Position numbers and translations under genes: made by a program | Shown here: positions 1 to 64,000 of the stretch, in pieces | How positions within the stretch are numbered: position 1 is the first letter of the stretch | How the letters are laid out: every line of letters begins with the position of its first letter | The notes under the pieces: model-generated | Databases searched by the model: none | What the model saw: only the letters and a program-made list of their open reading frames with translations | Told to the model about the DNA's origin: nothing | Sequence record: MT611523.1 | From: Escherichia phage DK-13 | DNA length: 64,000 nt | Strand: one strand, 5' to 3'

Positions 1-269
1 ACCTGCAAGATGACTTTAATAAAATGGAAGCTCCGGCTGACCAAACAGTTTATTACACAATTGGCGAAATTGACTATTACTCTGATTATATTTTTTGGGA
101 TATCGCTGCGATTGGATTGACCTCCGACCACTTTGAAGTTCAATCAATCGAACTTTATGCAAGTCCTAACCAAGATAATATATACACGCAAGATGGTTCA
201 CTGATTGTATTTGAGAATGACCTTCGTCCGCAATATACAAAGATTGACCTTGAACCAATTACACTATAA
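1..269 (+). CDS. gp6: Baseplate wedge protein gp6, C-terminal fragment (5' end outside window)
   Basis: Open frame running into the window and ending just upstream of gp7; assignment by synteny only. Confidence 0.55.
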   Translation, partial: LQDDFNKMEAPADQTVYYTIGEIDYYSDYIFWDIAAIGLTSDHFEVQSIELYASPNQDNIYTQDGSLIVFENDLRPQYTKIDLEPITL

Positions 270-297
270 GCCTCTTCGGAGGCTTTTTAAGGAAACC

Positions 298-3200
298 ATG
301 ATGAGTGTTAAAGCCCCTTATGTAACCAGCTTACGGATTGATAAACTATCTGCTAACCAGGTTAGCATAAAATGGGATAATGTTGGCGCCAACTTTTATT
401 ATTTTGTTGAGATTGCTCCGACAAAAGAAAATGGTGTTGCTATTCCAGAAGAAAATCTGTTATGGAGGAATTTAGGTTATACTCCAGACAATGAATGGTT
501 CGAACAAGATTTTATTCGTCCAGTATCATTTTACAAAATGCGTGTTGCTGTTGCAGCAATGGGTTTTGAACAATCTGATTGGGTTTATACCGAAGAATTT
601 GAAACCTTTGCAACTAACGCATACACATTTGAACACATGCGTGAGTTTACATTAACAAATAAATTCATCGAAGAAAAATTCACAAACAATAACCAGGCTT
701 ATATCAACTTTAATAATGATGCAATTATGGCATCGCTGATGTCTGAAGATTTTAGCTTTACTCCTGCTTATTCTCATTTGTCTTCAATTTCAAACTATGT
801 ATTAAAAGAAGACCAATACCATGAAATTCAGGGTAGTATTCAGCCGGTGTGTAACGATGTTAATCGTACGATGATTGCTGAACTCGGTGGTGTACTGTAT
901 TTGTTTGAACGATTCCAGACAACTGTCAAAGTCTCCAATGATAAAGGGCAGAACTGGTATTATGTAAAATTGTTTAATGACCGTATCGGTAACCCAGTAT
1001 CGCGCACAATTTATTATCAATCAGATACGACAACTTATGTACTCGGATATGACCGAATTTTTTACGGTCGTAAATCAAGTGACATAAGATGGTCTGCTGA
1101 TGATGTTCGATTCAGTTCTCAGGATATAACATTTGCAAAAATTGGTTCGGATATCAATCTCGGATTTGATATTGAAATATTTGGCACATACGCAAGACTC
1201 CCGGCATATATCTCAACAATTGCCGAAGCAATTACTACGACCGATTCCATGATTTACGTTGCTGGCCGCGACCGTGTATACAAAGCTAAATCTTCTGATG
1301 CTCCAATTGATAACGACCCTAACTCCCCAACATTCGGTGAAAAATTATTTGAAGCTGGATATAGCACAATAAGCGGCAATCCAAAAGCTGTTTGTTACAA
1401 GATGGATTCAATTGACGGTGAAGTATTTGCATTAATCACGGGTGAAGTAAAGGAAGAACGCCAAGACCCGACTAAGCCTGAAAACGTTGTCGATTCATTA
1501 TCAAAGGGCGTTTATAAATTAAATACCGATACCGATACATGGACACGAGTTTTTGGTAATACAGAGGATGAACGTCGCCGTATTGAACATGGTTACACAA
1601 GCATGTCAACTGATGGAATTGAACTTTTTATCAGTTCAAGTAACTTCCGTTATTCCGTTGAGCCAGATACCGAACTCCCTACTAAGTATCCTGAAGAAGT
1701 TAACGAAGCAGTCAAATATGTGTATGATGAACAATGGATACATGACAAGCATTATTTGATGATGAGTTTTAGGTCAAATAAAGATTCAGGTTGGGAAGAG
1801 TTTAAACCTGGACGTATGTCATATTACGCTGAACCGTTCTTTAACTGGTCTCGCCGTGATGATACTCGTTGTTGGATTACCACATCAGACAGAGCTCTGG
1901 TTGTATATAATGACATGCTGTATCAAAAGATTATCGATACCTTTGGTGGTTCATCCCCTGAACGTATTGTACACGAATACTGGAATAAAGGTCAAGTAAA
2001 AGTTACTTCTCCTAACATCGAATTCAATGGCTTTAAAAAATATGCCTCGGGTATTATGTTACATAAAAATACTGGTGAGCTTATTGGTTATTTTGAATTT
2101 GACTATCGTATGCGTGATGAAGTTAGATTAATCTGGAAACCGAAAGAAGTTATGTTCACTGCAGAATTACAGAACCAGGAACATGATATTCCATGGACCC
2201 CGGATAATGATGAACAAGAGAAAGACCCGGACTTGCGTCCTCTTTTAACAAAGATGGTTCCGGATAGTTATTTGCTCCAGGATAGCAACTTCGAAAAATT
2301 CTGTGAATATTATTTGCAGTTTATCAGTGATGGCTCTGGCACATATTATAACAACCTTTTGAACTTGATTCGCAACCAGTACCCACGCGAGGAAGATGCA
2401 TGGGAATACCTTTGGAGTGAAATGTACAAAAGAAACATATATTTGTCAAAGACCAAGCGTGACGAAGTAGTTCGTTTCTTTGAAGCAAGACAGTCTGATT
2501 TTTGGGCAACCAAGGGGACTGAAGCATCCTATAAGTTTTTATTCAAATTGTTATATAATGAAGACGTTGAAATCGATATTGAATCCAAGAACGGAACCGA
2601 GTATGACATAATTGTCGAATCTGATAATATCAGCGAAGATATTGTTGGGCAAACAATTTACACACCAACCGGCCGCAGTAACGTTACCTATATGGAGCGT
2701 GACTACAAACAGGGTAAATTGAGATGGCGTATCACGATTCATAACTTGCTTGGTCGCTTTATTGTTGGGCAAGAAATTAAATCCGAAAGGACTTCCTTTG
2801 AAGGCATGATTGTTCAGGGCGTTCGCGGGAAAGAATTGCTTAGCAACAACATCGATTATATCAACCGAAATCGTTCTTACTATGTAATGACCATTAAATC
2901 AAGTCTCCCGACATCTCGTTATCGTAATGACGTATTGCGATTTGTTCATCCGGTTGGATTTGGATTTGTTGGAATTACATTATTGACAATGTTTGTTAAT
3001 GCTGGTCTGTCATTAAAACATACAGAAACCATTATCAATAAACTGAACAACTATCGTTGGTCGTCGGGTATTCCGTCAGAATGGTGTGACCGTATTGCAG
3101 TTATTGGAGCCGATGGAAACATTGAGCATAATGCTGTTACAGGCGAAGCAGTATATAATATTGCTCCTAACGCAGGTTTACCGTTCCCATTACCGGCAGA

Positions 3201-3396
3201 TTATGATGCCGAAAACGATTTTTCAGATTTTCATGGGACTCTCCCGTCTGAACGTCGTAAAAAATACAGTCCATTGTTTGACCAGTCTGCCGTGACTTTT
3301 GCGAACTGGCGCAATTTGGTTAATCAACGTCTTAAGGATGATATTGGTAATCCACGCGACCCGAAAGACCCATCACAGGTAAAGGTAAATGAATAA
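298..3396 (+). CDS. gp7: Baseplate wedge protein gp7
   Basis: 1032 aa from ATG 298, same length as T4 gp7; N-terminus MMSVKAPYVTSLRIDKLSANQV matches recalled T4 gp7; RBS AAGGA upstream. Confidence 0.9.
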   Translation: MMSVKAPYVTSLRIDKLSANQVSIKWDNVGANFYYFVEIAPTKENGVAIPEENLLWRNLGYTPDNEWFEQDFIRPVSFYKMRVAVAAMGFEQSDWVYTEEFETFATNAYTFEHMREFTLTNKFIEEKFTNNNQAYINFNNDAIMASLMSEDFSFTPAYSHLSSISNYVLKEDQYHEIQGSIQPVCNDVNRTMIAELGGVLYLFERFQTTVKVSNDKGQNWYYVKLFNDRIGNPVSRTIYYQSDTTTYVLGYDRIFYGRKSSDIRWSADDVRFSSQDITFAKIGSDINLGFDIEIFGTYARLPAYISTIAEAITTTDSMIYVAGRDRVYKAKSSDAPIDNDPNSPTFGEKLFEAGYSTISGNPKAVCYKMDSIDGEVFALITGEVKEERQDPTKPENVVDSLSKGVYKLNTDTDTWTRVFGNTEDERRRIEHGYTSMSTDGIELFISSSNFRYSVEPDTELPTKYPEEVNEAVKYVYDEQWIHDKHYLMMSFRSNKDSGWEEFKPGRMSYYAEPFFNWSRRDDTRCWITTSDRALVVYNDMLYQKIIDTFGGSSPERIVHEYWNKGQVKVTSPNIEFNGFKKYASGIMLHKNTGELIGYFEFDYRMRDEVRLIWKPKEVMFTAELQNQEHDIPWTPDNDEQEKDPDLRPLLTKMVPDSYLLQDSNFEKFCEYYLQFISDGSGTYYNNLLNLIRNQYPREEDAWEYLWSEMYKRNIYLSKTKRDEVVRFFEARQSDFWATKGTEASYKFLFKLLYNEDVEIDIESKNGTEYDIIVESDNISEDIVGQTIYTPTGRSNVTYMERDYKQGKLRWRITIHNLLGRFIVGQEIKSERTSFEGMIVQGVRGKELLSNNIDYINRNRSYYVMTIKSSLPTSRYRNDVLRFVHPVGFGFVGITLLTMFVNAGLSLKHTETIINKLNNYRWSSGIPSEWCDRIAVIGADGNIEHNAVTGEAVYNIAPNAGLPFPLPADYDAENDFSDFHGTLPSERRKKYSPLFDQSAVTFANWRNLVNQRLKDDIGNPRDPKDPSQVKVNE

Positions 3397-4393
3397 TTCA
3401 TCTGTAGTTTATCGTTCGATAATTACCTCGAAATTTCGAACTGAAAAAATGTATAACTTTTATAAAATGATTGGTAATGAGCCCGACCAGAATACGATGT
3501 ATGTAACGTTCGGTCGTGCTGAACCCTGGGCTTCGAATGAGAATGACCCGGGGTTCGCCCCTCCTTATCCGGTTGACACAGCACAAGGTGTTGAAGATAC
3601 TTGGACAAATATGATGGGTGCAGTCAAAGTTTATAAGTCAATGCTTGATTGTGTTGTCCCACGTAAAGACTGGGGCGATATCAGATATCCCAATCCGCTT
3701 AACTTCCAGGTAGGGGAAATTGTTGTAGCTAACAGTGCTCCGTATAACCGAACTGATGTTGGTAAAGGTTGGATGGTTTATCGTTGTGTAGACGTTCCTG
3801 ATGTTGGGACTTGCTCCATTTATTCTATTATCAATAAAGAAGAGTGTTTAAAACTCGGTGGTAAATGGACTGCAGAATATAACTCGACGAGAGCTCCAGC
3901 TGGGACTGGTGATACAGAAGGACGAGTCGATATGGGCGATGGTTATCTCTGGGAATATTTGTATGAGATTCCACCTGATGTATCCATCAACCGTTGTACT
4001 AACGAATATATTGTTGTTCCATGGCCTGAAGAAATCGAAGAAGACCCATCACGTTGGGGCTACAAAGACAATATCAGCTGGCAACAAGATGATTTCGGTT
4101 TAATATACAGAATCAAAGGATATACAATCAGATTTAAAGCATTTATGGATTCCATTTATTTCCCAGAGTTCAGTCTTCCAGGGAACAAAGGCTTCCGCCA
4201 GCTGTCGATTATATCCAACCCACTTGAAGTTAAAGTACATCCTAATGACCCAAATATCAAAGCAATCAAAGAATACTACGATGCAATTGATTTGGACCGT
4301 CATTCCGGGGAAATGATTTATATGGAAAACCGCCCACCGATTATTCGTGCAATGGACCAGACAGAAGAAGTTAACATTATTTTTGAATTCTAG
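3389..4393 (+). CDS. gp8: Baseplate wedge protein gp8
   Basis: 334 aa as in T4 gp8; position after gp7; start overlaps gp7 stop. Confidence 0.85.
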   Translation: MNNSSVVYRSIITSKFRTEKMYNFYKMIGNEPDQNTMYVTFGRAEPWASNENDPGFAPPYPVDTAQGVEDTWTNMMGAVKVYKSMLDCVVPRKDWGDIRYPNPLNFQVGEIVVANSAPYNRTDVGKGWMVYRCVDVPDVGTCSIYSIINKEECLKLGGKWTAEYNSTRAPAGTGDTEGRVDMGDGYLWEYLYEIPPDVSINRCTNEYIVVPWPEEIEEDPSRWGYKDNISWQQDDFGLIYRIKGYTIRFKAFMDSIYFPEFSLPGNKGFRQLSIISNPLEVKVHPNDPNIKAIKEYYDAIDLDRHSGEMIYMENRPPIIRAMDQTEEVNIIFEF

Positions 4394-4396
4394 CAA

Positions 4397-4418
4397 GGGA
4401 CCTTCGGGTCCCTTTTTT
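4397..4418 (+). terminator. Hairpin GGGACC-TTCG-GGTCCC plus T-run after gp8
   Basis: Perfect 6-bp GC-rich stem, tetraloop, T stretch (coordinates approximate). Confidence 0.7.
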
Positions 4419-4422
4419 ATTC

Positions 4423-4430
4423 TATAAATA
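4423..4430 (+). promoter_or_regulatory. T4-type late promoter TATAAATA upstream of gp9
   Basis: Exact TATAAATA about 30 nt upstream of start. Confidence 0.65.
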
Positions 4431-4457
4431 TAGCTATATCAATAACGAGGCTTACCT

Positions 4458-5327
4458 ATGATTAATCAAACCCCAAAATTATTAGTAGACATCGGCGAGA
4501 TTGGTAACGCCAGCACCGGTGATATTCTATATGAAGGCGGTCGTAAACTGAACGTGGATTTAGACAGTTTGTATAATACATTCGGCGACCAGCGTCTGTA
4601 CTCTGTGAACAATGGAGAAAACTCCCAGGTACTTCATGCTACTGGCTACTATCAAAAAGCCACAAATATCATCGAATGGAACTCGACTGTTGCCCTCGGT
4701 TCTATGCGGGATGTCAATACTGCCGAAGGTGTTATCACTGCAAGAATTGCAAAAGGTAAAGCAGGCGAAGGTGTTATCTTTATTAACTCCAATGGTTCAT
4801 TATCCACCTCGTTGCCTCTGGAAGTTGAACTACAAGGCACGGATTCATTCCTGACTGCTGCAACGAACAAAATGAAATTTACTCAGCCTTATACAAAAAT
4901 TACATTGTGGTGTATTGACGATGCTAACGGCGTAGGGACCTGGGACTACAAAATTGAAAGTATGTTTGGCAACCAATCTGTATTGCTCGACAAAACATAC
5001 AATATGAGCTCGGTTGTTCGTGATATTCCACTTGCTTTCCGCGCAGATTATAAAACTATCAAATTGATGCTGACAGCTATTTCAACAGACGAAACTAAAT
5101 ACAAAGCATCAGAAATATTACTTTACATCGACCTTAAGGACCGCAAGGTATATAGCACAGAATACGCTGTAATCAGACGTGGACAAACTAATGAAGAAGA
5201 TGAGATATATGCCATCGATTTTAGAATTGATAACCAGGATATCATTCAGGCGGCTATAAGCTCACCCACTGCCATGAAGCTCGCTGTTAAAGTAATTTCC
5301 GCCCAAACAATCGGAGTACCGGTATAA
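4458..5327 (+). CDS. gp9: Baseplate wedge / long tail fibre socket protein gp9
   Basis: 289 aa; GEIGNASTGDIL...HATGYYQK matches recalled T4 gp9. Confidence 0.85.
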   Translation: MINQTPKLLVDIGEIGNASTGDILYEGGRKLNVDLDSLYNTFGDQRLYSVNNGENSQVLHATGYYQKATNIIEWNSTVALGSMRDVNTAEGVITARIAKGKAGEGVIFINSNGSLSTSLPLEVELQGTDSFLTAATNKMKFTQPYTKITLWCIDDANGVGTWDYKIESMFGNQSVLLDKTYNMSSVVRDIPLAFRADYKTIKLMLTAISTDETKYKASEILLYIDLKDRKVYSTEYAVIRRGQTNEEDEIYAIDFRIDNQDIIQAAISSPTAMKLAVKVISAQTIGVPV

Positions 5328-7138
5328 TGAAACAGAATTTAAAAATTGGCAATATGGTTGATGATGGTACTGGTGATTACCTTCGTCTCGGCGGTCAAAA
5401 AATAAACAATAACTTTGACGACCTTTATTATCAGCTGGGTGATGGTGAAAATCCTCATGCGGCTGGTGCATGGAAAACTTGGACTACACAAGAAGGCACC
5501 GAGTTGTCTGCTGTTATGGGTCGAAGCTATACCATCGATACATCAGCCGGTGCGGTTCGAGTCGTCCTCCCGAAAGGAACAACTCAAGAATACAATTATG
5601 TAATTCGCTTGCGTGACGTGTTTGCTACCTGGCAAATCAACCCGGTGACAATTGTTCCTGCAGTCGGGGATACGATTAAAGGCTCACCAAATCCAGTAGA
5701 AATTAAACGCAACTTAGCTGACCTTGAACTTGTATATTGTTCACCAGGTCGTTGGGAATATATCGATAATAAACAAGTCGATAAAATTTCAAATAACGAC
5801 GTTGCTACGGTTGCATCCCAACAGTTTATTGCTACCGAAGGACAAACTGACTTTATCAATGTGTTTGGTGCTATTCCGTATAGCGTATCGAACTTAGAAG
5901 TCAAACATCGTGGTAACGACCTGTTTTATGGTAAAGATGATATTTTCGACCCGGTGAATGCTGAATTTGGTTCCCCTGGTGCAAACCCTGGCGAAATTGT
6001 TGCGCTTGACGGCAAAAGCATCCGTCTGAAAATGCCATGCGCCGAAGGTGATACGGTTATCATCCGAACATTTAATGATGGTATTGCACAATGGCGTAGT
6101 TCGTATAATCGTCGTGATGTACTTGTTCGTAGTCAGGACAGGACCAAAGAAACAACAATTAATGGTTCTTTGATTGTTACAGATTTGACAACCAAACACA
6201 CCTTTACAATTGAAGAACTTGGTATTTCTCCGGGTAGTCCAATTAACCCAAACGCATGTCAGGTATTCATTAACAGTATTTTACAACACCAAGCCGGGAC
6301 TGCAGGAACTCCAGTATTTTATTGCGAAGGTGCACAAGGTTCCACTGCGGCAGAATGTAGCGCAAATGGTGGCAGTTGGTCTGAATCAACCCAGGATTAT
6401 TTGCTGCAATTTGATGATGACAACCGCATCGAAGGTATTAGCATTTATCGTGAATTTGAAGACGGTGATATTCTGTCGGTCATTTGGTACAATAACGATA
6501 TCGGCACAACTATGACCATGGATGAAATCCGTGATGAGACTGACACTCTTTATGTTTCTCAGGGAAATACATTGAGCCTAACTGGTCGTGTACGTATTAC
6601 AGATTTTGATAATCCGTTTGCACCAAACGTTGAACCGGTCGGTCTTCAGGAAGTTGTTCCATCTTCTGTTGGCGCTATCTTTGAATTATTCTATCCGGTT
6701 GGTACAATTTACGAAAATACGGTTAACCCGAATAACCCGGTTACTTATATGGGATTCGGTTCATGGAAACGTTTGAAAGAACGTGTAATCGTTGCCTGGT
6801 CTGATGACCCTGCCTCAAACTTCCATACAAACAATAATGACCTGGATTCTGGTGGTAACCCACAAGCGACAGCGGGTGGCACAGGTGGCAGTGTTGAAGT
6901 TCATATTAAAGATATAAACGTACCTAAACTTGAAACCGATGAGAAAGTTTTGGTTGTTGATGATAATGGTCCGATTGTTGTTGGCGGTTGTCAGGTAGAC
7001 CCAGATGCACAAGGTCCAGCCTATACCAAATACAGAGAAGACAAAGCCACTATTAATCAGGCGCAAGACCCTCAAGCTCAACCGGTTTATACAATGCCTC
7101 CATATTTGATTGCTCATCGCTGGGTAAGGATTGCTTAA
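5327..7138 (+). CDS. gp10: Baseplate wedge protein gp10
   Basis: 603 aa; strong match to recalled T4 gp10 at both N-terminus (MKQNLKIGN..DDGTGDYLR) and C-terminus (RWVRIA). Confidence 0.9.
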   Translation: MKQNLKIGNMVDDGTGDYLRLGGQKINNNFDDLYYQLGDGENPHAAGAWKTWTTQEGTELSAVMGRSYTIDTSAGAVRVVLPKGTTQEYNYVIRLRDVFATWQINPVTIVPAVGDTIKGSPNPVEIKRNLADLELVYCSPGRWEYIDNKQVDKISNNDVATVASQQFIATEGQTDFINVFGAIPYSVSNLEVKHRGNDLFYGKDDIFDPVNAEFGSPGANPGEIVALDGKSIRLKMPCAEGDTVIIRTFNDGIAQWRSSYNRRDVLVRSQDRTKETTINGSLIVTDLTTKHTFTIEELGISPGSPINPNACQVFINSILQHQAGTAGTPVFYCEGAQGSTAAECSANGGSWSESTQDYLLQFDDDNRIEGISIYREFEDGDILSVIWYNNDIGTTMTMDEIRDETDTLYVSQGNTLSLTGRVRITDFDNPFAPNVEPVGLQEVVPSSVGAIFELFYPVGTIYENTVNPNNPVTYMGFGSWKRLKERVIVAWSDDPASNFHTNNNDLDSGGNPQATAGGTGGSVEVHIKDINVPKLETDEKVLVVDDNGPIVVGGCQVDPDAQGPAYTKYREDKATINQAQDPQAQPVYTMPPYLIAHRWVRIA

Positions 7139-7803
7139 TGAAAACATTAACGAATAAAAAGGCTGGAGTAATTTCCCGCCTTGCTAGTCACTTAGAATTT
7201 CAAAATACATCAAAAAATATTACGGCTGTCATGGGTCAACGAGCAATCGGCGGCCCATCCGCAACACAAACAACCGAGGGTATTTTTTATCCAACAGTTC
7301 AGAGCGCAATAGACGATATTGCGTTTCGATATGAGCTTCCGGTTGGCAGTGTAATTACTAATACGAATAACCTTTCTCCTGCGGCAATTAGCCAGTCGGA
7401 TAAAATTAAATTCACCGGGTCTATTTCTGGCGCAGGGGTCGGTGATACTGTTTTGTTTTTCATTTTTGGTATTCCAGTTGAGGTTATTGTCGGGGATTCG
7501 GCTGTATTAGTTGCTTCCAAGGTTAACGATGCTTTGCTGACGGCTGTTGCTGATAGTTTAATTGTGTCAAGCTCTGCAATTGATAGTGTGGACCAGTCTA
7601 TATTAAATATTACATATAACGACTACCAAAACCATAATTTTGTACCTTTCACTCAATATGGTTGTACGCTTAGCCAGACTATTACACAGCAACCGCGCGG
7701 TGGTTATGGTTCATGGGAATATCTTGGAACTTCAACCCAGACATTATCAGGTGGCACAGCAAATGGCGCAATTTCACTTTACCATTATAAGCGAGTATCG
7801 TAA
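7138..7803 (+). CDS. gp11: Baseplate wedge / short tail fibre attachment protein gp11
   Basis: 221 aa; synteny between gp10 and gp12; ATGA-type overlaps. Confidence 0.8.
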   Translation: MKTLTNKKAGVISRLASHLEFQNTSKNITAVMGQRAIGGPSATQTTEGIFYPTVQSAIDDIAFRYELPVGSVITNTNNLSPAAISQSDKIKFTGSISGAGVGDTVLFFIFGIPVEVIVGDSAVLVASKVNDALLTAVADSLIVSSSAIDSVDQSILNITYNDYQNHNFVPFTQYGCTLSQTITQQPRGGYGSWEYLGTSTQTLSGGTANGAISLYHYKRVS

Positions 7804-9353
7804 TGACAACGACTAACACGCTAAAACACATTAGCGATAAATCCGAATATAAAACGTTCGACCCGACGGGGACAGCCTTCCCGTCGACTGTTACCAACGT
7901 ACAAGAGGCTTTAGGGTCTCTTAATAAAATTGCGTTAGATGGATATATCCCAGCCTCTTCCGAAACGACTGCAGGACTCATCAGACTAGCCACCACACAA
8001 GAAGTTATTGATGGTATTAGTCCAGACTCTGCAGTTACTCCAGCGACCTTAAAAGCTCGTTTAGACATCCCTACGCAAGCCACAGAAACTTATGTAGGTA
8101 TTACCCGTTATGCAACCAATGCTGAAGCAATTGCCGGGACAGTAACCGATGCGGCTATTGTTCCATCTTCATTAAAAGCAACAATTGATGATGTTTTTAC
8201 TGTTCGTGTCGGTACCGAAAATAATTTGGGTGTTCTTCGTATTAGTACCGAGGATGCAGCTTTAGCTGGTACAGATGATACAACTGCTATGTCTCCGTTG
8301 AAAGTTGCTCTGGCAATTGGCAAAGCAACAGCAGCTCTTCCGACTTATTCAACTGCCACACAAACTGTTTCTGGTTTAGTACGAATTGCTACAAATGCTG
8401 AAGTGCAAGCAGGAACTCTGGGTGACGGTGTAGCAATTTCTCCGGCTGGTTTAAATGCTCGTACAGCAACACAAGACCGCGCGGGGATTATTCGTCTTGG
8501 TACTCAGTCAGAGATTAATAACAGTGCTGATGGTGTTGCGGTAACCGGAGCAACTCTTAATGGTCGTGGTGCTACAACCGATATTCGCGGTGTTGTTAGA
8601 TTAACTACTCAGGCTGGGGTTGCTCCTGGTGGTGACGGTGCCGGGGCGCTGGCTTGGAACGCCGATGTAATCAACACTCGCGGCGGTCAACGAATTAATG
8701 GAAGTCTTTCTTTAGATTATATTTCCACCGGCAATTTTGATTCTAATACGGCCCATATGGGTGGCCAATTACTTTCCACACAGCGTTATGCTTCCGAACG
8801 CGTTCCTGTCGGAACAGTGATGATGTTCGCGGGTGATAGTGCTCCTCCTGGTTGGATTATGTGTCATGGTGGCACCGTTAATGGTGACCAATTCCCTGAC
8901 TATCGAAATACTGTTGGAACTCGTTTTGGTGGCGATTGGACTAACGTCGGTATTCCTGATATGCGCGGTTTGTTTGTTCGCGGTGCTGGTACCGGTGGAC
9001 ATATTCTGAATAACCGCGGTCAAGATGGTTATGGCAAAGACCGTTTGGGTGTTGGTTGTGATGGTTCATGGGTCGGTGGTGTACAAGCTCAGCAAATGTC
9101 ATATCATAAACACGCGGGTGGCTGGGGTGAATACCAACGCAACGAAGCTCCATTTGGTGCATCAGTTTATCAGGGTTATCTGGGCACAAGAAAATATGCA
9201 GACTGGGATAACGCTTCATATTTTACTAACGATGGATTTGAACTCGGTGGCGGCAGAGATGCTTTAGGTACATTAAACCGTGAAGGTCTTATTGGTTATG
9301 AAACTCGCCCATGGAATATGTCTTTAAACTATATTATCAAAATTCATTACTAA
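7803..9353 (+). CDS. gp12: Short tail fibre protein gp12
   Basis: 516 aa, Ala/Thr/Gly-rich repeats, C-terminal receptor-binding region; synteny. Confidence 0.8.
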   Translation: MTTTNTLKHISDKSEYKTFDPTGTAFPSTVTNVQEALGSLNKIALDGYIPASSETTAGLIRLATTQEVIDGISPDSAVTPATLKARLDIPTQATETYVGITRYATNAEAIAGTVTDAAIVPSSLKATIDDVFTVRVGTENNLGVLRISTEDAALAGTDDTTAMSPLKVALAIGKATAALPTYSTATQTVSGLVRIATNAEVQAGTLGDGVAISPAGLNARTATQDRAGIIRLGTQSEINNSADGVAVTGATLNGRGATTDIRGVVRLTTQAGVAPGGDGAGALAWNADVINTRGGQRINGSLSLDYISTGNFDSNTAHMGGQLLSTQRYASERVPVGTVMMFAGDSAPPGWIMCHGGTVNGDQFPDYRNTVGTRFGGDWTNVGIPDMRGLFVRGAGTGGHILNNRGQDGYGKDRLGVGCDGSWVGGVQAQQMSYHKHAGGWGEYQRNEAPFGASVYQGYLGTRKYADWDNASYFTNDGFELGGGRDALGTLNREGLIGYETRPWNMSLNYIIKIHY

Positions 9354-9361
9354 GGACCAAA

Positions 9362-10993
9362 ATGATTAATAAACTCAGTCTCAAAGAGCTGCCGTATAGC
9401 ATCGGTATTCCAGACGAAGGTCAACAGAGAATTCGTTGGATACAAAACGGCGATTGTATGACTGCGGCCAGTACCAAATATGGTTATGATGGTAATTTGA
9501 ACGCCGCTGCAGTTGGCGTTCAAACAAACGTAGATACACTCGACGACAACTCAAATGCATCTAAAGAAAAAATCAACGAAATTATTGATAACGTCAATAA
9601 TATTCAGGAAGCTTTGGATATAACAACTAACACAGAAGTTGTTAAACAAATTGAAAAAAACCGTACGGATATTCTTGACCTTGATGAACGTCAATTTAAT
9701 ACCGAATTGCTGTCAAGTGAAACATCCGAAGGTCTTAAAACGTTAAAAGAAGATGTTGGTGCTTATGACCCGTTAACCGATTCATATTATCGCACAGTTC
9801 GTAATGACCTCGTATGGATTAAAAATGAATTAGGTCAGTATGTTGACCAAGATATAAATGGTCTCCAGGTTATCGGCAATCCATCAAAAGGCATGAAACG
9901 CCGCATCATCGATAACAGTTCTGCTATTGTTGCTCATGGAGTTCGTATTAAGACTCTTGAGGACAATTACCATGATTCTGATGTTGGTTCTCTTAACGTA
10001 AAAGTAATTAAAATTCGCGAAGAATTAGGTGAGTCTACTTTAGCAATAGGTAAACCGGCTGTATTTGTTAGACTGAATACTCTTGATGGTAAAGCAGTCG
10101 AAATTGACGAAGATATTGCCAACATTCAAGAAGCTATTGGTTTTGGTACAGGGATTGCAATTACAACCCGCGTTGAAAATCTTGGTGGGCGTGTTTCGGT
10201 CAATGAAACAGATATTGCGAATATCAAACCAAGACTCACTAAGGTTGAAGCTGATATTGGAACAGCACTGGAGCCATTGACAATTAATGGTCGAATCAGT
10301 GCTTTACGAGCGGATGTCAATGGATTACAGGTTGTTGTTGGCCAGGATTCAAGTTCCGGTTTGCGTGGTACCACTGCATGGCTTTCTCAGAGAATCGGTA
10401 CAGAGCAATCTCCAGAGCCAAACACTATCACGTATAAGTTGAATGCAACCACTACGCTGGCTAACGAAACTGCATCAGGTCTCCAGGATGTACAAGCTGA
10501 AATTGGTACAAATAACACTGGTATGAAAGGTTCTATTTTGACTTTAACTAGTCAGATGAATGGTACAAACCCTAACGGTGCTACTGTGGCTGAACGTGGT
10601 GTTCTTCCGGTTGTAATTAACTTGGATATGCTGATGGCGTCCAAGCTGAACGATGCACCACTGGATAATAAGCTATATGGACGTAAGCAAGGAACCTGGG
10701 CTGAAATTATCGATGCTAAAACCGAGATTGATGCAATTAAACTCGATACTGCAAAAATCGCACCATTAACTACTCGTGTGACAACTCTTGAAGGTACAGT
10801 AACTCCGCTTCCTGGTCGCCTGGATGCGGCCGAGACGAAGATAACTACTTTAGAAGGTAAAGTATCAGCCTTAGAAACAGAGCTCGCCAAAAGGCCTCCT
10901 GTCGCTCCTGTGGCCGATGGCCTCCCGTATGTTCTAGTTGATAATGCATGGGTTCTTTTGTCAACATTTGTGACATTAAATCCAGCACCATAA
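9362..10993 (+). CDS. wac: Fibritin (whisker antigen control) with C-terminal foldon
   Basis: Start MINKLSLKELPY..EGQQRIRWIQNG resembles T4 fibritin N-terminus; coiled-coil body; C-terminal GLPYVLVDNAWVLLSTF foldon-like motif; RBS AAGGA. Confidence 0.85.
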   Translation: MINKLSLKELPYSIGIPDEGQQRIRWIQNGDCMTAASTKYGYDGNLNAAAVGVQTNVDTLDDNSNASKEKINEIIDNVNNIQEALDITTNTEVVKQIEKNRTDILDLDERQFNTELLSSETSEGLKTLKEDVGAYDPLTDSYYRTVRNDLVWIKNELGQYVDQDINGLQVIGNPSKGMKRRIIDNSSAIVAHGVRIKTLEDNYHDSDVGSLNVKVIKIREELGESTLAIGKPAVFVRLNTLDGKAVEIDEDIANIQEAIGFGTGIAITTRVENLGGRVSVNETDIANIKPRLTKVEADIGTALEPLTINGRISALRADVNGLQVVVGQDSSSGLRGTTAWLSQRIGTEQSPEPNTITYKLNATTTLANETASGLQDVQAEIGTNNTGMKGSILTLTSQMNGTNPNGATVAERGVLPVVINLDMLMASKLNDAPLDNKLYGRKQGTWAEIIDAKTEIDAIKLDTAKIAPLTTRVTTLEGTVTPLPGRLDAAETKITTLEGKVSALETELAKRPPVAPVADGLPYVLVDNAWVLLSTFVTLNPAP

Positions 10994-10994
10994 T

Positions 10995-11018
10995 AAAAGG
11001 GCTTCGGCCCTTTTTTCG
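10995..11018 (+). terminator. Hairpin GGGC-TTCG-GCCC plus T-run after wac
   Basis: Stem-loop plus T6. Confidence 0.65.
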
Positions 11019-11028
11019 TATAAATACA

Positions 11029-11036
11029 GTAAAGAG
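11029..11036 (+). promoter_or_regulatory. Late promoter TATAAATA upstream of gp13
   Basis: Exact late-promoter octamer. Confidence 0.65.
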
Positions 11037-11044
11037 GAAAACAT

Positions 11045-11983
11045 ATGGCAACTGAATCATACAACCCGAAACAATTAAAAGATGCAATCCTTCGTCGTCT
11101 TGGTGCGCCAATCACGAATATCGAAGTTACGACCGAACAGGTTTATGATTGCATCCAGCGTGCATTAGAATTATATGGCGAATATCACTATAATGGTTAT
11201 AACAAAGGTTATCAGGCTTTTTATATTGGCCATGATGAAGTTTCACAGCAGAAATTCCGCGATGGTGTTTTCGATTTAAAAGGCCGTAATATTTTTGCAG
11301 TAACGCAGATTATTCGTACTAACGTCGGTTCATTAACTTCGATGGACGGGCAAGCCACATATCCGTGGTTCACAGATTTTGTTCTGGGACTTGCTGGGAT
11401 TAACGGTGGAATGGGTAGCTCATGTAACAGCTTTGGACCAAATGCTTTTGGTGCAGACCTTGGTTATTTTACACAACTTATGCAATACCGTTCAATGATG
11501 CAAGACCTGATGGTTCCGCTGCCAGATTACTGGTATAATGACGATACTGAACAACTTAAAATTATGGGCAACTTCCGTCAGGGAGATGTGATTGTAATTG
11601 AAGTTTATACCAAATCATATAACGGTGTGGATTCAATGGTAGGCAATACAGCTGGCTATGGTTTTGCTTCGGCCGATTGTGATAATCCATGGAATGCTGG
11701 TGCACAGTGGGATAACCCAGCGCGCAGAATAAGCGGCATGAGAGCCGGTGAGGACCTTGGACTTCAAGATGGTGCATACAACAATCGTTGGGTGAAAGAC
11801 TATGCCACGGCACTCGTTAAGGAAGTTAATGGCAACGTATTAGCTAAACACCAGGGAATGATGATGCCAGGTGGCGTCACAGTTGATGGTGTTCGTTTAA
11901 TCGAAGAAGCTCGTATGGAAAAAGAACGTCTTCGCGAAGAACTTGACCTGCTGGATGCACCGACTCCTATATTGGTGGGCTAA
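11045..11983 (+). CDS. gp13: Neck protein gp13
   Basis: 312 aa; late promoter and terminator hairpin upstream; synteny. Confidence 0.8.
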
Positions 11984-12768
11984 TGGCTACTTATGACTCA
12001 AGATTATTCGCCCGGCTCGAAGACGGGACCGGGTATGACAATACTAATGCTACAGAGATATTGAACCCTTATGTAAACTTTATGCATCATGAAAATACCC
12101 AGACTTTAGCCGATGCTATTGTTGCCGAAAGTATTCAGATGCGCGGAATGTCTCTCTATTATATCCCAAGACAATTCGTTAAACCGGATTTGTTATTCGG
12201 TGAAGACCTCCAGAGTAAATTTGATAAAGCATGGAAATTTGCAGGTTATCTGGATACGTTTGACGCATATCAGGGTGATGGTTCTATCTTTAGTAAATTC
12301 GGTATGACTGTGAATGATGAAATCACAATATCGATTAACCCTAATCTGTTTAAACATCAATGCAACGGAACCGAACCTATTGCAGGGGATTTGATTTATT
12401 TCCCTCTTGATAACAGCCTGTTCGAAATTACATGGGTGCAACCTTACGACCCATTCTATCAGGTAGGTCAAAACGCCATTCGTAAAATCACCGCGAGCAA
12501 ATACATTTACTCCGGGGAAGAACTTAAACCTGAATTGCAACGGAATGAAGGTATTAATATTTCAGAATTCAGCGAGCTCGATTTACAACCAATCCACAAT
12601 ATTGATGGCCTTACAGATATCAGCGATATCCCTTATGCAGAATCTGATGAGATTAACGCAGAAGCAGCTGAATATGTTAAACCATATTTTGTGCAGAATG
12701 GTCGTGGACTTGAGGCTCCTCCGAAGGCAAAACAGGATAGCTTTGACGATAGTTTCTTTGATGAATAA
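11983..12768 (+). CDS. gp14: Neck protein gp14
   Basis: 261 aa; synteny, ATGA-type overlap with gp13. Confidence 0.8.
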
Positions 12769-12811
12769 ATACATTTATTAATGCGCCCGAATTGGGCGCC
12801 TGGAGGTTACT

Positions 12812-13683
12812 TTGTTTGGGCATTTTTATAATTCGTCTCTGCGTCGCTATATCGTTTTAATGGGCGATTTATTTTCCCATGTACAAGTGGCCAGAACCAG
12901 AGAAGACACTGGACTTAAATATATTAAGGTCCCTATTTCTTATGCTTCAAAAGAAAAATTCATGATGCAGCTTGGAAAATGGACCGCTATTCAGAATACA
13001 CCGACTCCTGACATGACACCACAAGAACGTGCTGCTCAGAAGGCTAAAATCGAGACCGTACTGCCCCGTATGAACCTGCATATGGTTGACTTGATGTATA
13101 ACGGGCAATATAAAACGGCTCTCCAGAATCACACACAGGCGCGATTTGCTAATAACGACCCTCGCAAGCAGATATCTCAATATTCTCCTGTGCCGGTCAA
13201 AATGATTTTCGAGCTTGGAATATATACAAGGCATCAAGATGATATGTTCCAGATTATCGAACAAATCATGCCTTACTTCCAACCACATTTTAATACAACT
13301 ATCACTGAACTTTATACGAATGAAATTACGTTCGAACGTGATATAAGAATCGTATTGCAGTCTATAGCAATGGATGAGCAAATTGAAGGTGATGCAATGA
13401 CTCGTCGTAGACTCGAATGGTCCATTATGTTCGAAGTTAACGGTTGGTTATATCCACCGGTCAAGGAAGTAGCCGGGGAAATCCGTACTATCTATCTTGA
13501 CTTCTTTGCGAATTCTAGAGAGCTTGCACCGGAAGGTAATTTCGAATCTGTTGACTCGGAAGCCGTTCCACGAGACGTCGACCAAGAAGACTGGCAAGGT
13601 GAATCTGTTCAAACATACTCGCAGGATATTCCTGTACCGGTTGACCCAGCACCTCCGGCACCAAGAAAAAATAAGGTATCATT

Positions 13684-13687
<4 letters not shown>
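12812..13687 (+). CDS. gp15: Tail sheath stabiliser / tail completion protein gp15
   Basis: N-terminus [19 protein letters not shown] matches recalled T4 gp15; apparent TTG start preceded by GGAGG. Confidence 0.8.
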
Positions 13688-15994
<2,307 letters not shown>

Positions 15995-16023
15995 AAGTAA
16001 AGCAAACTATTAGAGGACTCAAA

Positions 16024-18003
16024 ATGGCTTTATTATCTCCGGGCATTGAGCTCAAAGAAACAACGGTCCAAAGCACTGTTGTTCGTAACGCGACGGGTCG
16101 TGCGGCGCTGGTTGGTAAATTCCAGTGGGGCCCAGCTTTCCAGGTAACTCAGATTACAAACGAAGTTGAACTTGTTGATTTGTTTGGTGGTCCGAATAAT
16201 GAAACAGCAGATTACTTTATGAGTGGGATGAACTTCCTGCAATATGGTAATGACCTCCGTACTGTACGTGTTGTTAACCGTGACGAAGCTAAAAACGCAT
16301 CCCCTATTGCTGGCAATATTGAAACTACCATCGTAACTGCTGGTACAAACTATGCTGTCGGTGATGTTATTCAGGTTAAACACAACCAGACTGTTGTTGA
16401 ACCAGCTGGCCGTGTGACCAAGGTCGATGTTGATGGTAAAATTCTGGCAATCTTTATTCCTACCAATAAGATTATTGCATTTGCTAAAACTATTAATCAG
16501 TATCCTAATTTGGGCAGTGCATGGACTGCAGAAGTTACGACCACTTCTTCCGGTGTATCTGGTACCATCACTGTCGGAAAAATTGTTACCGATTCTGGCA
16601 TTCTGTTGACTGAAGCAGAAAACAGTGAAGAAGCAATTACTTCTCTGGAATTCCAGGCATCATTGGCAAAATATGCAATGCCGGGTGTTGTTGCTCTTTA
16701 TCCTGGTGAAATTGGTTCGACTCTTGAAGTTGAAATCGTATCCAAAGCTGAATTTGAAAAAGGCGCAACTGCAAATCTGGATATTTTCCCCGGTGGTGGT
16801 TCCCGCGCTTCTATAGCTCGTGCGGTGTTTAACTATGGCCCTCAGACCGAAAACCAATATGCAATTATCGTTCGCCGCGATGGTGCAATCGTCGAAAACG
16901 TTGTTTTGTCTACTAAGCAGGGCGAAAAAGATGTTTATGGTAATAACATTTACCTGGATGACTACTTTGCAAAAGGTACTTCCAACTACATCTATGCAAC
17001 ATCTCGCAACTGGCCTGTAGGCTTCAGTGGTATCATCAATCTGTCTGGTGGTATTTCTGCAAACGATAAGATTACCGCTGGTGATTTGATGCAAGGTTGG
17101 GACCTGTTCGCTGACCGTGAAGCTCTGCATATCAACCTACTTATCGCTGGTGCTTGTGCTGGTGAAGGTGATGCGACCGCTTCCACTGTTCAGAAGCACG
17201 TAGTTTCTATTGCTGACGAACGTCAGGATTGCTTGGCATTCATTTCCCCGCCGAAAGGTCTGTTGGTTAACGTTCCTCTGACCCGTGCAGTGGATAACCT
17301 GATTGACTGGCGTACAGGTGCTGGTGCATTTGATACCGATAACATGAATATCAGCACGACTTATGCAGCGATTGATGGCAACTATAAATATCAGTATGAT
17401 AAATATAACGACGTTAACCGTTGGGTTCCTCTGGCAGCTGATATGGCTGGTCTGTGTGCTCGTACTGATGATGTTTCTCAGCCTTGGATGTCTCCGGCAG
17501 GTTATAACCGCGGTCAGATTCTGAACGTTCTGAAATTGGCTGTTGAACCACGTCAGACCCAACGTGACCGCATGTATCAGGAAGCTATCAACCCGGTTGT
17601 TGGTTTCGCAGGTGGTGATGGTTTTGTTCTGTATGGTGATAAGACTGCAACTAAAGTTCCATCTCCGATGGACCATATCAACGTTCGCCGTCTTACGAAT
17701 ATGCTGAAGAAAAATATCGGTGACGCATCCAAATATAAACTGTTTGAGCTTAACGATAACTTCACTCGTGCATCATTCCGTATGGAAACTTCTCAATACT
17801 TGGATGGTATTCGTGCGCTCGGTGGCATTTATGAAGGTCGTGTGGTTTGTGATACTACCAACAACACCCCGGCGGTTATTGACCGAAATGAGTTTGTTGC
17901 TAGCATTTATTATAAACCTGCCCGCAGTATTAACTATATACAGCTTAATTTCGTTGCCACTAGCACTGGTGCTGATTTCGATGAGCTGATTGGGCCACAA
18001 TAA
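16024..18003 (+). CDS. gp18: Tail sheath protein gp18
   Basis: 659 aa, same length as T4 gp18; late promoter TATAAATA upstream. Confidence 0.95.
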   Translation: MALLSPGIELKETTVQSTVVRNATGRAALVGKFQWGPAFQVTQITNEVELVDLFGGPNNETADYFMSGMNFLQYGNDLRTVRVVNRDEAKNASPIAGNIETTIVTAGTNYAVGDVIQVKHNQTVVEPAGRVTKVDVDGKILAIFIPTNKIIAFAKTINQYPNLGSAWTAEVTTTSSGVSGTITVGKIVTDSGILLTEAENSEEAITSLEFQASLAKYAMPGVVALYPGEIGSTLEVEIVSKAEFEKGATANLDIFPGGGSRASIARAVFNYGPQTENQYAIIVRRDGAIVENVVLSTKQGEKDVYGNNIYLDDYFAKGTSNYIYATSRNWPVGFSGIINLSGGISANDKITAGDLMQGWDLFADREALHINLLIAGACAGEGDATASTVQKHVVSIADERQDCLAFISPPKGLLVNVPLTRAVDNLIDWRTGAGAFDTDNMNISTTYAAIDGNYKYQYDKYNDVNRWVPLAADMAGLCARTDDVSQPWMSPAGYNRGQILNVLKLAVEPRQTQRDRMYQEAINPVVGFAGGDGFVLYGDKTATKVPSPMDHINVRRLTNMLKKNIGDASKYKLFELNDNFTRASFRMETSQYLDGIRALGGIYEGRVVCDTTNNTPAVIDRNEFVASIYYKPARSINYIQLNFVATSTGADFDELIGPQ

Positions 18004-18045
18004 GACTTTACTTCTGATTTAACTTGGGTTATAATGCGCGTATAA

Positions 18046-18053
18046 TATAAATA
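18046..18053 (+). promoter_or_regulatory. Late promoter TATAAATA inside the palindrome GCGCGTAT-N7-ATACGCGC, upstream of the gp18/gp19 HNH gene
   Basis: Octamer flanked by 8-bp inverted repeat. Confidence 0.55.
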
Positions 18054-18070
18054 CGCGCAAGGATTTACAA

Positions 18071-18676
18071 GTGATTATTTCTAAATTTGTTGAAGTTAAA
18101 ATACGAAATCATGCAAAATGGTGGAGTGAATACTTAGGTAAAACTCTAACATACCATGATGTAATTTCTGTTCCAGTTGAACAAATGCCAGATAATAGTA
18201 ATAAAAAGATTGAGTGTTCCTGTGATGAATGTGGGGTACATTTTGAGCGCGGCATTCAGCTGCTTCGTCGTGTTGATAAACATTTATGTAAAGCATGTTC
18301 AAGAAAAGATATTGGACAAAAGAATGTTATTGCGCAAGGTGGTGTACCAAGACCATGGCAACGCGGTGAAAAACATCATAGCTGGAAGGGTAATAAGCGC
18401 GAATTCTATTTGTATGCTCAACGCGTTCATGCATTGACAAGAGCAAAACATCTAAAGAATATTTGGTCAACATGGGAAAATGCAGATAAGATAGGAAAAT
18501 GTGGAGAAGATGGTGCATATCAACTTGACCACAAAGTTTCTATTGCATATGGATTTTATAATCACATACCAGAGACTGTTATCGCTTCGCTCAACAATTT
18601 AGAAATAGTCACTTGGGAATCTAATAGGTCCAAAGGAAAATCAAATAGTATTGACTTATGGGATATATTATCCTGA
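18071..18676 (+). CDS. Putative HNH-family endonuclease with N-terminal Cys-rich region (free-standing, inserted between gp18 and gp19)
   Basis: GTG start with AAGGA RBS; CxxC...CxxC then YQLDHKVSIAYGF...NNLEIVTWESNRSKG, an HNH-like His/Asn core; no gene lies between 18 and 19 in T4. Confidence 0.6.
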   Translation: MIISKFVEVKIRNHAKWWSEYLGKTLTYHDVISVPVEQMPDNSNKKIECSCDECGVHFERGIQLLRRVDKHLCKACSRKDIGQKNVIAQGGVPRPWQRGEKHHSWKGNKREFYLYAQRVHALTRAKHLKNIWSTWENADKIGKCGEDGAYQLDHKVSIAYGFYNHIPETVIASLNNLEIVTWESNRSKGKSNSIDLWDILS

Positions 18677-18723
18677 CAGTAAATGTAATTAAGCAGTAAA
18701 CCGTAGAACCATTATACAATGCT

Positions 18724-18731
18724 ATAAATAA
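18724..18731 (+). promoter_or_regulatory. Late promoter TATAAATA within the loop of a 10-bp inverted repeat
   Basis: CCGTAGAACC / GGTTCTACGG arms at about 18701-18710 and 18744-18753. Confidence 0.5.
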
Positions 18732-18811
18732 AAGCATATCATCGGTTCTACGGACTCCTCAGAGCTCCTCCAGCGACCTAAATACATTTATTGATGAATC
18801 ATATTACCTAG

Positions 18812-18819
18812 TATAAATA
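18812..18819 (+). promoter_or_regulatory. Late promoter TATAAATA upstream of gp19
   Basis: Octamer about 50 nt upstream of gp19 start. Confidence 0.6.
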
Positions 18820-18871
18820 CATGCATCAGGGACGCGTTCGCGCGACCTGTGTCTATAAAGAGGATTCCTTA

Positions 18872-19363
18872 ATGGAGTTGACCGATATCACACGTGCTTT
18901 CGAATCCGGTGACTTTGCTCGTCCTAACCTGTTCGAAGTCGAAATCCCATTCCTGGGTAAAAACTTTGCTTTCCATTGTAAAGCAGCCCCGATGCCAGCT
19001 GGCATTGTAGAAAAAGTTCCGGTCGGTTACATGAACCGTAAAATCAACGTGGCGGGTGACCGTACATTTGATGACTGGACTATTACGATTTATAACGACG
19101 ATGCTCATAAAGTTCGTCAAGCAATTGTTGATTGGCAAAACCTGTGTCACGGTATGACTAACGAAATCACTGGTGCAGCTCCTGCTGATTATAAGAAAAC
19201 CGCTACTGTCCGCCAGTTCCATCGTGATGGCAAGACCATTACGAAAGAAGTTGTTATTACCGGCATGTGGCCAACCAACGTTGGGGAAGTCCAGATGGAT
19301 TGGGACTCCAATAATGAGATTGAGACGTTTGAAACAACGTTCGCAATTGACTGGTGGGAATAA
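18872..19363 (+). CDS. gp19: Tail tube protein gp19
   Basis: 163 aa from ATG 18872; MELTDITRAFESGDFARPNLFEV matches recalled T4 gp19 N-terminus. Confidence 0.9.
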   Translation: MELTDITRAFESGDFARPNLFEVEIPFLGKNFAFHCKAAPMPAGIVEKVPVGYMNRKINVAGDRTFDDWTITIYNDDAHKVRQAIVDWQNLCHGMTNEITGAAPADYKKTATVRQFHRDGKTITKEVVITGMWPTNVGEVQMDWDSNNEIETFETTFAIDWWE

Positions 19364-19364
19364 G

Positions 19365-19372
19365 TATAAATA
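19365..19372 (+). promoter_or_regulatory. Late promoter TATAAATA upstream of gp20
   Basis: Octamer, followed by hairpin GAGGC-TTCG-GCCTC. Confidence 0.55.
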
Positions 19373-19420
19373 AAGTTATTATGAGGCTTCGGCCTCATTT
19401 CCCAAACTTCGGAGACTCTA

Positions 19421-20995
19421 ATGGCAGGTTTTAACACAATACTAAATTTTCTTAAGCCTTGGGCTAAAGAAGATGAACAAGAATATAAGCAACAAGAAAA
19501 AAATAATTTAGAGTCAATGACCGGGCCGAAGTTTGATGATGGGGCTCGTGAAATTGAGTCACAAGAACAAAACGTCCCGTATAATGCATTGATGCAACAG
19601 ATGTTCGGGAGCAATGAACCTGAAGTAAAAAATACCAGGGAATTAATTGACACCTACCGCAACTTACTAAATAATTATGAAGTTGATAACGCAGTGCAAG
19701 AAATTGTGTCTGATGCTATCGTTTTTGAAGACGGTAAAGATGTTGTAGCTCTTAACCTTGATGCTACCGAATTTAGTCAGAAAATTAAAGACCGAATCCT
19801 CGAAGAATTCTCGGAAGTCAATAACCTCCTTAATTTCGAGCGCAAAGGTTCTGACCACTTTAAACGTTGGTATGTGGATTCTCGAATTTTCTTCCACAAA
19901 ATTATCAACCCATCAAAACTTAAAGATGGAGTTCAAGAACTTCGTCGCCTTGACCCAAGACAAATCCAGTTCATCCGTGAAATCGTTACACGCATGGAAA
20001 ACGGTACAAAAATTGTCGACGGTTACAGAGAATATTTTGTATACGATACTGGCCATGAAAGTTATTGTGCCGATGGTCGTATATATGAAGCAGGTACTAA
20101 AATAAAAATTCCTCGCGCGGCGATTGTATATGCGCATTCTGGATTACTCGATTGTTGTGGCAAGAATATCATCGGATACTTGCAACGAGCAATTAAACCT
20201 GCAAACCAATTAAAACTATTAGAAGATGCTTTAGTCATTTATCGTATAACTCGTGCCCCAGACCGCCGAGTCTTTTATATCGATACCGGGAATATGCCGT
20301 CTCGTAAAGCAGCAGCACACATGCAACATATTATGAACACGATGAAAAACCGTGTCGTATATGATGCAACTACGGGTAAAATCAAAAACCAACAACACAA
20401 CATGTCAATGACAGAAGACTATTGGTTGCAACGTCGTGATGGTAAAGCAGTCACCGAAGTTGATACACTCCCGGGTGCACAAGGCATGTCGGATATGGAC
20501 GATGTTCGCTGGTTTAAGAACAACCTATATCAGGCTCTCCGAATTCCATTATCTCGTATTCCTAACGACCAGAACAGCGGCGTTATGTTTGATGCGGGTG
20601 CGACAATTACTCGCGATGAATTGAATTTCTCTAAATGGATTCGACAGCTACAGAATAAATTTGAAGAAGTTTTCCTCGACCCGCTTAAAACCAACCTTAT
20701 CCTGAAAAAAATTATTTCAGAAGAGGAATGGGAAAAGGAACTAAATAATATTAAAGTTACGTTCAACCGTGATAGCTATTTCACCGAAATGAAAGATGCA
20801 GAAATCATGGAACGCAGAATCAATATGCTAACGATGGCTGAACCGTTTATCGGTAAATATATTTCGCATCAAACGGCTATGAAGGATTTCCTCCAGATGT
20901 CTGATGAAGAAATTAATCAAGAAGCTAAGCAAATTGAATTGGAGTCCAAAGAGGCTCGTTTCCAAAACCCTGAAGAAGAAGAAGAGGATTTCTAA
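19421..20995 (+). CDS. gp20: Portal vertex protein gp20
   Basis: 524 aa as in T4 gp20; synteny. Confidence 0.9.
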
Positions 20996-21255
20996 TGGAT
21001 GATTTATTTGAAGCCATTAAATCAAACGACCTCGTAGCCGTTCGCAAATATTTTGCTGAAAACATTGGCCCAGTATGCGGTAGTTTGATTGAAGAACGTA
21101 AGATTGAAATTGCACGTTCCATCATGATTGAAGGCGAAGAGCCTAAAGATGATGAAGATGAAGACAAGGACGACGGTAAAGCAGAAAAGAAAGACAAAAA
21201 AGAATCTGATGACGCTGACGAAGGCGACGATGATGAAGATGAGGACGATGAATAA
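20995..21255 (+). CDS. gp67: Prohead core protein gp67
   Basis: 86 aa with highly acidic C-terminus; synteny. Confidence 0.7.
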
Positions 21256-21683
21256 TGTTTATTATCCCTGATGATTACGAATTAACTCTTGAAAACATCG
21301 AAAGTGTTTCCGAAGAAGCTCAGGGACAATTTGATTCATTATCTGAAGCCTTAGAAAAAGACGATATAAATATTATTGTAGAAAACATGTTTGCAGCCGG
21401 TGAATACGAAAAAGCAACGGTTATCGGCGCTCTGAATGAAGGTGTTCAGCTTAACGAATTTATCGTTAAACATGTATCGTCTCGCGGTGAGTTAACCCGC
21501 ACAAAAGACCGAGCTACTCGTAAGCGTAATGCTTTCCAAACAACTGGTCTTTCTAAAGCTAAACGTCGTCAAATTGCCCGTCTGGCTACTAAAACGAAAA
21601 GAGCAAACCCATCTACGCAAATCAGAGCAGAGCGCAAGCGCAAAAAAGCTCGAGCTAAGCGTAAAGCATTCGGACTTGATTAA
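21255..21683 (+). CDS. gp68: Prohead core protein gp68
   Basis: 142 aa, basic C-terminus; synteny. Confidence 0.7.
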
Positions 21684-22321
21684 TGGAACAGAAACCAGAG
21701 TTACTAATCGAACACTGGGGTCAACCGGGCGAAATTAAAGATGGTGTACCGATGTTGGAATCTCATGATGGTTCCAGCAGCGGTTTAAAGCCAGGACTTT
21801 ATATTGAAGGTATTTTCCTACAAGCTGAAGTTGTTAACCGTAATAAACGACTTTATCCTAAACATATTTTGGAAAAAGCCGTTGCGGACTATATCGCCGA
21901 ACAGGTTGAAACCAAGCAGTCTCTTGGAGAATTAAACCATCCACCTCGCGCAAACGTTGACCCTATGCAGGCAGCAATTATTATCGAGGAAATGTGGTGG
22001 AAAGGGAATGATGTATATGGCCGCGCGCGTATTATCGAAGGCGACCATGGCCCAGGTGATAAACTTGCTGCGAATATAAGAGCAGGTTGGATTCCTGGCG
22101 TATCTAGTCGTGGACTCGGTTCCCTGACTAAATCAGCAAAAGGTTATAGCATCGTTAATGAAGGTTTTAAATTGACGGTTGGAGTAGACGCAGTATGGGG
22201 GCCAAGTGCTCCGGACGCTTGGGTCAAACCAAAGCAGATTACAGAATCACAAACGGCTGTTGCCGATACCAGTGCCGATGACGCCTTTATGGCTCTCGCA
22301 GAGGCTTTAAAGACGTTATAA
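21683..22321 (+). CDS. gp21: Prohead core protease gp21
   Basis: 212 aa as in T4 gp21; synteny. Confidence 0.85.
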   Translation: MEQKPELLIEHWGQPGEIKDGVPMLESHDGSSSGLKPGLYIEGIFLQAEVVNRNKRLYPKHILEKAVADYIAEQVETKQSLGELNHPPRANVDPMQAAIIIEEMWWKGNDVYGRARIIEGDHGPGDKLAANIRAGWIPGVSSRGLGSLTKSAKGYSIVNEGFKLTVGVDAVWGPSAPDAWVKPKQITESQTAVADTSADDAFMALAEALKTL

Positions 22322-22324
22322 ATA
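22317..22324 (+). promoter_or_regulatory. Late promoter TATAAATA upstream of gp22
   Basis: Octamer overlapping gp21 stop. Confidence 0.55.
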
Positions 22325-22353
22325 AATGTATATCTTAACAACAGGACTACAAA

Positions 22354-23172
22354 ATGCTTAAAGAACAACTCATTGCTGAAGCTCAGAATATCGATGCTTC
22401 CGTTGCTCTCGATAGTATTTTCGAATCAGTTAATTTGTCCCCGGAAGCGAAAGCTACCTTCGGCACTGTATTCGAAGCTACCGTCAAGCAACACGCCATC
22501 AAACTGGCAGAATCTCACATTCACGCCATCGCTGAAAAAGCTGAAGAAGAAGTCGAAAAGAATAAAGAAGAATCCGACGAAAAAGCAGAGAAAAAACTGA
22601 AAGAATCTGCAGCTAAATTCCTGGACCACGTTGCTAAAGAATGGCTTGCTGAAAATAAACTGGCTGTCGACCGTGGCATTAAAGCTGACCTGTTCGAATC
22701 CATGTTCACCGGCATGAAAGAACTGTTCGTTGAGCACAACGTTGTTGTTCCGGAAGAATCTGTTGATGTTGTTGCAGAAATGCAGGAAGAACTGGCTGAA
22801 CAGAAAGAAGAAACCGCTAACCTGTTCGAAGAAGTTTCTAAGCGTGATGCTTATATCAATTATGTCCAACGTGAAGTTGCGTTGACTGAAGCAACTAAAG
22901 ACCTGACTGAATCTCAGAAAGAAAAAGTTGGTTCTCTGGTAGAAGGCATGGAATACTCTGATGCATTCGGTACCAAAATTGGCGCTATTGTTGAAATGGT
23001 TAAAGGTCAGGTAGAACCTACCGACAAACCAATCACCGAAGCCGCTATAAATAAAAATGTAGACGATGCTGCGGCACTGAATTACATTTCAGAAGCAGTT
23101 GAAGAAAAAGGCGCCAAGCCTACCCTGTCCTTCGCGGACTTGTCTGCTCTCGCAGCATCACGAATTTCTTAA
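22354..23172 (+). CDS. gp22: Prohead core scaffold protein gp22
   Basis: 272 aa, Glu/Lys/Ala-rich helical protein; synteny. Confidence 0.85.
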   Translation: MLKEQLIAEAQNIDASVALDSIFESVNLSPEAKATFGTVFEATVKQHAIKLAESHIHAIAEKAEEEVEKNKEESDEKAEKKLKESAAKFLDHVAKEWLAENKLAVDRGIKADLFESMFTGMKELFVEHNVVVPEESVDVVAEMQEELAEQKEETANLFEEVSKRDAYINYVQREVALTEATKDLTESQKEKVGSLVEGMEYSDAFGTKIGAIVEMVKGQVEPTDKPITEAAINKNVDDAAALNYISEAVEEKGAKPTLSFADLSALAASRIS

Positions 23173-23193
23173 TTTAATAAGGTTATACAACAC

Positions 23194-24753
23194 ATGAAAA
23201 AGAATGCATTAGTTCAAAAATGGTCCGCTCTGCTGGAAAACGAAGCTCTTCCGGAAATCGTTGGTGCTTCTAAACAAGCTATCATCGCTAAAATCTTTGA
23301 AAACCAGGAACAAGATATTCTGACCGCTCCTGAATACCGTGACGAAAAAATCTCTGAAGCATTTGGTTCTTTCCTGACCGAAGCTGAAATCGGTGGTGAC
23401 CATGGTTATGATGCTACCAATATTGCTGCTGGCCAGACCTCTGGTGCAGTAACTCAGATTGGGCCGGCAGTTATGGGTATGGTTCGTCGTGCTATCCCGC
23501 ATCTGATTGCGTTTGATATTTGTGGCGTACAGCCTCTGAACAACCCGACTGGCCAGGTATTTGCACTGCGTGCAGTATACGGCAAAGATCCTGTCGCTGC
23601 TGGCGCTAAAGAAGCTTTCCATCCGATGTATGCTCCGAACGCTATGTTCTCTGGTCAGGGCGCTGCTCAGACTTTTGAAGCACTGGCTGCAAGCAAAGTT
23701 CTGGAAGTTGGTAAAATTTATTCTCACTTCTTCGAAGCAACCGGTTCTGCACACTTCCAGGCTGTTGAAGCTGTAACTGTTGATGCTGCTGCTACCGATG
23801 CTGCTAAACTTGACGCTGCTGTTACCGCTCTGGTTGAAGCTGGTCAGCTGGCTGAACTGGCTGAAGGTATGGCTACCTCCATCGCCGAACTGCAAGAAGG
23901 TTTTAACGGTTCCCAGGATAACCCGTGGAACGAAATGGGCTTCCGCATCGACAAACAAGTTATCGAAGCTAAATCCCGTCAGCTGAAAGCAAGCTACTCC
24001 ATCGAACTGGCACAGGACCTCCGCGCTGTTCACGGTATGGATGCTGATGCCGAATTGAGTGGTATTCTGGCTACCGAAATTATGCTGGAAATCAACCGCG
24101 AAGTTATCGATTGGATTAACTACTCCGCACAGGTTGGTAAATCTGGTATGACCAACACCGTTGGCGCTAAAGCTGGTGTGTTTGACTTCCAGGACCCGAT
24201 TGATATCCGTGGTGCTCGTTGGGCTGGTGAAAGCTTCAAAGCTTTACTGTTCCAGATTGATAAAGAAGCCGCTGAAATCGCTCGTCAGACCGGTCGTGGT
24301 GCAGGTAACTTCATCATCGCTTCCCGTAACGTAGTTAACGTGCTGGCTGCTGTTGATACTTCTGTTAGTTATGCTGCTCAGGGTCTGGGTAAAGGTTTCA
24401 ACGTTGACACCACTAAAGCTGTGTTCGCTGGTGTTCTGGGTGGCAAATACCGTGTCTATATCGACCAGTATGCTCGTGCAGATTACTTCACCATCGGTTA
24501 CAAAGGCGCTAACGAAATGGATGCTGGTATCTACTACGCACCATATGTTGCACTGACCCCGCTGCGTGGTTCTGACCCGAAAAACTTCCAGCCGGTTATG
24601 GGCTTCAAAACCCGTTACGGTATCGGTATCAACCCGTTTGCTGACCCTGCTGCTCAGGCTCCGACCAAGCGCATTCAGAACGGCATGCCGGACATCGTTA
24701 ACAGCCTTGGCTTGAACGGTTACTTCCGCCGCGTATATGTTAAAGGAATTTAA
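23194..24753 (+). CDS. gp23: Major capsid protein gp23
   Basis: 519 aa; position, length and high codon bias consistent with T4 gp23. Confidence 0.95.
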   Translation: MKKNALVQKWSALLENEALPEIVGASKQAIIAKIFENQEQDILTAPEYRDEKISEAFGSFLTEAEIGGDHGYDATNIAAGQTSGAVTQIGPAVMGMVRRAIPHLIAFDICGVQPLNNPTGQVFALRAVYGKDPVAAGAKEAFHPMYAPNAMFSGQGAAQTFEALAASKVLEVGKIYSHFFEATGSAHFQAVEAVTVDAAATDAAKLDAAVTALVEAGQLAELAEGMATSIAELQEGFNGSQDNPWNEMGFRIDKQVIEAKSRQLKASYSIELAQDLRAVHGMDADAELSGILATEIMLEINREVIDWINYSAQVGKSGMTNTVGAKAGVFDFQDPIDIRGARWAGESFKALLFQIDKEAAEIARQTGRGAGNFIIASRNVVNVLAAVDTSVSYAAQGLGKGFNVDTTKAVFAGVLGGKYRVYIDQYARADYFTIGYKGANEMDAGIYYAPYVALTPLRGSDPKNFQPVMGFKTRYGIGINPFADPAAQAPTKRIQNGMPDIVNSLGLNGYFRRVYVKGI

Positions 24754-24775
24754 TCCTAGATTAAGTTAAATAAAA

Positions 24776-24800
24776 AGGGACCCTTGAGGTCCCTTTCTTG
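24776..24800 (+). terminator. Hairpin AGGGACC-CTTGA-GGTCCCT after gp23
   Basis: 7-bp stem followed by T-rich tract. Confidence 0.7.
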
Positions 24801-24803
24801 TTT

Positions 24804-25085
24804 TCATACCATACCATTTAAATGAACTTCTACCCGGCGCTTGATGAGGTCTCTGAAGTTAACATTGTTTTCTTGAAGTTTCAACCAGTTACCATTTTTA
24901 TCTTTAGTGTGAGTAGAATAATTACCATTCCACCAGAAATCAGTGTCATATGCTAAGTTTTCATATTTTTTAACTAGTTTGTTCAGAGCATTACCATTAA
25001 CACCATTTGGGTATTTGTTGACCAAGGCAATAACTTCAATTTCCAGATTTTTAAAGGTGTTCAGAAGGAAAGTTGCTTTGTTCAT
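24804..25085 (-). CDS. Hypothetical protein (93 aa) on opposite strand between gp23 and gp24
   Basis: ORF with its own upstream early-type promoter; occupies the slot where T4 carries segD. Confidence 0.5.
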   Translation of the reverse strand: MNKATFLLNTFKNLEIEVIALVNKYPNGVNGNALNKLVKKYENLAYDTDFWWNGNYSTHTKDKNGNWLKLQENNVNFRDLIKRRVEVHLNGMV

Positions 25086-25109
25086 TTTTAAACTCCAGGT
25101 TTTGTTTGT

Positions 25110-25150
25110 TAACTCAGTATGGAATCATTATGTCTTATCTTAATCTGGTT
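25110..25150 (-). promoter_or_regulatory. Early-type promoter upstream of the 93-aa minus-strand gene
   Basis: Minus strand reads GTTTAC-N18-CATAATGATTCCATAC. Confidence 0.45.
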
Positions 25151-25162
25151 GTAAACAACTTT

Positions 25163-25170
25163 TATAAATA
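25163..25170 (+). promoter_or_regulatory. Late promoter TATAAATA upstream of gp24
   Basis: Exact octamer. Confidence 0.6.
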
Positions 25171-25195
25171 AAGTATATCACAAAAGGAAATAGCA

Positions 25196-26476
25196 ATGGC
25201 TAAAATTAACGAACTCTTAAAAGAGTCGACCACGACCACAAGTTCTTCGATTGGTCGACCGAATCTAGTAGCTTTAACCAGAGCTACGACTAAACTGATT
25301 TACACCGATTTAGTAGCACAACAGCGCACATCCCAGCCACTGGCGGCATTATACGGTCTTAAATACCTGACTCAGCAAGATGAATTATCTTTCCAGACTG
25401 GTGCAACCTATTCTGGTGCAGTATCAGCAAAAGACCGTGCGACCATTCCGGTTTTTGTTGCTGGCACAGTTTATGCTAAAGACGATTTGTTCCAGTTTGA
25501 AAATGTAGTTTATAAAGCGCTGGTAGCAACTCCATTTGCTGGAGCAACGGGCGATGAGTATGACCAGCTTCAAGAAGCGATGGTTAAATTGACCATCCGT
25601 ATTATGTCCGAAGCTGCAATCACCGAACGTTTTGAAGGACCGCAGGAAGTCGAAATTGCCGAAGCTAAATTTTTGGTTAACAAATGGAATGCTCCGGTTA
25701 AATCTCGTAAGCTGAAAAGCACTGTTACAGTGGAACTGGCCCAGGACCTGGAAGCAAACGGTTTTGACGCTCCAAACTTCCTGGAAGACCTGTTAGCTAC
25801 CGAAATGGCTGATGAAATTAACAAAGATATCCTGCAATCCCTGGTAACAGTTTCCAAGCGTTATAAAGTTGCTGGGCTCTGTGATGATGGCCTGATTGAC
25901 CTGTCTTATACCAACTCTCCGGAAGCTTCACGCAAGTTGTACGAAATCATGTGTGAGATGGTCTCCCATATTCAGCGGGCAACTTCTTACACCGCAACAT
26001 ACGTTGTTGCTTCTACGCGTGTAGCTGCAGTTTTGGCTGGTTCCGGTTGGTTGAAGCATCGTCCACAAGATGAGAAATATCTCTCCGATAATGCGTATGG
26101 TTTCTTGGATAATGGTCTACCGCTTTATTGCGATACGAACACTCCATTTGATTATGTGACTGTTGGTGTTAAAGAAGATTTCGGTGGGAAAGAGATGGTG
26201 GGTTCACTGTTTTATGCACCTTATACCGAAGGTCTTGACCTGGAAGACCCTGAACATGTTGGTTCGTTCAAAGTTGTCGTTGACCCAGAAAGTTTGCAGC
26301 CGTCTATTGCATTAATGGTTCGTTATGCGTTAGCAGCTAACCCTTATACAGTGACTGCTGATGATAAACAAGCTCGTATTATTGATGCAACAAATATGGA
26401 TTTGATGGCAGGACGTTCAGATATGTCTGTACTGCTTGGTGTGAAACTTCCTAAAGTTCTGACTGAAATAAATTAA
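25196..26476 (+). CDS. gp24: Capsid vertex protein gp24
   Basis: 426 aa; late promoter upstream; synteny. Confidence 0.9.
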   Translation: MAKINELLKESTTTTSSSIGRPNLVALTRATTKLIYTDLVAQQRTSQPLAALYGLKYLTQQDELSFQTGATYSGAVSAKDRATIPVFVAGTVYAKDDLFQFENVVYKALVATPFAGATGDEYDQLQEAMVKLTIRIMSEAAITERFEGPQEVEIAEAKFLVNKWNAPVKSRKLKSTVTVELAQDLEANGFDAPNFLEDLLATEMADEINKDILQSLVTVSKRYKVAGLCDDGLIDLSYTNSPEASRKLYEIMCEMVSHIQRATSYTATYVVASTRVAAVLAGSGWLKHRPQDEKYLSDNAYGFLDNGLPLYCDTNTPFDYVTVGVKEDFGGKEMVGSLFYAPYTEGLDLEDPEHVGSFKVVVDPESLQPSIALMVRYALAANPYTVTADDKQARIIDATNMDLMAGRSDMSVLLGVKLPKVLTEIN

Positions 26477-26478
26477 AA

Positions 26479-26503
26479 AGGGACCTTCGGGTCCCTTTAT
26501 TTT
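26479..26503. terminator. Bidirectional hairpin AGGGACC-TTCG-GGTCCCT between convergent gp24 and rnlB
   Basis: Stem-loop flanked by A-run and T-run. Confidence 0.7.
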
Positions 26504-27510
26504 TATTCACTAACTAATGCAATCCAAACATGTCTTAATGTTTCTCTTACATTTGTGATGAGTTGCTTTTTAACTTCAACAGGATTTTCCGTCAGGGATA
26601 ATTCAAGACCTTCGCGCCCCGCTTCTTCCAGAATATCTTGGACTGTTAACCCCATTACCTTTCCAAAATCCTTCGGTGTTACTTCCCCAATTTTACTGAT
26701 AACATTGTTGATACGGTTAACAGTCACATAATCAGTGAAATTCCACAGTAAATCCATATCATTTTGGCTCAGAACCACTGCAGCCTTAATAGGCTTATCA
26801 GACTTTTTCTTTTCACTGAATTTAGAGTTCTTACATTTAATCGCTACACGCTCGCCGTTAGGTAACCATGCAGGAACATCAGGTTTTAATACAAATCCTT
26901 CAGCAGTGAATACTTTACCTTCCGCCTTTGCATCAAAATCAGTGGTATTTGCTGTAGTCAAACCTGCGTTATCCACTGTAAAATTGTAATCAGGGACAAC
27001 AGAATCCAGGTCATTAGGGAGCTTAATTAATTCTTCAAAACTACCTGTAGCCAGGCGCGGTGCAACCTTAAACTTATGGATAATACAGAATGCTTCCATC
27101 AAGGTGTCAGTCAGGACGGATTCAAAACCATCTTCTTTAGTAACGCGGATATCAAATACATAAAAATCTTTATCACCGTAATCCACATTCTTCTGGATAC
27201 CTGCCCCGGCAAACTCACCATAAATCTGGTATGCCTGGTAATTAATATCCTGCAAAAGTTTCTGCACAGATTTAATAGAATCAGCATAATTCTTTAATAC
27301 AATTTCATAACCATAGAAATCTTCTGCAGGCAGGATAGGTCCAGTGCGTTTCGCACATGTCACATTGTCTTGTTCAATGATTAATGAAAAGTTGGTACCA
27401 TGAATCTTCTCGCGAGCTACCCATTCACCGCTGGTGAAGCCTTGCAGGCGAATCTTTTCAATGAACTTGTTGTTATAGTGATTTTCAAGGCTGTTGTATT
27501 TCTTAAACAT
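26503..27510 (-). CDS. rnlB: RNA ligase 2 (Rnl2)
   Basis: 335 aa; nucleotidyltransferase lysine motif REKIHGTNF; convergent with gp24. Confidence 0.85.
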
Positions 27511-27599
27511 AATCTCTCACTTTTGATGTTATAAATATCATTATAAATTAGACCCATTATACTTTCTTTCTCTGAAAGGAATTAATAGTCACAAAGGGG

Positions 27600-27640
27600 T
27601 CTAGAACCATTATACCACAATTTTATTTGAAGCAAAAAGG
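27600..27640 (-). promoter_or_regulatory. Middle (MotA-box) promoter upstream of rnlB
   Basis: Minus strand reads TTGCTTCA-N13-TATAAT-GGTTCTAGACCCC (approximate coordinates). Confidence 0.5.
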
Positions 27641-27641
27641 G

Positions 27642-27905
27642 TCAGAATTTTACATACAGCATTGGCTTGGCTTCTTGCCAATCATAATTCCAGGTAAATG
27701 ATGTAAATTTTTCTGCTCGCAGAAAATCAGATATCTTCGCGCGGTTTCCTTCTTCATACTCTTTTTCAGAAACTGCCATATTAACAGCATCTTTGCCATT
27801 CTCGGCGGCGGCAATAGCCACTTTGCGAAATATAGCAATAAAGTCATTTGCAACTTTATCTTGGGATTCTTTTGCGATTTGACGTAGTTCTTCTGCGAAT
27901 GTCAT
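27642..27905 (-). CDS. Hypothetical protein (24.2-like position)
   Basis: 87 aa ORF, synteny only. Confidence 0.45.
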   Translation of the reverse strand: MTFAEELRQIAKESQDKVANDFIAIFRKVAIAAAENGKDAVNMAVSEKEYEEGNRAKISDFLRAEKFTSFTWNYDWQEAKPMLYVKF

Positions 27906-28105
27906 TTCTTCACCTTTTTGTTATTCAAACGTTTACGATAAACAATCTTTTCTTTTGCTTTAAATTTAGCTTTGGCCTGTTCTACATCAACCCAGGCCTT
28001 TGCCATCTCTTTAGCAGTCCCGCCTAATACCTTGGCAATTTCAATAAATGTCATGCCAGATTCATGCAGAAAATGTACTTTAACCTTATCCATAATGATT
28101 CTCAT
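27902..28105 (-). CDS. Hypothetical small protein with helix-turn-helix-like segment (24.3-like position)
   Basis: 67 aa; GMTFIEIAKVLGGTAKEMAKAW resembles an HTH; basic C-terminus. Confidence 0.45.
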   Translation of the reverse strand: MRIIMDKVKVHFLHESGMTFIEIAKVLGGTAKEMAKAWVDVEQAKAKFKAKEKIVYRKRLNNKKVKK

Positions 28106-28198
28106 GTTGAGTTAGTGAAGCTATCTTAACATGGAATTTTTAACTTGTAAACAGGGTTTTTATGCCAGGCGACGTTTGTACAGTACCATAAAAACAAA

Positions 28199-28220
28199 GG
28201 GACCCGAAGGTCCCTTTTTA
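28199..28220 (-). terminator. Hairpin GGGACC-CGAA-GGTCCC downstream of hoc
   Basis: Stem-loop flanked by A/T runs. Confidence 0.6.
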
Positions 28221-28221
28221 A

Positions 28222-29070
28222 TTAATAAACGTAATCGTATATAATACCAGCTTCTAAAGCGGTGCGATGAATAATTCGACCATTACGAGATTCCTGTACA
28301 TCAACCTCTGGATAGTCGGTAATCATTTTTTGAAGTGTATATCGGTGCAAATAATACGGGCTATCTGGAGCATCAGTTTTCCAGTCTTGCTCAGCAAGAG
28401 TCATTTTCTGAATTTCGTCCATAACCCACCAACCACACCAGATATAAGCTGAATTACGAACTGGCAGCGGATGAACGTAAGGTAGTTCGCCCTCTGGTTC
28501 AGGAGCTACTTTAGCCGTGACTGTTACATTACCAGTTTTTGTAACGGTTACAGGGTTATAATCAGTCGCAGATACAACAACAGAAACTTCAATTACCTGG
28601 GAACCTTCGGTGCTTGTATCGATTGCTAGAGTATCCGTGGTGCCAACTACAGGAGAACCGTCTTTCTTCCATGAATAGGCAAAAGTAGCTCCACTCGGTG
28701 CGCCAACTACATCTGCTTTAAATGAAGCTAGGGTGTCTTCCGGAACATTAATTGATTCTGGGGTTAATGTCACAGAAACACCAGACATTGTTTTATTCTG
28801 GATAGTTAAAGTTGTTTCGGCTTCAGCTGTTTCTGGTTCGCCGTCCGCTGGTGTAGTTGTTGCAACAACTTTAATAGTCTTACTGCCTGCTGGACCAACA
28901 GCAACATAATCCATTGCAGCAGTCACAGAAGATTGAGGAACGCCATCAACGGTCCAGACAAATGATTCGGTACCTTCAGCTGCAGCACCGGAACCGGTCG
29001 CAGTGAAATTGGTTGTTGCTCCAATAACGGCCGTAGCCGCCAAAGGAGCAATAGTTACGGTATAAGCCAT
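28222..29070 (-). CDS. hoc: Highly immunogenic outer capsid protein Hoc (shortened)
   Basis: C-terminal region matches recalled T4 Hoc (VTVTKTGNVTVTAKVAPEPEGELPYVHPLP...WCGWWVMDEIQKMT); 282 aa versus 376 in T4. Confidence 0.8.
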   Translation of the reverse strand: MAYTVTIAPLAATAVIGATTNFTATGSGAAAEGTESFVWTVDGVPQSSVTAAMDYVAVGPAGSKTIKVVATTTPADGEPETAEAETTLTIQNKTMSGVSVTLTPESINVPEDTLASFKADVVGAPSGATFAYSWKKDGSPVVGTTDTLAIDTSTEGSQVIEVSVVVSATDYNPVTVTKTGNVTVTAKVAPEPEGELPYVHPLPVRNSAYIWCGWWVMDEIQKMTLAEQDWKTDAPDSPYYLHRYTLQKMITDYPEVDVQESRNGRIIHRTALEAGIIYDYVY

Positions 29071-29079
29071 AATAAACCC

Positions 29080-29745
29080 TTATTTTAAAGTGACAAAAGA
29101 TGAGTTACGAGTTTCTCGTACTAGAACAGACCCATTACGATTGATGTAATAAATCAAACTGAATAGAGTTTGGTGTGCGGTGGGATGTGGGAAAGCAGTT
29201 GGACGTTCTTTCCAATCTGGAGTCTCGGCAATCCACTGATAAATCCACCATGGAACAGTACAGAATCCAGGGTTCTTACCAATAAGCATAAGATTTGGAC
29301 TAAAGTTTTTTGGCAGAGCAAATACAGGTTTTTCAGATTCGATAACCTTAGCAACAGCAGCTTCGAACTTTTCTTCGACAAAAGGAACATCTTCTTCAAC
29401 CACAACAACTGGTTCTTCGATTTCAACAACTTCAACCTTTGCTTCGGTTGGAGCATCAAATAAGAGTTTAGCTTCTTCTTTAGCTGACTCATCGCCATCA
29501 AATTTAGCACCTGACAATTCATCATCGGCATCGATAAGGTCAGTGATGCTCAGGCCTTCATTATCATCAGGCATAGGCATGTCAGCAAATGCTTTAAGTC
29601 CTGCTTCCAGGTCAGCCAACATATTATCAAAGGTTTTTGTTTTCTTAACATCAACACCAAGTGATGCTGCATATTCGGCTAATTTTTCTTTGGCTTCTTT
29701 TTTCTCGAGGACACGAATTTCCTCAATGTAGTTCTTGTCAATCAT
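29080..29745 (-). CDS. inh: Putative inhibitor of prohead protease Inh
   Basis: 221 aa acidic protein immediately upstream of hoc; synteny. Confidence 0.5.
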   Translation of the reverse strand: MIDKNYIEEIRVLEKKEAKEKLAEYAASLGVDVKKTKTFDNMLADLEAGLKAFADMPMPDDNEGLSITDLIDADDELSGAKFDGDESAKEEAKLLFDAPTEAKVEVVEIEEPVVVVEEDVPFVEEKFEAAVAKVIESEKPVFALPKNFSPNLMLIGKNPGFCTVPWWIYQWIAETPDWKERPTAFPHPTAHQTLFSLIYYINRNGSVLVRETRNSSFVTLK

Positions 29746-29763
29746 GATGAACCTCGGTTAGTG

Positions 29764-29771
29764 TATAAATA
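29764..29771 (+). promoter_or_regulatory. Late promoter TATAAATA upstream of uvsW
   Basis: Exact octamer about 30 nt upstream of uvsW ATG. Confidence 0.55.
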
Positions 29772-29799
29772 TAGATATATTTATTACCTTGGAATCATC

Positions 29800-31299
29800 A
29801 TGGATATTAAAATCAACTTTCTAAATTTTAGTCACGTGCATGTTGAATGTGAAGATGGAATCTTCTACGAACTCCGTGATTACTTCAGCTTCGAAGCTGA
29901 AAACTATCGCTTCAATCCAAAGTTCAAGCAGGGAGTTTGGGACGGACGTATCCGCCTCCTGGATTACAATCGTAAATTACCATACGGTTTGGTTAATCAA
30001 ATTAAAAAGTTCGCTGACCAGTTTGGCTATTCATTCTGGATTGACCCGCAAATCACCGAGAAAGAAGAAATCTCTCGCGAAGAATTCAACAAATGGGTTG
30101 AGTCAAAAGAAATCTATTCAGGCAATACCAAGATAACTCCTCATTGGTATCAATCTGACGCCGTATATGATGGTCTGGTCAACAGAAGAAAGATTCTGAA
30201 CTTACCTACGTCTGCAGGTAAAAGCCTCATCCAGGCGCTTCTGGCGCGATATTATCTCGAGAACTATGAAGGCAAGGTGCTTATCCTTGTTCCTACAACT
30301 GCGCTTGTTGACCAGATGATTAATGACTTTGTTGATTATCGGCTTTTCCCTCGTGCAGCTTGTCTGGGTATTCGTTCCGGGACTAAACGCGATTCTGATG
30401 CGATGATTTATGTATCGACTTATCAGACGGCTGTAAAACAACCTAAAGAATGGTTTGAACAGTTTGGCCAGTTTATGAATGACGAATGCCACATGGCTAC
30501 AGGTAAATCGATTTCGACGGTTATCGAAGGCCTTACGAATTGCATGTTTAAATTTGGTCTGTCAGGTTCACTCCGTGATGGCAAAGCCAACCTTATGCAA
30601 TATATGGGTCTGTTTGGTGATATCTTTAAACCAGTATCAACATCTAAATTAATGGAAGATGGCCAGGTTACTGACCTTAAAATAAATAGTATTTTCCTTC
30701 GTTACCCTGATGAATTCACCGTTAAAATGAAAGGTAAAACTTATCAGGATGAAATCAAGGTAATTACAAAAGCTACACGCAGAAATAAATGGGTAACAAA
30801 CCTTGCCCTCAAGCTTTCTAAAAAAGATGAAAACGTCTTTTTGATGTTTAAGAATATCGAGCACGGTAAATCGATGTTTGAAATGATTAAGGAAGCTGGT
30901 CATGAAAAAGTGTATTATGTTTCTGGGGAAGTCGATACCGAAACTCGTAATGCTCTGAAGGTCATGGCAGAGAATGGAAAGGGAATTATTGTTGTAGCTT
31001 CATATGGTGTATTCTCGACGGGGATTTCCGTTAAAAACCTCCATCATATTATTTTCGCTCACCCAGTCAAGTCAAAGGTAATTGTACTCCAGACAATTGG
31101 CCGCGTGCTTCGAAAACATGAATCCAAATCACAAGCAAACGTTTTTGATATCGTTGACGATATGGGTGTTAAACCTAAATCGGCAAATGCTAAAAAGAAA
31201 TATGTTCATTTGAACTTTGCCCTAAAGCATGGCCTTGAACGTATACAAAGATATGCTGATGAACGGTTTAACTATGTAATTAAACAGGTGGAAATTTGA
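29800..31299 (+). CDS. uvsW: UvsW DNA/RNA helicase
   Basis: Start MDIKINFLNFSHVHVECEDG matches recalled T4 UvsW; Walker A LPTSAGKS, DECH box. Confidence 0.9.
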   Translation: MDIKINFLNFSHVHVECEDGIFYELRDYFSFEAENYRFNPKFKQGVWDGRIRLLDYNRKLPYGLVNQIKKFADQFGYSFWIDPQITEKEEISREEFNKWVESKEIYSGNTKITPHWYQSDAVYDGLVNRRKILNLPTSAGKSLIQALLARYYLENYEGKVLILVPTTALVDQMINDFVDYRLFPRAACLGIRSGTKRDSDAMIYVSTYQTAVKQPKEWFEQFGQFMNDECHMATGKSISTVIEGLTNCMFKFGLSGSLRDGKANLMQYMGLFGDIFKPVSTSKLMEDGQVTDLKINSIFLRYPDEFTVKMKGKTYQDEIKVITKATRRNKWVTNLALKLSKKDENVFLMFKNIEHGKSMFEMIKEAGHEKVYYVSGEVDTETRNALKVMAENGKGIIVVASYGVFSTGISVKNLHHIIFAHPVKSKVIVLQTIGRVLRKHESKSQANVFDIVDDMGVKPKSANAKKKYVHLNFALKHGLERIQRYADERFNYVIKQVEI

Positions 31300-31991
31300 A
31301 TTATCAAAAAATATATGATGATTTAATTGGGAGCCGAAAGGCTTCCAAACCAATTGGATATACGGAATCTCACCATATTATTCCAGAATGTATGGGTGGA
31401 CCTGATACACAAGAAAACAGAGTCAACCTTACTCCAGAAGAACATTTCGTTGCGCATAAATTATTGGCCAAAATTCATCCTAATCATTACGGTCTTATAA
31501 AGGCCGTCATTGCTATGGGTATGAGCTCTCGAACACATCAACGACAATTTAATAAATCGTATGGATGGGAGCGTAGACAAATGTCAGTTCTTCAAACTGG
31601 TGAAGGTAATCCTTTTTATGGTAAGCACCATACTGAAGAACATAAAGAATATATGAGCCAATTATTAAAGGGTCGCAAAATAACTTGGGCCGATAAAATA
31701 TCTGCGACAAAGAAAGCGAATCCGTATAAATACTCTCAAGCACAATGTCAAGCTATATCTGAAAGAAATAAAGGTGAAGGTAATTGGATGTATGGTAAAT
31801 CACATACACCAGAAGCATCAAAGAAAATTTCAGATAAAGCAAAAGAACGTTATAAGGACCCATCCAAAAATCCTGCCGCTAAGAAAGTGGTTTTAAACGG
31901 GATTGAATATGGTTCGATGAAGCAAGCTTCTGTAGCAACGGGGCTTTCTTTATATAAAATCAGAAATTTAATTAAACAGGTGGAAATATAA
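31296..31991 (+). CDS. HNH homing endonuclease, Mob-like
   Basis: YTESHHIIPECMGG HNH core; repeated NxxYGKxHTxE modules; apparent TTG start preceded by AGGTGG. Confidence 0.85.
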   Translation: MNYQKIYDDLIGSRKASKPIGYTESHHIIPECMGGPDTQENRVNLTPEEHFVAHKLLAKIHPNHYGLIKAVIAMGMSSRTHQRQFNKSYGWERRQMSVLQTGEGNPFYGKHHTEEHKEYMSQLLKGRKITWADKISATKKANPYKYSQAQCQAISERNKGEGNWMYGKSHTPEASKKISDKAKERYKDPSKNPAAKKVVLNGIEYGSMKQASVATGLSLYKIRNLIKQVEI

Positions 31992-32218
31992 TGAAATCCT
32001 TCGAAGAAATTATGTACGAAGCATCAATTGAAGGCTTTATGGCTAAGATTGGTTCCTGTCAGACCATGGACGGTCTGAAGGAGTTGGAAGGCTATTATAA
32101 GAAACGCAGCAAAGAAGCTGAACTGAAAGATTCCGATGATATCAGTGTTCGCGATGCTCTTGCCGGTAAACGCGCCGAGCTTGAGGATATGGACGACGAA
32201 GAAGACGAAGATTTCTAA
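31991..32218 (+). CDS. uvsW.1: UvsW.1-like small acidic protein
   Basis: 75 aa; TAATG overlap with upstream gene; synteny. Confidence 0.65.
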   Translation: MKSFEEIMYEASIEGFMAKIGSCQTMDGLKELEGYYKKRSKEAELKDSDDISVRDALAGKRAELEDMDDEEDEDF

Positions 32219-32275
32219 ATAAAAAGGCCCCAACCAAAAGGAAGGGGCAAAACCAAAAATGGTTAACAACACTAG

Positions 32276-32443
32276 CTAAATTAAAAGTTGGGTCTCGTTC
32301 AGTTGCTCTTCTGTATTTTCCGTAACTGGCAAACTCTGAACATAATTATAACAGGCGCCCGGATGCACCGGACCTTGGTCTGTATCCACAACCAATGCAG
32401 AATCGATTGGAGTTTTACAGACAACACAAATCTTATCTGACAT
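32276..32443 (-). CDS. Small hypothetical protein (uvsY.-2 position), about 55 aa
   Basis: My own translation, below the ORF-track size cut-off: MSDKICVVCKTPIDSALVVD...; synteny. Confidence 0.4.
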   Translation of the reverse strand: MSDKICVVCKTPIDSALVVDTDQGPVHPGACYNYVQSLPVTENTEEQLNETQLLI

Positions 32444-32582
32444 GATTGTCTCCTCAGTTAAACTTACATATCTATTTAGTGCTCTTCATAATAGCAGCAC
32501 GAGCTTTCATCTCATTAACAATTTCGGTTATTCGGTTTGCAGAGATAACCATCTCGTCGAGAATCTTACTAATATTTTTCAT

Positions 32583-32816
32583 TTAATTTTCCTTAAAGTA
32601 TCTCATACCAGTATCTATTCCCATATTGTGAGAATAGAACGCATCATCGATGTATCCTGCAAATTTACCTTTAACATAGATAACATCTTCACCACAAGGG
32701 TGGTCAGCGCAGATACGAATATCTGCACGATTCAATTTCCATTCCTTCATCATATACTTAATTTCTTCTTCGAACTCTTCGTCTTGGTTAAACGCATCGT
32801 CGATAGAATATCGCAT
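32583..32816 (-). CDS. Hypothetical protein (uvsY.-1 position)
   Basis: 77 aa; TAATG overlap with uvsY. Confidence 0.55.
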   Translation of the reverse strand: MRYSIDDAFNQDEEFEEEIKYMMKEWKLNRADIRICADHPCGEDVIYVKGKFAGYIDDAFYSHNMGIDTGMRYFKEN

Positions 32817-33250
32817 TACTTGCCCGCCTCAAATTGTCTTATTTCTAACATATGTTTAAGTGCGAAACTTCGTGACTTAACACCATCTAATGCAGCGCTA
32901 CAGAAGTCCTGGAGCAGTGTCCAATACTGAATTGACGTATCAATCTTCAGTACGCTTGAATCTGCGGCCATGACTGTTTTCAATTCTGACTTCTCGTACA
33001 CATCCATGCATACTTCTTCCCCTGGGTCACCCCTTCCTGTATAATGGTCTAGTCGTTTTTTCAGTGCAGTTTTCTTCTGAATCTCAAGACGCATTATTTC
33101 TTTCTTGCAGTTGGTATACAATCTCAACCATTTGCTATGCAACAAAACGTTGTTTTGTGTTTCATATTGAAGTTGTGTACCATCAATTTTTAAATCTGCA
33201 TCTAACTCATCCTGAAAGACTTCTAACTTATATTCAATCTCTGTTTTCAT
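32816..33250 (-). CDS. uvsY: Recombination mediator UvsY
   Basis: QLQYETQNNVLLHSKWL...GRGD...KSRSFALKHMLEIRQFEAGK matches recalled T4 UvsY; MotA-type promoter upstream. Confidence 0.85.
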   Translation of the reverse strand: MKTEIEYKLEVFQDELDADLKIDGTQLQYETQNNVLLHSKWLRLYTNCKKEIMRLEIQKKTALKKRLDHYTGRGDPGEEVCMDVYEKSELKTVMAADSSVLKIDTSIQYWTLLQDFCSAALDGVKSRSFALKHMLEIRQFEAGK

Positions 33251-33269
33251 AATGTATCCAATGTAAGGG

Positions 33270-33312
33270 TCTAGAACCATTATACAGCCATAAAATTAAA
33301 GCATTAACCGTT
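33270..33312 (-). promoter_or_regulatory. Middle (MotA-box) promoter upstream of uvsY
   Basis: Minus strand reads AATGCTTTA-N12-TATAAT-GGTTCTAGACCC. Confidence 0.55.
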
Positions 33313-33693
33313 TTGACTTAGCTGAATCCTGATTTGTTCGAGGGTATCAGGGTCATCAACAATGCTGAACTGAACTGTTACGATAATGGAGTTATCATCA
33401 TACATAGGGACAACTGCCACCTGTAGATTGCTTATCCTTGGTTCGAAGTTCCGCACCGCGGAGACGATGTTGCGTTTAATGGTATCTGTGATTAATGGAG
33501 TGATATTCTCGAAAAGCTGATTACTTATATCACATCCAAATTCAGGCATAAAAGGCCTTGACCCTTTTCTTGTGGTGATTATTCCCAAAAGACTGTTCTT
33601 AACAGACCTTGCACCAGTTACTTTAGCAACGTCTTTATCCCAACTTGTAGATAAGTCGGGAGACACATCGCTATACATTTTGTTTATATTCAT
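33304..33693 (-). CDS. gp25: Baseplate wedge protein gp25
   Basis: 129 aa; gpW/gp25-like; synteny. Confidence 0.85.
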   Translation of the reverse strand: MNINKMYSDVSPDLSTSWDKDVAKVTGARSVKNSLLGIITTRKGSRPFMPEFGCDISNQLFENITPLITDTIKRNIVSAVRNFEPRISNLQVAVVPMYDDNSIIVTVQFSIVDDPDTLEQIRIQLSQNG

Positions 33694-34317
33694 TTACATA
33701 AACTTAAAGAATTCTTTAAGCCCCTTAATTACATGGACAGAATGTGCTCCGCACTCGCAAGAGATAGGAATAGCCATTTGGACCTGTGGCTTGAGAAGTT
33801 CTTCTGTTAGTGCATTTATATCATCGAGGGTAATTGCATTGTACAGGTCCTCGATTTCAGCTTCATTTAAGTCATCAACAACGATGCGCTCACCGCCTTC
33901 CGTGATAATATATTCGATACAACAAGCAATCATTTTTCCTTTATCACCATCTTCAAACAGTCCAGGATAACGGAATTTAATTTTAAACGCCCCGAAATCA
34001 CGAATAACTTCAGACTCATCCACGATGCTTGCGCGACTTATAGTCACAGGAATATCTTGTTCCTTTCCGCACTCACATACCCATGTATGCTCGACGTTAA
34101 CAGCTCCGAGACTATTTGCCCAGAGATTAATAAGAAGCAGCTCGGCTTCCTGTTTGTTTAACCCTTTAGCATCAGTGCATTTATTAAGCAGTTCAATTAT
34201 TGCAGGTTCCATACGCTTTTCTAATTTTGCCTGAAGCAAATCTTTGTATTCGCGCAAGGTAAAAGCCCTACAATTTATAGTTTTATTTTTAATTTGGACA
34301 ATAAATTCATAAGTCAT
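33694..34317 (-). CDS. gp26: Baseplate hub protein gp26
   Basis: 207 aa from ATG with GGAG RBS (track ORF extends to a TTG at 34350); T4 gp26 is 208 aa. Confidence 0.75.
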   Translation of the reverse strand: MTYEFIVQIKNKTINCRAFTLREYKDLLQAKLEKRMEPAIIELLNKCTDAKGLNKQEAELLLINLWANSLGAVNVEHTWVCECGKEQDIPVTISRASIVDESEVIRDFGAFKIKFRYPGLFEDGDKGKMIACCIEYIITEGGERIVVDDLNEAEIEDLYNAITLDDINALTEELLKPQVQMAIPISCECGAHSVHVIKGLKEFFKFM

Positions 34318-34335
34318 AATTTGCTCCTTTACTGT

Positions 34336-34346
34336 ATTTATAAATA
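34336..34346. promoter_or_regulatory. Palindromic divergent late promoter TATTTATAAATA between gp26 and gp51
   Basis: TATAAATA on plus strand and its reverse complement on minus strand overlap by 5 nt. Confidence 0.55.
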
Positions 34347-34370
34347 TCAATAAAGATAAAAGGGGATTCT

Positions 34371-35123
34371 ATGGCCAATATCGTAAGATGTGAAATGCCA
34401 GACGGAGTTCATCGTTTCAAACCGTTTACAGTCGCTGATTACCGTGATTTACTGCTTGTGCGAAACGACATGAACAACAAACCCGTCGAAGAACAAAAAC
34501 AATTATTAGACGAACTGTTGGAAGATTATTTTGGAGAGTATCCAAAAGCATGGAGGCCTTACATATTTCTGAAGGTATTCACTTCCTCTATCGGTAAGAC
34601 AAAAGTCCCGGTAGCGTTTGAATGTCAAAAATGTAAAAAGACAAAGCAGACTTTGTTTAACCTGAATCAGGGTCCATTAGTAAATCCAACGATGGAAACC
34701 GCCGGGATAAAAATACAATTTAAGTTCCCTGAAGTGGAATATAAAGATAAGTCAGAGCTTGTCTTGAATACCATCCAGACTGTCGAAGACTCGGAACAAA
34801 AATACAATTGGGAAGACCTTCCTGAAGAAACAAAGATGCAGGTTATCGATGCAATTGATATAGAGAGTCTCGAAGCACTCCTTAAGAAAATGCATTCGGT
34901 TTATATTCCATTTACATATGGCTGTTGTGAAAAGCACAAAACCGAATACACTGACCTGCTTGACGTCTTTAAGCTTATCCTTAACCCGGATGAAGTCTTT
35001 GTATTTTATCAAATTAACCACTTGCTGGTAAAGAATCAATATTCGCTGGATAGCATCATGCATATGATTCCTATTGAACGAGGTATTGCTTTATCACTAG
35101 TTGAGAAGGACTTGAAAAAATGA
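34371..35123 (+). CDS. gp51: Baseplate hub assembly protein gp51
   Basis: 250 aa; divergent from gp26 across a late promoter; synteny. Confidence 0.8.
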
Positions 35124-36289
35124 CAGTTAAATCTATGCAGCGCGAAGGCTTTCCTAATATCAGCATCCGCCTTTACGAAGATTATGATGCATGGCTTGAG
35201 CACCGTTTTGTGGAACTAGCTGCTACCTTTACAACGTTAACCATGCGCGATTCCCTTTACGGAAGAAACGAGGGGCTCTTGCAATTCTATGATACGAAAA
35301 ACCTACATACAAAAATGAATGGTGAACAGGTTATTCAGATTTCTGTTAAGAATGCCAACTCTGACCGAACCCAATCTAGAATATATGGAAGTAAACACTT
35401 TGCCGTTTCCGTGGATTCAAAGGGTGATAACATAATTACAATTCAGCTGGCTCCTATTCACGAAATTGAAGACTTGAAATTTAGTCGTATGTTTTACCCG
35501 AGCGTACAGGAAACATTAGTCGAAATGACCGGGGTAATTTATCAAGATAGACCATTACTTTCCCCACCAATAAACGGCATAAACGTTTATGCTCCTAACG
35601 TTCCATGGTGTGATTCGATGAACCAATATATGGAATTCATAAGGGAAGTTGGCCTGTCGGTAGAAACTGATAAATTTGTTTTTGTATGGGAAGATATTGA
35701 TGGGATAAGTATCCAGGATTATGAATGGCTAACATCACAAGAGCCAATTAATTTTGTGGTGGGGGAACCTCGATTGGTTGGGCAATTTGTACAAAACCTG
35801 ACTACTCCTTTAGCCTTCGATTTTGAATGGTTAACAAAGGCAAACCAACACACAAGAAAACCATACGAAAACGCAACCGTGTATGCACATTCATTCCTTG
35901 ATAAGAACGCAACCAGAATAACTTTTGGGGAAGGACAAAACAGTATTCTGGTATCTCGTTCCGGTGGCTATGCAGATTACACATACCGAAATGGTTTCGA
36001 GGAAGCACAACGATTGATAACCATGTCACAATATGACGGTTACGCGCATTGCAAAACGTACGGGAACTTTGAATTAACTCCGGGCGATAAGATAAATTTC
36101 TTTGACCCTAAGAACCAATTCAAATATGATTTTTACGTAGACGAAGTTATTCATGAAGTGAGTAACAATACATCAATTACAAACCTCTATATGTTTACCA
36201 ATGGTAAGCCTATCGAAGTTGAAGAACCACCGAAGGTTAAAAATGAACTTAAAACTGATTCTGCCGACGAAGAAAATACAGCTGGGTGA
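35120..36289 (+). CDS. gp27: Baseplate hub protein gp27
   Basis: 389 aa versus 391 in T4; synteny. Confidence 0.85.
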
Positions 36290-36761
36290 TAAAGAGATTC
36301 ATGTTCCTAAGCTTGGTCTCAAGCATCACAATCTGATTAAAAACGAACCTAACCCATACGCTGCATTAAGAAAGATTATGCAATCGATATTCCCTAATCT
36401 TACAGCAGCCGAATCCGACTTTGTATCTTTACATCTCCTGGAATTCAATGGTAAGCTAAAAGACAAACGCGAGATTAATGGATTTACATATAAGCTGGAT
36501 GATGTTTATATCTGTCAGCGCCTTGAATTTTCTTATCAAGGAAAGACATTTAAATTCCGCTCCAATAAACCGTATGAAGAATTCGGACCAGTTGACAATC
36601 TCCTGGAGACCCTTTATCTTGGGGAAGATGTTCCAGACTTTCTGGATATGCCTGCTTTTGTTGCTAAGTGGGCAGACGATATCACAAGCACATTAGCAAT
36701 CCCGGGTCCGAATGGTCCTGTTAAGGGGTTACTGAAAATAATGGAACTCCTAAATGAATAA
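36243..36761 (+). CDS. gp28: Baseplate hub distal subunit gp28
   Basis: 172 aa from internal ATG (T4 gp28 is 177 aa); overlaps 3' end of gp27. Confidence 0.7.
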
Positions 36762-38499
36762 AAACTCCGAACAAACGAGCTTCAGACGCGGTGGACCTAA
36801 TAAAAAGCTTATCGAAGAATTAGCACCACAAAGGAGGGCGGAAGCCCTCTCTGCTGAACAGAATGATGAATTATCGAATCTGAATACAACTCTTACAAAT
36901 ACTCAGGCGGCAACCGAACTTGTATCGGAAGCTATTGAGGATAAGGGTAATCAGATTATTGAGAATATCCAGACCAACAATGGAGTCCTCCAGGATATCA
37001 GTGCTGGGGTTGAACTGACGGCCGAAGCCACCGAGAAGACTCAACAAGGGATTAAAAACCTCACGGATATTCTCTCGGATAAGCTCGACAAACTCAGTGC
37101 AATGATAAGCGGTAAAATAGGCGTCACGTCTCCTGTGGCTGGTTCTGAAAGCCTTAAACCTGTGGAGGATGCACTACCAGAGCCTGAAGAGAATAAGCCC
37201 ACAGCGAGCGTTCCAGCGCTCATACCGCCAGAAGAAAAAAAGCCCGACGCTGACTTCATTCCGGAACCAGAACAGCCAAAAAACGATGCAGAAGGTAAAG
37301 AGACTAATACCTGGTCACTTGGTGATAAGCTTGATACCCTTTCGAAGATAACCGAAAAAGGATTTAAGGCATCGATTTCTGTAGCTGACCGAATCTCCGG
37401 GATGCTGTTCAAATATACAATTACGGCAGCAGCCGAAGCAGCCAAGCTTATTGGTGGATTATTGTTGTTGGTATTCGGTATCGATGCAATACGAGTTTAC
37501 TTCCAATATTTCATGAAGCAATTCGAAAAAGGCTGGGCCGAATTTAATGATAAGTTCAAAGAATGGGGTCCGTTGCTTGAAGGACTAATGACCTGGGCTA
37601 AGAACGCCGAAGCGATGTTTAGTGAAAGGAACTGGTTAGGATTAGCCGAAGCTATTATCCGTGGGATGGTCAACTTAACGAAGAACATGGCTCAACTTCT
37701 TATGCTTGGTATTTCAAAATTAATCTCGGCTATTTTAAGTAAAATCCCTGGGATGGGTGATTTAGCAGATAATGTGGAAGCCTCAGCTTTGATGTCTTAT
37801 CAGCAAAATACAGGGGCAACTCTGGATGATGAAGACCAAACCAAGATAGCAAAATATCATGACAAACGTTCGGCCGAAGCAATGGAAGCTGCAGAGAAGA
37901 TGAATAAGAAGTATAAGGATAAACCTGAACTAATTAATCAAGCCGAAAAATATGGTAACCTTACCAAGGAACAAGCTGACCAGCTTCGCGCGGGTGGGAT
38001 TGACACAAGCTTCAGAGACCTTCCGGAAGAAGAACGTCTGGACTATTTCAAGAAGCGTGACAAAGCACAGGCTGATATTATTCGTTTGACCCAAACTGCT
38101 GACAACCTAATGAAGCCAGACGCAACCGATAAAAAGAATGCGATGGAAATGAGAGCTAACATTGAAAAACAATTAGCTGACCCAGCTATGGCAAAAGGTG
38201 GAGCTCCGAAAGACCTGAATATGCGCACCCTGTTGGAAAAACTTGATAAGTCTCTCGAGAAGTTCAAAGACGAACCGAAAGTTAAACCGCCGGATGTTAA
38301 GACTTCTCCGGATGCACAACAAGCTGCGAAGGTTGACGAAGGTATGAAGGCCAAAGAAAATAAATACAAGGATGCACCAGCTCAGGCACAAATTAACACG
38401 GTCAATAATATTCAGAAGACTTCCAGGACGCAATACAATATGCCTCCTCAAAGTTCAACCCCTGCCCCTGGCATGAGACAGGCCACGAGAATTAACTAA
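36754..38499 (+). CDS. gp29: Baseplate hub / tail length determinator gp29
   Basis: 581 aa; synteny and size. Confidence 0.85.
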   Translation: MNKNSEQTSFRRGGPNKKLIEELAPQRRAEALSAEQNDELSNLNTTLTNTQAATELVSEAIEDKGNQIIENIQTNNGVLQDISAGVELTAEATEKTQQGIKNLTDILSDKLDKLSAMISGKIGVTSPVAGSESLKPVEDALPEPEENKPTASVPALIPPEEKKPDADFIPEPEQPKNDAEGKETNTWSLGDKLDTLSKITEKGFKASISVADRISGMLFKYTITAAAEAAKLIGGLLLLVFGIDAIRVYFQYFMKQFEKGWAEFNDKFKEWGPLLEGLMTWAKNAEAMFSERNWLGLAEAIIRGMVNLTKNMAQLLMLGISKLISAILSKIPGMGDLADNVEASALMSYQQNTGATLDDEDQTKIAKYHDKRSAEAMEAAEKMNKKYKDKPELINQAEKYGNLTKEQADQLRAGGIDTSFRDLPEEERLDYFKKRDKAQADIIRLTQTADNLMKPDATDKKNAMEMRANIEKQLADPAMAKGGAPKDLNMRTLLEKLDKSLEKFKDEPKVKPPDVKTSPDAQQAAKVDEGMKAKENKYKDAPAQAQINTVNNIQKTSRTQYNMPPQSSTPAPGMRQATRIN

Positions 38500-38507
38500 G
38501 GAATAAC

Positions 38508-39602
38508 ATGAAAGTAAAAGAACTCGATATTGATATTGCGGGTTTATTTAACGGAGGTTCTAAGACCTCCGCTGGGCAGTCAAAAGCTGCCCAGACTCAA
38601 GCTACTATTGTGGCGCAATATCCAGCAGAACGAGCTTCCGGTAATGATTCTTCAGATGATATGCGAGTTAATGACCTTTATAAAAATGGTCTGTTATTCA
38701 CGGCATACAATTTCAGTTCAAGAACATCTCCGGAATTACGCTCAGACAGGTCAAGCCAATTGACTTCATTAAAGAAAGTTTCCAATGGTGCTTCATTTAA
38801 CCCGGTTAAAAGTTTAACATCTTTTGCTAAATCGAAATTAACCGGCGCTGGCTCAACCGGTAAAAGTTTTGATTCAAACGCTGTTGCAAATATCCTGTTG
38901 CCTCGTTCGAAGTCCGATGTAGAATCCGTATCGCATCGATTCAACGATGTTGGTGAGTCTCTTATTACGAAAGGTGGTGGCTCAGCTACAGGTATTCTTA
39001 GTAACATCGCATCGACTGCAGTTTTCGGCGCACTCGAATCAGTTACAAACGGTGTAATGGCCGACCATGGCGAACAGATTTACACAACGGCACGAAGCAT
39101 GTATGCTGGTCCAGACAACAGGACAAAAGTTTATACATGGGAAATGACTCCACGTTCGGCCCAGGACTTAATCCAGATAGTGAAGATATACGAGATTTTT
39201 AACTATTACTCCTATGGAGAAACCGGTAAAAGTTCGTTTGCTTCCGAGCTGAAAGATAAAATCGATACATGGTATAAATCCACCTTCAAAAAGGAAGCAA
39301 TCGATAACTTTGACGGCAAGTTGCTCGGTGAAGAGATAACAAGCTTCCTAACGAACGTTCTGGTGGTCTCTAACCCTACTATCTGGTATATCCGCAACTT
39401 CGGTGATACAAGCTCGTACGATGGCCGTGGGGAGCTATTTGGGCCGTGCCAGATTCAGAGCATAAGATTCGATAAATCCCCGGATGGTCATTTCGGTGGA
39501 TTAGCTATTGCTCCTAACCTGCCATCGACTTTTGTACTTGAAATCACTTTCCGTGAAATCATTACGCTTAACCGTGGCTCACTATATGCGGAAGGTTTCT
39601 AA
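38508..39602 (+). CDS. gp48: Baseplate tail-tube junction protein gp48
   Basis: 364 aa, same as T4 gp48. Confidence 0.85.
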   Translation: MKVKELDIDIAGLFNGGSKTSAGQSKAAQTQATIVAQYPAERASGNDSSDDMRVNDLYKNGLLFTAYNFSSRTSPELRSDRSSQLTSLKKVSNGASFNPVKSLTSFAKSKLTGAGSTGKSFDSNAVANILLPRSKSDVESVSHRFNDVGESLITKGGGSATGILSNIASTAVFGALESVTNGVMADHGEQIYTTARSMYAGPDNRTKVYTWEMTPRSAQDLIQIVKIYEIFNYYSYGETGKSSFASELKDKIDTWYKSTFKKEAIDNFDGKLLGEEITSFLTNVLVVSNPTIWYIRNFGDTSSYDGRGELFGPCQIQSIRFDKSPDGHFGGLAIAPNLPSTFVLEITFREIITLNRGSLYAEGF

Positions 39603-40561
39603 TGTTTACTTTACAAGAATTTCAAACACAAGCGATTAATATCGACTTGCAGAGGAATAACCTTTTTAGTGTGGTCTTCGCGACCACGCCTTCCTCTAAA
39701 TCTCAGAATCTTCTGGACCAGTTCGGGGGTGCATTATTCAGTAACCTTCCTGTTAACTCAGATTGGTTTGGATTAACACAAGGTGACTTAACTCAGGGGA
39801 TAACAACTCTTGTTACTGCCGGGACACAAAAGCTTATTCGCAAATCAGGGATAAGCAAATATCTTATCGGGGCAATGAGTAACCGTGTTGTGCAATCATT
39901 ATTGGGGGAATTTGAGGTTGGTACTTACCTGCTTGATTTCTTTAATATGGCATATCCAACGGCTGGTCTATTAGTTCACTCTGTTAAGCTTCCGGATAAC
40001 ACATTGAACTACGAAATGGACCTTAACCATAATGCACCAAATATCAAGATAACAGGGAGAGAATATTCTCCATTGGTATTGAGCTTCAGAATGGATTCAG
40101 AGGCAGGGAACTTTAGAGCATTTAACGATTGGGTCAACTCTGTACAGGACCCAGTTACCCAGCTAAGGGCCTTGCCTGAAGACGTTGAAGCTGATATTCA
40201 GGTTAACCTTCATTCGCGTAACGGATTGCCGCATACGGTTGTTATGTTAACTGGTTGTGTTCCTGTAAGTGTATCAGCGCCTGAATTGAGTTATGAAGGG
40301 GATAATCAGATAGCTACATTTGATGTAACTTTTGCTTATCGCGTTATGTCAACTGGTGCGGTGGGAAGAGCTGCGGCATTGGAATGGTTGGAAGATAAGG
40401 TTATTAAGGGTGTATCTGGTATTAGTTCAGATAACAACTTGAACTCAGAAGTTGCCAAATTGAGCCGCTTGTCTGGTGCTCAATCTGGATTAACAAGTCT
40501 ATACAATACGTTTACTGGTTCTGGGAGAACAGTCTCTGGTGGAAGTCAACGTATATTATAA
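39602..40561 (+). CDS. gp54: Baseplate tail-tube initiator gp54
   Basis: 319 aa versus 320 in T4; followed by strong hairpin terminator. Confidence 0.85.
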   Translation: MFTLQEFQTQAINIDLQRNNLFSVVFATTPSSKSQNLLDQFGGALFSNLPVNSDWFGLTQGDLTQGITTLVTAGTQKLIRKSGISKYLIGAMSNRVVQSLLGEFEVGTYLLDFFNMAYPTAGLLVHSVKLPDNTLNYEMDLNHNAPNIKITGREYSPLVLSFRMDSEAGNFRAFNDWVNSVQDPVTQLRALPEDVEADIQVNLHSRNGLPHTVVMLTGCVPVSVSAPELSYEGDNQIATFDVTFAYRVMSTGAVGRAAALEWLEDKVIKGVSGISSDNNLNSEVAKLSRLSGAQSGLTSLYNTFTGSGRTVSGGSQRIL

Positions 40562-40565
40562 AAAG

Positions 40566-40590
40566 AAAGGGACCCGAAGGTCCCTTTTTT
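40566..40590. terminator. Bidirectional hairpin AAGGGACC-CGAA-GGTCCCTT after gp54
   Basis: 8-bp stem and T7 run. Confidence 0.7.
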
Positions 40591-40879
40591 ATTTGCGGAA
40601 TGAAATGAAACCTGCTGCAGTCATTACAACTTCTTTCTTAGCAAAGACTGTAATTGCAATTGGTGCTTCAGATTCAAGTTGCCCAGTTACTACACCATTA
40701 AAAATATTTTCTGTTTGTTCAGAATTTACAAAGTTTTCAACAGGGCGAAGGTCAAACTTCTTATCTTCGCCAAACACGCGCCGCAGTTCATTACCCACCG
40801 CGCTGTCAAACTCTTCTGAAGCCGGGATAACATTCTCAACTACTAGTTCCTGACCATTAAAGCGAAAAGATGATTTCAT
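40589..40879 (-). CDS. Hypothetical protein downstream of alt
   Basis: 96 aa from ATG with GAGGA RBS; synteny with the alt-adjacent small genes of T4. Confidence 0.45.
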   Translation of the reverse strand: MKSSFRFNGQELVVENVIPASEEFDSAVGNELRRVFGEDKKFDLRPVENFVNSEQTENIFNGVVTGQLESEAPIAITVFAKKEVVMTAAGFISFRK

Positions 40880-40942
40880 TTTGTTTTCCTCATGTGCAAT
40901 TGATATGAACATTGTATCGCACTTCCTTGTGCTTGTAAACCC

Positions 40943-43003
40943 CTACGAAAGGAATTTAGGAGGAATAGCTTCCAAATTAATACAACTAGCAAGAATACCA
41001 AGACCTTGATTGACTTTCTTCGTTACCCCAGAGGATGCAAACGATGCAAAGTCAACAGATTCTACTGGCTCTTCTGTTTCCTCGCCCTGATAAACGACAA
41101 GCTCACCAGTTTCCATCAACACATCACCATCATAGATAACTGCATTTTCATCCAGTTGGTCCGTAGTCTGGATATCAGCTTCCAGCATTTTGACGTTCGC
41201 GTTTCCTTGATACGAAGCATCAGTAATTTTGGTAATCTTAACTACAGTCCCACGAGGAAGAATAACTTCCTGCTCGGATGGGTTGCCTGACAATTCCCCA
41301 GGAACAATTACGTTAATTAAGTCCGCTCCAGAAATTTTCCAACCAACATGCATCATTACGTGTTCGCGGCGTGCTTCCGGCATATCTGGTAAAACAATTT
41401 CGTCATCAGCCTGGAAAGATGTCCCATCACGATAGTCCTGATGAACTGCAGCCATAGCAACGTTCGCCACCCAGCCACCAAAGATAATCGGTTTAAACGA
41501 CGTTGATACATAGTTCCTGAAATAAAATAATTTAGATTTCTTAATTTTATCAAATGTAGGAACGTTTAAATATTGACCACGCCAAAGAGTTGTATTAGGT
41601 GGCAACTTATGTCCAATTTCAAAGGCCGAATCCAATTCCTTAATTGTTTCGACAACTCTGTCTAGATTTAGGAATTCAGCTTCTTCTTCATAATATTTGC
41701 CCATCAAATAATTATTAATATCGGCATAGTTTGCTCCACAATAATCTGCAATTGCTTCTCGCTGACCATAATGGAAACGGTTGTCAGTATACCCTGCTGT
41801 GAAATTAAGAGTATTTTCTGATGCTTCTTCAGCAAAGTCTTTAACTGCAACACGAATGGCGCTTGTGTATTCTTTTTCCCAGAGCGAGGCTGCATAAGTG
41901 GCTGCATCCACGTTAGGAGGAGCATCATTCATTTTTCTTTCGATAAATGCGGCTTTGCGAAGGTTAAGAATCTCTGCACATGATTCGGCAAAAATCTGCA
42001 TCTGCTTCATACTACCAACTGGAGCACGTTTAAGTTCGCGATGCATACGGTTAAAAATTGGGTCAGAGTCTTCAACACGAATTTCTTCTTTCCAAACACC
42101 ATTTGCTCGCATAGCCGTATCTGCTGCGCGCATACGAGCCATAGTATTCGTTTCGGAAGGTCGAACAAAAATTTCCAGTTCTTCATAATCATCGATAAGT
42201 TCTGCCGTAGCCGGTCGGCTAAACTTAGCAGCTTCTGCATCGATTTCGTCCCAACCTTCTGGCACGGAATCACTTGGAGCGTACTGGGCTTGTGCAATAG
42301 CTCGGCGACTGATTTTAGTTTTCTGGGCAACAGCAGCATCGGTCTTTTTGTTTGCTGCGTCAATCAGAATCTCGGCTGCAATTTCTTGTTTGGATACTTG
42401 TGCACCATTATCTTTATTGGTGAATACATCACCAACTTTAGTTTCGACTTTTTTATATTTCTCAGGGACTGGTGGCATACCATCGACTGAAAGCAGGTCA
42501 ACACCCCTTTTGTACATAATTACATAAGCGTTCTTTTTACCAATGCCAGAAGCATTCGGAAGAACATGATAACGTCCGCTGGTTTTCATTTGAATCAGTC
42601 GATTCATAATACGAATAATAGCTTGGTCTTGTCCTTTCATCTTTTTGGATGGGAAACGGAACAAGACTACATCAGGTTTGCCTAGTTTAATGCTTTCCCA
42701 GACTGTAGTAAAAATCAAGTTAATTGCATCAAGAGGTTTTTCACCTAAACCACCCTTCAGAGGAACAGCATGACCGTGTGAAGTTCCGGATAACAGGAAT
42801 ACCTCGGCAATTGCATCGCCGCGTTTATATTGTTTAACTGTTTCTTTGCCCGTGAATTGCATCAAACGGGCCATAAGAGAATTGGTCCCAGGAACACCGA
42901 ATTGCCAAACCTGTGGGACCTTGTATTTTGGATTCATATTAATGACAGGATAACCGAAGGTTTCGATATATTTGTCAAAGAGTTCATTTAATTGTTCAGA
43001 CAT
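40943..43003 (-). CDS. alt: Alt, packaged ADP-ribosyltransferase
   Basis: 686 aa versus 682 in T4; position between gp54 and DNA ligase. Confidence 0.8.
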   Translation of the reverse strand: MSEQLNELFDKYIETFGYPVINMNPKYKVPQVWQFGVPGTNSLMARLMQFTGKETVKQYKRGDAIAEVFLLSGTSHGHAVPLKGGLGEKPLDAINLIFTTVWESIKLGKPDVVLFRFPSKKMKGQDQAIIRIMNRLIQMKTSGRYHVLPNASGIGKKNAYVIMYKRGVDLLSVDGMPPVPEKYKKVETKVGDVFTNKDNGAQVSKQEIAAEILIDAANKKTDAAVAQKTKISRRAIAQAQYAPSDSVPEGWDEIDAEAAKFSRPATAELIDDYEELEIFVRPSETNTMARMRAADTAMRANGVWKEEIRVEDSDPIFNRMHRELKRAPVGSMKQMQIFAESCAEILNLRKAAFIERKMNDAPPNVDAATYAASLWEKEYTSAIRVAVKDFAEEASENTLNFTAGYTDNRFHYGQREAIADYCGANYADINNYLMGKYYEEEAEFLNLDRVVETIKELDSAFEIGHKLPPNTTLWRGQYLNVPTFDKIKKSKLFYFRNYVSTSFKPIIFGGWVANVAMAAVHQDYRDGTSFQADDEIVLPDMPEARREHVMMHVGWKISGADLINVIVPGELSGNPSEQEVILPRGTVVKITKITDASYQGNANVKMLEADIQTTDQLDENAVIYDGDVLMETGELVVYQGEETEEPVESVDFASFASSGVTKKVNQGLGILASCINLEAIPPKFLS

Positions 43004-43035
43004 AATAGGTTCCTTATAAAATATGATGTATTTAT

Positions 43036-43058
43036 ACTAAAAAAGGGCCGAAGCCCTT
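43036..43058 (-). terminator. Hairpin GGGCC-GAAG-GCCC between ligase and alt
   Basis: Stem-loop with flanking A/T runs. Confidence 0.55.
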
Positions 43059-43061
43059 TTG

Positions 43062-44594
43062 TTATTTTAATCCAGTCTTTGACCAGTCGCCAAATACATC
43101 TTCGAATGTGTCTGCATGGTCTTTATCAAAACGGAACCCTTTAATAATCGGCAGGAACAATGCAACCGTATTATCTTTACGAGTCTCGGAAGTCAACCAA
43201 CCATTACATTCACAGTCGGCAATCATTCCAACCAATTCACCTTTACGTGCTTTAACCATCAAGGCTTCACGGTCCATTTCATGACGCTCCTCAATCGGAA
43301 TAGTAACCCATTTTTTGGTTTTCTTATCTTTGACTTGAGTTGTGTCTTTAAAACCAGAACCACAGTTATTCGTAATCTTACCACAAGAAGAACGAAGCAC
43401 CACACCGCCAATCTTATTCGGGTCTTTATCGTGCTCGTAATATCCAATGATTTCCATTGCAATGTCAATTACTTCTTTGAACTTATACAGGTTCTTTGAG
43501 CGCTTGTTTTCCCAAATCGATGCCATGTTTTTAAGGATAATACCTTCAAGGCCTTCATCTACATATTTCTTATAGATAACCTTCGCTTCATCGAGATTGT
43601 TAACAACATGGTTTTCAATCAGAATCATGCGGTCGAAACCATGTAGCACCACGTTATCTGCAATCATCTTTTCCAGAACAGCAAAACGCACATCATATTT
43701 CAGCGGATTGAGAATCTTAACATCAGAATAGACTTCAATCAGTGGAACATAATCCCAAACCTGGAATTTCATACAAGAAGCTTCTGCTGCAGAAATAGTT
43801 CCTTTCAATGATTTGTTTGCCAGACCATTTGAAAAGGTTCTTGATTCAGCAGTTTCTTTTGCAGGAGCAATCTCATCTGAATCGTCAAAAAGGAAGCCCA
43901 AACCGTCATTCTGGGGAGCTATTTTCTGTTCGTGATATACTAACTCGCCATCAATTAAAACGCCCTCAGGATGTCTCTCACGCGCTTCACGGGTGGCTTC
44001 AATCAATTCCTTCTTAAGGAGGTCAAGCTTGAGGTATTCGTTACCAGCTCGGGATAACAATCGAACATCATCCAACTCATCGCCACGAACTTCTGCAAAA
44101 CATCGGGCGCCGTCGGCTTTCAATTGTGCAAAGGCCGGGAACTTAATGTTCTTAGCAATGCCAGCTTCATCATAAGAAGAAGCGAGCATCTGCTGTTGTT
44201 CAGGAATTAAACCTTTCCAAACCTTATTCGCAATTGATACAGACGCACCACATTCCAGGTCACGCATCATCACGCGGCGCAAGACTTCAACATCTGCTTT
44301 TTTACCATCTGCAATATAGCCAGATAATTCCTCGATTGCAGCATTACCTGTTAATTTGCGCGCGGCTAATGTGAATTCTATAAAGTCAAGCATATCATCA
44401 ATATTCAACATGCCAAAGCTTTGAGACGTTGTACCAGGTTTAGGCCATTTCTTTATATAGAACTGGATGCCTTTGGAATATGTCAAACGATACACACGTT
44501 TGAGGGTTTCATTGTCAGAATACGATTCCAGAATAGCTTGTTTCTCTTTAGTGGAATCGGTTGCAGCAATTTCATTTAAAATATCTAAAATCAT
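43062..44594 (-). CDS. gp30: ATP-dependent DNA ligase gp30
   Basis: Long near-identical runs to recalled T4 DNA ligase, including adenylation motif KADGARC. Confidence 0.95.
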   Translation of the reverse strand: MILDILNEIAATDSTKEKQAILESYSDNETLKRVYRLTYSKGIQFYIKKWPKPGTTSQSFGMLNIDDMLDFIEFTLAARKLTGNAAIEELSGYIADGKKADVEVLRRVMMRDLECGASVSIANKVWKGLIPEQQQMLASSYDEAGIAKNIKFPAFAQLKADGARCFAEVRGDELDDVRLLSRAGNEYLKLDLLKKELIEATREARERHPEGVLIDGELVYHEQKIAPQNDGLGFLFDDSDEIAPAKETAESRTFSNGLANKSLKGTISAAEASCMKFQVWDYVPLIEVYSDVKILNPLKYDVRFAVLEKMIADNVVLHGFDRMILIENHVVNNLDEAKVIYKKYVDEGLEGIILKNMASIWENKRSKNLYKFKEVIDIAMEIIGYYEHDKDPNKIGGVVLRSSCGKITNNCGSGFKDTTQVKDKKTKKWVTIPIEERHEMDREALMVKARKGELVGMIADCECNGWLTSETRKDNTVALFLPIIKGFRFDKDHADTFEDVFGDWSKTGLK

Positions 44595-44603
44595 AATCAC
44601 CTC

Positions 44604-44882
44604 TTAGTCGTTGGCTCTATTATATGCCACATCTTCCAAAAGCAAATCCAGACGCTTATGATAAGTGAACACAAATTTAGTCGCCCCATCCGGTTTCATT
44701 TTAGTCAGGAAGTGAACATAGATAAATCCTTGCTCAACACATTCCCGCCAGATTGGGTTATCCTTGGCCGGATTAATATCAAACGAGTAATTATGATTCA
44801 CATGACGAATAAACTGGTTAACATGACCGTAATCCATCGTGGTGGTTGGGCCACGGTCTGAAATAGTATGAACGACAAACAT
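44604..44882 (-). CDS. Hypothetical protein (30.1 position)
   Basis: 92 aa, TGATG overlap with upstream gene. Confidence 0.5.
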   Translation of the reverse strand: MFVVHTISDRGPTTTMDYGHVNQFIRHVNHNYSFDINPAKDNPIWRECVEQGFIYVHFLTKMKPDGATKFVFTYHKRLDLLLEDVAYNRAND

Positions 44883-45706
44883 CAATTACCCCCTTGTCCG
44901 CCGGTCGGTTGATTGTACCAATATTCAATGCCAGTACCTACACGCTGGCCATATTGATATGGATATGCTGGATTATATCCAGGAGTCCACGGTTGACCAG
45001 GCTGCCAGCCTTGTTGCATTTGTTGTTGAAGACGGCGAGTTTCACGAAACAGCTCATCCAGTTTACGGAGTTCATCTGGGGTGAATTCTGGTTTGACCGG
45101 TTCATCTTTGTGTTTCAGTTTAAGCTGTCCAGCAACATCGTCCCAGTTAAAAACTTTGGAAGCCGTCTTAGGAATAGCATCACGTTCGCCACGGGCCATC
45201 CAATAAACCGGGACTTCAAGGATTTCACTCGCATGGTCGCAATGGTGTGCAAGGTCATCAATATAACAAATGACATTATATTTGGTCTTCGCTTTCTGGA
45301 ATAACTCTTCTTTAGAGGCTGTATGGCCACACATCATCACTTCTTTAAATGCGCCAGGGAACAAAGCATTCAGGTTGAATTGACGATTCAGACGGGCATC
45401 AATGGAATCACCCAGAGCTGTAACGGCCACAAAATCATATTGCTCTTTGAGGTTATTAATAACCCTTAGCGCATCTGTGTAAGGAGACAAATAGCGAATA
45501 AAATCTGAACAGTTATATTTCTCAATCAACTGTGCTCCCAACTCTTCATCACAATTGAACAGTTTACCAGGGGTCACAAATTTTTCATCCTGAATCATCT
45601 TAAGGATATGTTCCAGGGGTAAATTATATTTTTGGGCGAAATAAGGCAAGCCAGACTGCCATGACAAACATACGCCATCAATATCTGTTAAAATAACGGG
45701 TTTCAT
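44882..45706 (-). CDS. HAD-superfamily phosphatase / 5'(3')-deoxyribonucleotidase-like protein with Gln/Pro/Tyr/Gly-rich C-terminal tail
   Basis: N-terminal ILTDIDGV (HAD motif I, DxDGV as in NT5C-type nucleotidases); C-terminal 45 aa low-complexity tail. Confidence 0.6.
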   Translation of the reverse strand: MKPVILTDIDGVCLSWQSGLPYFAQKYNLPLEHILKMIQDEKFVTPGKLFNCDEELGAQLIEKYNCSDFIRYLSPYTDALRVINNLKEQYDFVAVTALGDSIDARLNRQFNLNALFPGAFKEVMMCGHTASKEELFQKAKTKYNVICYIDDLAHHCDHASEILEVPVYWMARGERDAIPKTASKVFNWDDVAGQLKLKHKDEPVKPEFTPDELRKLDELFRETRRLQQQMQQGWQPGQPWTPGYNPAYPYQYGQRVGTGIEYWYNQPTGGQGGN

Positions 45707-46161
45707 AATGCATCTCTCAATTGGTTAAGTATGTCAATAAATTCTTGTTCAGTCAATATTGTATCATGAACAGTAAGGTGGCTCGCCATCGAATGCTTTA
45801 AAACTTTGCCCTTTGTAGCTTGTAATGCGTCGCGGAACCCTTTGTTTTGGAGCGCTGCTTCAAAATAAACATTTGTATACAACTCTTTCCATGATGCAGA
45901 GTATCTTGAAAAGGGAATTCCAAGCCAGAAAAGCGTCCCACGGTCCGCAGCTCTTGCATAAGCTCTTCCACTTTGCTGGGCGGCCAATCCGGACATCCCA
46001 AATATACGTTTTTGTTGTTCATGATTTCTCACCTTACACCCTTGTAGGAAGCCTTCAAGACCTCCAAACTGGATGCCATCCATAACAAAAGGCCATTTAG
46101 CAAAGTTACTTAATGCACATGATGGCCATGGGAAATTGCTTCTGATTTCTAACTCAGACAT
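45703..46161 (-). CDS. NADAR / YbiA-family (DUF1768) protein
   Basis: LSNFAKWPFVMDGIQFGGLEGFLQ resembles the conserved core of E. coli YbiA (FSNFAAWPIKVDG...EHYFQ). Confidence 0.65.
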   Translation of the reverse strand: MSELEIRSNFPWPSCALSNFAKWPFVMDGIQFGGLEGFLQGCKVRNHEQQKRIFGMSGLAAQQSGRAYARAADRGTLFWLGIPFSRYSASWKELYTNVYFEAALQNKGFRDALQATKGKVLKHSMASHLTVHDTILTEQEFIDILNQLRDAL

Positions 46162-46366
46162 CTTTGACACTTACTACATCAACGTTTGCCCAATGACCAT
46201 AACCAGGTAGACGGTCTTTAATAGATAATCCACCGTCAGATTTCAGCATTTTAATTGTTTTAGTATATGGTTCAATATTTCGGGCCCATGGACTCACGTC
46301 TGTTACGCGATAAGTAACTTCAACCATTTCTGTGCCCAAAATTTTCTGAATCAGTTTCTTAAACAT
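46154..46366 (-). CDS. Hypothetical protein
   Basis: 70 aa ORF in operon-like array, no recognisable motif. Confidence 0.45.
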   Translation of the reverse strand: MFKKLIQKILGTEMVEVTYRVTDVSPWARNIEPYTKTIKMLKSDGGLSIKDRLPGYGHWANVDVVSVKDV

Positions 46367-46367
46367 A

Positions 46368-46562
46368 TTATCCTCGCCTTAAACATTTGATTACAGACAG
46401 TTCACCGCTCATGCGAACGTCTTCAGTTCCGTCAACCCACAAGACTGCATATGCTTCTTTAATTTGGGTATTGTCTAATTTAAACGCAGGCAGGACCTTT
46501 GAAATCATTCCAGGAATACCCACACCTTTTAACTGAACTGTTTGTGATAAGAATAGTTGCAT
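46368..46562 (-). CDS. Hypothetical protein
   Basis: 64 aa ORF, tight spacing with neighbours. Confidence 0.45.
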   Translation of the reverse strand: MQLFLSQTVQLKGVGIPGMISKVLPAFKLDNTQIKEAYAVLWVDGTEDVRMSGELSVIKCLRRG

Positions 46563-46879
46563 TAGAACCTCATCTGAAAGCCGTGCGATTTAACATTGCC
46601 ACCATAGATGTCAGACGTATTAACTTCACGTGCAGCGCTCGGGTCGATATTGATATCATGGTTGAGCTTAGTGATTGCTAGGGTATCACGACCGTTAACA
46701 GTACGGAATTCTACCGGGCAAACTATATCCGCATAGTTTTTAATGGATTCTTTAGTTGGTTGCTTATCAGCAGGTACACCTGGACCAGCTTTAGAGAAAA
46801 CAACTTCACAGAAATTTTTACGTGTATCAAAGTAAGTAGTCATAAACATAGTATTTTCCTCAAGGGGCTTTCGCCCCAT
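46562..46879 (-). CDS. Hypothetical protein
   Basis: 105 aa ORF; early-type promoter upstream. Confidence 0.45.
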   Translation of the reverse strand: MGRKPLEENTMFMTTYFDTRKNFCEVVFSKAGPGVPADKQPTKESIKNYADIVCPVEFRTVNGRDTLAITKLNHDINIDPSAAREVNTSDIYGGNVKSHGFQMRF

Positions 46880-46934
46880 TTAAGATTAGATATCAAATTC
46901 ATTAAGAACTACATCAAAGATTGCTTCCAGGTGT

Positions 46935-46975
46935 TCAGTATGGAATCATTATGCACTGGACAACCCCTGTTGTAA
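46935..46975 (-). promoter_or_regulatory. Early-type promoter upstream of the 105-aa gene
   Basis: Minus strand reads GTTTAC-N18-CATAATGATTCCATAC, the same downstream element as at 25110-25150. Confidence 0.45.
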
Positions 46976-46991
46976 ACCCTTTATGGAAAAT

Positions 46992-47018
46992 AAAAAAGGG
47001 ACTCCGAAGAGTCCCTGA
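46992..47018 (-). terminator. Hairpin GGGACTC-CGAAG-AGTCCC downstream of the 53-aa basic protein gene
   Basis: Stem-loop with A-run. Confidence 0.55.
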
Positions 47019-47020
47019 AC

Positions 47021-47182
47021 TTATGCTTTCGGCTTACCAAAGCAAGCTGCATCGGCACGCAATACCGCACGAGCACGAGCCTGAAGTTTATCAGTTACCT
47101 GATTGATTCGCTTGTTGGACGCACGCTTGTAACCAGCGCGTTTGGAGGAGCCATCAACAACTTTAACTTCTTTCTTAGCCAT
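47021..47182 (-). CDS. Small basic protein, 53 aa
   Basis: My own translation, below ORF-track cut-off: MAKKEVKVVDGSSKRAGYKRASNKRINQVTDKLQARARAVLRADAACFGKPKA; AAGAGA RBS; hairpin terminator immediately downstream. Confidence 0.45.
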   Translation of the reverse strand: MAKKEVKVVDGSSKRAGYKRASNKRINQVTDKLQARARAVLRADAACFGKPKA

Positions 47183-47479
47183 ATTAAATTCTCTTTAAAA
47201 ATAGAATGCAGGACTTATTGACATTGCCTGCGCAAGCCCTCGAAGGGAACATTAGGTTTCGGATATTTAACGACAGGATAACCATAAACCTCGTCATCAT
47301 ACCAACCACGACTTAGACAGATAACCTTTTTCTGACGCGTGATAGTACAAAATACATTCAAGAGGTACACCATAAAACTGTCGGGGTCTTAAAACTATAA
47401 CGATTCGCAAATCATTAATCAGACAGTTCGATGGCTCCTCGATTTTCTAGCCGCACTAAGGTAGCGAATCACCTAAAAC

Positions 47480-47734
47480 TTACTTCAGGGTTACGACAAA
47501 ATGACGAACAGCTTTACGGGCAGCAGATGCCAGCGGCTTAGCAAATTTCAGTTCATCTTTTGCTTCGAGCACTGCGCGAAGGTCGGTTTGAATCGGGTTA
47601 AGATGTTTGAAATACTGCAGAATTTCCAGTGCTTCGGCTTCAACATCAATAGATGCGCCGTAGTTTTCGTGACCGTTATTCCATGCAGTGCGTTGCAGTT
47701 CAAGAGCGTGTTGTAATTGTTTGTTTAAAGACAT
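47480..47734 (-). CDS. rIII: Putative lysis-inhibition accessory protein RIII
   Basis: 84 aa from internal ATG (T4 RIII is about 82 aa); position adjacent to gene 31. Confidence 0.5.
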   Translation of the reverse strand: MSLNKQLQHALELQRTAWNNGHENYGASIDVEAEALEILQYFKHLNPIQTDLRAVLEAKDELKFAKPLASAARKAVRHFVVTLK

Positions 47735-47905
47735 TTTAGAAGCCTCAATATGAGGTGAATATTTGGTGGACACGTTCTTCTGAATTTCACTTCCTTTCGG
47801 CAAGTCTCTCAGTTGTAGTCCACCGTTTAGGATTAGCTAACCCCATACACCAGCAAAGCTCTGTATGACATCAACCAATCCATATTATTATTTATAACGC
47901 TAATT

Positions 47906-48253
47906 TTACTTATAAAGACAAGGAACAGCTTTATAATGACAGGTCACAAATTTCTGCTTAACTTCTTTAGCCTGCTTAAGTCCCAGAGCAACCAGAGGAT
48001 GTGGAACGTTTGCAATCTTGCCAACCGGAAGAGGAGTCAAATCACCTACTTCACAGAAACCTTCAGGAACATCTGGACCAACCGAAAATACTTCACACAT
48101 CTCCGGGATTTCACCCTGATGAAGTTTTCCGATAACGATACCTGATGCCGTAGTTTCTTCATCACCAGCTTGCTTTGGCTCAGAAACCAAAATAATATAT
48201 TCACCTACTGCTTTAATTGGTAATTCCATATTTAATCCATGTTGTTTGGTCAT
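47906..48253 (-). CDS. gp31: Co-chaperonin gp31 (GroES analogue)
   Basis: [23 protein letters not shown]...[17 protein letters not shown] matches recalled T4 gp31. Confidence 0.9.
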
Positions 48254-48284
48254 GTATTAATAATAACACGCACCGTTTGAAGCA

Positions 48285-48584
48285 TTAAAGGACAAGCAGT
48301 GTCTCGGTCTGCAGTCCATTCACGGAAATCAATTTATTGAAACAGAATGAACGCCATTCATTAAGCTTGGTATCAAATACCCGGATATAGCTAACTGGTT
48401 CTTTATGAGCTTCTGGTCCAGGGGCCTGGATTTCTTTATACGGTAGCAGGTCCAGGTCGCGAGTACAAGTCATACGACGAACGCTGCCATCTGCTTTTTC
48501 AAACAGAACTTCATGAAAGCCAACAGACAAGATAGTCTTGACTTTTTCACGAAGACGAATTGTTTCTTGTTCAGTTAAAATCAT
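48285..48584 (-). CDS. Hypothetical protein (31.1 position)
   Basis: 99 aa; synteny. Confidence 0.5.
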   Translation of the reverse strand: MILTEQETIRLREKVKTILSVGFHEVLFEKADGSVRRMTCTRDLDLLPYKEIQAPGPEAHKEPVSYIRVFDTKLNEWRSFCFNKLISVNGLQTETLLVL

Positions 48585-48586
48585 AA

Positions 48587-48820
48587 TTATTCCAAAACAG
48601 TTTTAATAGTGGTTGCATTACGCTCTTTTAGAGCACGCAATAGATGGTGACAATTTTCAAGAATAGGCACCGTTTTATAGTTCGTTTCGGCGCGAACCCA
48701 CTCGGATTTATAGTACGATTTCCAGCGAGAGAAAAAGTACTTTTTGTATTCTACTGAATAGGCTACTAAGCTTTCGCCTTTTGAGTTTAGCCCTGAAAAT
48801 TTAACTAGACGAAATTTCAT
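48587..48820 (-). CDS. Hypothetical protein (31.2 position)
   Basis: 77 aa; synteny. Confidence 0.5.
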   Translation of the reverse strand: MKFRLVKFSGLNSKGESLVAYSVEYKKYFFSRWKSYYKSEWVRAETNYKTVPILENCHHLLRALKERNATTIKTVLE

Positions 48821-49401
48821 TATTCACCACAAAATTCGTTAATGTTTTCCCAGTTCAATTTGTCTAGACTACGCTTAGGCACATTGAACACCTCAATTCC
48901 TGCATTCTTCAGGATATCATCCCAACCAGGAATATTCTTATCATACGTTTCACAGTAAACCAATTTCTTGATTCCTGATTGAGAAATTGCCTTTGCACAA
49001 TCAGGGCAAGGAGAAAGCGTCACATACATAGTAGCGCCTTCAATTGACGAACCCATTCTGGCTGCGAACAGAATTGCATTAAGCTCGGCATGAATTTCGT
49101 TGTTCTTTGACCAGGCCGAATGAGCTTCGCGATGAGCTTTCGCCAATACAAAACGGTCAACCTTACTGAATCTCACACATTCTGGCTTGTGACCAGGGAC
49201 GAGAACAGGTTTAGGTTTATTCAGTAACCAACCTTGCTCTTCCGCATGCTCGCAACAGTTGACCCCACCTGCAGGGGAACCATTATACCCTGTAGAAATA
49301 ATGCGGCCATTCTTTTCAATAACAGCTCCCACTTTCCAGGAGCAACATTTGGATTCTTGAGATACAAGGTATGCGATTTGCAGAACAGTAGTTGGTTTCA
49401 T
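48820..49401 (-). CDS. cd: dCMP deaminase
   Basis: 193 aa as in T4 Cd; zinc-binding deaminase motifs CEHAE / HAELNAI and PCPDCAK. Confidence 0.9.
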   Translation of the reverse strand: MKPTTVLQIAYLVSQESKCCSWKVGAVIEKNGRIISTGYNGSPAGGVNCCEHAEEQGWLLNKPKPVLVPGHKPECVRFSKVDRFVLAKAHREAHSAWSKNNEIHAELNAILFAARMGSSIEGATMYVTLSPCPDCAKAISQSGIKKLVYCETYDKNIPGWDDILKNAGIEVFNVPKRSLDKLNWENINEFCGE

Positions 49402-49737
49402 TTACATCACCACGAGATAATTGGTTTTAATAGTTTCAACACGATATAATTCATGTCGCAATTTAGTAATGCTCTTAACATGTGTTGTAATTATACTATC
49501 ACCATCGCTGAAGCGTTTTTTCTTATCGTCAAAAATCACCCCAAACATTCGCTCACCAATTTCTACAGGAGCTTCTGTGATAACAACCGCATCATAATTA
49601 CTTGGGTGAATACTTTTAAACAGAGCATCATTCGCAAGCGTTACTTTGATAAATGCAGTTGTTTCTGGGTCCAACTTACGATGGTCACCTAAATCATTTT
49701 TAAGTGATTCTTTGAAAATATCCATTAAATTCATCAT
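49402..49737 (-). CDS. Hypothetical protein
   Basis: 111 aa; cd-proximal small gene. Confidence 0.5.
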   Translation of the reverse strand: MMNLMDIFKESLKNDLGDHRKLDPETTAFIKVTLANDALFKSIHPSNYDAVVITEAPVEIGERMFGVIFDDKKKRFSDGDSIITTHVKSITKLRHELYRVETIKTNYLVVM

Positions 49738-49979
49738 TGAATATACACTCGCTGCGCTTCAACCAGACCATCAGAACCCAATTTCAGTTGGGTCAACTGG
49801 TCACCACCTTTTAGAGTAATTTTCGGATTAATGACAATCATAAAACTGCGTGCAGATTCCTGAATAACTTGCAAAGTCGCAGCAGGGAATCGCTGTGATA
49901 CGCGGTTAATCATCTCTTGAGCAAATGCCTTCACTTTTTCGTGGAACTCTTCAACAGTAATTGGGGTTTCGCTAAGCAT
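49734..49979 (-). CDS. Hypothetical protein
   Basis: 81 aa, overlapping start/stop with neighbours. Confidence 0.5.
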   Translation of the reverse strand: MLSETPITVEEFHEKVKAFAQEMINRVSQRFPAATLQVIQESARSFMIVINPKITLKGGDQLTQLKLGSDGLVEAQRVYIQ

Positions 49980-50521
49980 CAGATTGTCTCCTGTTTTACT
50001 TGTTTAACGATAGAAGCTTTTGTGATATCGCCTTTGATAATATAGCAATCTTCAACAGTACCACGGTTTAACAGACGCTCTGCTTCGCCTTCCGCATATT
50101 CTTTTGACACATGACGAGAGTTAATCTCAATCTTGCCATTTTTAACCACAAGCAATTTCCAAACTGATGCAAGTTTTACTGGCACAGGTTCAACTTCTGG
50201 CTTAACACCAACTTCTGCCTGGATGAAATAATCAAATTCATCAGACAATGGACCAGCAGAAACAAACATTGCCCCATGATGCCTGTTCTGTGTGCCAGAT
50301 ATTTTTGGCAAATCCACAAAATCATTTTCATCAATCAAACGAATCTCACAAACTTTTTTACCGCCGCTGATGTCATCGGATAAAATCTTAACTTCAAACG
50401 GAGTCATACCGATGTATCCAGCAATTTGGTAATTGGCTGCCCAGCCTCCGGCAATAAACTGTTTTTTGGCATTTTCAGATACAAATTTGTAAAACTTACC
50501 TTCTTCAAAGAAATCGCTCAT
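49979..50521 (-). CDS. Hypothetical protein
   Basis: 180 aa, no motif recognised. Confidence 0.5.
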   Translation of the reverse strand: MSDFFEEGKFYKFVSENAKKQFIAGGWAANYQIAGYIGMTPFEVKILSDDISGGKKVCEIRLIDENDFVDLPKISGTQNRHHGAMFVSAGPLSDEFDYFIQAEVGVKPEVEPVPVKLASVWKLLVVKNGKIEINSRHVSKEYAEGEAERLLNRGTVEDCYIIKGDITKASIVKQVKQETI

Positions 50522-50581
50522 TTTGTTTTCCTCATGTGTTGATGAAATTCATTATACACCATCCATGGTGAAAGTAAACAC

Positions 50582-50860
50582 TTAAATTGCTTCGACAACT
50601 ACCGTTTGTTTCTGGAAGTCCATTTTGCATGAAATAGCCAAAATATGGTTATCAATTTTAAATGGAACAATTGCAAATGCTGCACCAGGCGTGAGTTGAA
50701 CAGTGATTGCATCAACTGCATCCGGGAACATGATTTCCAGAATAGCAGACAAACGACCGTGCACTTTTAGTTCAGTCGACACGTCGACGCTTTCGTATAG
50801 ATAATCAGATACAATCTGACTAAAAAGTACTTTAACAATTTCAGAATATGTAGGAAACAT
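50582..50860 (-). CDS. Hypothetical protein
   Basis: 92 aa; MotA-type promoter just upstream. Confidence 0.5.
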   Translation of the reverse strand: MFPTYSEIVKVLFSQIVSDYLYESVDVSTELKVHGRLSAILEIMFPDAVDAITVQLTPGAAFAIVPFKIDNHILAISCKMDFQKQTVVVEAI

Positions 50861-50889
50861 TTCTTTTCTCGCTTAGTTATTGGGGTATC

Positions 50890-50932
50890 CAAAGGACCTA
50901 GACCCCATTATACCATAAAATTTTTAAAGCGT
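50890..50932 (-). promoter_or_regulatory. Middle (MotA-box-like) promoter upstream of the 92-aa gene
   Basis: Minus strand reads ACGCTTTA-N12-TATAAT-GGGGTCTAGG. Confidence 0.45.
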
Positions 50933-51147
50933 TAATGGACGGTATGCACCTTGACATTAACGATAAATCGGTCAATGACTTCAGTCAGCGGAACGAATTC
51001 AACATAATATTCGCCCTTGTACCGTTCGTTGATGTCATTACGCAGTGCAGCCAGGTTATTGATAAGAGCAGGAGACATATTCTGACCTACCAGTTTCTGA
51101 AGCTCTTTATAAGCTTCTTCTTCAACTTCATGGTGTTTGTTATACAT
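50932..51147 (-). CDS. Hypothetical protein
   Basis: Start set at internal ATG (MYNKHH...) so as not to overlap the upstream ORF. Confidence 0.4.
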   Translation of the reverse strand: MYNKHHEVEEEAYKELQKLVGQNMSPALINNLAALRNDINERYKGEYYVEFVPLTEVIDRFIVNVKVHTVH

Positions 51148-51337
51148 AATGTTCTTCCAAGAAGGCCAAGAGTTCTGGAGCGGATTTAAAGATACCGCCA
51201 TCGACCTTGTCTTCATCTTTATAGTCCATTACATCCAGGCCAATACGTCCATCAGTTAAAGGCCATACGCTGAAAAAGTATTCGTAACGTTTTTCAATCT
51301 CTTCGATTGTGCGAAAAATCTTTTCAATGTTATTCAT
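51140..51337 (-). CDS. Hypothetical protein
   Basis: 65 aa ORF. Confidence 0.4.
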   Translation of the reverse strand: MNNIEKIFRTIEEIEKRYEYFFSVWPLTDGRIGLDVMDYKDEDKVDGGIFKSAPELLAFLEEHYV

Positions 51338-51529
51338 AAGTTTTCCATGGTAATTGGATTCGAGTTTGTTTTACAGTAAGCTCGACCTCGGGATTCAATT
51401 TTTTCAATCGGAGACATTCTTCCCAGGCGTCTGATTCGTTACTGAACGTATAGAAACGGCCGTCAATAACTACAATCTTTTTCTGATTGGTAATATTAAC
51501 AATGGCCCAGGTATCGCAATAATAGCCCA

Positions 51530-51530
<1 letters not shown>
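51330..51530 (-). CDS. Hypothetical protein
   Basis: 66 aa ORF, start overlaps pseT stop. Confidence 0.4.
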
Positions 51531-52748
<1,218 letters not shown>

Positions 52749-52752
<4 letters not shown>

Positions 52753-53267
52753 ACACCAAGCTCCTTATAAAGTTCTTCGCGACAAGTTTTAAGGATTTTA
52801 CCAGTTTCATAAGCTGCGCTTTCAGAAACATCACCAAGTGTGGCGGCAGCTTGCATTTGACCATGGCGTTTAGCCGCATATTCAAAACTTTTTACCAGTT
52901 CACGAATACGTTCTTTTTCATTGTATTCTTCAATAAATTCTGGGTATTCCCAAACAGGTCGCATCATACGATACCAATGCTGAATAGTAATATAATTACT
53001 TCCATCCAGATTAATAATTTGCGAAGGCTTAATAGCGCCCGGGGCATAAAAAGTTACCTGTCTCACTACATCAATACCGTCCACAATAGCCCAAGCAAAA
53101 TTGAAAGTGGCCTTCTTTTCAATTGGTGTGCTTGCACAGGACCCTAATTTTAAGAGCTTTTGTAATACAGGAGATTTAACACCTGAAATGTATTCAGGCT
53201 TAGCCACAAAACTGTTATCACGTAATGTCATAATCATTTCCTCAAATTTTATTATCCGTGGGAGCAT
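52749..53267 (-). CDS. Hypothetical protein
   Basis: 172 aa ORF (true start may be an internal Met). Confidence 0.45.
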
Positions 53268-53398
53268 TATACTCTGCTCCCATGAGTTTGTACACTATTT
53301 TCCAAAAAGACCTTGAATATGCAAAGTGGTCGCAATTCCAAAACAAAAACAGAATGCACCAAATCTAACAATATCCCAACCAAGGCTACAGGTCTCTA

Positions 53399-53689
53399 TC
53401 ATTTGCAACGTTCCTCTTTTAGTTCAGAACGATAATAACATAACATACCTTTTTGGTCATGTACATATCTTTTTACATCATTCATCCAAATCCTGAATTC
53501 TTGCGATGCCTCAAAAGGCATACCAACCCACGGCTGACCTTCAATTACCTTCACTTCCCATTGCTGCTTATAATCAGCCAATGCAGCAGGCCAATTAGGA
53601 TGAACTTGGATTGTGGGCTCCACAACGGGCTTCTGGGCGCACGAAACGAGCCCAATAGCCAAACATACTGCCATGATAGATTTCATCAT
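53399..53689 (-). CDS. Putative outer-membrane spanin (lipoprotein)
   Basis: Signal peptide with lipobox LVSC-A; 4-nt overlap with upstream inner-spanin-like gene. Confidence 0.6.
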   Translation of the reverse strand: MMKSIMAVCLAIGLVSCAQKPVVEPTIQVHPNWPAALADYKQQWEVKVIEGQPWVGMPFEASQEFRIWMNDVKRYVHDQKGMLCYYRSELKEERCK

Positions 53690-54039
53690 TTGGTGAGCTC
53701 CTGGAAGTCCTGGGCGAACTTATCAAAAGACTGATTAATCTGTTTTTCAACTAATTTAGGCTTCGCGGCCACAACCTTAGTACGTTTTGCATCTGCACGG
53801 AGTTTATCATTTTCCTTCTGCAGGTGTTCAACATATTCCTGACGTTGCTGGTCAAGGAGATTAATTTGATTAATCTGGTCTTTTACTGATTGTAGATTTT
53901 TCGCGTTATCTTCTGCGACTTTGGTGACTTCCGCCACCGCTGTCTTGAGATTATCCACTTTTGCTTTTAGATAGAAACCACTACCAGCAGTTACTACCAG
54001 GGCGAGCATAAGCCCTGCAGTGAGATTACTTATTTGCAT
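53686..54039 (-). CDS. Putative inner-membrane spanin
   Basis: N-terminal transmembrane helix followed by coiled-coil periplasmic region. Confidence 0.6.
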   Translation of the reverse strand: MQISNLTAGLMLALVVTAGSGFYLKAKVDNLKTAVAEVTKVAEDNAKNLQSVKDQINQINLLDQQRQEYVEHLQKENDKLRADAKRTKVVAAKPKLVEKQINQSFDKFAQDFQELTK

Positions 54040-54533
54040 AACTTGATGATTACCTCAACAATATCATCCTGGGATAAACCATTCAGGAGGATGTGATTTG
54101 TGCTGTCAGATGCTGAAATGCGGAACTGATTACCAACTTCATCCGCCATATCATCCTGGGTTAACACTGGATGTTTAATTCCCAGGCGGTGTTGAAGTGT
54201 CAGGGGTTCAACCACAACATAACAAACACATCCATTGATATGTACATTAGGTTGGGTCTGGTTAATGAACACTTCTGCATCATATTTAACCAAATGGTTC
54301 TTTAAGAATTCAACCATTTCAGGAACAGATTCATGCAGTGCTTCTTTCCGCTCTTCTGATTTTTTATCGCGATATTCTTTTTGTTTCGCCTTCAACTTTT
54401 TGTTAGAGGCGAGTTTTTTCCGCAGGTCAGTCATAAGACCAATTTTCTTGGTCCCTTTATAGACATAAATTCCGTCATGACGGTCACCATATTCATTGAC
54501 AATCATTTCATTTGAAATCAGTTGCATATCCAT
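54030..54533 (-). CDS. alc: Putative Alc (host transcription termination/unfoldase) protein
   Basis: 167 aa from internal ATG, same length as T4 Alc; position between spanins and rnlA. Confidence 0.55.
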   Translation of the reverse strand: MDMQLISNEMIVNEYGDRHDGIYVYKGTKKIGLMTDLRKKLASNKKLKAKQKEYRDKKSEERKEALHESVPEMVEFLKNHLVKYDAEVFINQTQPNVHINGCVCYVVVEPLTLQHRLGIKHPVLTQDDMADEVGNQFRISASDSTNHILLNGLSQDDIVEVIIKLCK

Positions 54534-54546
54534 AATATTTTCCTCA

Positions 54547-54780
54547 TTAGTAGCGGTTATAACCCCGGGGACCAAAAGAGTTGGCACCCAGGCGCTCATC
54601 TTTCTTTTTGGCTCTTGCTCTAAACCCAGAATCACCTGTTTGAGCTTTCAGTTCTTTTAACAATTTGGCCTTCAGGTCAGTAATGAAACCAATCCGGCGG
54701 TCTCCCTTATAGACATAGATTCCATCATTTCTGTCACCATATGCCTTTGTAACTCTGTCATTTGTAATTAAGTTTAACAT
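54547..54780 (-). CDS. Alc N-terminal-domain paralog (77 aa), possible duplication remnant
   Basis: First ~45 aa homologous to N-terminus of the downstream alc-like gene (YGDRNDGIYVYKGDRRIGFITDLKAKL versus YGDRHDGIYVYKGTKKIGLMTDLRKKL); GAGGA RBS. Confidence 0.45.
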   Translation of the reverse strand: MLNLITNDRVTKAYGDRNDGIYVYKGDRRIGFITDLKAKLLKELKAQTGDSGFRARAKKKDERLGANSFGPRGYNRY

Positions 54781-54850
54781 GTTTTGGTCCTCATCAGTAG
54801 TTGATGGAACCATTATGTATAGAAAGAAGGGGCTTGTACACCCCTTTTTA

Positions 54851-55987
54851 TTATTCAGGAAGGATTACTTCCGCTTGGTAGTCTAACGGAATGTAAAGTT
54901 TATGATTTTTAAGGAAAACTTTATTGATTTGAGCAATCGTTTGTTCAGTTTCCTGTGGGCGTTGATAGGTGTTCATTAATACGGAGAACAATCCCGGGTA
55001 AGGTTTGCACAACTCTTGACCTTTAATCGCAAACTCGCGACGGTCTTTTCCTGCCAATTGTTTCTGAGCATCAAGCAACAATCCAAGAGTGTTGGACAGA
55101 TAATCCAGATGCGTTACAGTAAAGGCATTAACTTTTTCGCGAGCATAAGTATCGCCAGTAAACATGGCAATAACATCATCCGCCCCGCCAGCAACAACAA
55201 CTTCAAACAGTCGCTCATTATTATTAATGGAGTCTTTAGTATGATGCAGAGCACAATACCATTCTGTTTTCATCTTGAACTTCTGACCACTTGCCAACTC
55301 GTAGACGAAGCCTTCAATCTCTTTCATACCACGGACATTCTCAATGCTCGCCGGGTCATATGCTTCAACCAGGAAAGGACGGAGCGCAGCATCTTTGAAC
55401 AGTTCCTGATAAGGAATATATTCACCAGTTTCATTATGGCGAACGTTCAGTAAAATCAGGTCACGTTCCTGGTAAGGCAAAACAATGCGGTTGGTTGGTG
55501 CAACATATTCCATATTGCATGTATAACCAGCTTCAGTGATTTCAGTTACGCGAGTCCTGAATGCACTGCGATGCTCTTGTTTAAACACCTGCAAGGATTC
55601 AGCAGCTTGGGAGCTTTTGATTGACCCTTTGGATTTAAAGGCGATATTAGTCTGGTCCATATAAGTAGAAACCAAGCTACCATCAGCTTTTGCAGTAACC
55701 AGGACAACCTCATCAAGGTTAAGGTCCATGGTCATTGGATTCTCACCCAGATTAAAGAATTTTTCCATAGGACGGGCGGCAATGCGAACTGGACCATTGT
55801 CATCCATTTCAAACATAATGCCACGACACTCCAGCGCATCATCAAGGAGCCAATCACTATAGGAAGCATAGTTATAGCTAAAGATGCGGAACTTAGTTTC
55901 AAATGGAGAAACAAAATCCGTATAGAAAAACTTACCTTTATCGGATTCGGCGCAAAGCTTCATTAAGTTATCATATAATTCAATCAT
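54851..55987 (-). CDS. rnlA: RNA ligase 1
   Basis: 378 aa; nucleotidyltransferase motif TAKADGSLV; synteny. Confidence 0.85.
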   Translation of the reverse strand: MIELYDNLMKLCAESDKGKFFYTDFVSPFETKFRIFSYNYASYSDWLLDDALECRGIMFEMDDNGPVRIAARPMEKFFNLGENPMTMDLNLDEVVLVTAKADGSLVSTYMDQTNIAFKSKGSIKSSQAAESLQVFKQEHRSAFRTRVTEITEAGYTCNMEYVAPTNRIVLPYQERDLILLNVRHNETGEYIPYQELFKDAALRPFLVEAYDPASIENVRGMKEIEGFVYELASGQKFKMKTEWYCALHHTKDSINNNERLFEVVVAGGADDVIAMFTGDTYAREKVNAFTVTHLDYLSNTLGLLLDAQKQLAGKDRREFAIKGQELCKPYPGLFSVLMNTYQRPQETEQTIAQINKVFLKNHKLYIPLDYQAEVILPE

Positions 55988-56400
55988 TTCTTCACCTTAT
56001 GTTGGTAATTCCACGGGGGATTAAAAAGCTTGATGAACATCGGCTCTTCCAGAGACATCGTTTCGACTGACATTGTGCCAAGTTCATTGGTCATTGACAG
56101 ATTGAAACATTGACGTGCATAGAATACCACCTTTTTACCTTCTTGTAAAGCTTCATGTATCATCCGGGATTTGTTTGAATCACTCGTCTGTTCGATTCGG
56201 TTAATTGCAGTCCGGTAATAGTTGATACGCTTCTTAAGGTTGTTCGTCTTACCAATATACACTAGTTCATCATCAACTGAAATAGCATAGATAACATTTT
56301 TCTTGTTTGCGAGAGTAAGGATAGGGATTTTACCATCGACTAACTCTAACTCCGCGTATTTTATAAAACTGTATTCATCAGCGATTTGTTTCATGGGCAA
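55984..56400 (-). CDS. denA: Endonuclease II (GIY-YIG family)
   Basis: 138 aa; GIY-YIG-like ELVYIGKTNNLKKRINYY; synteny. Confidence 0.8.
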   Translation of the reverse strand: MPMKQIADEYSFIKYAELELVDGKIPILTLANKKNVIYAISVDDELVYIGKTNNLKKRINYYRTAINRIEQTSDSNKSRMIHEALQEGKKVVFYARQCFNLSMTNELGTMSVETMSLEEPMFIKLFNPPWNYQHKVKK

Positions 56401-56401
56401 A

Positions 56402-56420
56402 AAGGGCCGAAGCCCTTTCC
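56402..56420 (-). terminator. Hairpin AAGGGCC-GAAG-CCCTT between nrdB and denA
   Basis: Stem-loop. Confidence 0.5.
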
Positions 56421-57599
56421 TTATAGATATTTACGGAAACTAGCAAGAACATTCTCATCGACGTCATTGTCAATCTGGGCTACCAGGTAAGCAGACAACT
56501 CAACTTCTTGTGGTGCAGATTGCACATTATCAGAGTTAAGATATTCACGAATCCATGGAATCGGGTGCTTAGTAGATTCTAACACGATTTCACAAGGGAG
56601 ACCGCATTGCTTCATACGAGAAACCGTCAGGTAATCGATGAACCGGTTAAGAATCTCGACGCTCAGCCCAGGGAGTCCACCATCTTTAAACAGATGCACG
56701 GCCCATTCTTTTTCCTGGCGATTAACTTCCATGAAAATGGCTGCGGCTTCTGCTTCACATTCGTGAGCGATTTTAACCCATTCGTCACCGTCAACACCAG
56801 TTTGCAGCTGACGAAGAATATATTGGGTCCCCTTAAGGTGGAGCTGCTCATCACGGGCGATGAACTTCATTATCTTCGCATTACCTTCCATGATTTCCAT
56901 GTTCTTATGGAAGTTAAAGGTGCATGCGAAAGATACATAAAAACGAATAGCTTCCAGGGCGTTAATAACATGCAGGCAGAGATAAAGAGACTTCATCAAT
57001 GCTCGTTTGGCGATAGCTTCTTGTTTGATAGCTCGTTCCAAACGTTCGTCCGCTTCGGGAGTTTCTTTGGCCAGTTCAACAAAAGCAATCTGGTTTTGCC
57101 ATTGACGAGTTTTATTCAGAACATCATCATAGTAATGACCAATGGATTCTGCGCGCTTCATGATTGCATCATCTAACAGGATTTCGTCGAATACCTTCGC
57201 CGGGTCCGTATAGAGATTTCGCATGATGTGCGTATAAGAACGAGAGTGAATTGTCTCGCTGAATGTCCAGGTCTGAATCCATGTATCAAGACTCGGGTCG
57301 GAAACTAATGCGGCTAATGCTGCAGCTGGAGCACGTCCCTGGATACTATCCAGAAGTGATTGGTATTTCAGGTTATTGGTAAAAATATTTTGTTGATGTT
57401 CAGGAAGCTTATTAAATTGGGCTCCATCCATCATCAGGTTTACTTCCTCAGGTCGCCAGAAGTACGAGAGTTGACGCTCTGTCAACTCTTCAAACTGTTT
57501 GTGTCGCTGGATATCATAACGGGCGATGCCCAATCCAGAACCGAAGAACATCGGCTCGGCTAAAACATCCACCGGAGTGGTATTAAAAACTGTACTCAT
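56421..57599 (-). CDS. nrdB: Ribonucleotide reductase small subunit
   Basis: 392 aa from ATG overlapping upstream stop (TAATG); ferritin-like di-iron R2 fold; no intron. Confidence 0.9.
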   Translation of the reverse strand: MSTVFNTTPVDVLAEPMFFGSGLGIARYDIQRHKQFEELTERQLSYFWRPEEVNLMMDGAQFNKLPEHQQNIFTNNLKYQSLLDSIQGRAPAAALAALVSDPSLDTWIQTWTFSETIHSRSYTHIMRNLYTDPAKVFDEILLDDAIMKRAESIGHYYDDVLNKTRQWQNQIAFVELAKETPEADERLERAIKQEAIAKRALMKSLYLCLHVINALEAIRFYVSFACTFNFHKNMEIMEGNAKIMKFIARDEQLHLKGTQYILRQLQTGVDGDEWVKIAHECEAEAAAIFMEVNRQEKEWAVHLFKDGGLPGLSVEILNRFIDYLTVSRMKQCGLPCEIVLESTKHPIPWIREYLNSDNVQSAPQEVELSAYLVAQIDNDVDENVLASFRKYL

Positions 57600-58324
57600 T
57601 AATTTTTCCTCTTTAAAATTCTTCCACGTTTCCAACCTGAAGGTATAATACCACCCTTTTCTATAAGCGTACAAGATGAGCCATCATTAATCCAAATTTT
57701 ACCGCGTATTCCTTTATATGCTCGGTCCTTGACTTCTGCAAAGGTTGCATCCGGTTTATATGACCATCTGAATCCATATGCATATTGGAATTTCCCTTCT
57801 GCACAATATTTTAGATTTGATGCATTACCGTTAACATGCCGAGCAGCTTCGGCAATTGACTGGAAGCTTTCAATAAATTTTCCGGCTAAATCAAATTTGA
57901 AAATTTTAATTGATGGAACCGAAGTTCTATTTGCAATTGAAACTTGTTCTTTAGATTTATCGGAATGATGCTTACCTAACATTCCCTTTGGATGTGGATT
58001 ATTTTTAAAATATTCTTTCATATGTTTGGAAGAGGACTCTGCAAATCTAAGTCTATGCCATTCATATAATCGATTATTCAATCTATTACCAAATTTATCC
58101 GTACACATTAATGTAATAGCACAAAGTAATCCATGAGTTCTATATATTTTGTACAGTAATTGATGCGCAACGAAATGTTCTCGAGCTGATAATTTAACTA
58201 AATTGGATTTGTCATCTGTGCCGCCCATGCATTTGGGAATAATATGATGGGATTCGGTATAGCCTTCTAAAGGAGAGGCTTTCCGCCTCTCAATTAGAGA
58301 ATCATATATTTTCTTATAATTCAT
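57599..58324 (-). CDS. mobE: HNH homing endonuclease, MobE-like
   Basis: YTESHHIIPKCMGG HNH core; N-terminus paralogous to the uvsW-adjacent HNH gene; sits between nrdA and nrdB as mobE does in T4. Confidence 0.85.
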   Translation of the reverse strand: MNYKKIYDSLIERRKASPLEGYTESHHIIPKCMGGTDDKSNLVKLSAREHFVAHQLLYKIYRTHGLLCAITLMCTDKFGNRLNNRLYEWHRLRFAESSSKHMKEYFKNNPHPKGMLGKHHSDKSKEQVSIANRTSVPSIKIFKFDLAGKFIESFQSIAEAARHVNGNASNLKYCAEGKFQYAYGFRWSYKPDATFAEVKDRAYKGIRGKIWINDGSSCTLIEKGGIIPSGWKRGRILKRKN

Positions 58325-60579
58325 TACAGTTTACATGCCGAGCAATCATCTGCTTTTGGAACTTCAATTTCGTAATCATCTTGACCAGAACCATCACGAG
58401 AATTATGATAATATAAATTCTTGAGACCAAAATACCAACTGTACATCAAGTCGTCAAGCATAACTGACATCGGAACTTTTCCTTTCGGATAATTCTGTGG
58501 GTCATAATATGTATTGGCTGATGCTGACTGACAAATCCATTTCAACATAATCGCGACTTGTGTCAGATAAGGTTTGTTACCTTGCTTAGCTAGCACCCAT
58601 GCGTAATCGTACAATCCTTTATTGTGCTCAATATTGGGCACGACTTGATTAAAGGAACCCTCTTTTGACTCTTTAATAGAGACTGGTCCACGCGGAGGTT
58701 CGATACCGTTTGTACTGTTAGAAACTTGGGAAGATGACTCACAAGGCATAAGCGCTGATAATGTGCTATTACGGATGCCATGTTCAACCAGGTCTTCCCG
58801 CAACTGCGCCCAGTCACAAACGTAGTTTGGAGCTGCGATTTGGTCAATCTTTTTATTGTACCAGTCGATAGGTAATTCGCCTCGAGCCCAACGAGTGTCT
58901 GAATAATATTCGCAAGGTCCTTTTTCTTTGGCGAGCTTGATTGATGCTCGGATAAGGCCATATTGTAATCTCTCGAACAGTTCATGCGTTAAATCGTTTG
59001 CATCAGCATAGGAAGCGAAATTGCTTGCCAGCCATGCAGCATAGTTAGTAACCCCAACACCCAGGTTGCGCCGTTTTTTGGCTTTCAGAGCTTCTTTAAC
59101 CGGATAACCCTGGTAGTCCAACAGGTTATCAAGAGCACGAACTTGTACTTCGGCCAACTCGTTAATCTTATCTTGGTCCTGCCAGTCAAAACTATCCAGA
59201 ACAAATGCAGACAATGTGCACAATCCGATTTCAGCGTCTTCGCTGTTCACATCAGTAGTCGGGATTGCAATTTCGCAGCAAAGGTTTGATTGACGAATCG
59301 GAGCCTTATCACGGATGAACGGAGTGTAGTCATTCACGTTATCGACGAACTGCGGATAAACCCTGGCCGTACCGGAACGTTCGGTCATGAATAATTCAAA
59401 TACATCTTTTGCTTTGATGCGCTTCTTACGAACCGTCGGGTCTTTTTCTAAGGCTTCATATAACTCGCGGAATTTATCCGGGTTATCAAAATATGAATAA
59501 TACAATTCACCGCCAGCTTCGTGCGGACTAAACAGAGTGATGTAATCATTCTTAGCCAGTCGTTCCATCATCAGGTTATTCAGCTGGACACCATAGTCCA
59601 TATGTCTGATGCGGTTTTCTTCAACGCCCTTGTTGTTCTTCAGAACGAGTAAATTTTCAACTTCCAAATGCCAAATAGGATAATAAGCAGTAGCAGCGCC
59701 GCCACGGATTCCACCTTGTGAACATGATTTAACAGCCGTTTGGAAATGTTTCCAGAACGGAATAACACCAGTATGCTTGACTTCGCCCATACCGATTTTC
59801 GAACCTTCAGCACGAATCATGCCAACGTTGATACCGATACCTGCACGCTTACTGATATATTCGATGATTGAATTAGCAGTCTTATTAATTGACTTCAGGG
59901 AGTCAGCCGCTTCGATAACCACACAGGAACTGAACTGCCTGGTAGGTGTTCTGGCGCCCGCCATGATAGGTGTGGGCAACGAAACCTGTTGCGTGGATAC
60001 TGCATCATAAAAACGGCAAACGTGTTTCAGGCGGTCCGCTGGTTCATCCTGGTGCAGTGCCATGCCAATGGCCATGATAGCGAACTGTGGAGTCTCATAG
60101 ATTTTCCCAGTGGTTTTATCTTTAACCAGGTATTTCTCTTTAAGTTGCATCGCGCCTGCATAAGTCAGGTCAAAATCGCGTTCGTGCTTAATACGAGATT
60201 CCAGGTAAGTAATCTCTTCAGCTGAGTAGCTTGACAACAGCTCTGGGTCATATTTACCTTCATTAACACAATAAGAAATCTGGTCAATAAAAGAACGTGG
60301 CTCAAATTGTCCATAAACATCTTTACGCAGAGCAAACATTGTAGCTTTGGCTGCAACATATTGGTAATCTGGTTCTTCAACCGAAATAAGCCCAGCGGAT
60401 ACTTTGATGATAACCGTCTGAATATCGCGAGTAGTCATGCCATCGCGCAGATGCGGTTTGATTGTTTCGTATAATTCATACGGGTCGATATTAGTTCCTT
60501 CACATGACCAGGAAAGAACTTTAATAATTTTTTGGCCATCAAAATCTTGAGATACACCACTACTTTTTTGTACTTGCAT
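58324..60579 (-). CDS. nrdA: Ribonucleotide reductase large subunit
   Basis: 751 aa versus 754 in T4; ATP-cone and catalytic-site cysteines (NLCCEI), C-terminal redox cysteines. Confidence 0.95.
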   Translation of the reverse strand: MQVQKSSGVSQDFDGQKIIKVLSWSCEGTNIDPYELYETIKPHLRDGMTTRDIQTVIIKVSAGLISVEEPDYQYVAAKATMFALRKDVYGQFEPRSFIDQISYCVNEGKYDPELLSSYSAEEITYLESRIKHERDFDLTYAGAMQLKEKYLVKDKTTGKIYETPQFAIMAIGMALHQDEPADRLKHVCRFYDAVSTQQVSLPTPIMAGARTPTRQFSSCVVIEAADSLKSINKTANSIIEYISKRAGIGINVGMIRAEGSKIGMGEVKHTGVIPFWKHFQTAVKSCSQGGIRGGAATAYYPIWHLEVENLLVLKNNKGVEENRIRHMDYGVQLNNLMMERLAKNDYITLFSPHEAGGELYYSYFDNPDKFRELYEALEKDPTVRKKRIKAKDVFELFMTERSGTARVYPQFVDNVNDYTPFIRDKAPIRQSNLCCEIAIPTTDVNSEDAEIGLCTLSAFVLDSFDWQDQDKINELAEVQVRALDNLLDYQGYPVKEALKAKKRRNLGVGVTNYAAWLASNFASYADANDLTHELFERLQYGLIRASIKLAKEKGPCEYYSDTRWARGELPIDWYNKKIDQIAAPNYVCDWAQLREDLVEHGIRNSTLSALMPCESSSQVSNSTNGIEPPRGPVSIKESKEGSFNQVVPNIEHNKGLYDYAWVLAKQGNKPYLTQVAIMLKWICQSASANTYYDPQNYPKGKVPMSVMLDDLMYSWYFGLKNLYYHNSRDGSGQDDYEIEVPKADDCSACKL

Positions 60580-60612
60580 GTTTTCCTCTATAGTTCAAAA
60601 GGGTTGGGAACC

Positions 60613-60858
60613 TTAAATTGTCTCTGGTAGTTCCGAAGTCATTTCATCATTATATTCTTCTTCTGACTGGACAGTGATGTCAAAATATGACTGGACGTCA
60701 CCGGCTGAATCATGACAGTAGACACGTTCATGTCGTTTGGCCAGAAATTTGATTCCGTCAATAGTGATATAAGAATTTGGTGCAGGTAAATCCTGTTCGG
60801 TAAATTGTGGCATTTCAAAAATGACTTCGCCTGACTGGCGTTTAAATCGTAAATTCAT
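60613..60858 (-). CDS. Hypothetical protein
   Basis: 81 aa; synteny. Confidence 0.5.
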   Translation of the reverse strand: MNLRFKRQSGEVIFEMPQFTEQDLPAPNSYITIDGIKFLAKRHERVYCHDSAGDVQSYFDITVQSEEEYNDEMTSELPETI

Positions 60859-60917
60859 AATTTCCTCTCATTAAATTTTAAATAATTATATCACGGTGCC
60901 CTGAAGCGGAATCGTAT

Positions 60918-61217
60918 TTATGTACCCAAATCCTCGAGCGAAAAGGTGTCTTTGAAAAGTTTGTTAACGACCAGAGCGATAACATCGCCATGACATGCTT
61001 TCGGTTTACATGTACAGGCTAATCGCATTCCGCGAAGGGTTTCAAGGTGTTCTCTTTTGATTTCACCCGATTTAATCTTTGATATGAAATATTCTTTAAA
61101 GTTCTTTATGTTTTCTTCTCGGGTACCATCTTTATATGGATTTCCCCACATGGTACCCCGTTGAATATTCACATCAAAGTCGGATTGATATTTGTTAACA
61201 ACCCGACAGGCTTTCAT
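60918..61217 (-). CDS. Hypothetical protein, DUF4326-like
   Basis: RGTMWGNPY...LACTCKPKACHGDV pattern. Confidence 0.45.
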   Translation of the reverse strand: MKACRVVNKYQSDFDVNIQRGTMWGNPYKDGTREENIKNFKEYFISKIKSGEIKREHLETLRGMRLACTCKPKACHGDVIALVVNKLFKDTFSLEDLGT

Positions 61218-61278
61218 AGTAGGAAGTTAAGCCCGACCATTATGGCCAGAAATAAAAGGCCAGCAATTTGAATTTTCA

Positions 61279-61475
61279 TTAGACCTCAACAATAAACCAG
61301 ATAGACCGATTGAAATCATCATATTCATACGATTTAATCACACGCATAACATAAAGTTCTTTGTTCTGGACAAAAATCGTTGTTTTCTCTTTAGGCAGTT
61401 CATCGAGACTTATATTCATTTTTTCAAACAGCACCTCATTGGTGCCGTATCTATTGTTTACTATACGAATATTCA

Positions 61476-61476
<1 letters not shown>
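61279..61476 (-). CDS. Hypothetical protein
   Basis: 65 aa ORF. Confidence 0.4.
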
Positions 61477-63252
<1,776 letters not shown>

Positions 63253-63262
63253 TATATTTTCC

Positions 63263-63502
63263 TCACGCTTTCTTAGCGACTTTCCAGTCAGCTTTAAATT
63301 GGTCAACGTCAGAGTGATGAATCCAGAAACCAGATGAGCTACCATCTTCATAAAGAGGACAACCATCACACTCATCTTTCCAACCCATTGCACACAAAGT
63401 TTCTTCAGCTTTTTCCAGAGCTTCTGGATTGTTACCCTGGATTGTGAAATACCATTTGCCTTTAACTTCTGAATCTTTGATGCTCTCACGTTGTAATTTC
63501 AT
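63263..63502 (-). CDS. Hypothetical protein
   Basis: 79 aa from ATG with GGAG RBS; early-type promoter upstream. Confidence 0.5.
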   Translation of the reverse strand: MKLQRESIKDSEVKGKWYFTIQGNNPEALEKAEETLCAMGWKDECDGCPLYEDGSSSGFWIHHSDVDQFKADWKVAKKA

Positions 63503-63514
63503 TTTATTCTCCAG

Positions 63515-63560
63515 TTTTGTTGTGTAACTCAATATGGGACCATTATGTCATAGCCCCATT
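63515..63560 (-). promoter_or_regulatory. Early-type promoter upstream of the 79-aa gene
   Basis: Minus strand reads GTGTAC-N18-CATAATGGTCCC. Confidence 0.4.
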
Positions 63561-63577
63561 TGGTTGTACACTACTTT

Positions 63578-63832
63578 TTAAATTTTATCAAGCCATTTTC
63601 CAAGTTTAGTCATTTCCTTGGTGGCTTTTTCCATACTTCTGAATTTAATTAATAAAGGATAGGTATCTACACCCATCACCAGATTGGTTGCAAGACTATG
63701 TTCACCAACAAGCCATAATGAGTATGTTTGAACATCCAGACCATAATTTCTGTCTTTATGTAAACGTACACCCATCACTTCAAATTGTTCACTGGCTTTT
63801 TCCACTGCATTCAGGAAATCATCTTTAGTCAT
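63578..63832 (-). CDS. Hypothetical protein
   Basis: 84 aa from ATG (track ORF starts at a TTG 12 nt upstream). Confidence 0.4.
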   Translation of the reverse strand: MTKDDFLNAVEKASEQFEVMGVRLHKDRNYGLDVQTYSLWLVGEHSLATNLVMGVDTYPLLIKFRSMEKATKEMTKLGKWLDKI

Positions 63833-63833
63833 A

Positions 63834-64000
63834 TTAGACCCCAAAAGTTGCTTTAATCAGTGCAATGACTTCTGCGGCATTTTTGTGATTGACTTGCACA
63901 TGAATGGTTTGGGTATCAACATCAGGAGCATCGCCATCAACTTCCAGGAAGTGACAGAATTCCCATTCAGCGAGTTCAAAGTACTCATCAACATCACCCA
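63834..64000 (-). CDS. Hypothetical protein, 3' end only (5' end outside window)
   Basis: Open frame ending ...VIALIKATFGV at about 63834. Confidence 0.35.
   Translation of the reverse strand, partial: GDVDEYFELAEWEFCHFLEVDGDAPDVDTQTIHVQVNHKNAAEVIALIKATFGV

Follow-up and report, generated by a model that had tools for sequence, protein, structure and literature searches.

Between the DNA ligase gene (gp30) and the genes rIII and gp31, the 64-kb window analysed from Escherichia phage DK-13 (MT611523.1; the window is the whole stretch of 64,000 nucleotides) carries four small open reading frames (ORFs) on the minus strand, and the question is what these encode and what they do for the phage. 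The original prediction placed the ORFs at 46154-46366, 46368-46562, 46562-46879 and 47021-47182, and described them as unknown genes of early accessory type in the hyperplastic stretch between gp30 and gp31 of a T-even phage. All four are present, and the ORFs and their flanks are as follows.

43062-44600, DNA ligase gene (gp30), one flank of the cluster
46154..46366, minus strand, gene 30.4, 70 aa; begins 1 nt beyond the stop codon of 30.5
46368..46562, minus strand, gene 30.5, 64 aa; start overlaps the 30.6 stop codon (TAATG)
46562..46849, minus strand, gene 30.6, 95 aa
47021..47182, minus strand, gene 30.9, 53 aa, 5.8 kDa, pI 10.8, net charge +11
47480-47803 and 47906-48253, rIII and gp31, the other flank of the cluster

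The window phage is a VR7/VR20-like T4-type phage (Gaprivervirus), and the four ORFs are orthologues of the already catalogued T4 early genes 30.9, 30.6, 30.5 and 30.4. Each matched its T4 counterpart (E 8e-19 to 8e-59) and a PHROG family (E 6e-33 to 3e-26 given for the set). The protein gp30.4 is 40% identical to T4 gp30.4 (E 8e-19), 100% identical to VR20 gp30.4, and belongs to phrog_2042 (E 6e-33); gp30.5 is 67% identical to T4 gp30.5 (NP_049819), end to end without gaps (E 6e-30; phrog_1690, E 1e-28). For gp30.6 the identity to T4 is 81% over 95 aa (E 8e-59; phrog_2153, E 4e-47), and for gp30.9 70% over 43 aa (E 1e-19; phrog_1427, E 3e-26), with VR7 gp30.9 being 100% identical. The family PF26911 is found on 34 of 34 homologues of gp30.4, and PF26902 (precomputed) on all 20 database homologues of gp30.6. 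Gene order and strand are identical to those of T4 (NP_049818-NP_049820, NP_049823) and VR7/VR20, and ligase, 30.1, 30.2, 30.3/30.3', rIII and gp31 are common neighbours. The locus was correctly placed in the variable stretch between gp30 and gp31 of a T-even-type phage. Unlike T4, VR7 and VR20, which have 30.8 and 30.7 between 30.9 and 30.6, the window phage is without both.

Each gene was found in 721-972 phage records with the order kept, so that about 700-1000 deposited phage genomes carry it. Median dN/dS, from 13-33 relatives each and at saturated synonymous divergence (median dS 0.8-1.2), was 0.18 for 30.4, 0.13 for 30.5, 0.09 for 30.6 and 0.25 for 30.9, comparable to rIII (0.11) and 30.3 (0.10). 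The four ORFs are real protein-coding genes under purifying selection. In T4, genes 30.4, 30.5 and 30.6 are of the early class in both RNA and protein (PMC9697503, supplementary files 4 and 6), and 30.9 is early in RNA with no protein class assigned (PMC9697503 supplement), in agreement with the predicted early timing. The cluster is thus the standard T4 set, ordinary for a T4-like phage and holding no new kind of gene: "unknown" is apt for the function of most of these genes, the sole reported role being that of 30.5, and not for their identity, long annotated as T4 30.4, 30.5, 30.6 and 30.9.

One gene boundary required correction. The 105-aa ORF (46562-46879) first reported is an over-extended 30.6, which is annotated with 95 aa in T4 and VR7. 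The start codon is the ATG at 46849, with a GAGG Shine-Dalgarno sequence 8 nt upstream; the first ATG of the longer ORF (46879) falls within the hairpin GGGGCGAAAGCCCC.

46864..46877, minus strand, hairpin with a tetraloop, GGGGC-GAAA-GCCCC, immediately before the ribosome-binding site of 30.6

No T-run follows this hairpin, and the spurious start codon lies at its 5' edge. In an alignment of the loci, T4-type phages have GGGGC-TTCG-GCCCC at this place.

The genes form two units. A tight run of cistrons whose stop and start codons overlap or abut opens with 30.6, 30.5 and 30.4; the last 8 nt of 30.4 overlap the ATG of 30.3/adfN at 46161, and the run continues through 30.3 (AdfN), 30.2 and 30.1 to the DNA ligase gene. 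AdfN is an NADAR-type orphan antitoxin against DarTG1, an ADP-ribosylglycohydrolase (bioRxiv 10.1101/2024.07.11.602962), and the 30.3 protein of the window carries the corresponding domain (PF08010, E 5e-64). Its presence next door fits an anti-defence theme, yet it is outside the four-gene cluster. Gene 30.9 is a stand-alone unit downstream of rIII, with a conserved non-coding spacer before it and an intrinsic terminator after it, the layout of the phrog_1427 family.

46997..47016, minus strand, intrinsic terminator immediately following the stop codon of 30.9, AGGGACTC-TTCG-GAGTCCCT and then T6
46976..46948, minus strand, predicted sigma-70 early-type promoter, TTTACA-17 nt-CATAAT, matching 10/12 consensus positions
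47183..47479, minus strand, rIII-30.9 spacer, 297 nt, conserved and non-coding, containing the HP1 hairpin

The terminator was predicted by a scan (stem of 8 pairs, 5 of them G-C, TTCG loop, T6). VR7 and VR20 have it unchanged, T4-type loci conserve it, and the annotation of ATK48 has a terminator at the equivalent place after 30.9. The promoter, between 30.9 and 30.6, is the only good sigma-70-type match in the region, where four promoter-like sites were found and 5.3 were expected from shuffled sequence; the counterpart in T4-type loci reads GTTTAC...TAGTAT. Both promoter and terminator are consensus matches and are to be taken as predicted. Because 30.9 lies upstream of the predicted promoter, this site can serve 30.6-30.5-30.4 and not 30.9, and the original placement of the whole cluster downstream of an early-type promoter holds for these three genes only.

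A role has been reported for the T4 orthologue of one of the four proteins. A preprint (2026 version) describes co-purification of the host polyphosphate kinase (Ppk) with T4 gp30.5, and direct sensing of gp30.5 by the bacterial NLR-like defence protein bNACHT11, which is thereby activated; the passages retrieved from it mention no polyphosphate effect (bioRxiv 10.1101/2024.12.17.629029). This makes T4 gp30.5 a host-protein binder and a defence trigger, and not a shown anti-defence factor. The gp30.5 of the window, which likewise sits between 30.6 and 30.4, would be expected to bind Ppk and to be sensed by bNACHT11, judging from its 67% identity; one third of its residues differ from T4, and the role is carried over by sequence similarity.

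For the other three proteins, literature searches on 30.4, 30.6 and 30.9 returned nothing beyond gene lists. Sequence searches of Pfam, NCBIfam, PADLOC and the PDB with single proteins and family profiles gave nothing significant for any of the four (best PDB E-values 0.06-0.9), as the original prediction of no recognisable motif had it. The structure predictions that had been proposed gave a confident AlphaFold2 model for gp30.4 (pLDDT 86), compact, with one helix and a three-stranded sheet and no fold relatives, and a poor one for gp30.6 (pLDDT 55), unfit for a fold search. No motif, solved structure or fold relative yields a function for the four proteins.

The explanation that best joins these observations, to which a probability of about 0.6 is given, is that the genes are the window phage's copies of T4 30.9, 30.6, 30.5 and 30.4 in two units, that gp30.5 acts as in T4, that gp30.4 and gp30.6 bind host proteins, and that gp30.9 binds nucleic acid. 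The proteins gp30.4 and gp30.6 would be small single-domain binders of particular host proteins, acting early to retune host metabolism or to disarm host factors, and gp30.9, with its net charge of +11 and invariant SKRAGYKRxSNKR core, would bind nucleic acid. Several points count against this explanation. A function is reported for one of the four genes, in T4 only and in a preprint, the Ppk binding there resting on co-purification; the model of gp30.6 is unreliable; T4 gp30.9 received no protein class in the proteome; promoter and terminator are consensus matches; and gp30.4, gp30.6 and gp30.9, whose roles are proposed ones, are tied to no partner.

Were the four genes instead dedicated anti-defence factors, each would inhibit a particular immune system as AdfN does DarTG1. 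Consistent with this, they are directly upstream of adfN/30.3 in one packed run, their T4 orthologues are expressed early, and they encode small proteins confined to phages, at a locus where relatives differ in gene content. AdfN, the immediate downstream neighbour of 30.4, is an enzyme with a recognisable PF08010 domain; the four small proteins have no domain match and no sequence similarity to it. Against this reading, comparison with known anti-defence and defence families did not reveal sequence or fold similarity to any characterised inhibitor or defence component (no homology in Pfam, NCBIfam, PADLOC or the PDB). The sole member with data, 30.5, triggers a defence system and does not block one, and its partner is a metabolic kinase. 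Gene 30.6 is so highly conserved (81% to T4, dN/dS 0.09) that it does not bear the usual signature of an arms race. A general anti-defence role is therefore unlikely. Of the host-takeover or anti-defence function first proposed for the array, support was obtained for 30.5 alone, through its T4 orthologue as Ppk binder and trigger, and none for 30.4, 30.6 or 30.9. The latter encode three conserved early proteins still uncharacterised, and they are reasonable candidates for partner finding because they lie beside 30.5 and 30.3/AdfN, which have recently been given phage-host roles.

The nucleic-acid binding proposed for gp30.9 was considered together with the spacer in front of its gene. The core of gp30.9, SKRAGYKRxSNKR(I/V), is accompanied by a C-terminal RARAVLR segment, and the pattern G-x-S-K-R-A-G-Y-K-R-x-S-N-K-R is unvarying across 22 aligned sequences. 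A profile search of 1.84 billion representatives recovered 15 proteins only, nearly all small and basic with a SKRAGYKR-type core, and no bacterial family or link to a ribosomal protein. Over 244 nt the spacer and its T4-type counterpart share 91% identity; in the flanking genes codon third positions are 52-67% and first and second positions 77-92% identical, the spacer thus exceeding the third positions in conservation. It contains no conserved ORF, indels breaking the frames, and ORFs of 52, 41 and 37 aa within it are not taken for genes: indels interrupt their frames in T4, as stop codons do in distant relatives, neither a start nor a Shine-Dalgarno sequence is kept consistently, and the apparent conserved peptide is the HP1 module itself.

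47251..47304, minus strand, HP1 module, stem GAC(G)AGG / CCTGTC (47295-47289 with 47277-47272)

HP1 has a conserved loop, GTTnnnGGTTATC, and a conserved 3' tail, CGTTAAATATCC.AAACC. Its stem shows compensatory changes (UA12/AU9/GC1 and CG15/GC6/UA1 as pair counts), pairing holds in 87.8% of cells, and its covariation score was reached by none of 500 shuffles. A covariance model (R1) gave a single match in the 64-kb window, at 72.9 bits, and, in a search of 39 loci, found one HP1 in each of 37. Every one of these is on the sense strand, and it lies between rIII and 30.9 wherever both genes were mapped. From HP1 to where 30.9 begins there are about 90 to about 310 nt, depending on the locus. Neither window positions 44000-49000 nor eight related loci gave an Rfam covariance-model match at E up to 1. 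The claim is confined to local hairpins, because the folding energy of the whole spacer was no better than that of shuffled sequence (z = 0.22 and -0.62). A second hairpin, HP2 (CCCTTCGAGGG), has weaker support (76.7% of cells paired), and a third, HP3, varies in sequence, precedes a U-rich tract lying immediately before the ribosome-binding site of 30.9, and was assessed qualitatively only. An "ori type 2 repeat" annotated in ATK48 is a 10-bp motif only.

The spacer may be a conserved cis-acting RNA element, so far undescribed, of T4-type phages, with HP1 as its core; by recognising it a phage or host protein, possibly gp30.9, would control how the rIII/30.9 transcript is processed or translated or how stable it is. 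As a whole this proposal is rather improbable. A narrower version, modelled on known leader-binding regulators, makes gp30.9 and the HP1 spacer an RNA-protein pair in which gp30.9 would bind HP1 in the leader of its own mRNA and thereby set either its own translation or how stable the rIII-30.9 transcript is. The translational operators of T4 gp32, gp43 and RegA and the leaders of ribosomal proteins are models for such control, and the likeness is that a conserved hairpin and loop precede, within the leader, the gene of a very basic small protein. HP1 is not known to match those operators in sequence, and its distance to 30.9 is variable. The compensatory changes together with the conserved loop and tail suggest sequence-specific recognition, and the single sense-strand copy per genome between rIII and 30.9, the conservation of the spacer above third positions and the invariant Arg/Lys core of a strongly basic protein point in the same direction. 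Neither a scan nor inspection by eye turned up a promoter in the 297-nt spacer, so that the 30.9 message would carry a long structured leader. Against the pairing, Klebsiella-type relatives have HP1 beside the stop codon of rIII and 250-310 nt away from where 30.9 begins; one locus (L050) keeps HP1 although only about 16 codons are left of its 30.9, fused to another ORF; and the folding energy of the spacer as a whole is that of shuffled sequence. Self-regulation of this kind is accordingly judged decidedly improbable. As a conserved hairpin between rIII and 30.9, HP1 offers a modest and testable lead on how a very well studied phage may control its genes after transcription.

That some or all of the ORFs are chance frames, or that the 53-aa ORF is part of a non-coding RNA, as might be supposed from the shortness of all four, a 53-aa length under usual gene-calling cut-offs, the structured RNA elements flanking that ORF and the lack of a protein class for T4 30.9 in the proteome data set (PMC9697503), is almost certainly wrong, being already contradicted by the dN/dS values at the divergence given above, by codon positions in 30.9 (positions 1 and 2 68-97%, position 3 41-77% identical across relatives), by the synteny in hundreds of records and by detection of the T4 30.4, 30.5 and 30.6 early proteins (PMC9697503).

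The absence of 30.8 and 30.7 sets the window apart from T4, VR7 and VR20.

46935..46938, minus strand, deletion junction with CTGA microhomology, from alignment to VR7/VR20
46886..46934, minus strand, remnant of the 30.7 3' end (last ~16 codons and stop codon), aligning to the end of VR7/VR20 30.7, ...CTGAACACCTGGAAGCAATCTTTGATGTAGTTCTTAATGAATTTGATATCTAA

Compared with VR7/VR20, about 786 bp are absent in a clean deletion that removed 30.8 and most of 30.7; the BLAST pieces over the junction (query 1-96 and 93-151) overlap by 4 nt. The closest relatives match the region in two or three pieces over 1.9-2.2 kb of their genomes, and none of 212 matching records from 50,697 deposited phages searched spans the junction. 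The 30.7 remnant is now untranslated leader. In VR7 and VR20 the TTTACA-17-CATAAT sequence is identical but lies upstream of 30.8; the deletion has fused this promoter-like site to 30.6, which it now directly precedes. The 30.8/30.7 pair has also been lost independently in one T4-type metagenomic genome, and the two natural losses indicate that it is dispensable.

The DK-13 window is a section of a T4-type phage genome whose nearest group is VR7/VR20 (genus Gaprivervirus), with 92-95% nucleotide identity across 46154-47182. Every gene of the stretch from gp31 to the ligase lies on the minus strand, in the following order of transcription:

47906-48253 (-), gp31 co-chaperonin, first in transcription order
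within 47480-47803 (-), rIII
47183-47479 (-), rIII-30.9 spacer, 297 nt
47251-47304 (-), HP1, a 54-nt hairpin module with compensatory base changes inside the spacer
47021-47182 (-), 30.9, 53-aa ORF; match to T4 gp30.9 of 70% over 43 aa, E 1e-19
47016..46997 (-), predicted intrinsic terminator (consensus match) directly 3' of the 30.9 stop; 8-bp stem, TTCG loop, T6
46976..46948 (-), predicted sigma-70-type promoter TTTACA-17-CATAAT, consensus match only
46562-46879 (-), 30.6, ORF read as 105 aa, 141 nt from the 53-aa ORF; match to T4 gp30.6 of 81%, E 8e-59
46368-46562 (-), 30.5, 64-aa ORF; match to T4 gp30.5 of 67%, E 6e-30
46154-46366 (-), 30.4, 70-aa ORF; match to T4 gp30.4 of 40%, E 8e-19
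45703-46161 (-), 30.3, full-length NADAR-domain protein (PF08010, E 5e-64), AdfN orthologue
then 30.2 and 30.1 (DUF3045) (-)
43062-44600 (-), DNA ligase

The four small ORFs are real genes and belong to the gene set already described for T4. The names 30.9, 30.6, 30.5 and 30.4 are those of syntenic genes in the annotated VR7, VR20 and T4 records, and each protein matched one PHROG family of unknown function (E 6e-33 to 3e-26). Against 13-33 related loci whose synonymous sites are saturated with change (median dS 0.8-1.2), the window gave a median dN/dS of 0.25 for 30.9, 0.09 for 30.6, 0.13 for 30.5 and 0.18 for 30.4, with 0.11 for rIII and 0.10 for 30.3 as comparison genes. Among 50,697 phage records searched with tblastn, 721 carry 30.4, 732 carry 30.5, 804 carry 30.6 and 972 carry 30.9; all carriers are T4-type phages of enterobacteria and relatives, and the genes are nearly all annotated as hypothetical. 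Published time-resolved T4 data (PMC9697503, supplementary files 4 and 6) place 30.4, 30.5 and 30.6 in the early class by RNA and by protein; 30.9 is early by RNA and carries no protein class. The original prediction holds for the four genes; it does not hold for the length of 30.6 or the position of the promoter.

The predicted lack of a recognisable motif was borne out, as searches of Pfam, NCBIfam, PADLOC and PDB sequences, the last with single-protein and profile queries, returned nothing for the four proteins. Sequence, profile and fold searches left all but gp30.5 without a function, and the structure model of gp30.6 is unreliable (pLDDT 55). For T4 30.5 a host partner and an immune sensor have recently been reported. 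According to that report (bioRxiv 10.1101/2024.12.17.629029), a predicted activation of the NLR-like defence protein bNACHT11 by 30.5 was demonstrated genetically, T4 largely escapes bNACHT11 once 30.5 and two other activators are deleted, and host polyphosphate kinase co-purifies with tagged 30.5, an interaction that a reciprocal pull-down confirmed. Most likely, these small early proteins would each bind one particular host component; the window gp30.5 would do so as T4 30.5 does, and by analogy gp30.4 and gp30.6 may as well. The gp30.9 protein (5.8 kDa, pI 10.8, net charge +11) has a core, SKRAGYKRxSNKR, that is invariant across genera, and only 15 of 1.84 billion representative proteins matched its profile, nearly all small, basic and with the same core; its composition suggests nucleic-acid binding as the most likely activity. 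A dedicated anti-defence role for the genes is a less likely reading. The gene directly downstream of 30.4 does encode such a factor: 30.3 is AdfN, which as a DNA ADP-ribosylglycohydrolase of the NADAR type neutralises DarTG1 and, at full length, is reported to confer DarTG1 resistance on T-even phages (bioRxiv 10.1101/2024.07.11.602962).

The 105-aa version of 30.6 starts too far upstream. Its ATG (46879) lies at the edge of hairpin GGGGCGAAAGCCCC, and gp30.6 of T4 and VR7 begins at the equivalent of ATG 46849, 8 nt downstream of a GAGG ribosome-binding site; the product is therefore 95 aa. The 30.6 stop and 30.5 start overlap as TAATG, 30.5 and 30.4 are 1 nt apart, and the 30.3 ATG (46161) falls within the final 8 nt of 30.4, so that 30.6-30.5-30.4 head a packed run through to the ligase. 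In a scan of 45600-48000, TTTACA-17-CATAAT was the sole strong sigma-70-type site facing 30.6-30.4, and promoter-like sites in the region as a whole showed no excess over shuffles. The early-type promoter proposed ahead of the ORFs can thus be retained for 30.6, 30.5 and 30.4 and not for 30.9, which with its terminator lies upstream of this site; in the rIII-30.9 spacer, where the promoter had been placed, neither the scan nor reading of the sequence gave a convincing one. An embedded 30.3' ORF (45798-46022, 74 aa) is present in the window, as in T4.

Two points are new here, the genes themselves being already known: a natural deletion of 30.8 and 30.7, and a covarying hairpin in the rIII-30.9 spacer. 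VR7, VR20 and T4 carry 30.8 (PF06019) and 30.7 (PF06919) between 30.9 and 30.6, whereas the window has neither. The alignment contains a single clean gap of ~786 bp, from just past the promoter -10 region to ~49 nt ahead of the 30.7 stop codon, with CTGA microhomology at both edges (46935-46938 in the window). The 30.8 promoter is thereby fused to 30.6, and 49 nt left over from the 3' end of 30.7 form its leader (46886-46938 (-), remnant plus junction). None of 212 deposited phage records matching the junction segment spans the junction. L028, a T4-type Tequatrovirus-like metagenomic genome (IMGVR_UViG_2974742932_000001, 2650-2810), also lacks both genes; because its deletion end points differ, this loss is a separate event, and the pair has disappeared at least twice. 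A GNRA-tetraloop hairpin, GGGGC-GAAA-GCCCC (46864-46877 (-)), separates the 30.7 remnant from the 30.6 ribosome-binding site; T4-type phages have the same GGGGC/GCCCC stem but a UUCG loop. Since no T-run follows, the hairpin resembles an element for RNA stability or processing and not a terminator.

The T4, VR7 and VR20 annotations treat the spacer as non-coding, and mechanically called ORFs within it were rejected, not being conserved as reading frames. Its identity between the window and T4-type phages is 91% over 244 aligned nt, higher than that of third codon positions in the flanking genes (52-67%; first and second positions 77-92%). The whole spacer folds no better than shuffled sequence, and only local structure is claimed. 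The lower stem of HP1 reads GAC/GTC, GGC/GCC, GTC/GAC, GTG/CAC or GTT/AAC depending on the phage, around a conserved loop, GTTnnnGGTTATC, and with a conserved tail, CGTTAAATATCC.AAACC. Among 22 distinct sequences 87.8% of cells were paired, and two pairs had 10 and 7 double changes; 0 of 500 shuffles reached the covariation score, and slid registers paired at 29-51%. A covariance model hit the 64-kb window once (72.9 bits) and 37 of the 39 searched loci once each, in every case on the sense strand and, wherever rIII and 30.9 were mapped, between the two. Scanned for the exact pattern, 2.9 million viral contigs gave 26 matches, 23 of them in T4-type genomes; the remaining three did not fit the covariance model. 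Rfam contained no match for the spacer or HP1. In E. coli phages ~90 nt separate HP1 from the 30.9 start; in Klebsiella-type phages HP1 adjoins the rIII stop. In the T4-type locus L050 (IMGVR_UViG_2706796796_000001, 11201-11975), 30.9 is cut to about its first 16 codons and fused to an unrelated 214-aa ORF, and HP1 is intact directly after rIII (57.7 bits). Because its position varies and it outlives a disrupted 30.9, a specific link between HP1 and gp30.9 is only a hypothesis.

Two more small hairpins (47209-47247 (-)) come after HP1 and before the 30.9 start. In one, CCCTTCGAGGG, 76.7% of cells are paired and there is some covariation; the second varies in sequence, has a U-rich tract after it just ahead of the ribosome-binding site, and could be the rIII terminator or an attenuator. 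The rIII-30.9 spacers of several otherwise divergent phages (related loci L006, L008, L013, L014-L021, L025, L026 and L036) share a module with GCTAACGGTGTGCAACAGATAAGAG in it; this module looks like an inserted element and may explain part of the differences in spacer length (120-416 nt).

Follow-up and report, generated by a model that had tools for sequence, protein, structure and literature searches.

[quoted passage not shown] Genuine toxI loci are tandem arrays (1.9-5.6 repeat units), which let ToxN excise in-phase 36-mers. We take the pseudoknot of the gene 32 operator and the split ribosome-binding sites of genes 38 and 25 to be comparable intercistronic elements of T4; these pseudoknots and hairpins lie within polycistronic mRNAs, are conserved in T-even phages, and stand at a fixed distance from the start codon that they control.

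The only RNA counter-measure to ToxIN described so far is the pseudo-ToxI of a single Pectobacterium phage, PhiTE. The 1.5 repeats of wild-type PhiTE are inactive until they are expanded, and one PhiTE escape phage gained toxI via recombination (PMC3475682). The antitoxic activity of a single ToxI repeat is unharmed by the double change U9C and A25G, by UUU to UU at positions 16-18, and by an extra 3′ A, and it is abolished by C27G or U28A (PMC3475682). Plasmid-borne toxIN strongly restricts T2, T4, and T6, and these phages rely on a protein, TifA (PMC10853763; bioRxiv 10.1101/2022.04.14.488369). The two TifA papers make no mention of a toxI-like sequence in T-even genomes, and we found no report of one in T-even phages among open-access papers.

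Here we describe a conserved mosaic of non-coding RNA modules, the first of which is a probable ToxI mimic, in the spacer between rIII and gene 30.9 of Escherichia phage DK-13. The analysis covered a stretch of 64,000 nucleotides (64 kb) of this genome, which we call the window; all features discussed lie on its minus strand unless stated otherwise.

The spacer between rIII and gene 30.9

The source phage is T4-like and belongs to the genus Gaprivervirus: a 901-nt query is 97-98% identical to P896, VR25, VR7, and VR20, and the T4 gene order (cd, 31.2, 31.1, 31, rIII, 30.9) is kept on the minus strand. The rIII gene (47734-47480, minus strand) encodes an 84-aa lysis-inhibition accessory protein (phrog_1457, E = 4.7e-42) that is 100% identical to the rIII proteins of VR7 and P896. 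Gene 30.9 (47182-47021, minus strand), so named in the annotations of VR7 and SP18, encodes a basic protein of 53 aa (phrog_1427, E = 2.9e-26), and its ribosome-binding region is at 47201-47183 (minus strand). The spacer (47479-47183, minus strand) extends from the rIII stop to gene 30.9. An earlier note on this DNA had pointed to about 300 bp downstream of rIII that lack any ORF of at least 60 aa, and this holds for 47183-47479 on both strands; the ORFs of at least 20 aa in the spacer are of 52, 41, and 37 aa on the minus strand and of 36 aa on the plus strand, where a second 36-aa ORF (47431-47541) runs into the end of rIII. Such a stretch is unusual for a genome as tightly packed as the same note described it. 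The longest stretch of the window without an ORF of at least 60 aa on either strand is 47107-47479, and its 373 nt take in the 53-aa gene 30.9, which is counted as short; the runner-up measures 169 nt, and all uncovered stretches add up to only 3.5% of the window. The spacer is thus an outlier for its own genome in ORF coverage. ARAGORN found no tRNA or tmRNA.

A scan of 46700-48000 called no intrinsic terminator inside the spacer. The sole terminator-like site in that range, AGGGACUCUUCGGAGUCCCU followed by a U-run, is at 47016-46997 (minus strand), so that the first terminator downstream of rIII lies past gene 30.9. The scan likewise yielded no sigma-70-like promoter on the minus strand within the spacer or immediately ahead of it, and by eye we saw no MotA box or T4 late promoter (TATAAATA) in or near it. 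Since no internal promoter or terminator is predicted, and since rIII promoters have been reported to be early, middle, and late (PMC9409239), we infer that rIII and 30.9 are co-transcribed, and the spacer would then be transcribed together with rIII throughout infection.

The spacer is widespread among relatives. A query of its 298 nt matches 772 phage records, 576 of which cover at least 80% of the query; the T4 spacer is about 74% identical to that of the window, with indels, and the T4 record (NC_000866, 130541-130784) has no annotated feature between 30.9 and rIII. We compared spacers taken from 37 loci, later 57, and found that their length varies from ~40 to ~420 nt and that they consist of short modules in varying combination, order, and distance from the flanking genes. 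For example, the order in Yersinia phage TG1 is rIII, E, D, A, a hairpin, and 30.9, and in another group it is rIII, D, A′, X, E, and F′ (the modules are named as in the sections below). As their position is not fixed among relatives, the modules are likely to be autonomous units, and the minus-strand spacer of T-even phages, T4 included, is, as far as the sequences tell, a mosaic of RNA modules that is mostly unannotated. Modules B, D, and E are single-copy in the window and occur once per T4-like locus, and the reading of the modules as dispersed repeats was dropped for this reason. Modules B and D were met in the rIII-30.9 locus of T4-like phages only.

Database searches assigned the spacer to no described RNA family. 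The covariance-model search that the earlier note had proposed gave no match in the spacer at E <= 10 in Rfam 15 (1.1 kb searched, and the 148-nt 3′ part as well), and the spacers of six relatives had no Rfam match at E <= 1. Modules B-F, together with several variants of D, have no BLAST match in E. coli genomes or in PLSDB plasmids. Among open-access papers, we found none on the structure or function of the rIII-30.9 spacer.

Module A, a ToxI-like unit

Module A (47478-47440, minus strand) makes up the first 39 nt of the spacer and is a single ToxI-like unit, or pseudo-ToxI (UUUU-AGGUGAUUCGCUACCUUAGUGCGGCUAGAA-AAUCG), recognized by BLAST, pattern match, and alignment. It corresponds to one full 36-nt repeat of ToxI: the core equivalent to ToxI A1-A32 is at 47474-47445, with a GAAAAU site at its 3′ end. 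When the spacer was searched by BLAST against all complete E. coli genomes, only plasmids were matched, in two to four places per plasmid, and these matches are confined to the first 44 nt after the rIII stop; in PLSDB, 58 plasmids (Pectobacterium pECA1039 included) were matched, in up to 13 places each. The matched sites are toxI repeat arrays immediately followed by genes annotated as type III toxins of the ToxN/AbiQ family, for example 6.6 copies of the 36-nt AGGTGATTTGCTACCTTTAAGTGCAGCTAGAAATTT in pDEC4E-2 and four copies of the 36-nt TCTAGGTGATTCGCTACCTTAAGTGCGGGACGAAAA in pU90-1. The BLAST E-values are each marginal (2e-3 to 8e-2). An exact match to a degenerate ToxI pattern occurs at 47474-47444 (minus strand), and 100 shuffles gave none. 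We regard the homology of module A to ToxI, as judged from these comparisons, as established.

Aligned to toxI, the window copy reads UUUU AGGUGAUUCGCUACCUU-AGUGCGGCUAGAAAAUCG, and the VR7 allele (AGGUGAUUCGCUACCUUAAGUGCGGCUAGAAAAUCG) spans the full 36 nt. Positions A1-A33 of the VR7 allele are those of ToxI with the pair U9C/A25G, UUU to UU, and one extra 3′ A, and C27, U28, and A29 are native. The window allele is one A shorter than VR7 in the loop (UUAAG to UUAG) and keeps C27 and U28 (in GGCUAG). Its C9-G25 is the compensatory form of U9-A25 in ToxI, and the central pairs covary: U9-A25 and G10-C24 in ToxI, C9-G25 in the window, and C9-G25 with A10-U24 in the T4 type. The central pairs of ToxI (9-25, 10-24, and 11-23) are all present in module A. 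The T4-type allele (UGGAGAUUCACUGCCUUAGUGUGAGCUAAAAUCG) is more diverged, with its central stack kept by compensation, and BLAST found no plasmid counterpart for it.

Instead of a tandem array, the window has one unit, after which come 5 nt (AGGAG) that may be the start of a second. An AAAU-type cleavage site is present on the 3′ side of module A (GAAAAU) and absent on its 5′ side, and toxN is absent beside it, the neighbors being rIII and gene 30.9. Because it has no adjacent toxN, we file module A as a mimic rather than as a toxin-antitoxin system.

Comparable units are found in other phages. The ToxI pattern occurs in 14 IMG/VR contigs, and BLAST detected ToxI-like units in ~125 INPHARED records from several unrelated families; PhiTE is the only one of these ~125 in which a pseudo-ToxI is annotated. 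The settings differ: in Salmonella phage 7-11, the unit stands between GAAAUUC and GAAAAUG, with a terminator after it; in N4/G7C-like coliphages, it sits behind a sigma-70-like promoter; T5-like Klebsiella phages have two units in tandem; and in Yersinia T4-like phages, the unit adjoins rIII. The unannotated units in ~125 phage genomes suggest that RNA antitoxin mimicry is common and not a curiosity, and the T-even coliphages, which are classic model phages, carry an in-phase copy of ToxI right behind rIII.

Modules B to F and element X

The folding energy of the whole spacer is ordinary (z = +0.29, sense strand), and among the modules B alone stands out. Module B (47442-47355, minus strand) is an 88-nt extended hairpin, seen both in covariation and in the minimum free energy (MFE) fold, with helices GAGG/CCUC, GCCAU/AUGGU, and GAACUGUC/GACAGUUU that enclose the hairpin AAUGAUU-UGCG-AAUCGUU; its 5′ GAGGAG is half paired. 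When 19 distinct sequences are aligned (A1) and fitted to a fold of 24 nested pairs, 99.1% of cells pair, with compensatory double changes at seven pairs; none of 500 shuffles was as good, and controls with slid partners reached 26-61%. The loops (CUGAUUA, AUAGUUUUAAGACCCC, GUA, and UUGAAUG) are invariant, and substitutions are confined to the stems. RNAalifold recovered the fold independently, and its MFE is -24.7 kcal/mol (z = -3.69), with none of 200 shuffles folding as well. Three G-U pairs of module B (two invariant, one predominant) would be A-C on the opposite strand, so that the functional strand is the gene-sense one. A metagenome scan with a 17-mer of module B returned a few new variants and many chance matches.

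Module C (47354-47299, minus strand), suggested weakly by the spacer comparison, is a variable insert with a hairpin (CAGA-N9-UCUG) whose stem changes to CAGC/GCUG in two relatives (L012 and L021); the z-score of its fold is -1.83. It is missing in T4, and SP18-like relatives carry in its stead a structured element of 140 nt (element X) that has no BLAST counterpart in E. coli genomes.

Module D (47295-47255, minus strand) is an H-type pseudoknot predicted from covariation. Its hairpin, GACGAG(G)...CCUGUC, has 6 bp and the loop UUUAUGGUUAU; after a conserved linker (GUUAAAUAUCCGA), AACC pairs with GGUU of the loop. In an alignment of 18 sequences (A2), 84.8% of cells are paired versus 69.5% when shuffled (0 of 500 as good), slid controls gave 41-54%, and the covariation score is 0.43 versus 0.175. 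For the knot helix, 63 of 77 cells are paired by a register-corrected count, which 10 of 2000 shuffles attained. The knot helix swaps between lineages (GGUU/AACC, UUGGUU/AACCAA, GUAGUU/AACUGC, CAAGGUU/AAUCUUG, and GUGAG/CUCAC), and it is weakest in the window and T4, at just 4-5 bp; two 1-nt indels between T4 and the window, which had seemed to keep a reading frame intact, form bulges on opposite strands of the hairpin. A scan of genome contigs with a D pattern of 14 specified bases gave chance matches only. The layout of hairpin, linker, and pseudoknot is shared by the pistol ribozyme and by preQ1 riboswitches (preQ1-I); identity of module D with either was not confirmed, as there is no match to an Rfam covariance model.

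The two small hairpins that the earlier note had described are real, and they are our modules E (CCCT-TCG-AGGG) and F (GCAGG-N14-CCTGC); the ToxI similarity, the pseudoknot, and the long 5′ hairpin had gone unnoticed there. Module E (GUU-CCCU-UCG-AGGG-CUUG, 47250-47233, minus strand) is kept in almost all relatives, at differing positions within the spacer, with the compensatory stem variants CCUC/GAGG and GCCU/AGGC. Module F (GCAGG-CAAUGUCAAUAAGU-CCUGC, 47231-47208, minus strand) has the compensatory stem variants CGGG/CCUG and CUGG/CCAG and a conserved loop (UGUCAAUAAG). Module F was also considered as a canonical terminator and rejected: it was not called by the scan, its loop has 14 nt, and it ends 6 nt before the U-run. 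In the absence of Rfam matches, modules B and D, and X in relatives, are candidate new RNA motifs; B and D in particular are motifs supported by covariation that fall outside the described families, in genomes thought to be almost fully accounted for.

The same alignments bear on coding potential. The earlier note had proposed a 52-aa ORF with a weak ribosome-binding site: the ORF does exist at 47373-47215 (minus strand), but ACCCCGACAGTTTT, which precedes its ATG, has no Shine-Dalgarno sequence. The ATG (47373-47371) lies within the AUGGU arm of module B that pairs with GCCAU, and the counterpart of this helix is ACGGU/GCCGU in T4 and GUGGU/GCCAC in VR7, so that the start reads ACG in T4 and GTG in VR7; an ATG is found in the window and two T4-type spacer variants only, with GTG, TTG, or no start elsewhere. 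A split ribosome-binding site, in which hairpin B would bring GAGGAG near the ATG as in T4 gene 38, was dropped, given that the ATG is unconserved and is part of a covarying helix arm. The ORF is open in close relatives, P896 has a 48-aa hypothetical protein annotated there, and T4 and the window share the frame despite a 51-nt indel and two pairs of 1-nt indels. Among relatives, however, the open frame varies in length between 13 and 67 aa and ends in three different C-termini; it contains an in-frame TAA in one of them (L022) and frame-breaking indels in three (L008, L012, and L016), and element X splits it in SP18-like phages. Neither the 52-aa nor the 41-aa ORF has a PHROG or Pfam match. 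A peptide-like motif, VVGYPxVKxPKP, does recur when module D is translated, but the changes in module D compensate pairing (GAC/GUC to GUG/CAC; UGG/CCA to UAG/CUA) and are non-conservative as protein (D to V, V to H, and P to L), and for this reason the motif is better explained by RNA constraints. Comparing the conservation of the ORF with that of structure, as the earlier note had recommended, thus finds structure conserved in B and D and the 52-aa ORF not conserved.

Readings of the spacer and comparison with known systems

Of the roles that the earlier note had considered, that of an RNA is the one our results support, through the covariation behind modules B and D and a recognizable copy of ToxI in module A. 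The most likely job of module A, going by its sequence, is molecular mimicry of ToxI. In the mechanism we propose, the spacer would be transcribed as part of the rIII message and remain untranslated, acting as RNA and not as protein. Infection would shut off host transcription, the host's own ToxI would decay, and the ToxI copy made by the phage would occupy ToxN, so that phage RNA is spared from shredding; otherwise, module A may be a ready seed from which an active array can be amplified, as in PhiTE. The other 250 nt of the spacer hold independent folded modules (B, C, D, E, and F) that are, on this reading, retained by selection on structure, and these may be further decoys, or processing or stability elements; since their positions shift between relatives, we consider them self-contained units and not a fixed leader. 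Overall, we lean, with confidence slightly above even, toward the spacer being a non-coding RNA that is co-transcribed with rIII and opens with a pseudo-ToxI decoy against ToxN. As for activity against ToxN itself, we would give the window/VR7 allele about even odds and rate the T4 allele lower. Several observations count against mimicry: module A is a single unit without a 5′ AAAU site, and would hence have a long 5′ extension; the wild-type 1.5 repeats of PhiTE had to be expanded to become active; the window copy is one A short of the tested active sequence; T2, T4, and T6, which have the more diverged allele, are strongly blocked by plasmid toxIN; the BLAST E-values are marginal when taken singly; and no match ties modules B-F to a partner.

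The main alternative to active mimicry is a relic or an amplification seed. The ToxI-like unit would then be a decaying remnant of past recombination with a toxIN plasmid, inactive against ToxN and at most raw material for rare amplification, and the conserved hairpins and pseudoknot would be cis-acting elements of the rIII-30.9 message. They might, for instance, keep Rho from loading onto 300 nt of untranslated RNA, set processing and stability through RNase E, RNase III, or RegB, or tune the amount of transcript that reaches gene 30.9. We hold this to be a serious possibility, though an unlikely one. It fits a lone unit without a 5′ processing site, a spacer that lies within an operon and has no terminator of its own, the invariant GGAG (a RegB target motif) at the start of module B, and a T4-type allele that is diverged, lacks a plasmid counterpart, and belongs to a toxIN-sensitive phage; in PhiTE too, the native locus was inactive before expansion, and one escape phage acquired toxI by recombination (PMC3475682). 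However, the persistence of the unit in many T-even lineages, and of its compensatory pairs even where it has diverged as in T4, speaks for selection on the ToxI fold; the allele of the window and VR7 keeps every nucleotide known to be required; and the shifting order of the modules and their shifting distance from both flanking genes are awkward for cis control that depends on position.

A bolder reading extends the decoy to the whole spacer, as an array of multiple RNA units each of which would neutralize a different RNA-binding defense toxin. The 3′ part of B, together with C and D, may be highly diverged pseudoknot repeats of the antitoxin type, with X as a further module; the rIII promoters would then drive the array throughout infection, and recombination would shuffle it from phage to phage. 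What suggests it is the pseudoknot nature of D and a short motif, a U/A-run followed by WGGUKWU, that recurs at 47378, 47333, and 47290 with a spacing of ~44-45 nt, and these two observations only; we think it rather improbable. If true, it would make the spacer an RNA-based anti-defense island in the best-studied phage family.

It is more doubtful still that the spacer is a leader, or a riboswitch-like control, of gene 30.9, with D, E, and F as sensor and expression platform acting on translation or read-through. The H-type pseudoknot and A-rich linker of module D make up an architecture that small riboswitch aptamers also show, and in the window E and F are within 30-70 nt of the 30.9 ribosome-binding site. 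Against this, the 148-nt piece has no Rfam match at E <= 10, module F is not directly followed by a U-run and is uncalled as a terminator, and the ribosome-binding site is free in the predicted folds. In relatives, module D comes right after the rIII stop, is separated from 30.9 by 250 nt, or precedes the ToxI unit; with order and distance varying relative to both rIII and 30.9, a fixed form of the regulatory leader that the earlier note had suggested for the 53-aa gene is unlikely for most modules.

That the 52-aa ORF (47373-47215), the possible micro-protein of the earlier note, or the 41-aa ORF (47309-47184) is translated is very improbable and already largely refuted by comparison, the start, frame, and end of the 52-aa ORF being unconserved as described above. 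The hypothetical proteins annotated within the spacer in some records should be removed.

Compared with the gene 32, 38, and 25 elements of T4, modules B and D have no fixed distance from a start codon and no sequence similarity to them. TifA (gp61.4) of T4-like phages is a protein inhibitor of ToxN that has been tested by experiment and whose gene lies in another part of the genome (PMC10853763), whereas module A is an RNA and a prediction; the two presumably share ToxN as target and occur in the same phage family. With the ToxI of pECA1039, pDEC4E-2, and pU90-1, module A shares 28 of 32 core positions, and the two substitutions form a compensatory pair; its 3′ GAAAAU site is the same as in toxI of the pU90-1 type. 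Unlike ToxIN loci, it has no tandem array, no terminator and toxN behind it, and no toxIN promoter.

The closest known counterpart, in our comparison, is the pseudo-ToxI of PhiTE, which like module A is a phage-encoded, intergenic, sense copy of the 36-nt ToxI with no toxN nearby (PMC3475682). The two also have in common the tolerated changes U9C/A25G, UU for UUU, and the extra 3′ A. The PhiTE locus consists of 1.5 repeats in the wrong phase, has GAC at positions 27-29, and is inactive against the Pectobacterium ToxN (PMC3475682), whereas module A is a single unit, in phase, that keeps the native CUA at these positions and has a loop 1 nt shorter and no 5′ cleavage site. Unlike the PhiTE element, module A forms part of a longer series of structured modules. 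PhiTE is rV5-like and DK-13 is T4-like; module A is thus, by its sequence features, a pseudo-ToxI element in another phage family, one that has been studied far more.

Exchange and structure of the spacer modules

Two alleles of module A (window 47478-47440, minus strand; the single ToxI-like unit of the rIII-30.9 spacer) are in circulation, as judged by comparing the 40 nt that directly follow the rIII stop in SP18 with those of VR7 and the window. The window, VR7, VR20, and APCEc01 carry the near-ToxI allele; T4 has the diverged T4-type allele, which it shares with SP18, a Gaprivervirus. Module A is thus exchanged between lineages by recombination.

In many relatives, the place of module C (47354-47299) is taken by a structured RNA element of ~140 nt, here element X, and the window itself does not carry it. 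In SP18 (L002) it lies roughly 125-265 nt downstream of the rIII stop codon (GGCAAGUGCAUGCUACCCCGAGG...CUAACGGUGUGCAACAGAUAAGAG); other loci carrying it are L006, L011, L013, L019, L022-24, and L028-35. In the RNAalifold fold of 12 distinct copies, compensatory double changes support 15 of the 42 pairs, and neither Rfam nor E. coli genomes gave a match; element X looks like an undescribed multi-helix RNA.

There are also short similarities among the modules: AGGUUUAUGGU in the module D pseudoknot (47291-47281) is similar to AGUUUUAUGGU, which lies in the 3′ arm of the module B hairpin (47379-47369), and GGUUAUC(C)UGUC, spotted by eye, is common to modules C and D (47335-47315 versus 47290-47273). 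Together with a spacing of ~45 nt, these sequence similarities hint at an old tandem duplication.

Flanking genes and annotation

Genes 30.7 and 30.8 are missing from the window, as seen when its region at about 46880-47020 is compared with 1487-2292 of the VR7 locus L001 and with the P896 locus L003: the 30.9 terminator is followed by an early-type promoter (46976-46948) and then directly by gene 30.6. Close relatives have ~785 extra bases between this terminator and promoter and gene 30.6, so that 901 query bases stretch over 1685 in P896, VR25, and VR7. After the ORF-poor stretch at gene 30.9 and the spacer, the next longest in the window without an ORF of at least 60 aa are 169 nt (32273-32441), 144 nt (18677-18820), and 131 nt (27511-27641).

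Public records disagree in their annotation of the rIII-30.9 region. A 48-aa hypothetical protein is called within the spacer of P896 (L003 2601-2747), and rIII is annotated as 129 aa in SP18 (L002 2089-2478) versus 84 aa elsewhere; both are probably over-calls.

ToxI-like units in other phages

Single or double ToxI-like units were found in unrelated phages (loci L226-L235; BLAST matches H190-H201): Salmonella phage 7-11, N4/G7C-like coliphages of 74-78 kb, T5-like Klebsiella phages (two units in tandem), Serratia phage 92A1, an rV5-like coliphage, and Yersinia TG1/phiR1-RT. None of these is annotated; the pseudo-ToxI of PhiTE is the only unit that is. We compared this pseudo-ToxI (L228 2948-3010) with the natural toxI repeats (…GUGCGGGACGAAAAUC…) of pU90-1-type plasmids, using E. 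coli plasmid pU90-1 (L105 2004-2147). The two are almost identical and have in common GAC at positions 27-29, which the 2012 study (PMC3475682) rated as inactivating versus the ToxN of Pectobacterium; thus, judging by this near-identity, the PhiTE mimic may match another ToxIN variant, that of the pU90-1 type.

Follow-up and report, generated by a model that had tools for sequence, protein, structure and literature searches.

Seven small genes between cd and pseT in Escherichia phage DK-13 probably form a T4-like block of prereplicative genes

In phage T4, five small genes, cd.1 to cd.5 (NC_000866, T4p218-T4p222), lie between cd and pseT. A literature search returned no main-text discussion of these genes, and they were mentioned only in the supplement of a CRISPRi-ART study, in which knockdown of cd.1-cd.4 was scored 'Not Fit', that is, without a fitness effect (PMC11879866). 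The phages JS98 and SP18 carry annotated families for two further small genes, of which one (RB69 ORF227c / JS98 gp214) is also annotated in RB69 and the other is represented by JS98 gp212 and VR7 gp232. [quoted passage not shown] 2025 (PMC12152347). In that work GoF(D25Y) stabilised gene 41 mRNA, and the effect of wild-type GoF and of MotB.1 on an RNA reporter was small. For T4 middle promoters, the MotA box has the consensus wwwTGCTTtA, 12+/-1 bp upstream of a TAtaaT -10 element, and the mapped middle promoter Pcd starts within cd.1 (PMC2988021, Table 1).

We examined the corresponding interval in a 64,000-nt stretch of Escherichia phage DK-13 (MT611523.1), referred to here as the window. 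The source phage is a Gaprivervirus, a T4-like coliphage with 98.5% nucleotide identity to vB_EcoM_RZ, whose annotation has an identical set of seven CDSs between cd and pseT. We consider that the interval is an ordinary T4-like cd-pseT block of small prereplicative genes in its Gaprivervirus version, the fullest form known, and we assign this reading a probability of about 85%.

Gene content of the cd-pseT interval

The features of the interval are listed below, with gene names assigned by homology.

48820..49401, minus strand: cd, dCMP deaminase, the downstream anchor (87% identity to T4 Cd over 193 aa; phrog_174, E 1.4e-75; PF00383)
49402..49737, minus strand: cd.1 orthologue, 111 aa (60% identity to T4 Cd.1 over 111 aa, E 1.4e-50)
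49490..49514, minus strand: MotA-type middle-promoter motif within cd.1 (GCTTCA-N13-TATAAT)
49734..49979, minus strand: cd.2 orthologue, 81 aa, DUF7320 (53% identity to T4 Cd.2)
49979..50521, minus strand: GoF-family paralogue, 180 aa, JS98 gp212 / VR7 gp232 family (phrog_5804, E 1.1e-69)
50551..50579, minus strand: T4-early-type promoter motif in the 60-nt gap (GTTTACT-16-TATAAT)
50582..50860, minus strand: cd.3 orthologue, 92 aa, DUF7355 (42% identity to T4 Cd.3)
50907..50935, minus strand: putative promoter of the 71-nt gap, readable as MotA-type middle or as extended -10 sigma-70; a weak hairpin follows
50932..51147, minus strand: 71-aa gene, RB69 ORF227c / JS98 gp214 family (phrog_3609, E 2.6e-40)
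51140..51337, minus strand: cd.4 orthologue, 65 aa (54% identity to T4 Cd.4 over 65 aa, E 3.6e-27)
51330..51530, minus strand: cd.5 orthologue, 66 aa, T4_Y13H (52% identity to T4 Cd.5)
51530..52435, minus strand: pseT, polynucleotide 5'-kinase/3'-phosphatase, the upstream anchor (77% identity to T4 PseT; phrog_505, E 5.8e-121; PF25109 and PF13671)

In order from pseT to cd, the junctions measured -1, -8, -8, +71, +60, -1, -4 and 0 nt; the +71 and +60 nt junctions therefore represent two real intergenic gaps. The first-pass annotation, made from the sequence before any database search, had placed seven ORFs here between cd and pseT. All seven ORFs and both flanking genes were recovered on the minus strand, the ORFs at the positions given, and its length of about 72 aa for the fifth ORF agrees with the 71-aa start of the relatives. 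It had also described the ORFs as overlapping by 0-4 nt, which was inaccurate: the overlaps are 1, 8, 8, 1 and 4 nt, one junction is 0 nt, and the two gaps interrupt the series.

Every ORF matched a PHROG family (E 3e-26 to 1e-69), and three of the seven scored far above the Pfam gathering score. Protein matches to T4 cd.1-cd.5 had E values of 1e-24 to 1e-50 with 42-60% identity, and the PHROG numbers given for T4 cd.1-cd.5 in the supplement of PMC11879866 are those matched in this phage. The SP18 record names cd.1, cd.2, cd.3 and cd.4. These matches show that five of the genes are orthologues of T4 cd.1-cd.5 and that one belongs to the RB69 ORF227c / JS98 gp214 family. The content had initially been described as matching no known family, a view that does not survive comparison with PHROG, Pfam, T4 and the JS98, SP18 and RB69 annotations. 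The seven small genes are instead an already catalogued, dispensable block of T4-like phages. Homologues in the T4 interval exist for five of the seven, and a known function for none.

Full-length homologues were present in 84 to 916 phage records per gene, and dN/dS against orthologues was 0.04-0.5 for all seven genes wherever dS could be computed. Both observations show that the seven are genuine coding genes under purifying selection. PDB sequence searches with the seven proteins gave nothing below E 1e-3, NCBIfam gave only chance-level sub-threshold matches (E>=0.05), and an Rfam scan of positions 48500-53000 gave no match.

The cd.1 orthologue abuts cd with a 0-nt gap and matched phrog_2063 (E 1.7e-43 over residues 1-111), the PHROG that also holds T4 cd.1 (PMC11879866 supplement). 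It was found in 636 phage records (dN/dS 0.10-0.45). Its AF2 model was poor (pLDDT 59.6), with helices in the N-terminal part and strands in the C-terminal part, and Foldseek matched it in BFVD to uncharacterised T4-like phage proteins only. A relation of cd.1 to the GoF-like family or to the SH3-like-annotated gp31.1 was tried with hhalign and was negative for both. The cd.2 orthologue scored 106.6 bits against PF24005 (DUF7320; cut-off 27), with residues 1-80 aligned to profile positions 1-76 of 78, and occurred in 916 phage records (dN/dS 0.09-0.20). The proteins in the cd.2 slot of S16, Merlin and KMB17 were 26-34% identical to it, and all eight members compared, from eight phages, matched DUF7320.

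Similarly, the cd.3 orthologue scored 105.8 bits against PF24051 (DUF7355; cut-off 27; residues 1-92 on profile positions 1-93 of 93) and was present in 754 phage records (dN/dS 0.13-0.50). The cd.4 orthologue matched phrog_2360 (E 1.1e-36) and was present in 684 records (dN/dS 0.04-0.27). The cd.5 orthologue scored 87.7 bits against PF25744 (T4_Y13H; cut-off 27; residues 3-63 on profile positions 2-61 of 61) and was present in 499 records, with the allele of this phage occurring at >=99% identity in only five. The open frame of the 71-aa gene can extend to 94 aa; the 71-aa start is that used in GenBank relatives, and the phrog_3609 match begins at residue 24 of the longer frame and covers profile positions 1-71 of 71. 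This gene had the tightest constraint among the seven (dN/dS 0.04-0.09) and was present in 337 phage records, including Mosig-, Dhaka-, Gapriver-, Gelderland-, Moon- and Karamvirus among others. Its product had no match in the T4 cd-pseT interval.

Compared with T4, the block has the same position between cd and pseT, the same strand and the same order of cd.1-cd.5. The protein lengths in this phage and in T4 are 111/112, 81/76, 92/91, 65/66 and 66/75 aa, respectively, and the annotated T4 starts of cd.5 and cd.2 differ from those used here; at its 5' end T4 cd.2 carries an apparent frameshift. In both phages an early promoter directly follows cd.3. Two genes of this interval are absent from that of T4: the 180-aa gene, which follows the early promoter and precedes cd.2, and the 71-aa gene, which separates cd.4 from cd.3. 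Ahead of cd.3, this phage has the promoter-bearing 71-nt gap and T4 a spacer of 2 nt. The 71-aa protein shares 70% identity with its RB69 counterpart and 93% with that of JS98, and in those phages too the gene occupies the cd.4-cd.3 slot, with an overlap into cd.4. However, cd.3 begins 7 nt after the 71-aa gene in RB69 and JS98, and here the two are separated by 71 nt with the promoter-like element.

The 180-aa protein and GoF

The 180-aa protein is a member of the JS98 gp212 / VR7 gp232 family (phrog_5804), from which it shows no difference of substance. Full-length homologues in the Gaprivervirus records listed were 92-99% identical, and those in Dhakavirus 43-47%. The gene likewise lies between the early promoter and cd.2 in the Dhakavirus JS98 and in those Gapriverviruses that were examined; a 30%-identical relative in Winklervirus LC53 lies at another locus, near a 30.8-like gene. 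The family was present in 84 phage records (dN/dS 0.09-0.21), and only 20 relatives were recovered when 1.84 billion protein representatives were searched exhaustively with a profile. When an HMM of the family was run against all ORFs of the window, no second paralogue was detected.

Profile comparisons linked the N-terminal part of this protein to T4 GoF (comC-alpha). The 180-aa protein matched the goF-labelled phrog_2980 at E 1.6e-8 and phrog_622, the PHROG of T4 GoF, at E 1.3e-3; reciprocally, T4 GoF matched phrog_5804 at E 1.6e-5 over residues 1-99. Distant members of the 180-aa family matched both phrog_2980 and phrog_622 at E 1e-7 to 1e-11. Alignment of the family profile with T4 GoF by hhalign gave E 7e-6 and a probability of 84% over 48 N-terminal columns, and the same comparison with T4 MotB.1 found no similarity. 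Both GoF and the 180-aa protein are small, early-type proteins restricted to T4-like phages. They differ in length (141 aa for GoF), in locus and in their C-terminal domains, which are unrelated in sequence, and D25 of GoF, the site of the gain-of-function mutation, is aligned opposite Gly in the 180-aa family.

In the AF2 model of the 180-aa protein (pLDDT 72), the N-terminal domain, GoF-like in sequence, was followed by a low-confidence linker and a small alpha/beta C-terminal domain. The pLDDT dropped to about 50 for residues 112-116, which belong to a stretch rich in Pro, Glu and Val whose length differs among homologues, and residues 121-163 formed a separate beta-beta-alpha-beta unit. 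The GoF/MotB.1/Frd.2 family has the same layout, in which a flexible linker joins a beta-rich N-terminal domain to a C-terminal domain that varies (PMC12152347), but the five-stranded LSm-like sheet was not clearly reproduced in our model. Foldseek against BFVD returned 45 matches at E<=1e-3, the named ones among the matches listed being uncharacterised proteins mostly of T4-like phages; VR7 GoF, at E 1.1e-3, fell just outside that threshold.

Because Gapriverviruses also carry a canonical GoF (VR7 E5FIC3), and because the 180-aa gene lies at another locus, the 180-aa protein should be regarded as a paralogue rather than as the GoF orthologue. The profile matches identify it as a distant paralogue of T4 GoF by N-terminal homology. 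As wild-type GoF has little effect on the RNA reporter, 'RNA modulator' can be applied to the 180-aa protein only by analogy; by that analogy its most likely role would be to bind or modulate phage mRNA through the N-terminal beta-rich domain.

Promoter motifs and predicted transcription

The first-pass annotation had proposed an internal MotA-type promoter near 50890-50932. A promoter-like motif is present there, in the 71-nt gap, and reads taaCGCTTTA, 12 nt, TATAAT, with TG before the -10 element, agreement at 8 of 9 MotA box positions and an intact GCTT core. The same element can also be read as a sigma-70 promoter with an extended -10 (TTAACG-17-TGgTATAAT). The window holds seven motifs of the class GCTTYA-N11-13-TANAAT where 0.46 would be expected, and two of the seven lie in the cd-pseT interval. 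A MotA-type promoter in the 71-nt gap is plausible from these motif matches. The element is conserved in five Gapriverviruses, but with genomes about 95% identical this carries no information.

An early promoter motif at 50551-50579, in the 60-nt gap, had been overlooked. The early-type motif GTTTACT-16-TATAAT occurred once in the window, with 0.04 expected. In alignment, the T4 counterpart of the 60-nt gap is the region between cd.3 and cd.2, where the T4 -10 element predicts a start at about 133295, corresponding to Pe133295 of the T4 record. The leader downstream of the promoter, ATGAGGAAAACAAAATG, is common to this phage, T4 and JS98. We infer that the 60-nt gap contains an early promoter homologous to Pe133295, predicted to drive the 180-aa gene, cd.2, cd.1 and cd.

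The second MotA-type motif of the interval lies within cd.1, about 80 nt upstream of cd, and aligns column-for-column with T4 CCGCTTTA-N13-TATAAT; this conserved T4 site was counted 59 nt away from the listed Pcd start. Hairpins in both gaps were no more stable than in shuffled sequence (z -0.67 for the 71-nt gap hairpin). Terminator-like consensus matches numbered 4 across positions 48500-53500 against 3.3 expected, with none on the minus strand from pseT to cd.1.

From sequence and from homology to mapped T4 promoters, the genes would be read within a long leftward pseT-to-cd transcription unit. Three additional internal entry points may exist: the MotA-type or sigma-70 element before cd.3, the early promoter before the 180-aa gene, and the MotA-type site inside cd.1, before cd. 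Within each sub-block, the start/stop overlaps (TAATG, ATGA, ATGNNTAA) would couple translation.

Mosaicism and possible roles

The region had been proposed to be variable and accessory, and comparison across genera bore this out, with differing gene content and a mosaic of alleles within the genus. Gene presence and absence in the interval was mosaic across nine genera: T4 is without the 71-aa and 180-aa genes, JS98 and RB69 are without cd.1 and cd.5, and SP18 and VR25 have a MobE-like homing endonuclease, on the plus strand, in place of cd.5. Within the genus, identity dropped abruptly at single genes (56% for cd.1 and 68% for the 71-aa gene in VR25; 52% for cd.5 in MN01), and most neighbouring genes in VR25 and MN01 were 91-99% identical. 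Single-gene cassettes are probably gained, lost and swapped through recombination and homing-endonuclease traffic, and their products are probably individually dispensable accessory proteins that tune infection in particular hosts.

A more specific version of the accessory reading is that part or all of the block acts as a counter-defence island whose small early proteins inhibit host anti-phage systems. Such a role would account for genes that are variable, mosaic and dispensable in the laboratory. Presence/absence mosaicism and allele swapping are consistent with it, as are the early or middle promoter motifs, the T4 cd.1-cd.4 knockdowns without fitness effect in the laboratory host, and the adjoining pseT, which the T4 record annotation places in a counter-defence pathway that repairs tRNA in prr hosts. 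However, the proteins matched no characterised protein, anti-defence or other, including in the NCBIfam and PDB sequence searches. Among the PADLOC-DB defence models, six of the seven proteins had no match at E<=0.1, and cd.5 matched only PDC-M08A (E 0.0025, 16 bits), a model of a defence candidate and not of an inhibitor. The dN/dS of 0.04-0.09 in the 71-aa gene is also unlike arms-race evolution. We regard counter-defence as possible but doubtful. A compound proposal is somewhat less probable and is offered as speculation: the 180-aa paralogue would be an RNA-binding LSm-like protein that protects or times particular phage transcripts, a host-specific add-on of Gapriver-, Dhaka- and a few related viruses, and at least one of cd.1, cd.5 and the 71-aa gene would be a counter-defence factor whose allele swaps mirror host immune repertoires.

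It is very unlikely that cd.2 (DUF7320) is a DinI-like modulator of host RecA. The proteins are of equal size (81 aa) with an alpha/beta pattern that is similar by eye, cd.2 residues 16-45 matched Pfam DinI (PF06183) weakly (E 0.0075), and three of eight diverged cd.2 homologues matched DinI at E<=0.1. The match scored 17.0 bits, below the gathering cut-off of 24.2, the PDB sequence search gave no match, and the lead was dropped after hhalign of the cd.2 family against E. coli DinI returned a probability of 0.6% (E 0.096). Slightly less credible still is a ClpS-like adaptor mimic in the C-terminal domain of the 180-aa protein, which would disturb host ClpAP N-degron proteolysis. The alternative that some of the 65-81 aa ORFs are open by chance and are not genes, as their length and the antisense ORFs of like length in the interval might suggest, is refuted by full-length homologues across genera (30-70% identity in hundreds of phage genomes, conserved in length and position) and by the large excess of synonymous over non-synonymous change.

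Under the preferred reading, a T4-like block of small prereplicative genes, the interval means little as a discovery: dozens of near-identical genomes already list the products of its genes as hypothetical proteins, and PHROG or Pfam families exist for them. The gain is modest: seven 'unknowns' receive correct labels, as cd.1-cd.5, an RB69 ORF227c family member and a GoF-family paralogue. For assigning functions to the T4 cd.x genes, it is the Gaprivervirus that carries the fullest set. With the 180-aa protein, the LSm-like family proposed recently would gain one more branch, of narrow distribution. The interval also shows in clean form how single genes are exchanged as cassettes in the T4 superfamily, with promoters that stay fixed and genes that are inserted behind them.

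Coding content of the cd-pseT interval

Seven minus-strand ORFs had been placed at 49402-51530, between cd (48820-49401) and pseT (51530-52435), and the ORF list confirmed them at those coordinates, with lengths of 111, 81, 180, 92, 94, 65 and 66 aa. The fifth ORF is 94 aa at its longest and 71 aa from the ATG at 51147; we took it as 71 aa because this ATG is used in relatives and the match to phrog_3609 begins at residue 24. From pseT to cd, the genes are cd.5, cd.4, the 71-aa gene, cd.3, the 180-aa gene, cd.2 and cd.1, with junctions of -1, -8, -8, +71, +60, -1, -4 and 0 nt. The first-pass annotation described a run of 0-4 nt overlaps, which did not hold, as overlaps reach 8 nt and two real gaps are present. 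The junction lengths therefore define three tightly coupled sub-blocks, with the two intergenic gaps between them.

Values of dN/dS were 0.04-0.5 in all comparisons with a computable dS (orthologues from VR25, MN01, JS98, T4, RB69 or S16). Full-length homologues in phage records numbered 916 for cd.2, 754 for cd.3, 684 for cd.4, 636 for cd.1, 499 for cd.5, 337 for the 71-aa gene and 84 for the 180-aa gene. On sequence grounds, all seven ORFs are true genes.

The same annotation could not match the block to any known family, a statement overturned by the placement of all seven proteins in PHROGs (E 3e-26 to 1e-69) and of three in Pfam (DUF7320, DUF7355 and T4_Y13H; 88-107 bits, cut-off 27). Five proteins matched Cd.1-Cd.5 of the T4 reference interval with E values of 1e-24 to 1e-50 and identities of 60% (Cd.1, 111 aa), 53% (Cd.2, 81 aa), 42% (Cd.3, 92 aa), 54% (Cd.4, 65 aa) and 52% (Cd.5, 66 aa). 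The CRISPRi-ART annotation table (PMC11879866 supplement) gives T4 cd.1-cd.5 the same PHROG numbers. The 71-aa protein has no counterpart in T4's cd-pseT interval; it is 93% identical to JS98 gp214 and 70% identical to RB69 ORF227c, and Mosig-, Dhaka-, Gelderland-, Moon- and Karamvirus carry its gene in the same slot. In sum, the block comprises T4's cd.1-cd.5 and two genes of known families from outside T4, of which one encodes a paralogue of GoF. The original observation is real, and the content is already catalogued.

In searches for function, no relatives of the seven proteins were found in the PDB by sequence, NCBIfam matches were all sub-threshold and at chance level, and PADLOC returned a single match, at 16 bits. 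A weak DinI-like signal in cd.2 was lost on profile comparison, and this identity was rejected. The cd.1 model was poor, with structural matches exclusively to uncharacterised phage proteins. The seven are not all characterised T4 homologues with known functions: five match T4 genes of the interval, and the searches assigned a function to none of the seven.

In the T4 reference (locus L003, NC_000866.4, ~5225-5345, minus strand; window counterpart 49940-50000), the annotated cd.2 GTG start is preceded by an upstream ATG that has a strong Shine-Dalgarno sequence (GAGGAAAACAAAATG). This ATG opens a different frame, MLLSEKPITV, which matches the N-terminus of the window's cd.2 (MLSETPITVEEF), and the two T4 frames switch at AAAGGAATTC. 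Compared with other Tevenvirinae, T4 cd.2 seems to have a 1-nt indel or to contain a sequencing error.

The 180-aa protein and GoF

The 180-aa protein is a member of the JS98 gp212 / VR7 gp232 family. By tblastn against the phage collection, it occurs as a near-identical form in Gaprivervirus and a 43-47% form in Dhakavirus and related phages; the sole further match is partial and sits at another locus in a Winklervirus. Only 20 relatives emerged when 1.84 billion representatives were searched exhaustively by profile.

The protein matched the goF-labelled phrog_2980 (E 1.6e-8) and phrog_622 (E 1.3e-3), and remoter family members matched both at E 1e-7 to 1e-11. T4 GoF, whose own PHROG is phrog_622 (E 4.6e-38), also matched phrog_5804, the PHROG of the 180-aa family, at E 1.6e-5 over residues 1-99. 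Alignment of the family profile with T4 GoF by hhalign gave E 7e-6 and 84% probability over the first 48 columns. In the AF2 model (pLDDT 72), a Pro/Glu-rich linker of low confidence joins an N-terminal domain to a small C-terminal beta-beta-alpha-beta unit. Foldseek against viral models gave 45 matches at E<=1e-3, the named ones being uncharacterised and mostly T4-like phage proteins; VR7 GoF fell just beyond that cut-off (E 1.1e-3). Because VR7 carries both GoF and the 180-aa gene, the two are paralogues. GoF(D25Y), and not wild-type GoF, stabilises RNA of the gene-41 leader, and goF and motB.1 are dispensable (Kim et al., PMC12152347).

Promoters and RNA signals

The promoter-like element proposed near 50890-50932 is present in the 71-nt gap (50861-50931) as taaCGCTTTA, 12 nt and TATAAT. 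It fits the MotA box consensus with 12+/-1 spacing (PMC2988021) and can also be read as a sigma-70 promoter with an extended -10. The motif class GCTTYA-N11-13-TANAAT was seen seven times in the window, against 0.46 expected by chance. The interval holds two further sites:

49490-49514, minus strand: MotA-type motif GCTTCA-N13-TATAAT, inside cd.1, ~80 nt upstream of cd
within the gap 50522-50581, minus strand: predicted early promoter GTTTACT-16-TATAAT, from consensus match and T4 alignment

The motif inside cd.1 aligns with T4 CCGCTTTA-N13-TATAAT. The mapped T4 Pcd start, 132839, also lies inside cd.1 (PMC2988021), 59 nt further upstream by our own count. Judged by motif, the five other matches in the window (7908, 27609, 33279, 55957 and 60885) probably mark further MotA-dependent middle promoters of the phage.

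The 60-nt gap aligns with the T4 cd.3-cd.2 gap, where the -10 predicts a start at ~133295, corresponding to early promoter Pe133295 in the T4 record. T4 and JS98 share the promoter and the leader ATGAGGAAAACAAAATG, and directly behind the leader stands the 180-aa gene in the window and JS98, and cd.2 in T4. Promoter and leader have thus stayed fixed, and the change, an insertion of the 180-aa gene or its loss in T4, falls exactly behind them.

Rfam gave no match, and RNA structure in both gaps was not unusual. One of the two minus-strand GGAG sequences within 49402-51600 lies at 49988-49991, in the cd.2 Shine-Dalgarno sequence (cAGGAGac); T4 RegB endoribonuclease cleaves early mRNAs at sites of this kind. 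Upstream of pseT (52432-53267, minus strand), where T4 has pseT.1, are a 106-aa ORF with homologues in JS98 and RB69 and a 172-aa ORF with homologues in JS98 and Merlin, together with a promoter-like TGTACA-17-TATAAT at 53294-53266.

Variation among relatives

Positions 48820-52435 matched 277 phage records, 32 of them at a query coverage of at least 80%. Identity was 98.5% across the full length to Escherichia phage vB_EcoM_RZ and 94-97% to other Gaprivervirus members (Straboviridae, Tevenvirinae). The RZ record has the identical set of seven CDSs between deoxycytidylate deaminase and polynucleotide kinase, all labelled 'hypothetical protein'; the SP18 record names four CDSs cd.1, cd.2, cd.3 and cd.4 and refers two others to JS98 gp212 and gp214.

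Among nine phages compared, every gene found in the slot is present in the window and in RZ, both of which have cd.5 uninterrupted. SP18 and VR25 have there, instead of cd.5, a homing endonuclease gene that overlaps the 3' end of pseT:

SP18 (locus L001) 4079-4804 and VR25 (locus L011) 2776-3501, plus strand: MobE-like gene, equivalent to window ~51330-51530

Other Gapriverviruses probably also carry it, since their records match the query in two pieces with 94-95% coverage. Single-gene allele switches also occur within the genus: VR25 cd.1, the VR25 71-aa gene and MN01 cd.5 are 56%, 68% and 52% identical to the window, against 91-99% for most neighbouring genes (MN01 cd.3, 84%). Of the 499 records with cd.5, only 5 carry the window's allele at >=99% identity. 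In T4, CRISPRi-ART knockdown of cd.1-cd.4 had no fitness effect (PMC11879866 supplement).

The presence mosaic across the nine phages, the allele switches and the homing endonuclease bear out the earlier description of a variable accessory region. As a plastic accessory block, in which promoters are conserved and single-gene cassettes exchangeable, the region is typical of the T4 superfamily and contains nothing surprising to a T4 specialist.

Follow-up and report, generated by a model that had tools for sequence, protein, structure and literature searches.

Alc of phage T4, the only Alc for which this activity is known, makes Escherichia coli RNA polymerase terminate on cytosine DNA and not on modified phage DNA, and the host paf mutations that block Alc lie in residues 345-372 of the β subunit, at the mouth of the main channel (PMC2988021, PMC2939025). 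These mutations of β are R368H/C and P345S/P372L (PMC2939025, PMC2988021).

A shorter relative of alc has been annotated before. In the record of Shigella phage SP18 (GQ981382; RefSeq NC_014595), the gene is named alcb (SP18_gp241) and described as 'similar to N-terminal region of ... Alc'; in phage vB_EcoM-VR7, the same gene is called VR7ORF243c, and its products make up PHROG 17715. Other database labels for AlcB ('inhibitor of host transcription', 'PRC domain-containing protein' and 'hypothetical') are transferred or automatic. The literature searched contained no paper discussing alcb and likewise no expression, binding or phenotype data for AlcB. A further Alc N-terminal fragment, located like alcb between rnlA and alc, is the 63-aa gp179 of Escherichia phage vB_EcoM-G28 (Tequatrovirus), labelled 'N-terminal part of inhibitor of host transcription'. 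More generally, small dominant-negative paralogs that keep only the interaction domain of a larger protein are called microProteins, a concept derived from plant and animal transcription factors.

This work describes alcb in Escherichia phage DK-13, of which a stretch of 64,000 nucleotides (MT611523.1; referred to as the window) was analyzed. Its sequence places the window among the T4-type phages of the VR7/SP18 group (genus Gaprivervirus), 33 records of which share 92.6-98.0% DNA identity with it over the 1.5 kb around alcb and alc (best match 98%). Its alcb does not differ in substance from those of SP18 and VR7: the proteins all measure 77 aa, are 96-100% identical, end in the same tail and are encoded between rnlA and alc, so that the window adds another Gaprivervirus-type genome. 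The match to PHROG 17715 (phrog_17715; E=9.1e-54) runs from residue 1 to 77 on profile positions 1-77. The gene is already annotated and catalogued and hence not new. We assign a probability of roughly 70% to the overall explanation that alcb is a selected gene that arose from an old partial duplication of alc and whose product would act as a modulator.

Gene order between rnlA and the spanin genes

All elements of the locus are located on the minus strand. The upstream neighbor is rnlA (54851-55987), an entry of the ORF list that encodes RNA ligase 1 (378 aa) and is annotated as rnlA in all relatives. Just past its stop, a scan detected an intrinsic-terminator-like hairpin (54827-54846), formed by AAGGGGTGTACAAGCCCCTT and followed by a T-rich run, which is near-invariant across 15 relatives, and a putative promoter, the early-type sigma-70 promoter-like site TGTACA-17-CATAAT (54812-54840). 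Next comes the Shine-Dalgarno sequence of alcb, GAGGA (54788-54792), with the ATG 7 nt downstream; it is kept in 14 out of 15 relatives and reads GCGGA in the remaining one. The alcb coding sequence (54547-54780; ORF list, BLASTP, Pfam and PHROGs) comprises 77 codons from the ATG at 54780 to the TAA stop at 54549-54547. The sequence-only reading had let the duplicated region end at 54813. An in-frame ATG is indeed found at that position and would extend the product to 88 aa; as 6 of the 15 relatives have a TAA stop between 54813 and 54780, the true start is 54780.

Within alcb, codons 2-49 (54634-54777) are homologous to Alc residues 3-50, i.e. the N-terminal mini-domain and the start of a helix, whereas codons 50-77 (54550-54633) encode an AlcB-specific basic tail that is predicted to be disordered (pLDDT ~50) and contains the motif G-x-N-S/T-F-G-P (54568-54588), invariant across the lineages compared. 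Directly after or overlapping the alcb stop lies a second GAGGA (54541-54545), the Shine-Dalgarno sequence of the full-length alc gene, here called alca (54030-54533), which encodes the 167-aa inhibitor of host transcription (Pfam ALC over its full length, 164.9 bits; AlphaFold2 (AF2) pLDDT 92). The alcb stop and the alca ATG are separated by 13 nt in the window; in relatives, where the junction reads TAATGAGGA or TGAGGA, the distance is 13 or 10 nt. The sequence-only reading had thus correctly placed a 77-aa ORF with its own GAGGA directly upstream of a 167-aa alc. Downstream, the ORF list and the annotations of relatives give pseT.3 (i-spanin; 53686-54039), which overlaps the end of alca by 10 nt, and pseT.2 (o-spanin lipoprotein; 53399-53689), the latter also matched by Pfam Phage_T4_Spanin in metagenomic contig L015. 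The same placement of alcb, between rnlA and alc on the same strand with its stop 10-13 nt before the alc ATG, was found in the window, the 15 genus loci and contigs L015-L017; contig L027 stops before alc can be confirmed.

Homology to the Alc N-terminus and origin of alcb

The products of alcb and alca share 31 out of 64 residues in BLASTP (E=6e-17). The Pfam ALC profile (PF17527; curated cutoff 25 bits) matches AlcB residues 2-59 with 40.3 bits at profile positions 3-62 out of 177, placing AlcB in the Alc family by the N-terminal part of the profile only, and PHROG 1253 (phrog_1253, the Alc family) matches AlcB with E=6.5e-13 at positions 3-63 out of 169. Comparison of AlcB to Alc family alignments with hhalign equates AlcB 2-49 with Alc 3-50 at 99.4% probability and finds no homology beyond Alc residue 50, the tail included. 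At the DNA level, the codon-aligned identity between alcb and alca is 76/123 (62%), and their local alignment scores 41, compared to 11.0 +/- 1.6 (maximum 25) for 500 codon shuffles. The nucleotide and protein similarity on which the sequence-only reading was built is therefore genuine. It is also not a short low-complexity stretch, the outcome that reading had named as fatal to its claim, since the matched segment holds the I, G, D-G-I and G positions that are invariant in the Alc family.

Common to AlcB and T4 Alc (PF17527) are the first ~50 residues with their invariant I, G, D-G-I, G and D-L, a predicted helix-hairpin-helix start and a place in the same early transcription unit. AlcB lacks the counterpart of Alc ~51-167, that is, most of the long helix and the C-terminal domain with invariant Q-P-N-V, H and D-D-I, and carries an unrelated, basic and disordered tail instead. 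With 77 aa, AlcB does not have the full Alc architecture (~165 aa; N mini-domain, long helix and C-terminal alpha/beta domain), and the C-terminal Alc invariants (F-x-N-x-x-Q-P-N-V, Y, P, G-I, H, D and C) are absent. On the basis of these alignments, AlcB is a domain-level relative of the Alc family and not an Alc.

In the AF2 model of Alc, built from the family alignment (pLDDT 92), an N mini-domain (residues 1-33; helix 8-15, hairpin 23-33) is followed by a 47-residue helix (34-80) and a C-terminal alpha/beta domain (87-166). The AlcB model (pLDDT 74 overall, >90 for residues 11-40) displays a helix at 7-14, a hairpin at 22-32 and a helix at 33-48, after which the chain is disordered (pLDDT ~50). 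AlcB is thus predicted to keep the Alc N-terminal mini-domain and the first ~15 residues of the long helix, without the C-terminal domain. Foldseek of the AlcB model against the PDB gave no match with E below 1, the Alc model has no convincing structural relative, and a PDB sequence search found no relative and no solved Alc-family structure. AlcB is strongly basic (pI 9.9-10.1, net charge +6 to +8.5 in all four lineages), in contrast to the near-neutral Alc, and its positive charge is concentrated in the disordered, Arg/Lys/Gly-rich tail. Across lineages, this tail consists of G-F, a basic run, G-x-N-S/T-F-G-P and a terminal N-K/R-F/Y, which together occupy residues 52-77 in the window; N67, F69, G70, P71 and N75 are invariant in the AlcB family alignment. 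The sequence-only reading had described a divergence into a basic tail, of which the basic character stands and the arbitrary divergence does not, as the motif is conserved in distant orthologs.

To trace the origin of alcb, leaders were compared side by side (G28/T4-type, L022, L024, L015, L017 and L027). In single-copy phages, alc is directly preceded by a T4 early-type promoter, GTTTAC(A/T)-17-TAnnAT, and by the start region ATGAGGAAAATATTATG. The TGTACA-17-CATAAT site before alcb is the positional homolog of this promoter. Two-copy phages have the promoter homolog before alcb and the ancestral start region, letter for letter, before alca, a layout that is expected if a tandem duplication began in the leader and reached the middle of alc. 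In addition, the 24 nt preceding each Shine-Dalgarno sequence are alike at the same offset in the window (18/24, p=0.003); the leader similarity between alcb and alca is not significant in the other lineages. Taken with a fresh duplication in G28 (see below), the promoter position and the similar ribosome-binding regions point to an old partial tandem duplication of the alc 5' end as the simplest origin of alcb, which agrees with the sequence-only reading. The duplicated segment would have extended from approximately the ribosome-binding region to codon ~50-60 of alc, and the event is placed in an ancestor of Gaprivervirus and its uncultured sister lineages. The identity of the AlcB N-domain to its own Alc is 45-67%, about as low as its identity to the Alc of other genera, which makes the duplication in Gaprivervirus an old one. 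In an N-domain tree of 51 columns, the AlcB sequences cluster with 25% bootstrap support; a single origin of AlcB is suggested mainly by the common tail and position.

The tail itself has no evident donor. When the tail DNA of three lineages was compared with the rnlA 3' end and leader and with alca past codon 47, nothing consistent beat shuffled sequences, the lone match being one in L017 (p=0.014). A MAFFT placement of NSFGP on Alc N-Q-T-Q-P is unsupported by hhalign, and matches made by eye between the tail and Alc 'ESVPEM' or the RnlA C-terminus 'FIPEGY' are likewise unsupported.

In G28, as in Gaprivervirus, an ORF for an Alc N-terminal fragment was created by a tandem duplication that includes the leader. 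However, that event is independent and very recent: the repeat is 100% identical to the phage's own alc over 171 aligned nt, and the unit of ~350 bp comprises the rnlA 3' end (~49 codons), the leader and alc codons 1-48, so that the gp179 tail is out-of-frame rnlA sequence. Among 494 matching records, this duplication is unique to G28; no sign of selection on it was seen, and even an artefact of assembly is conceivable. G28 serves as an illustration of how alcb may have been born.

Distribution of alcb and selection on its product

As to one versus two copies in related phages, a comparison suggested by the sequence-only reading, a second Alc-like place is present in 35 phage records, namely 33 Gaprivervirus records and two copies of phage G28, while Alc is encoded once in >1000 other phage records. 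AlcB occurs at ≥ 95% aa identity in 33 phage records and, as far as sequenced phages go, alcb is confined to the genus Gaprivervirus. Outside cultured phages, metagenomic contigs L015/L016 and L017, whose Alc is 76-77% identical to that of the window, encode a 77-78-aa AlcB ortholog at the same position. A further ortholog lies downstream of the rnlA 3' end in L027, with an ATG 10 nt past the stop of the ortholog, on a contig that ends within the alc region. The orthologs on these four contigs, representing three lineages, are ~45-51% identical. In L022 and L024 (Alc ≤ 64% identical), alc directly follows rnlA and alcb is missing. Word-indexed protein searches returned five AlcB clusters only, and an HMM search run exhaustively over 1.84 billion representative proteins yielded full-length Alc and the 63-aa G28 fragment only, with no further AlcB-type protein.

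The 77-codon alcb frame is intact in 15/15 genus loci examined, contrary to the possibility raised in the sequence-only reading that the short ORF is absent or frameshifted in all close relatives. Across these loci, pN/pS of alcb is 0.12, compared to 0.13 for alca, 0.12-0.14 for the spanins and 0.10 for the rnlA 3' end, and 16 of the 22 variable alcb sites fall on the third codon position (binomial p=1.8e-4). The tail taken alone has a pN/pS of 0.04 within the genus (10/13 variable sites at codon position 3). Between deep lineages, pS of alcb reaches 0.7-0.8 (saturated) and pN 0.28-0.42, while the length remains constant to within one codon; a shuffled 76-codon frame of alcb composition stays stop-free with a probability of ~0.005. 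Non-synonymous change is ~2-3 times faster in AlcB than in Alc. The sole exception to the intact frames is metagenomic contig L018/P0002, with a deletion and frameshift in the alcb tail that may reflect either a loss that is tolerated or a mistake in the assembly.

The sequence-only reading had left two options open, a decaying duplication remnant or a functional truncated paralog. A non-functional leftover, open by chance, would fit a truncated copy with a non-synonymous rate 2-3 times that of alc and a frameshifted tail in one contig, and fresh, presumably neutral duplications do occur, as in G28. Yet a pseudogene would show frame disruptions, a pN/pS near 1 and no codon-position bias, none of which characterizes alcb: its frame persists in all 15 genus loci and in four contigs of three lineages at saturated synonymous divergence, the low pN/pS and third-position bias point to constraint on the protein, and both the tail motif and the Shine-Dalgarno sequence are kept. 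The conservation data effectively refute the remnant, to which we give almost no credence. Judged by its substitution pattern, alcb is a real, expressed-type protein-coding gene under purifying selection and not debris. The functional paralog therefore stands insofar as selection shows that the protein matters, although the account given for it was incomplete.

Possible roles of AlcB

alcb would be the first gene of the early alc transcription unit, and because its stop abuts the alca Shine-Dalgarno sequence, AlcB and Alc should be made together. Since AlcB retains every family-invariant residue of the Alc N-module and none of the C-terminal domain, the most likely docking site for AlcB would be the partner of that module. 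We tentatively propose, at odds somewhat below even, that AlcB binds this partner, with host RNA polymerase near the β paf site as the prime candidate, and thereby modulates Alc-type termination. On the polymerase, AlcB may either compete with Alc or tune it, and the basic tail may form an AlcB-specific second contact with nucleic acid or RNA polymerase. The narrower version, in which AlcB docks onto RNA polymerase as an autonomous module and either competes with Alc at the paf site or tunes it there, in phages with modified, unglucosylated cytosines, is more doubtful. AlcB resembles a microProtein in being a short paralog, derived from a larger multi-domain regulator, that keeps one module, lacks the effector part and is predicted to be co-expressed. 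The conserved extra tail of AlcB is not needed by simple dominant-negative fragments.

Several observations weigh against the modulator. To produce a competitor together with its target, from one early transcript, would be odd if the two did not differ in stability or affinity, and AlcB accumulates non-synonymous changes ~2-3 times as fast as Alc. Within the genus, AlcB variants occur in free combination with the two alca N-terminal alleles, which lends no support to a specific contact between AlcB and the Alc N-domain. The L018 tail frameshift and the restriction of significant leader similarity to the window lineage count in the same direction.

Instead of competing, AlcB might in these phages be an obligate partner of full-length Alc that binds it via the N-module or helix, as a positive subunit or chaperone required for folding, solubility or activity. 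Wherever both genes occur they are neighbors, 10-13 nt apart and with a stop abutting the Shine-Dalgarno sequence, a layout typical of proteins made in fixed proportion; the Alc monomer model has an exposed 47-residue helix, and T4 Alc is insoluble when expressed alone (PMC8076793). However, the >1000 phage records with Alc and without AlcB imply that Alc does not generally need AlcB, only ~15 helix residues are kept in AlcB, and AlcB variants and alca N-terminal alleles do not co-vary, making this an unlikely explanation. We judge it just as improbable that AlcB is a neofunctionalized small basic nucleic-acid-binding protein, with the N-module as a scaffold, that acts on DNA or RNA independently of Alc and the Alc site on RNA polymerase, e.g. 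by disrupting the host nucleoid or binding mRNA. The pI of ~10 and the charge of +6 to +8.5 in all lineages, located in a disordered tail, would suit such a role, as would the conservation of a tail without detectable Alc homology and an evolution faster than that of Alc. The retention of all Alc-family invariant N-module residues argues instead that the ancestral interaction was kept, and AlcB matched no nucleic-acid-binding fold or family in Pfam or Foldseek. Finally, the peptide could be irrelevant and alcb a leader ORF whose translation couples or tunes that of alca, considering that the alcb stop is inside or beside the alca Shine-Dalgarno sequence in every lineage. This is very unlikely, since constraint extends from the open frame to the amino-acid sequence (pN/pS 0.12, invariant motifs) and single-copy phages use the same start region without an upstream ORF. 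Moreover, no RNA structure hiding the alca start was predicted, the Shine-Dalgarno sequence and AUG having an unpaired probability of 0.5-0.8.

Two further ideas were dropped. A programmed frameshift fusing AlcB to Alc was rejected: in most lineages, the alca frame can be extended upstream by 34-38 codons without a stop, but L017 allows no more than 7. AlcB could also have been thought to shield unmodified phage DNA from Alc. Gaprivervirus phages lack dCMP hydroxymethylase and both glucosyltransferases, with genes 42, beta-gt and alpha-gt missing from the syntenic sites in VR7 (PMC12115623, PMC8056088). The premise of unmodified DNA fails nonetheless, because modified, unglycosylated cytosines have been reported in VR7 DNA (PMC6326788). 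The presence of alcb and the loss of the hydroxymethylcytosine pathway coincide in a single clade.

As a genome annotation, alcb is ordinary, being already present in GenBank and PHROGs; its interest is in the light it may throw on Alc and on selective termination at unmodified cytosine DNA. The existence of a natural, selected protein with only the N-module of Alc suggests that the module can function by itself, and AlcB would provide a small, presumably soluble reagent to map the binding target of the module. The locus also illustrates two stages of gene birth by partial tandem duplication in T4-type phages: a fresh copy in G28 and, in Gaprivervirus, an old and refined one. If AlcB is indeed a modulator, it would be a natural separation-of-function fragment, with the N-module docking on RNA polymerase and the C-terminal domain reading the DNA, and would give a direct handle on the mechanism of Alc.

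Start of alca and naming of alcb in database records

The start of alca, the full-length alc gene of 167 aa (window 54030-54533, minus strand), has been set 22-34 codons too early in several database records, resulting in products of 188-201 aa. These over-long versions occur in the records of CJ20, vB_YenM_P8 and DCP80 and as database proteins P0003 and P0004, and the region concerned corresponds to window 54534-54635. The N-terminal extension overlaps, in a different frame, with alcb, which encodes the 77-aa paralog of the Alc N-terminus (54547-54780, minus strand). The upstream extension lacks conservation, with only 7 open codons in L017, a metagenomic contig with an alcb ortholog, and ATGAGGAAAATATT represents the conserved start region at ATG 54533. 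ATG 54533 is the real alca start.

The naming of alcb also varies. In Escherichia phage 212 (L007, PQ765507), alcb is named 'RNA ligase' because the product names are off by one gene. In EAWsc9 (L012, PQ341120), it is named 'PRC domain-containing protein', a label that is unsupported by a Pfam scan.

The rnlA-alcb intergenic region

The terminator-like hairpin of the RNA ligase 1 gene rnlA (window 54827-54846) contains the -35 element of a promoter-like site (54812-54840). Across 15 genus members, the 70-nt rnlA-alcb intergenic region is near-invariant throughout; the flanking coding DNA displays 5-7% variation.

Gene content and rearrangements in related phages

Modified cytosines have been reported for phage VR7 (PMC6326788), despite the absence of gene 42, beta-gt and alpha-gt at the T4-syntenic sites (L021, NC_014792, 24131-25345 and 34641-35676). 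The uvsX-42.1 interval of VR7 is occupied by VR7ORF049c, a hypothetical protein of 167 aa.

In Escherichia phage DCP80 (L010, PQ671644), similarity to the window ends just past alca, from about 2600, the ORF of the i-spanin gene pseT.3 is truncated (249 nt vs 351) and the record comprises only 140,978 bp, which together suggest that DNA downstream of alc has been deleted or rearranged in this genome.

Escherichia phage vB_EcoM-G28 (NC_054916) carries an independent tandem duplication (L019 2087-2500). The repeated unit runs from the rnlA 3' end through the alc leader to alc codon 48, and its duplication yields two ORFs, namely a 63-aa Alc-N fragment and a 33-aa RnlA C-terminal fragment. The copies share 100% identity over 171 aligned nt, and the duplication is present in G28 only, among 494 matching records. 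Either it arose very recently or it is an artefact of the assembly.

The alcb/alca junction within the genus

The alcb tail, the spacer and alca codons 1-47 (window 54390-54640) were compared in 14 loci (L001-L014). Two alleles, deeply diverged from each other, exist for codons 1 to ~47 of alca: MDMQLISNEMIVNEYGD...TKKIGLM... and MNMQLISNDMIVDVYGD...SKNVGFL..., with a synonymous divergence (pS) of ~0.55 between them, versus 0.14 across the remainder of alca. The spacer measures either 13 or 10 nt, and the AlcB variants and alca N-terminal alleles combine freely. From this pattern, the alcb/alca junction looks like the centre of a recombination mosaic.

Follow-up and report, generated by a model that had tools for sequence, protein, structure and literature searches.

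A probable mobE-type HNH homing endonuclease gene with linked flanking tracts at the nrdA-nrdB junction of a Gaprivervirus-like phage

Introduction

The nrdA and nrdB genes of Escherichia phage DK-13 (MT611523.1), a Gaprivervirus-like phage, are separated by an open reading frame of 241 codons, which raises the question of what this gene is and whether it is an intact and mobile element. We analysed a stretch of 64,000 nucleotides of this genome, referred to here as the window. An earlier note on this DNA had described a MobE-like HNH endonuclease gene embedded between nrdA and nrdB, and had suggested that this gene and a paralogue next to uvsW could mediate an inversion.

Results and Discussion

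Layout of the locus

The genes and junctions of the locus are the following:

58324-60579, minus strand: nrdA, 751 aa
57599-58324, minus strand: probable mobE-type free-standing HNH homing endonuclease gene, 241 aa plus stop codon (assigned from the ORF, phrog_655 and identity to RB3 MobE)
56421-57599, minus strand: nrdB, 392 aa, true start MSTVFNT...
58322-58326, minus strand: overlap of the nrdA stop and the endonuclease start, TAATG (TAATGA in context)
57597-57601, minus strand: overlap of the endonuclease stop and the nrdB start, TAATG

The plus strand reads CATTA, that is TAATG in the sense direction, at both 58322-58326 and 57597-57601, so that each stop codon has one base in common with the following ATG. 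The ORFs and the sequence thus confirm the position of the gene and the two TAATG junctions given in the earlier note. The Shine-Dalgarno sequence of nrdB (GAGG) lies within the final endonuclease codons. The nrdA/endonuclease TAATG junction was also found in T4, RB3, RZ, P479 and two metagenomic contigs (L070 and L071), and the UAAUGA overlap between nrdA and mobE of T4 has already been published (PMC2988022). Single-base stop/start overlaps are routine in the window rather than unusual, since a crude ORF scan of its whole length returned 23 of them, together with 14 four-base overlaps. The placement of the endonuclease within the nrdA-nrdB transcription unit, also proposed earlier, is upheld by stop/start overlaps that agree with the published work on T4 mobE (PMC2790892, PMC2988022).

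The encoded protein

The 241-aa ORF matched phrog_655, annotated as homing endonuclease, at 2e-59, and was 66% identical in amino acids, from end to end, to the annotated mobE of RB3, two results that bear out its description as MobE-like. Identity to the endonuclease of vB_EcoM_RZ, located at the same site, was 62%, and T4-type mobE relatives (LZ7, slur13) shared about 52-55% with the first ~100 aa. The best amino acid matches were the frameshifted copy of STML-198 (71%), an intact annotated gene of the phage collection (66%) and a sequence of IMG/VR (66%). Two regions were recognized in the protein:

58163-58261, minus strand: HNH catalytic motif region, residues 22-54, YTESHHIIPKCMGGTDDKSNLVKLSAREHFVAH
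57800-57907, minus strand: NUMOD1 DNA-binding module, residues 140-175 (Pfam 29.3 bits, cut-off 22.8)

The motif HH..P...GG.D..N.V.L...H..AH is present in the endonuclease, and the Pfam HNH model scored 19.2 bits (E 0.0014), just under its curated cut-off of 21.4. In a sequence search of solved structures, the HNH region aligned weakly (E 0.02) with the HNH of the group II intron maturase 6me0, and nothing else was detectable. Residues H26, H27, N41, H50 and H54 are invariant in both HNH paralogues of the window. The structure model of the endonuclease (pLDDT 44, pTM 0.35, from a 7-row alignment) was too poor to assign a fold.

Occupancy of the site and linked tracts

The flanks in the window are 96-97% identical to Gaprivervirus genomes, among which the nrdA-nrdB site is empty in about 21, occupied by a second allele in three (RZ, TH15 and P8; 62% identical to the window allele) and by a T4-type allele in one (P479). 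In UPEC01 the site proved to be empty, with a 38-bp spacer separating nrdA from nrdB; for ~20 further genomes the same was deduced from match spans. The insert is therefore variable in the lineage, and the invariance that would have spoken against the earlier description is excluded. The window allele itself is present almost without change (98.6-99.7% nucleotide identity) and together with its flanking tracts in three distinct genomic backgrounds, two of them being L070 and L071.

These flanking tracts set the carriers of the window allele apart from the relatives within the genus:

58324-58520, minus strand: divergent, putatively co-converted nrdA 3' tract, marked by a drop of identity against relatives
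57454-57499, minus strand: allele-linked nrdB variant tract, nt 101-146, residues KQFEELTERQLSYFW, with codon 42 = CGT at 57474-57476

In the last ~150-250 nt of nrdA, identity to RZ, UPEC01 and P479 drops from ~99% to 74-88%, whereas identity to L070 and L071 is 98-100%. Likewise, nt 101-150 of nrdB are 68-72% identical to RZ and UPEC01, against 96-100% in the remainder of the gene, while the residues of the tract (KQFEELTERQLSYFWRPEE) are identical in L070 and L071, which both carry the window allele; at the nucleotide level, L071 is identical to the window and L070 has three silent differences. Taken together, the nrdA and nrdB tracts are 96-100% identical to L070 and L071 and 68-88% identical to the relatives of the genus. 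The 14 substitutions that carriers of the window allele show in nt 101-146 of nrdB result in V35Q, K42R and F46Y, codon 42 being AAG in the empty-site genomes and CGT in the window. This codon is the mapped nick site of MobE, which is AAG in phages lacking mobE and encodes Lys or Arg in carriers (PMC2790892). The linked tracts, together with the altered codon 42, are the signature expected of homing with co-conversion and self-immunity. When the endonuclease gene was compared on its own with the phage collection, megablast returned nothing and the best blastn hit reached only ~70% nucleotide identity; a donor of the divergent tracts was not found in the collections searched.

Considering the homology, the architecture, the presence/absence polymorphism, the flanking tracts linked to the allele and a conserved hairpin described below, we regard the ORF as a free-standing HNH homing endonuclease gene of the mobE lineage, at home at the nrdA-nrdB junction of T4-like phages, with a probability of about 85%. 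From the experiments with T4 we infer the nuclease activity, the exact target and the translational coupling of the window allele, and it is only by analogy with T4 that its target would be the codon-42 region of nrdB. According to this model, a promoterless endonuclease gene would be transcribed from the nrdA promoters and translated only sparsely, by ribosomes re-initiating at the UAAUG in which the nrdA stop and the endonuclease ATG overlap. A hairpin located 33 nt inside the gene would lower expression further, as in T4 mobE. The resulting protein would combine an N-terminal HNH nuclease with the NUMOD1 DNA-binding module and, upon co-infection with a relative lacking the allele, would nick or cut the genome of that relative within the 5' portion of nrdB, near codon 42 and beside the conserved FFWRPEE block. 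Repair off the carrier genome would then copy the endonuclease gene along with the adjoining nrdA 3' and nrdB 5' sequence, the carrier being immune because of the substitution cluster at the target site in its own nrdB. Since the final endonuclease codons would provide the ribosome-binding site of nrdB and the second TAATG, the expression of nrdB would be maintained.

In RZ-type carriers the nrdB tract is the same as in the empty-site genomes; codon-42 protection is therefore not universal among the alleles of this locus. It is conceivable, though rather doubtful, that mobE alleles at the nrdA-nrdB locus differ in target or immunity and that, given the private nrdB tract of the window carriers and its lack in RZ-type carriers, the window-type enzyme could cut RZ-type as well as empty genomes and replace the resident endonuclease. 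If so, rival endonuclease alleles would compete for a single site.

An alternative to homing is that the gene is a fixed, domesticated and immobile passenger, kept since its 3' end supplies the ribosome-binding site of nrdB and the coupling to it, so that its loss would harm nrdB expression. The Shine-Dalgarno sequence and the start overlap of nrdB inside the ORF are in line with this idea, as are the argument of Wilson and Edgell that regulatory signals within mobE select against its loss (PMC2790892) and the persistence of a frameshifted homologue in STML-198. Nevertheless, the ORF is full length with conserved HNH residues, it is found nearly identical with its tracts across the three backgrounds, and in most close relatives a simple 38-bp spacer takes its place, which indicates that the gene is dispensable for nrdB expression. 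We thus consider a domesticated passenger improbable.

Expression signals

As in T4, a hairpin was found near the 5' end of the gene (RNAfold):

58273-58291, minus strand: 5' internal hairpin, GAGAGGC-GGAAA-GCCTCTC, gene nt 34-52, 7-bp stem, followed by CUUUA

Hairpins with differing stem sequences occupy the equivalent codons in T4/RB3, in RZ/P479 and in the uvsW-side paralogue. A weak intrinsic terminator has been mapped near the 5' end of T4 mobE (PMC2790892), and the hairpin of the window is its predicted counterpart. A strict consensus terminator scan of 57300-58700 returned no terminators and left the hairpin unflagged because its T-run is short. Over the same interval, a sigma-70 promoter scan gave promoter-like sites at chance level. 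Inside the ORF, a search limited to patterns turned up neither the MotA-box core TGCTT nor the late-promoter TATAAATA; the T4 site was recovered with the same pattern. T4 mobE is promoterless and co-transcribed with nrdA, and its UAAUGA overlap suggests translational coupling (PMC2790892, PMC2988022); the middle promoter of nrdB has been placed between mobE and nrdB (PMC2988022) or "in the 3' region of mobE" (PMC2790892).

A 5' hairpin common to the whole family was also considered and rejected: across IMG/VR relatives with 41 distinct 5' ends, nt 25-72 folded no more stably than other intervals of the same genes (median folding energy -4.3 versus -4.4 kcal/mol; one-sided Mann-Whitney p = 0.57). 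Of the five distant relatives that are likewise located between nrdA and nrdB, four had a strong hairpin, and for the most part the hairpin is restricted to gene copies at this site.

Comparison with known mobE genes

The MobE of RB3 (243 aa), a Tequatrovirus, resembles the protein of the window in site, length and domain order, and its gene has single-base overlaps with both nrdA and nrdB and a hairpin in the corresponding codons of its 5' end. The two phages share the sequence from GAATTTTAAAGAGGAAAAATTAATG, the nrdB junction and the C-terminal residues GWKRGRILKRKN. Their genes are, however, only ~70% identical at the nucleotide level; the phages belong to different genera, and nrdB of the window has neither an intron nor I-TevIII. 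In the N-terminal half, the frameshifted copy of the Salmonella phage STML-198 is closer to the window (~80% aa) than RB3 is. The window allele is thus a mosaic.

The experimentally studied member of the family is T4 MobE (141 aa; Wilson and Edgell, 2009, PMC2790892), for which a nicking activity has been proposed (PMC2790892). Its gene shares with that of the window the TAATGA junction with nrdA, the N-terminal HNH region and the 5' internal hairpin; codon 42 of nrdB encodes Arg in both T4 and the window carrier, and both alleles are polymorphic among relatives. The C-terminal half of T4 MobE differs from the protein of the window, and downstream of T4 mobE come nrdB.1 and a middle promoter in the intergenic region, whereas the gene of the window overlaps nrdB directly. 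T4 mobE and nrdB.1 correspond to the two halves of an intact 213-aa ORF in P479. Within the same genus as the window, the vB_EcoM_RZ endonuclease (242 aa) has the same site, architecture and domain order, and the last ~40 nt of its nrdA differ from those of the window at one position, but its stop codon is TGA, which gives a four-base ATGA overlap with nrdB instead of TAATG. I-HmuI of SPO1, an HNH nicking endonuclease to which MobE has been likened as a structural model, is alike by domain content only, having an HNH and a separate module of the helix-turn-helix type, and it is intron-encoded, unlike the free-standing gene of the window.

The ORF is an ordinary, previously unnamed mobE variant, which extends the mobE family by one distinct, intact allele and has little importance beyond annotation. 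It is a clean natural case in which co-converted flanks and an altered target site have travelled together with an endonuclease gene. Such elements mark the limits of genetic exchange among phages that infect the same cell, and the pairing of allele and target could therefore serve studies of phage competition.

The uvsW-side paralogue and the proposed inversion

The second HNH gene of the window and its region of similarity are located as follows:

31296-31991, plus strand: paralogous HNH endonuclease gene, 231 aa, apparent TTG start, between uvsW and uvsW.1
31297-31487, plus strand: segment similar to 58133-58323, inverted, 72% across 181 nt (BLAST)

The N-terminal 75 aa had been described as paralogous to this gene, about 26 kb away in opposite orientation; indeed, 46 of these 75 residues are identical (45% across 129-131 aa), and the homologous parts, which point in opposite directions, are 26.6-26.9 kb apart. 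The C-terminal parts are unrelated (20/99 identical). Alignment of the two genes at the nucleotide level gave a similarity that is significant (E 2e-18 to 2e-20), as the earlier note supposed, but weak, at 72% with gaps over those 181 nt, and composed of three inverted arms of ~50 nt with 78-80% complementarity. Exact runs measured 19, 12 and 11 nt. Efficient homologous recombination in T4 requires roughly at least 50 nt of near-perfect homology.

The idea that the two genes act as dispersed inverted repeats, inverting the ~26.7-kb segment between them, draws on the similarity and mutually inverted arrangement of their 5' ~180 nt, yet it appears very improbable. Besides the low gapped identity and the longest exact run of only 19 nt, no rearrangement was seen in ~25 related genomes, all being collinear across both sites with concordant strands, nor in L070 and L071, which keep the order nrdA-endonuclease-nrdB. 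Moreover, an inversion would split the nrdA-mobE-nrdB and uvsW-uvsW.1 units and yield chimeric endonuclease genes. The uvsW-side paralogue is present at 96-98% identity in UPEC01, SP18, pEC-M719-6WT.2 and TH40 and absent from RZ and ~20 other relatives. No other genome of the phage collection has both HNH alleles, so that the number of truly informative genomes for an inversion is one.

Integrity of the reading frame

A further reading, in which the gene is an endonuclease pseudogene undergoing decay and still open by chance, is hardly credible: decay is common at this locus, as in the split T4 genes and the frameshifted STML-198 copy, and the sole named database relative, QMV33863.1 of DK-13, is annotated as a 140-aa C-terminal piece, but an uninterrupted frame of 241 aa was found in the window as well as in six variants, with all catalytic-motif residues present, and QMV33863.1 is identical to residues 102-241 of the ORF, which makes a mis-called start likelier than a truncation. 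The 140-aa annotation thus probably lacks the nuclease domain because its start was called wrongly. The protein cluster has seven near-identical members, six of them full length (intact 241-aa variants). The codon differences of the window copy are six synonymous and three non-synonymous against L070, and one of each against L071.

Results and Discussion

As the earlier note had claimed, a mobE-type HNH endonuclease gene lies between nrdA and nrdB, with single-base overlaps on both sides: TAATG is found in the sense orientation at the nrdA/ORF and ORF/nrdB junctions, the last A of each stop codon being the first base of the next ATG.

Features of the nrd and uvsW loci
58324-60579, minus strand: nrdA, 751 aa, with the ATP-cone and both RNR large-subunit domains
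57599-58324, minus strand: endonuclease ORF, 241 aa
56421-57599, minus strand: nrdB, 392 aa, with the N-terminus MSTVFNT, the same as in T4
31296-31991, plus strand: paralogous HNH gene, between uvsW and uvsW.1

The reading of a MobE-like gene embedded in this operon was correct, and the literature already describes such an arrangement in T4 and RB3. The neighbourhood is the T4 nucleotide-metabolism cluster, with denA (GIY-YIG, 138 aa), rnlA and alc downstream of nrdB, and three small ORFs, td and frd upstream of nrdA; Gaprivervirus phages, among them vB_EcoM_RZ (RZ), UPEC01 and SP18, match the flanks at 96-97% identity. A crude ORF scan of the window counted 23 single-base and 14 four-base overlaps; since gene packing here normally uses single-base overlaps, the junction form alone is no signal.

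The protein falls in phrog_655, 'homing endonuclease' (2e-59, PHROGs), and in Pfam its NUMOD1 match at residues 140-175 exceeds the cut-off (29.3 bits), whereas the HNH match at residues 22-43 is slightly below it (19.2 bits vs 21.4); the HNH of a group II intron maturase aligns with the motif YTESHHIIPKCMGGTDDKSNLVKLSAREHFVAH. An AlphaFold model built from few sequences gave no usable fold. The best full-length relatives of the ORF are the annotated mobE genes of RB3-like Tequatrovirus phages (66% amino acid and ~70% nucleotide identity). The first ~120 residues share ~80% identity with a frameshifted copy from Salmonella phage STML-198, and RB3 is the closest relative of the last ~80, so that on sequence comparison the protein is a mosaic. 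No phage-collection record contains the ORF at megablast level, and because the best matches in two phage collections reach only 71% (the frameshifted STML-198 copy) and 66% (an intact gene) at the amino acid level, the window gene represents a new allele of an element already known. The STML-198 copy, the closest N-terminal relative, also lies between nrdA and nrdB (L006, 2499-3230), where the annotation covers only a 345-bp fragment as a hypothetical protein. Only one named sequence, QMV33863.1, falls in the window protein's 90% cluster: a 140-aa 'homing endonuclease' of Escherichia phage DK-13, identical to residues 102-241 (57599-58021, minus). Its start was probably mis-called, so that the nuclease domain was dropped.

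RB3 mobE (243 aa) likewise overlaps nrdA and nrdB by one base each, and its last 25 nt (GAATTTTAAAGAGGAAAAATTAATG) and C-terminal residues are identical to those of the window gene. The TAATGA junction and the N-terminal HNH region recur in T4 mobE (141 aa), whose C-terminal half is unlike that of the window protein; T4-type mobE relatives (LZ7, slur13) match at ~52-55% across the first ~100 aa. At this site in P479, an intact 213-aa ORF (L003, 3598-4239) aligns by its N- and C-terminal halves with T4 mobE (141 aa) and nrdB.1 (83 aa), respectively (L004, 4717-5417). Judged by these alignments, a longer endonuclease, whose C-terminal part bears a CPHC zinc-finger-like motif, appears to be split in two in T4.

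A survey of relatives for nrdA-nrdB intervals without the insert revealed that occupancy varies within the genus, so the insert is not invariant. The spacer is 38 bp and endonuclease-free in UPEC01, and in ~20 other related genomes the match spans are too short for the 726-bp insert; in RZ, TH15 and P8 the site is filled by a 242-aa allele only 62% identical to that of the window, and in P479 by a T4-type allele. While most of nrdA and nrdB is ~99% identical to RZ, UPEC01 and P479, two stretches diverge: the final 150-250 nt of nrdA (74-88% identity) and nrdB nt 101-150 (68-72%). Logan and ENA assemblies contain the exact window protein, one of a seven-member cluster of near-identical sequences. 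Two long metagenomic contigs (L070 and L071) carry the same allele at 98.6-99.7% nucleotide identity, and both of its junctions are TAATG there too. Elsewhere their background is mosaic relative to the window (73-100%), whereas the endonuclease gene and both divergent tracts (the nrdA 3' end and nrdB nt 101-146) are 96-100% identical; therefore, gene and flanks travel as a unit. Such joint movement is what would be expected of homing with co-conversion, and co-conversion of nrdA and nrdB flanks with T4 mobE has been reported, as have MobE-dependent nicks at nrdB nt 122-126 (Wilson and Edgell, PMC2790892). No donor of the divergent tracts turned up in the collections searched. Codon 42 of nrdB, which is AAG in every mobE-less phage and Lys or Arg in carriers (PMC2790892), is CGT (Arg) in the window vs AAG in UPEC01 and RZ, and the linked tract also carries V35Q and F46Y, beside the FFWRPEE block. 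This private tract, the putative target, is linked to the window allele, whereas the RZ-type allele is not so linked; targeting may conceivably be allele-specific, and one endonuclease might replace another. The pairing of tract and allele is the one mildly new thread.

T4 mobE lacks a promoter and shares its transcript with nrdA, and a hairpin 27 nt past its AUG acts as a weak terminator (PMC2790892); the UAAUGA overlap was already described, and translational coupling was proposed to limit MobE synthesis (PMC2988022). The window gene has a 7-bp hairpin at nt 34-52 (GAGAGGC-GGAAA-GCCTCTC, then CUUUA), and hairpins with other stem sequences occur at the same codons in T4/RB3 (CCCGAGC...), RZ/P479 (CCCGGG...) and the uvsW-side paralogue (GGGAGCC/GGCTTCC). 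Five IMG/VR relatives (L010, L011, L012, L017, L020) also lie between nrdA and nrdB, with NrdA only 35-66% identical to that of the window, and four of them have a strong hairpin at this position; a family-wide role was rejected, since the wider family lacks it. Unlike in T4, no MotA-box or late-promoter match occurs inside the window gene, and nrdB probably depends on read-through and on a ribosome-binding site within the last codons of the endonuclease. Terminator and promoter scans of the locus gave nothing informative.

The N-terminal paralogy of the two HNH genes was borne out (46 of 75 residues identical, 45% over ~130 aa), with unrelated C-terminal parts. The further proposal, that the pair could mediate inversion of the intervening segment, is not supported. 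Nucleotide similarity does exist (72% over 181 nt, gapped, or, in another description, three ~50-nt arms with 78-80% complementarity), but exact runs are only 19, 12 and 11 nt. For homologous recombination to be efficient in T4, nearly perfect homology over some 50 nt is required, and the pair is therefore a very poor substrate. In addition, an inversion would break up the nrdA-mobE-nrdB and uvsW-uvsW.1 units, and no rearrangement was seen: all related genomes gave a single collinear match per site with concordant strands, and L070 and L071 keep the order nrdA-endonuclease-nrdB. The direct sample is small, as no other phage-collection genome has both alleles; the sites vary independently, UPEC01 having only the uvsW-side gene and RZ only an nrd-side gene.

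In the uvsW-side region (31277-31991, plus), an exact 19-nt repeat in direct orientation, TAATTAAACAGGTGGAAAT, brackets the HNH gene (31277-31295 and 31969-31987); none would be expected by chance. The insert duplicates the uvsW 3' end; the endonuclease therefore ends ...IKQVEI*, like UvsW, and the TAATG junction with uvsW.1 is restored. RZ, which is empty at this site, reads ...AAACAGGTGGAAATATAATG, and at the same position P479 carries another HNH gene, of 261 aa, likewise ending FIKQVEI*. The start appears to be a TTG (31296-31298, plus) overlapping the uvsW TGA (ATTTGA); P479 has ATG at the corresponding position, and the UPEC01 annotation begins at an internal ATG, which would delete the HNH motif.

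In the nrd region, neither nrdB nor td (61476-62336, minus) contains a group I intron, I-TevIII or I-TevI, and nothing in the window genome corresponds to the trans-homing of a defunct intron endonuclease reported for T4 mobE. The three small ORFs between td and nrdA (81, 99 and 65 aa; 60613-61476, minus) are present in RZ, UPEC01 and P479 and missing from L070 and L071, a further indel polymorphism. Two overlapping ORFs at 54030-54813 (minus) both have Alc-family matches in related contigs, and 'inhibitor of host transcription' is annotated twice in UPEC01 and P479; alc appears to be duplicated or split in this lineage.
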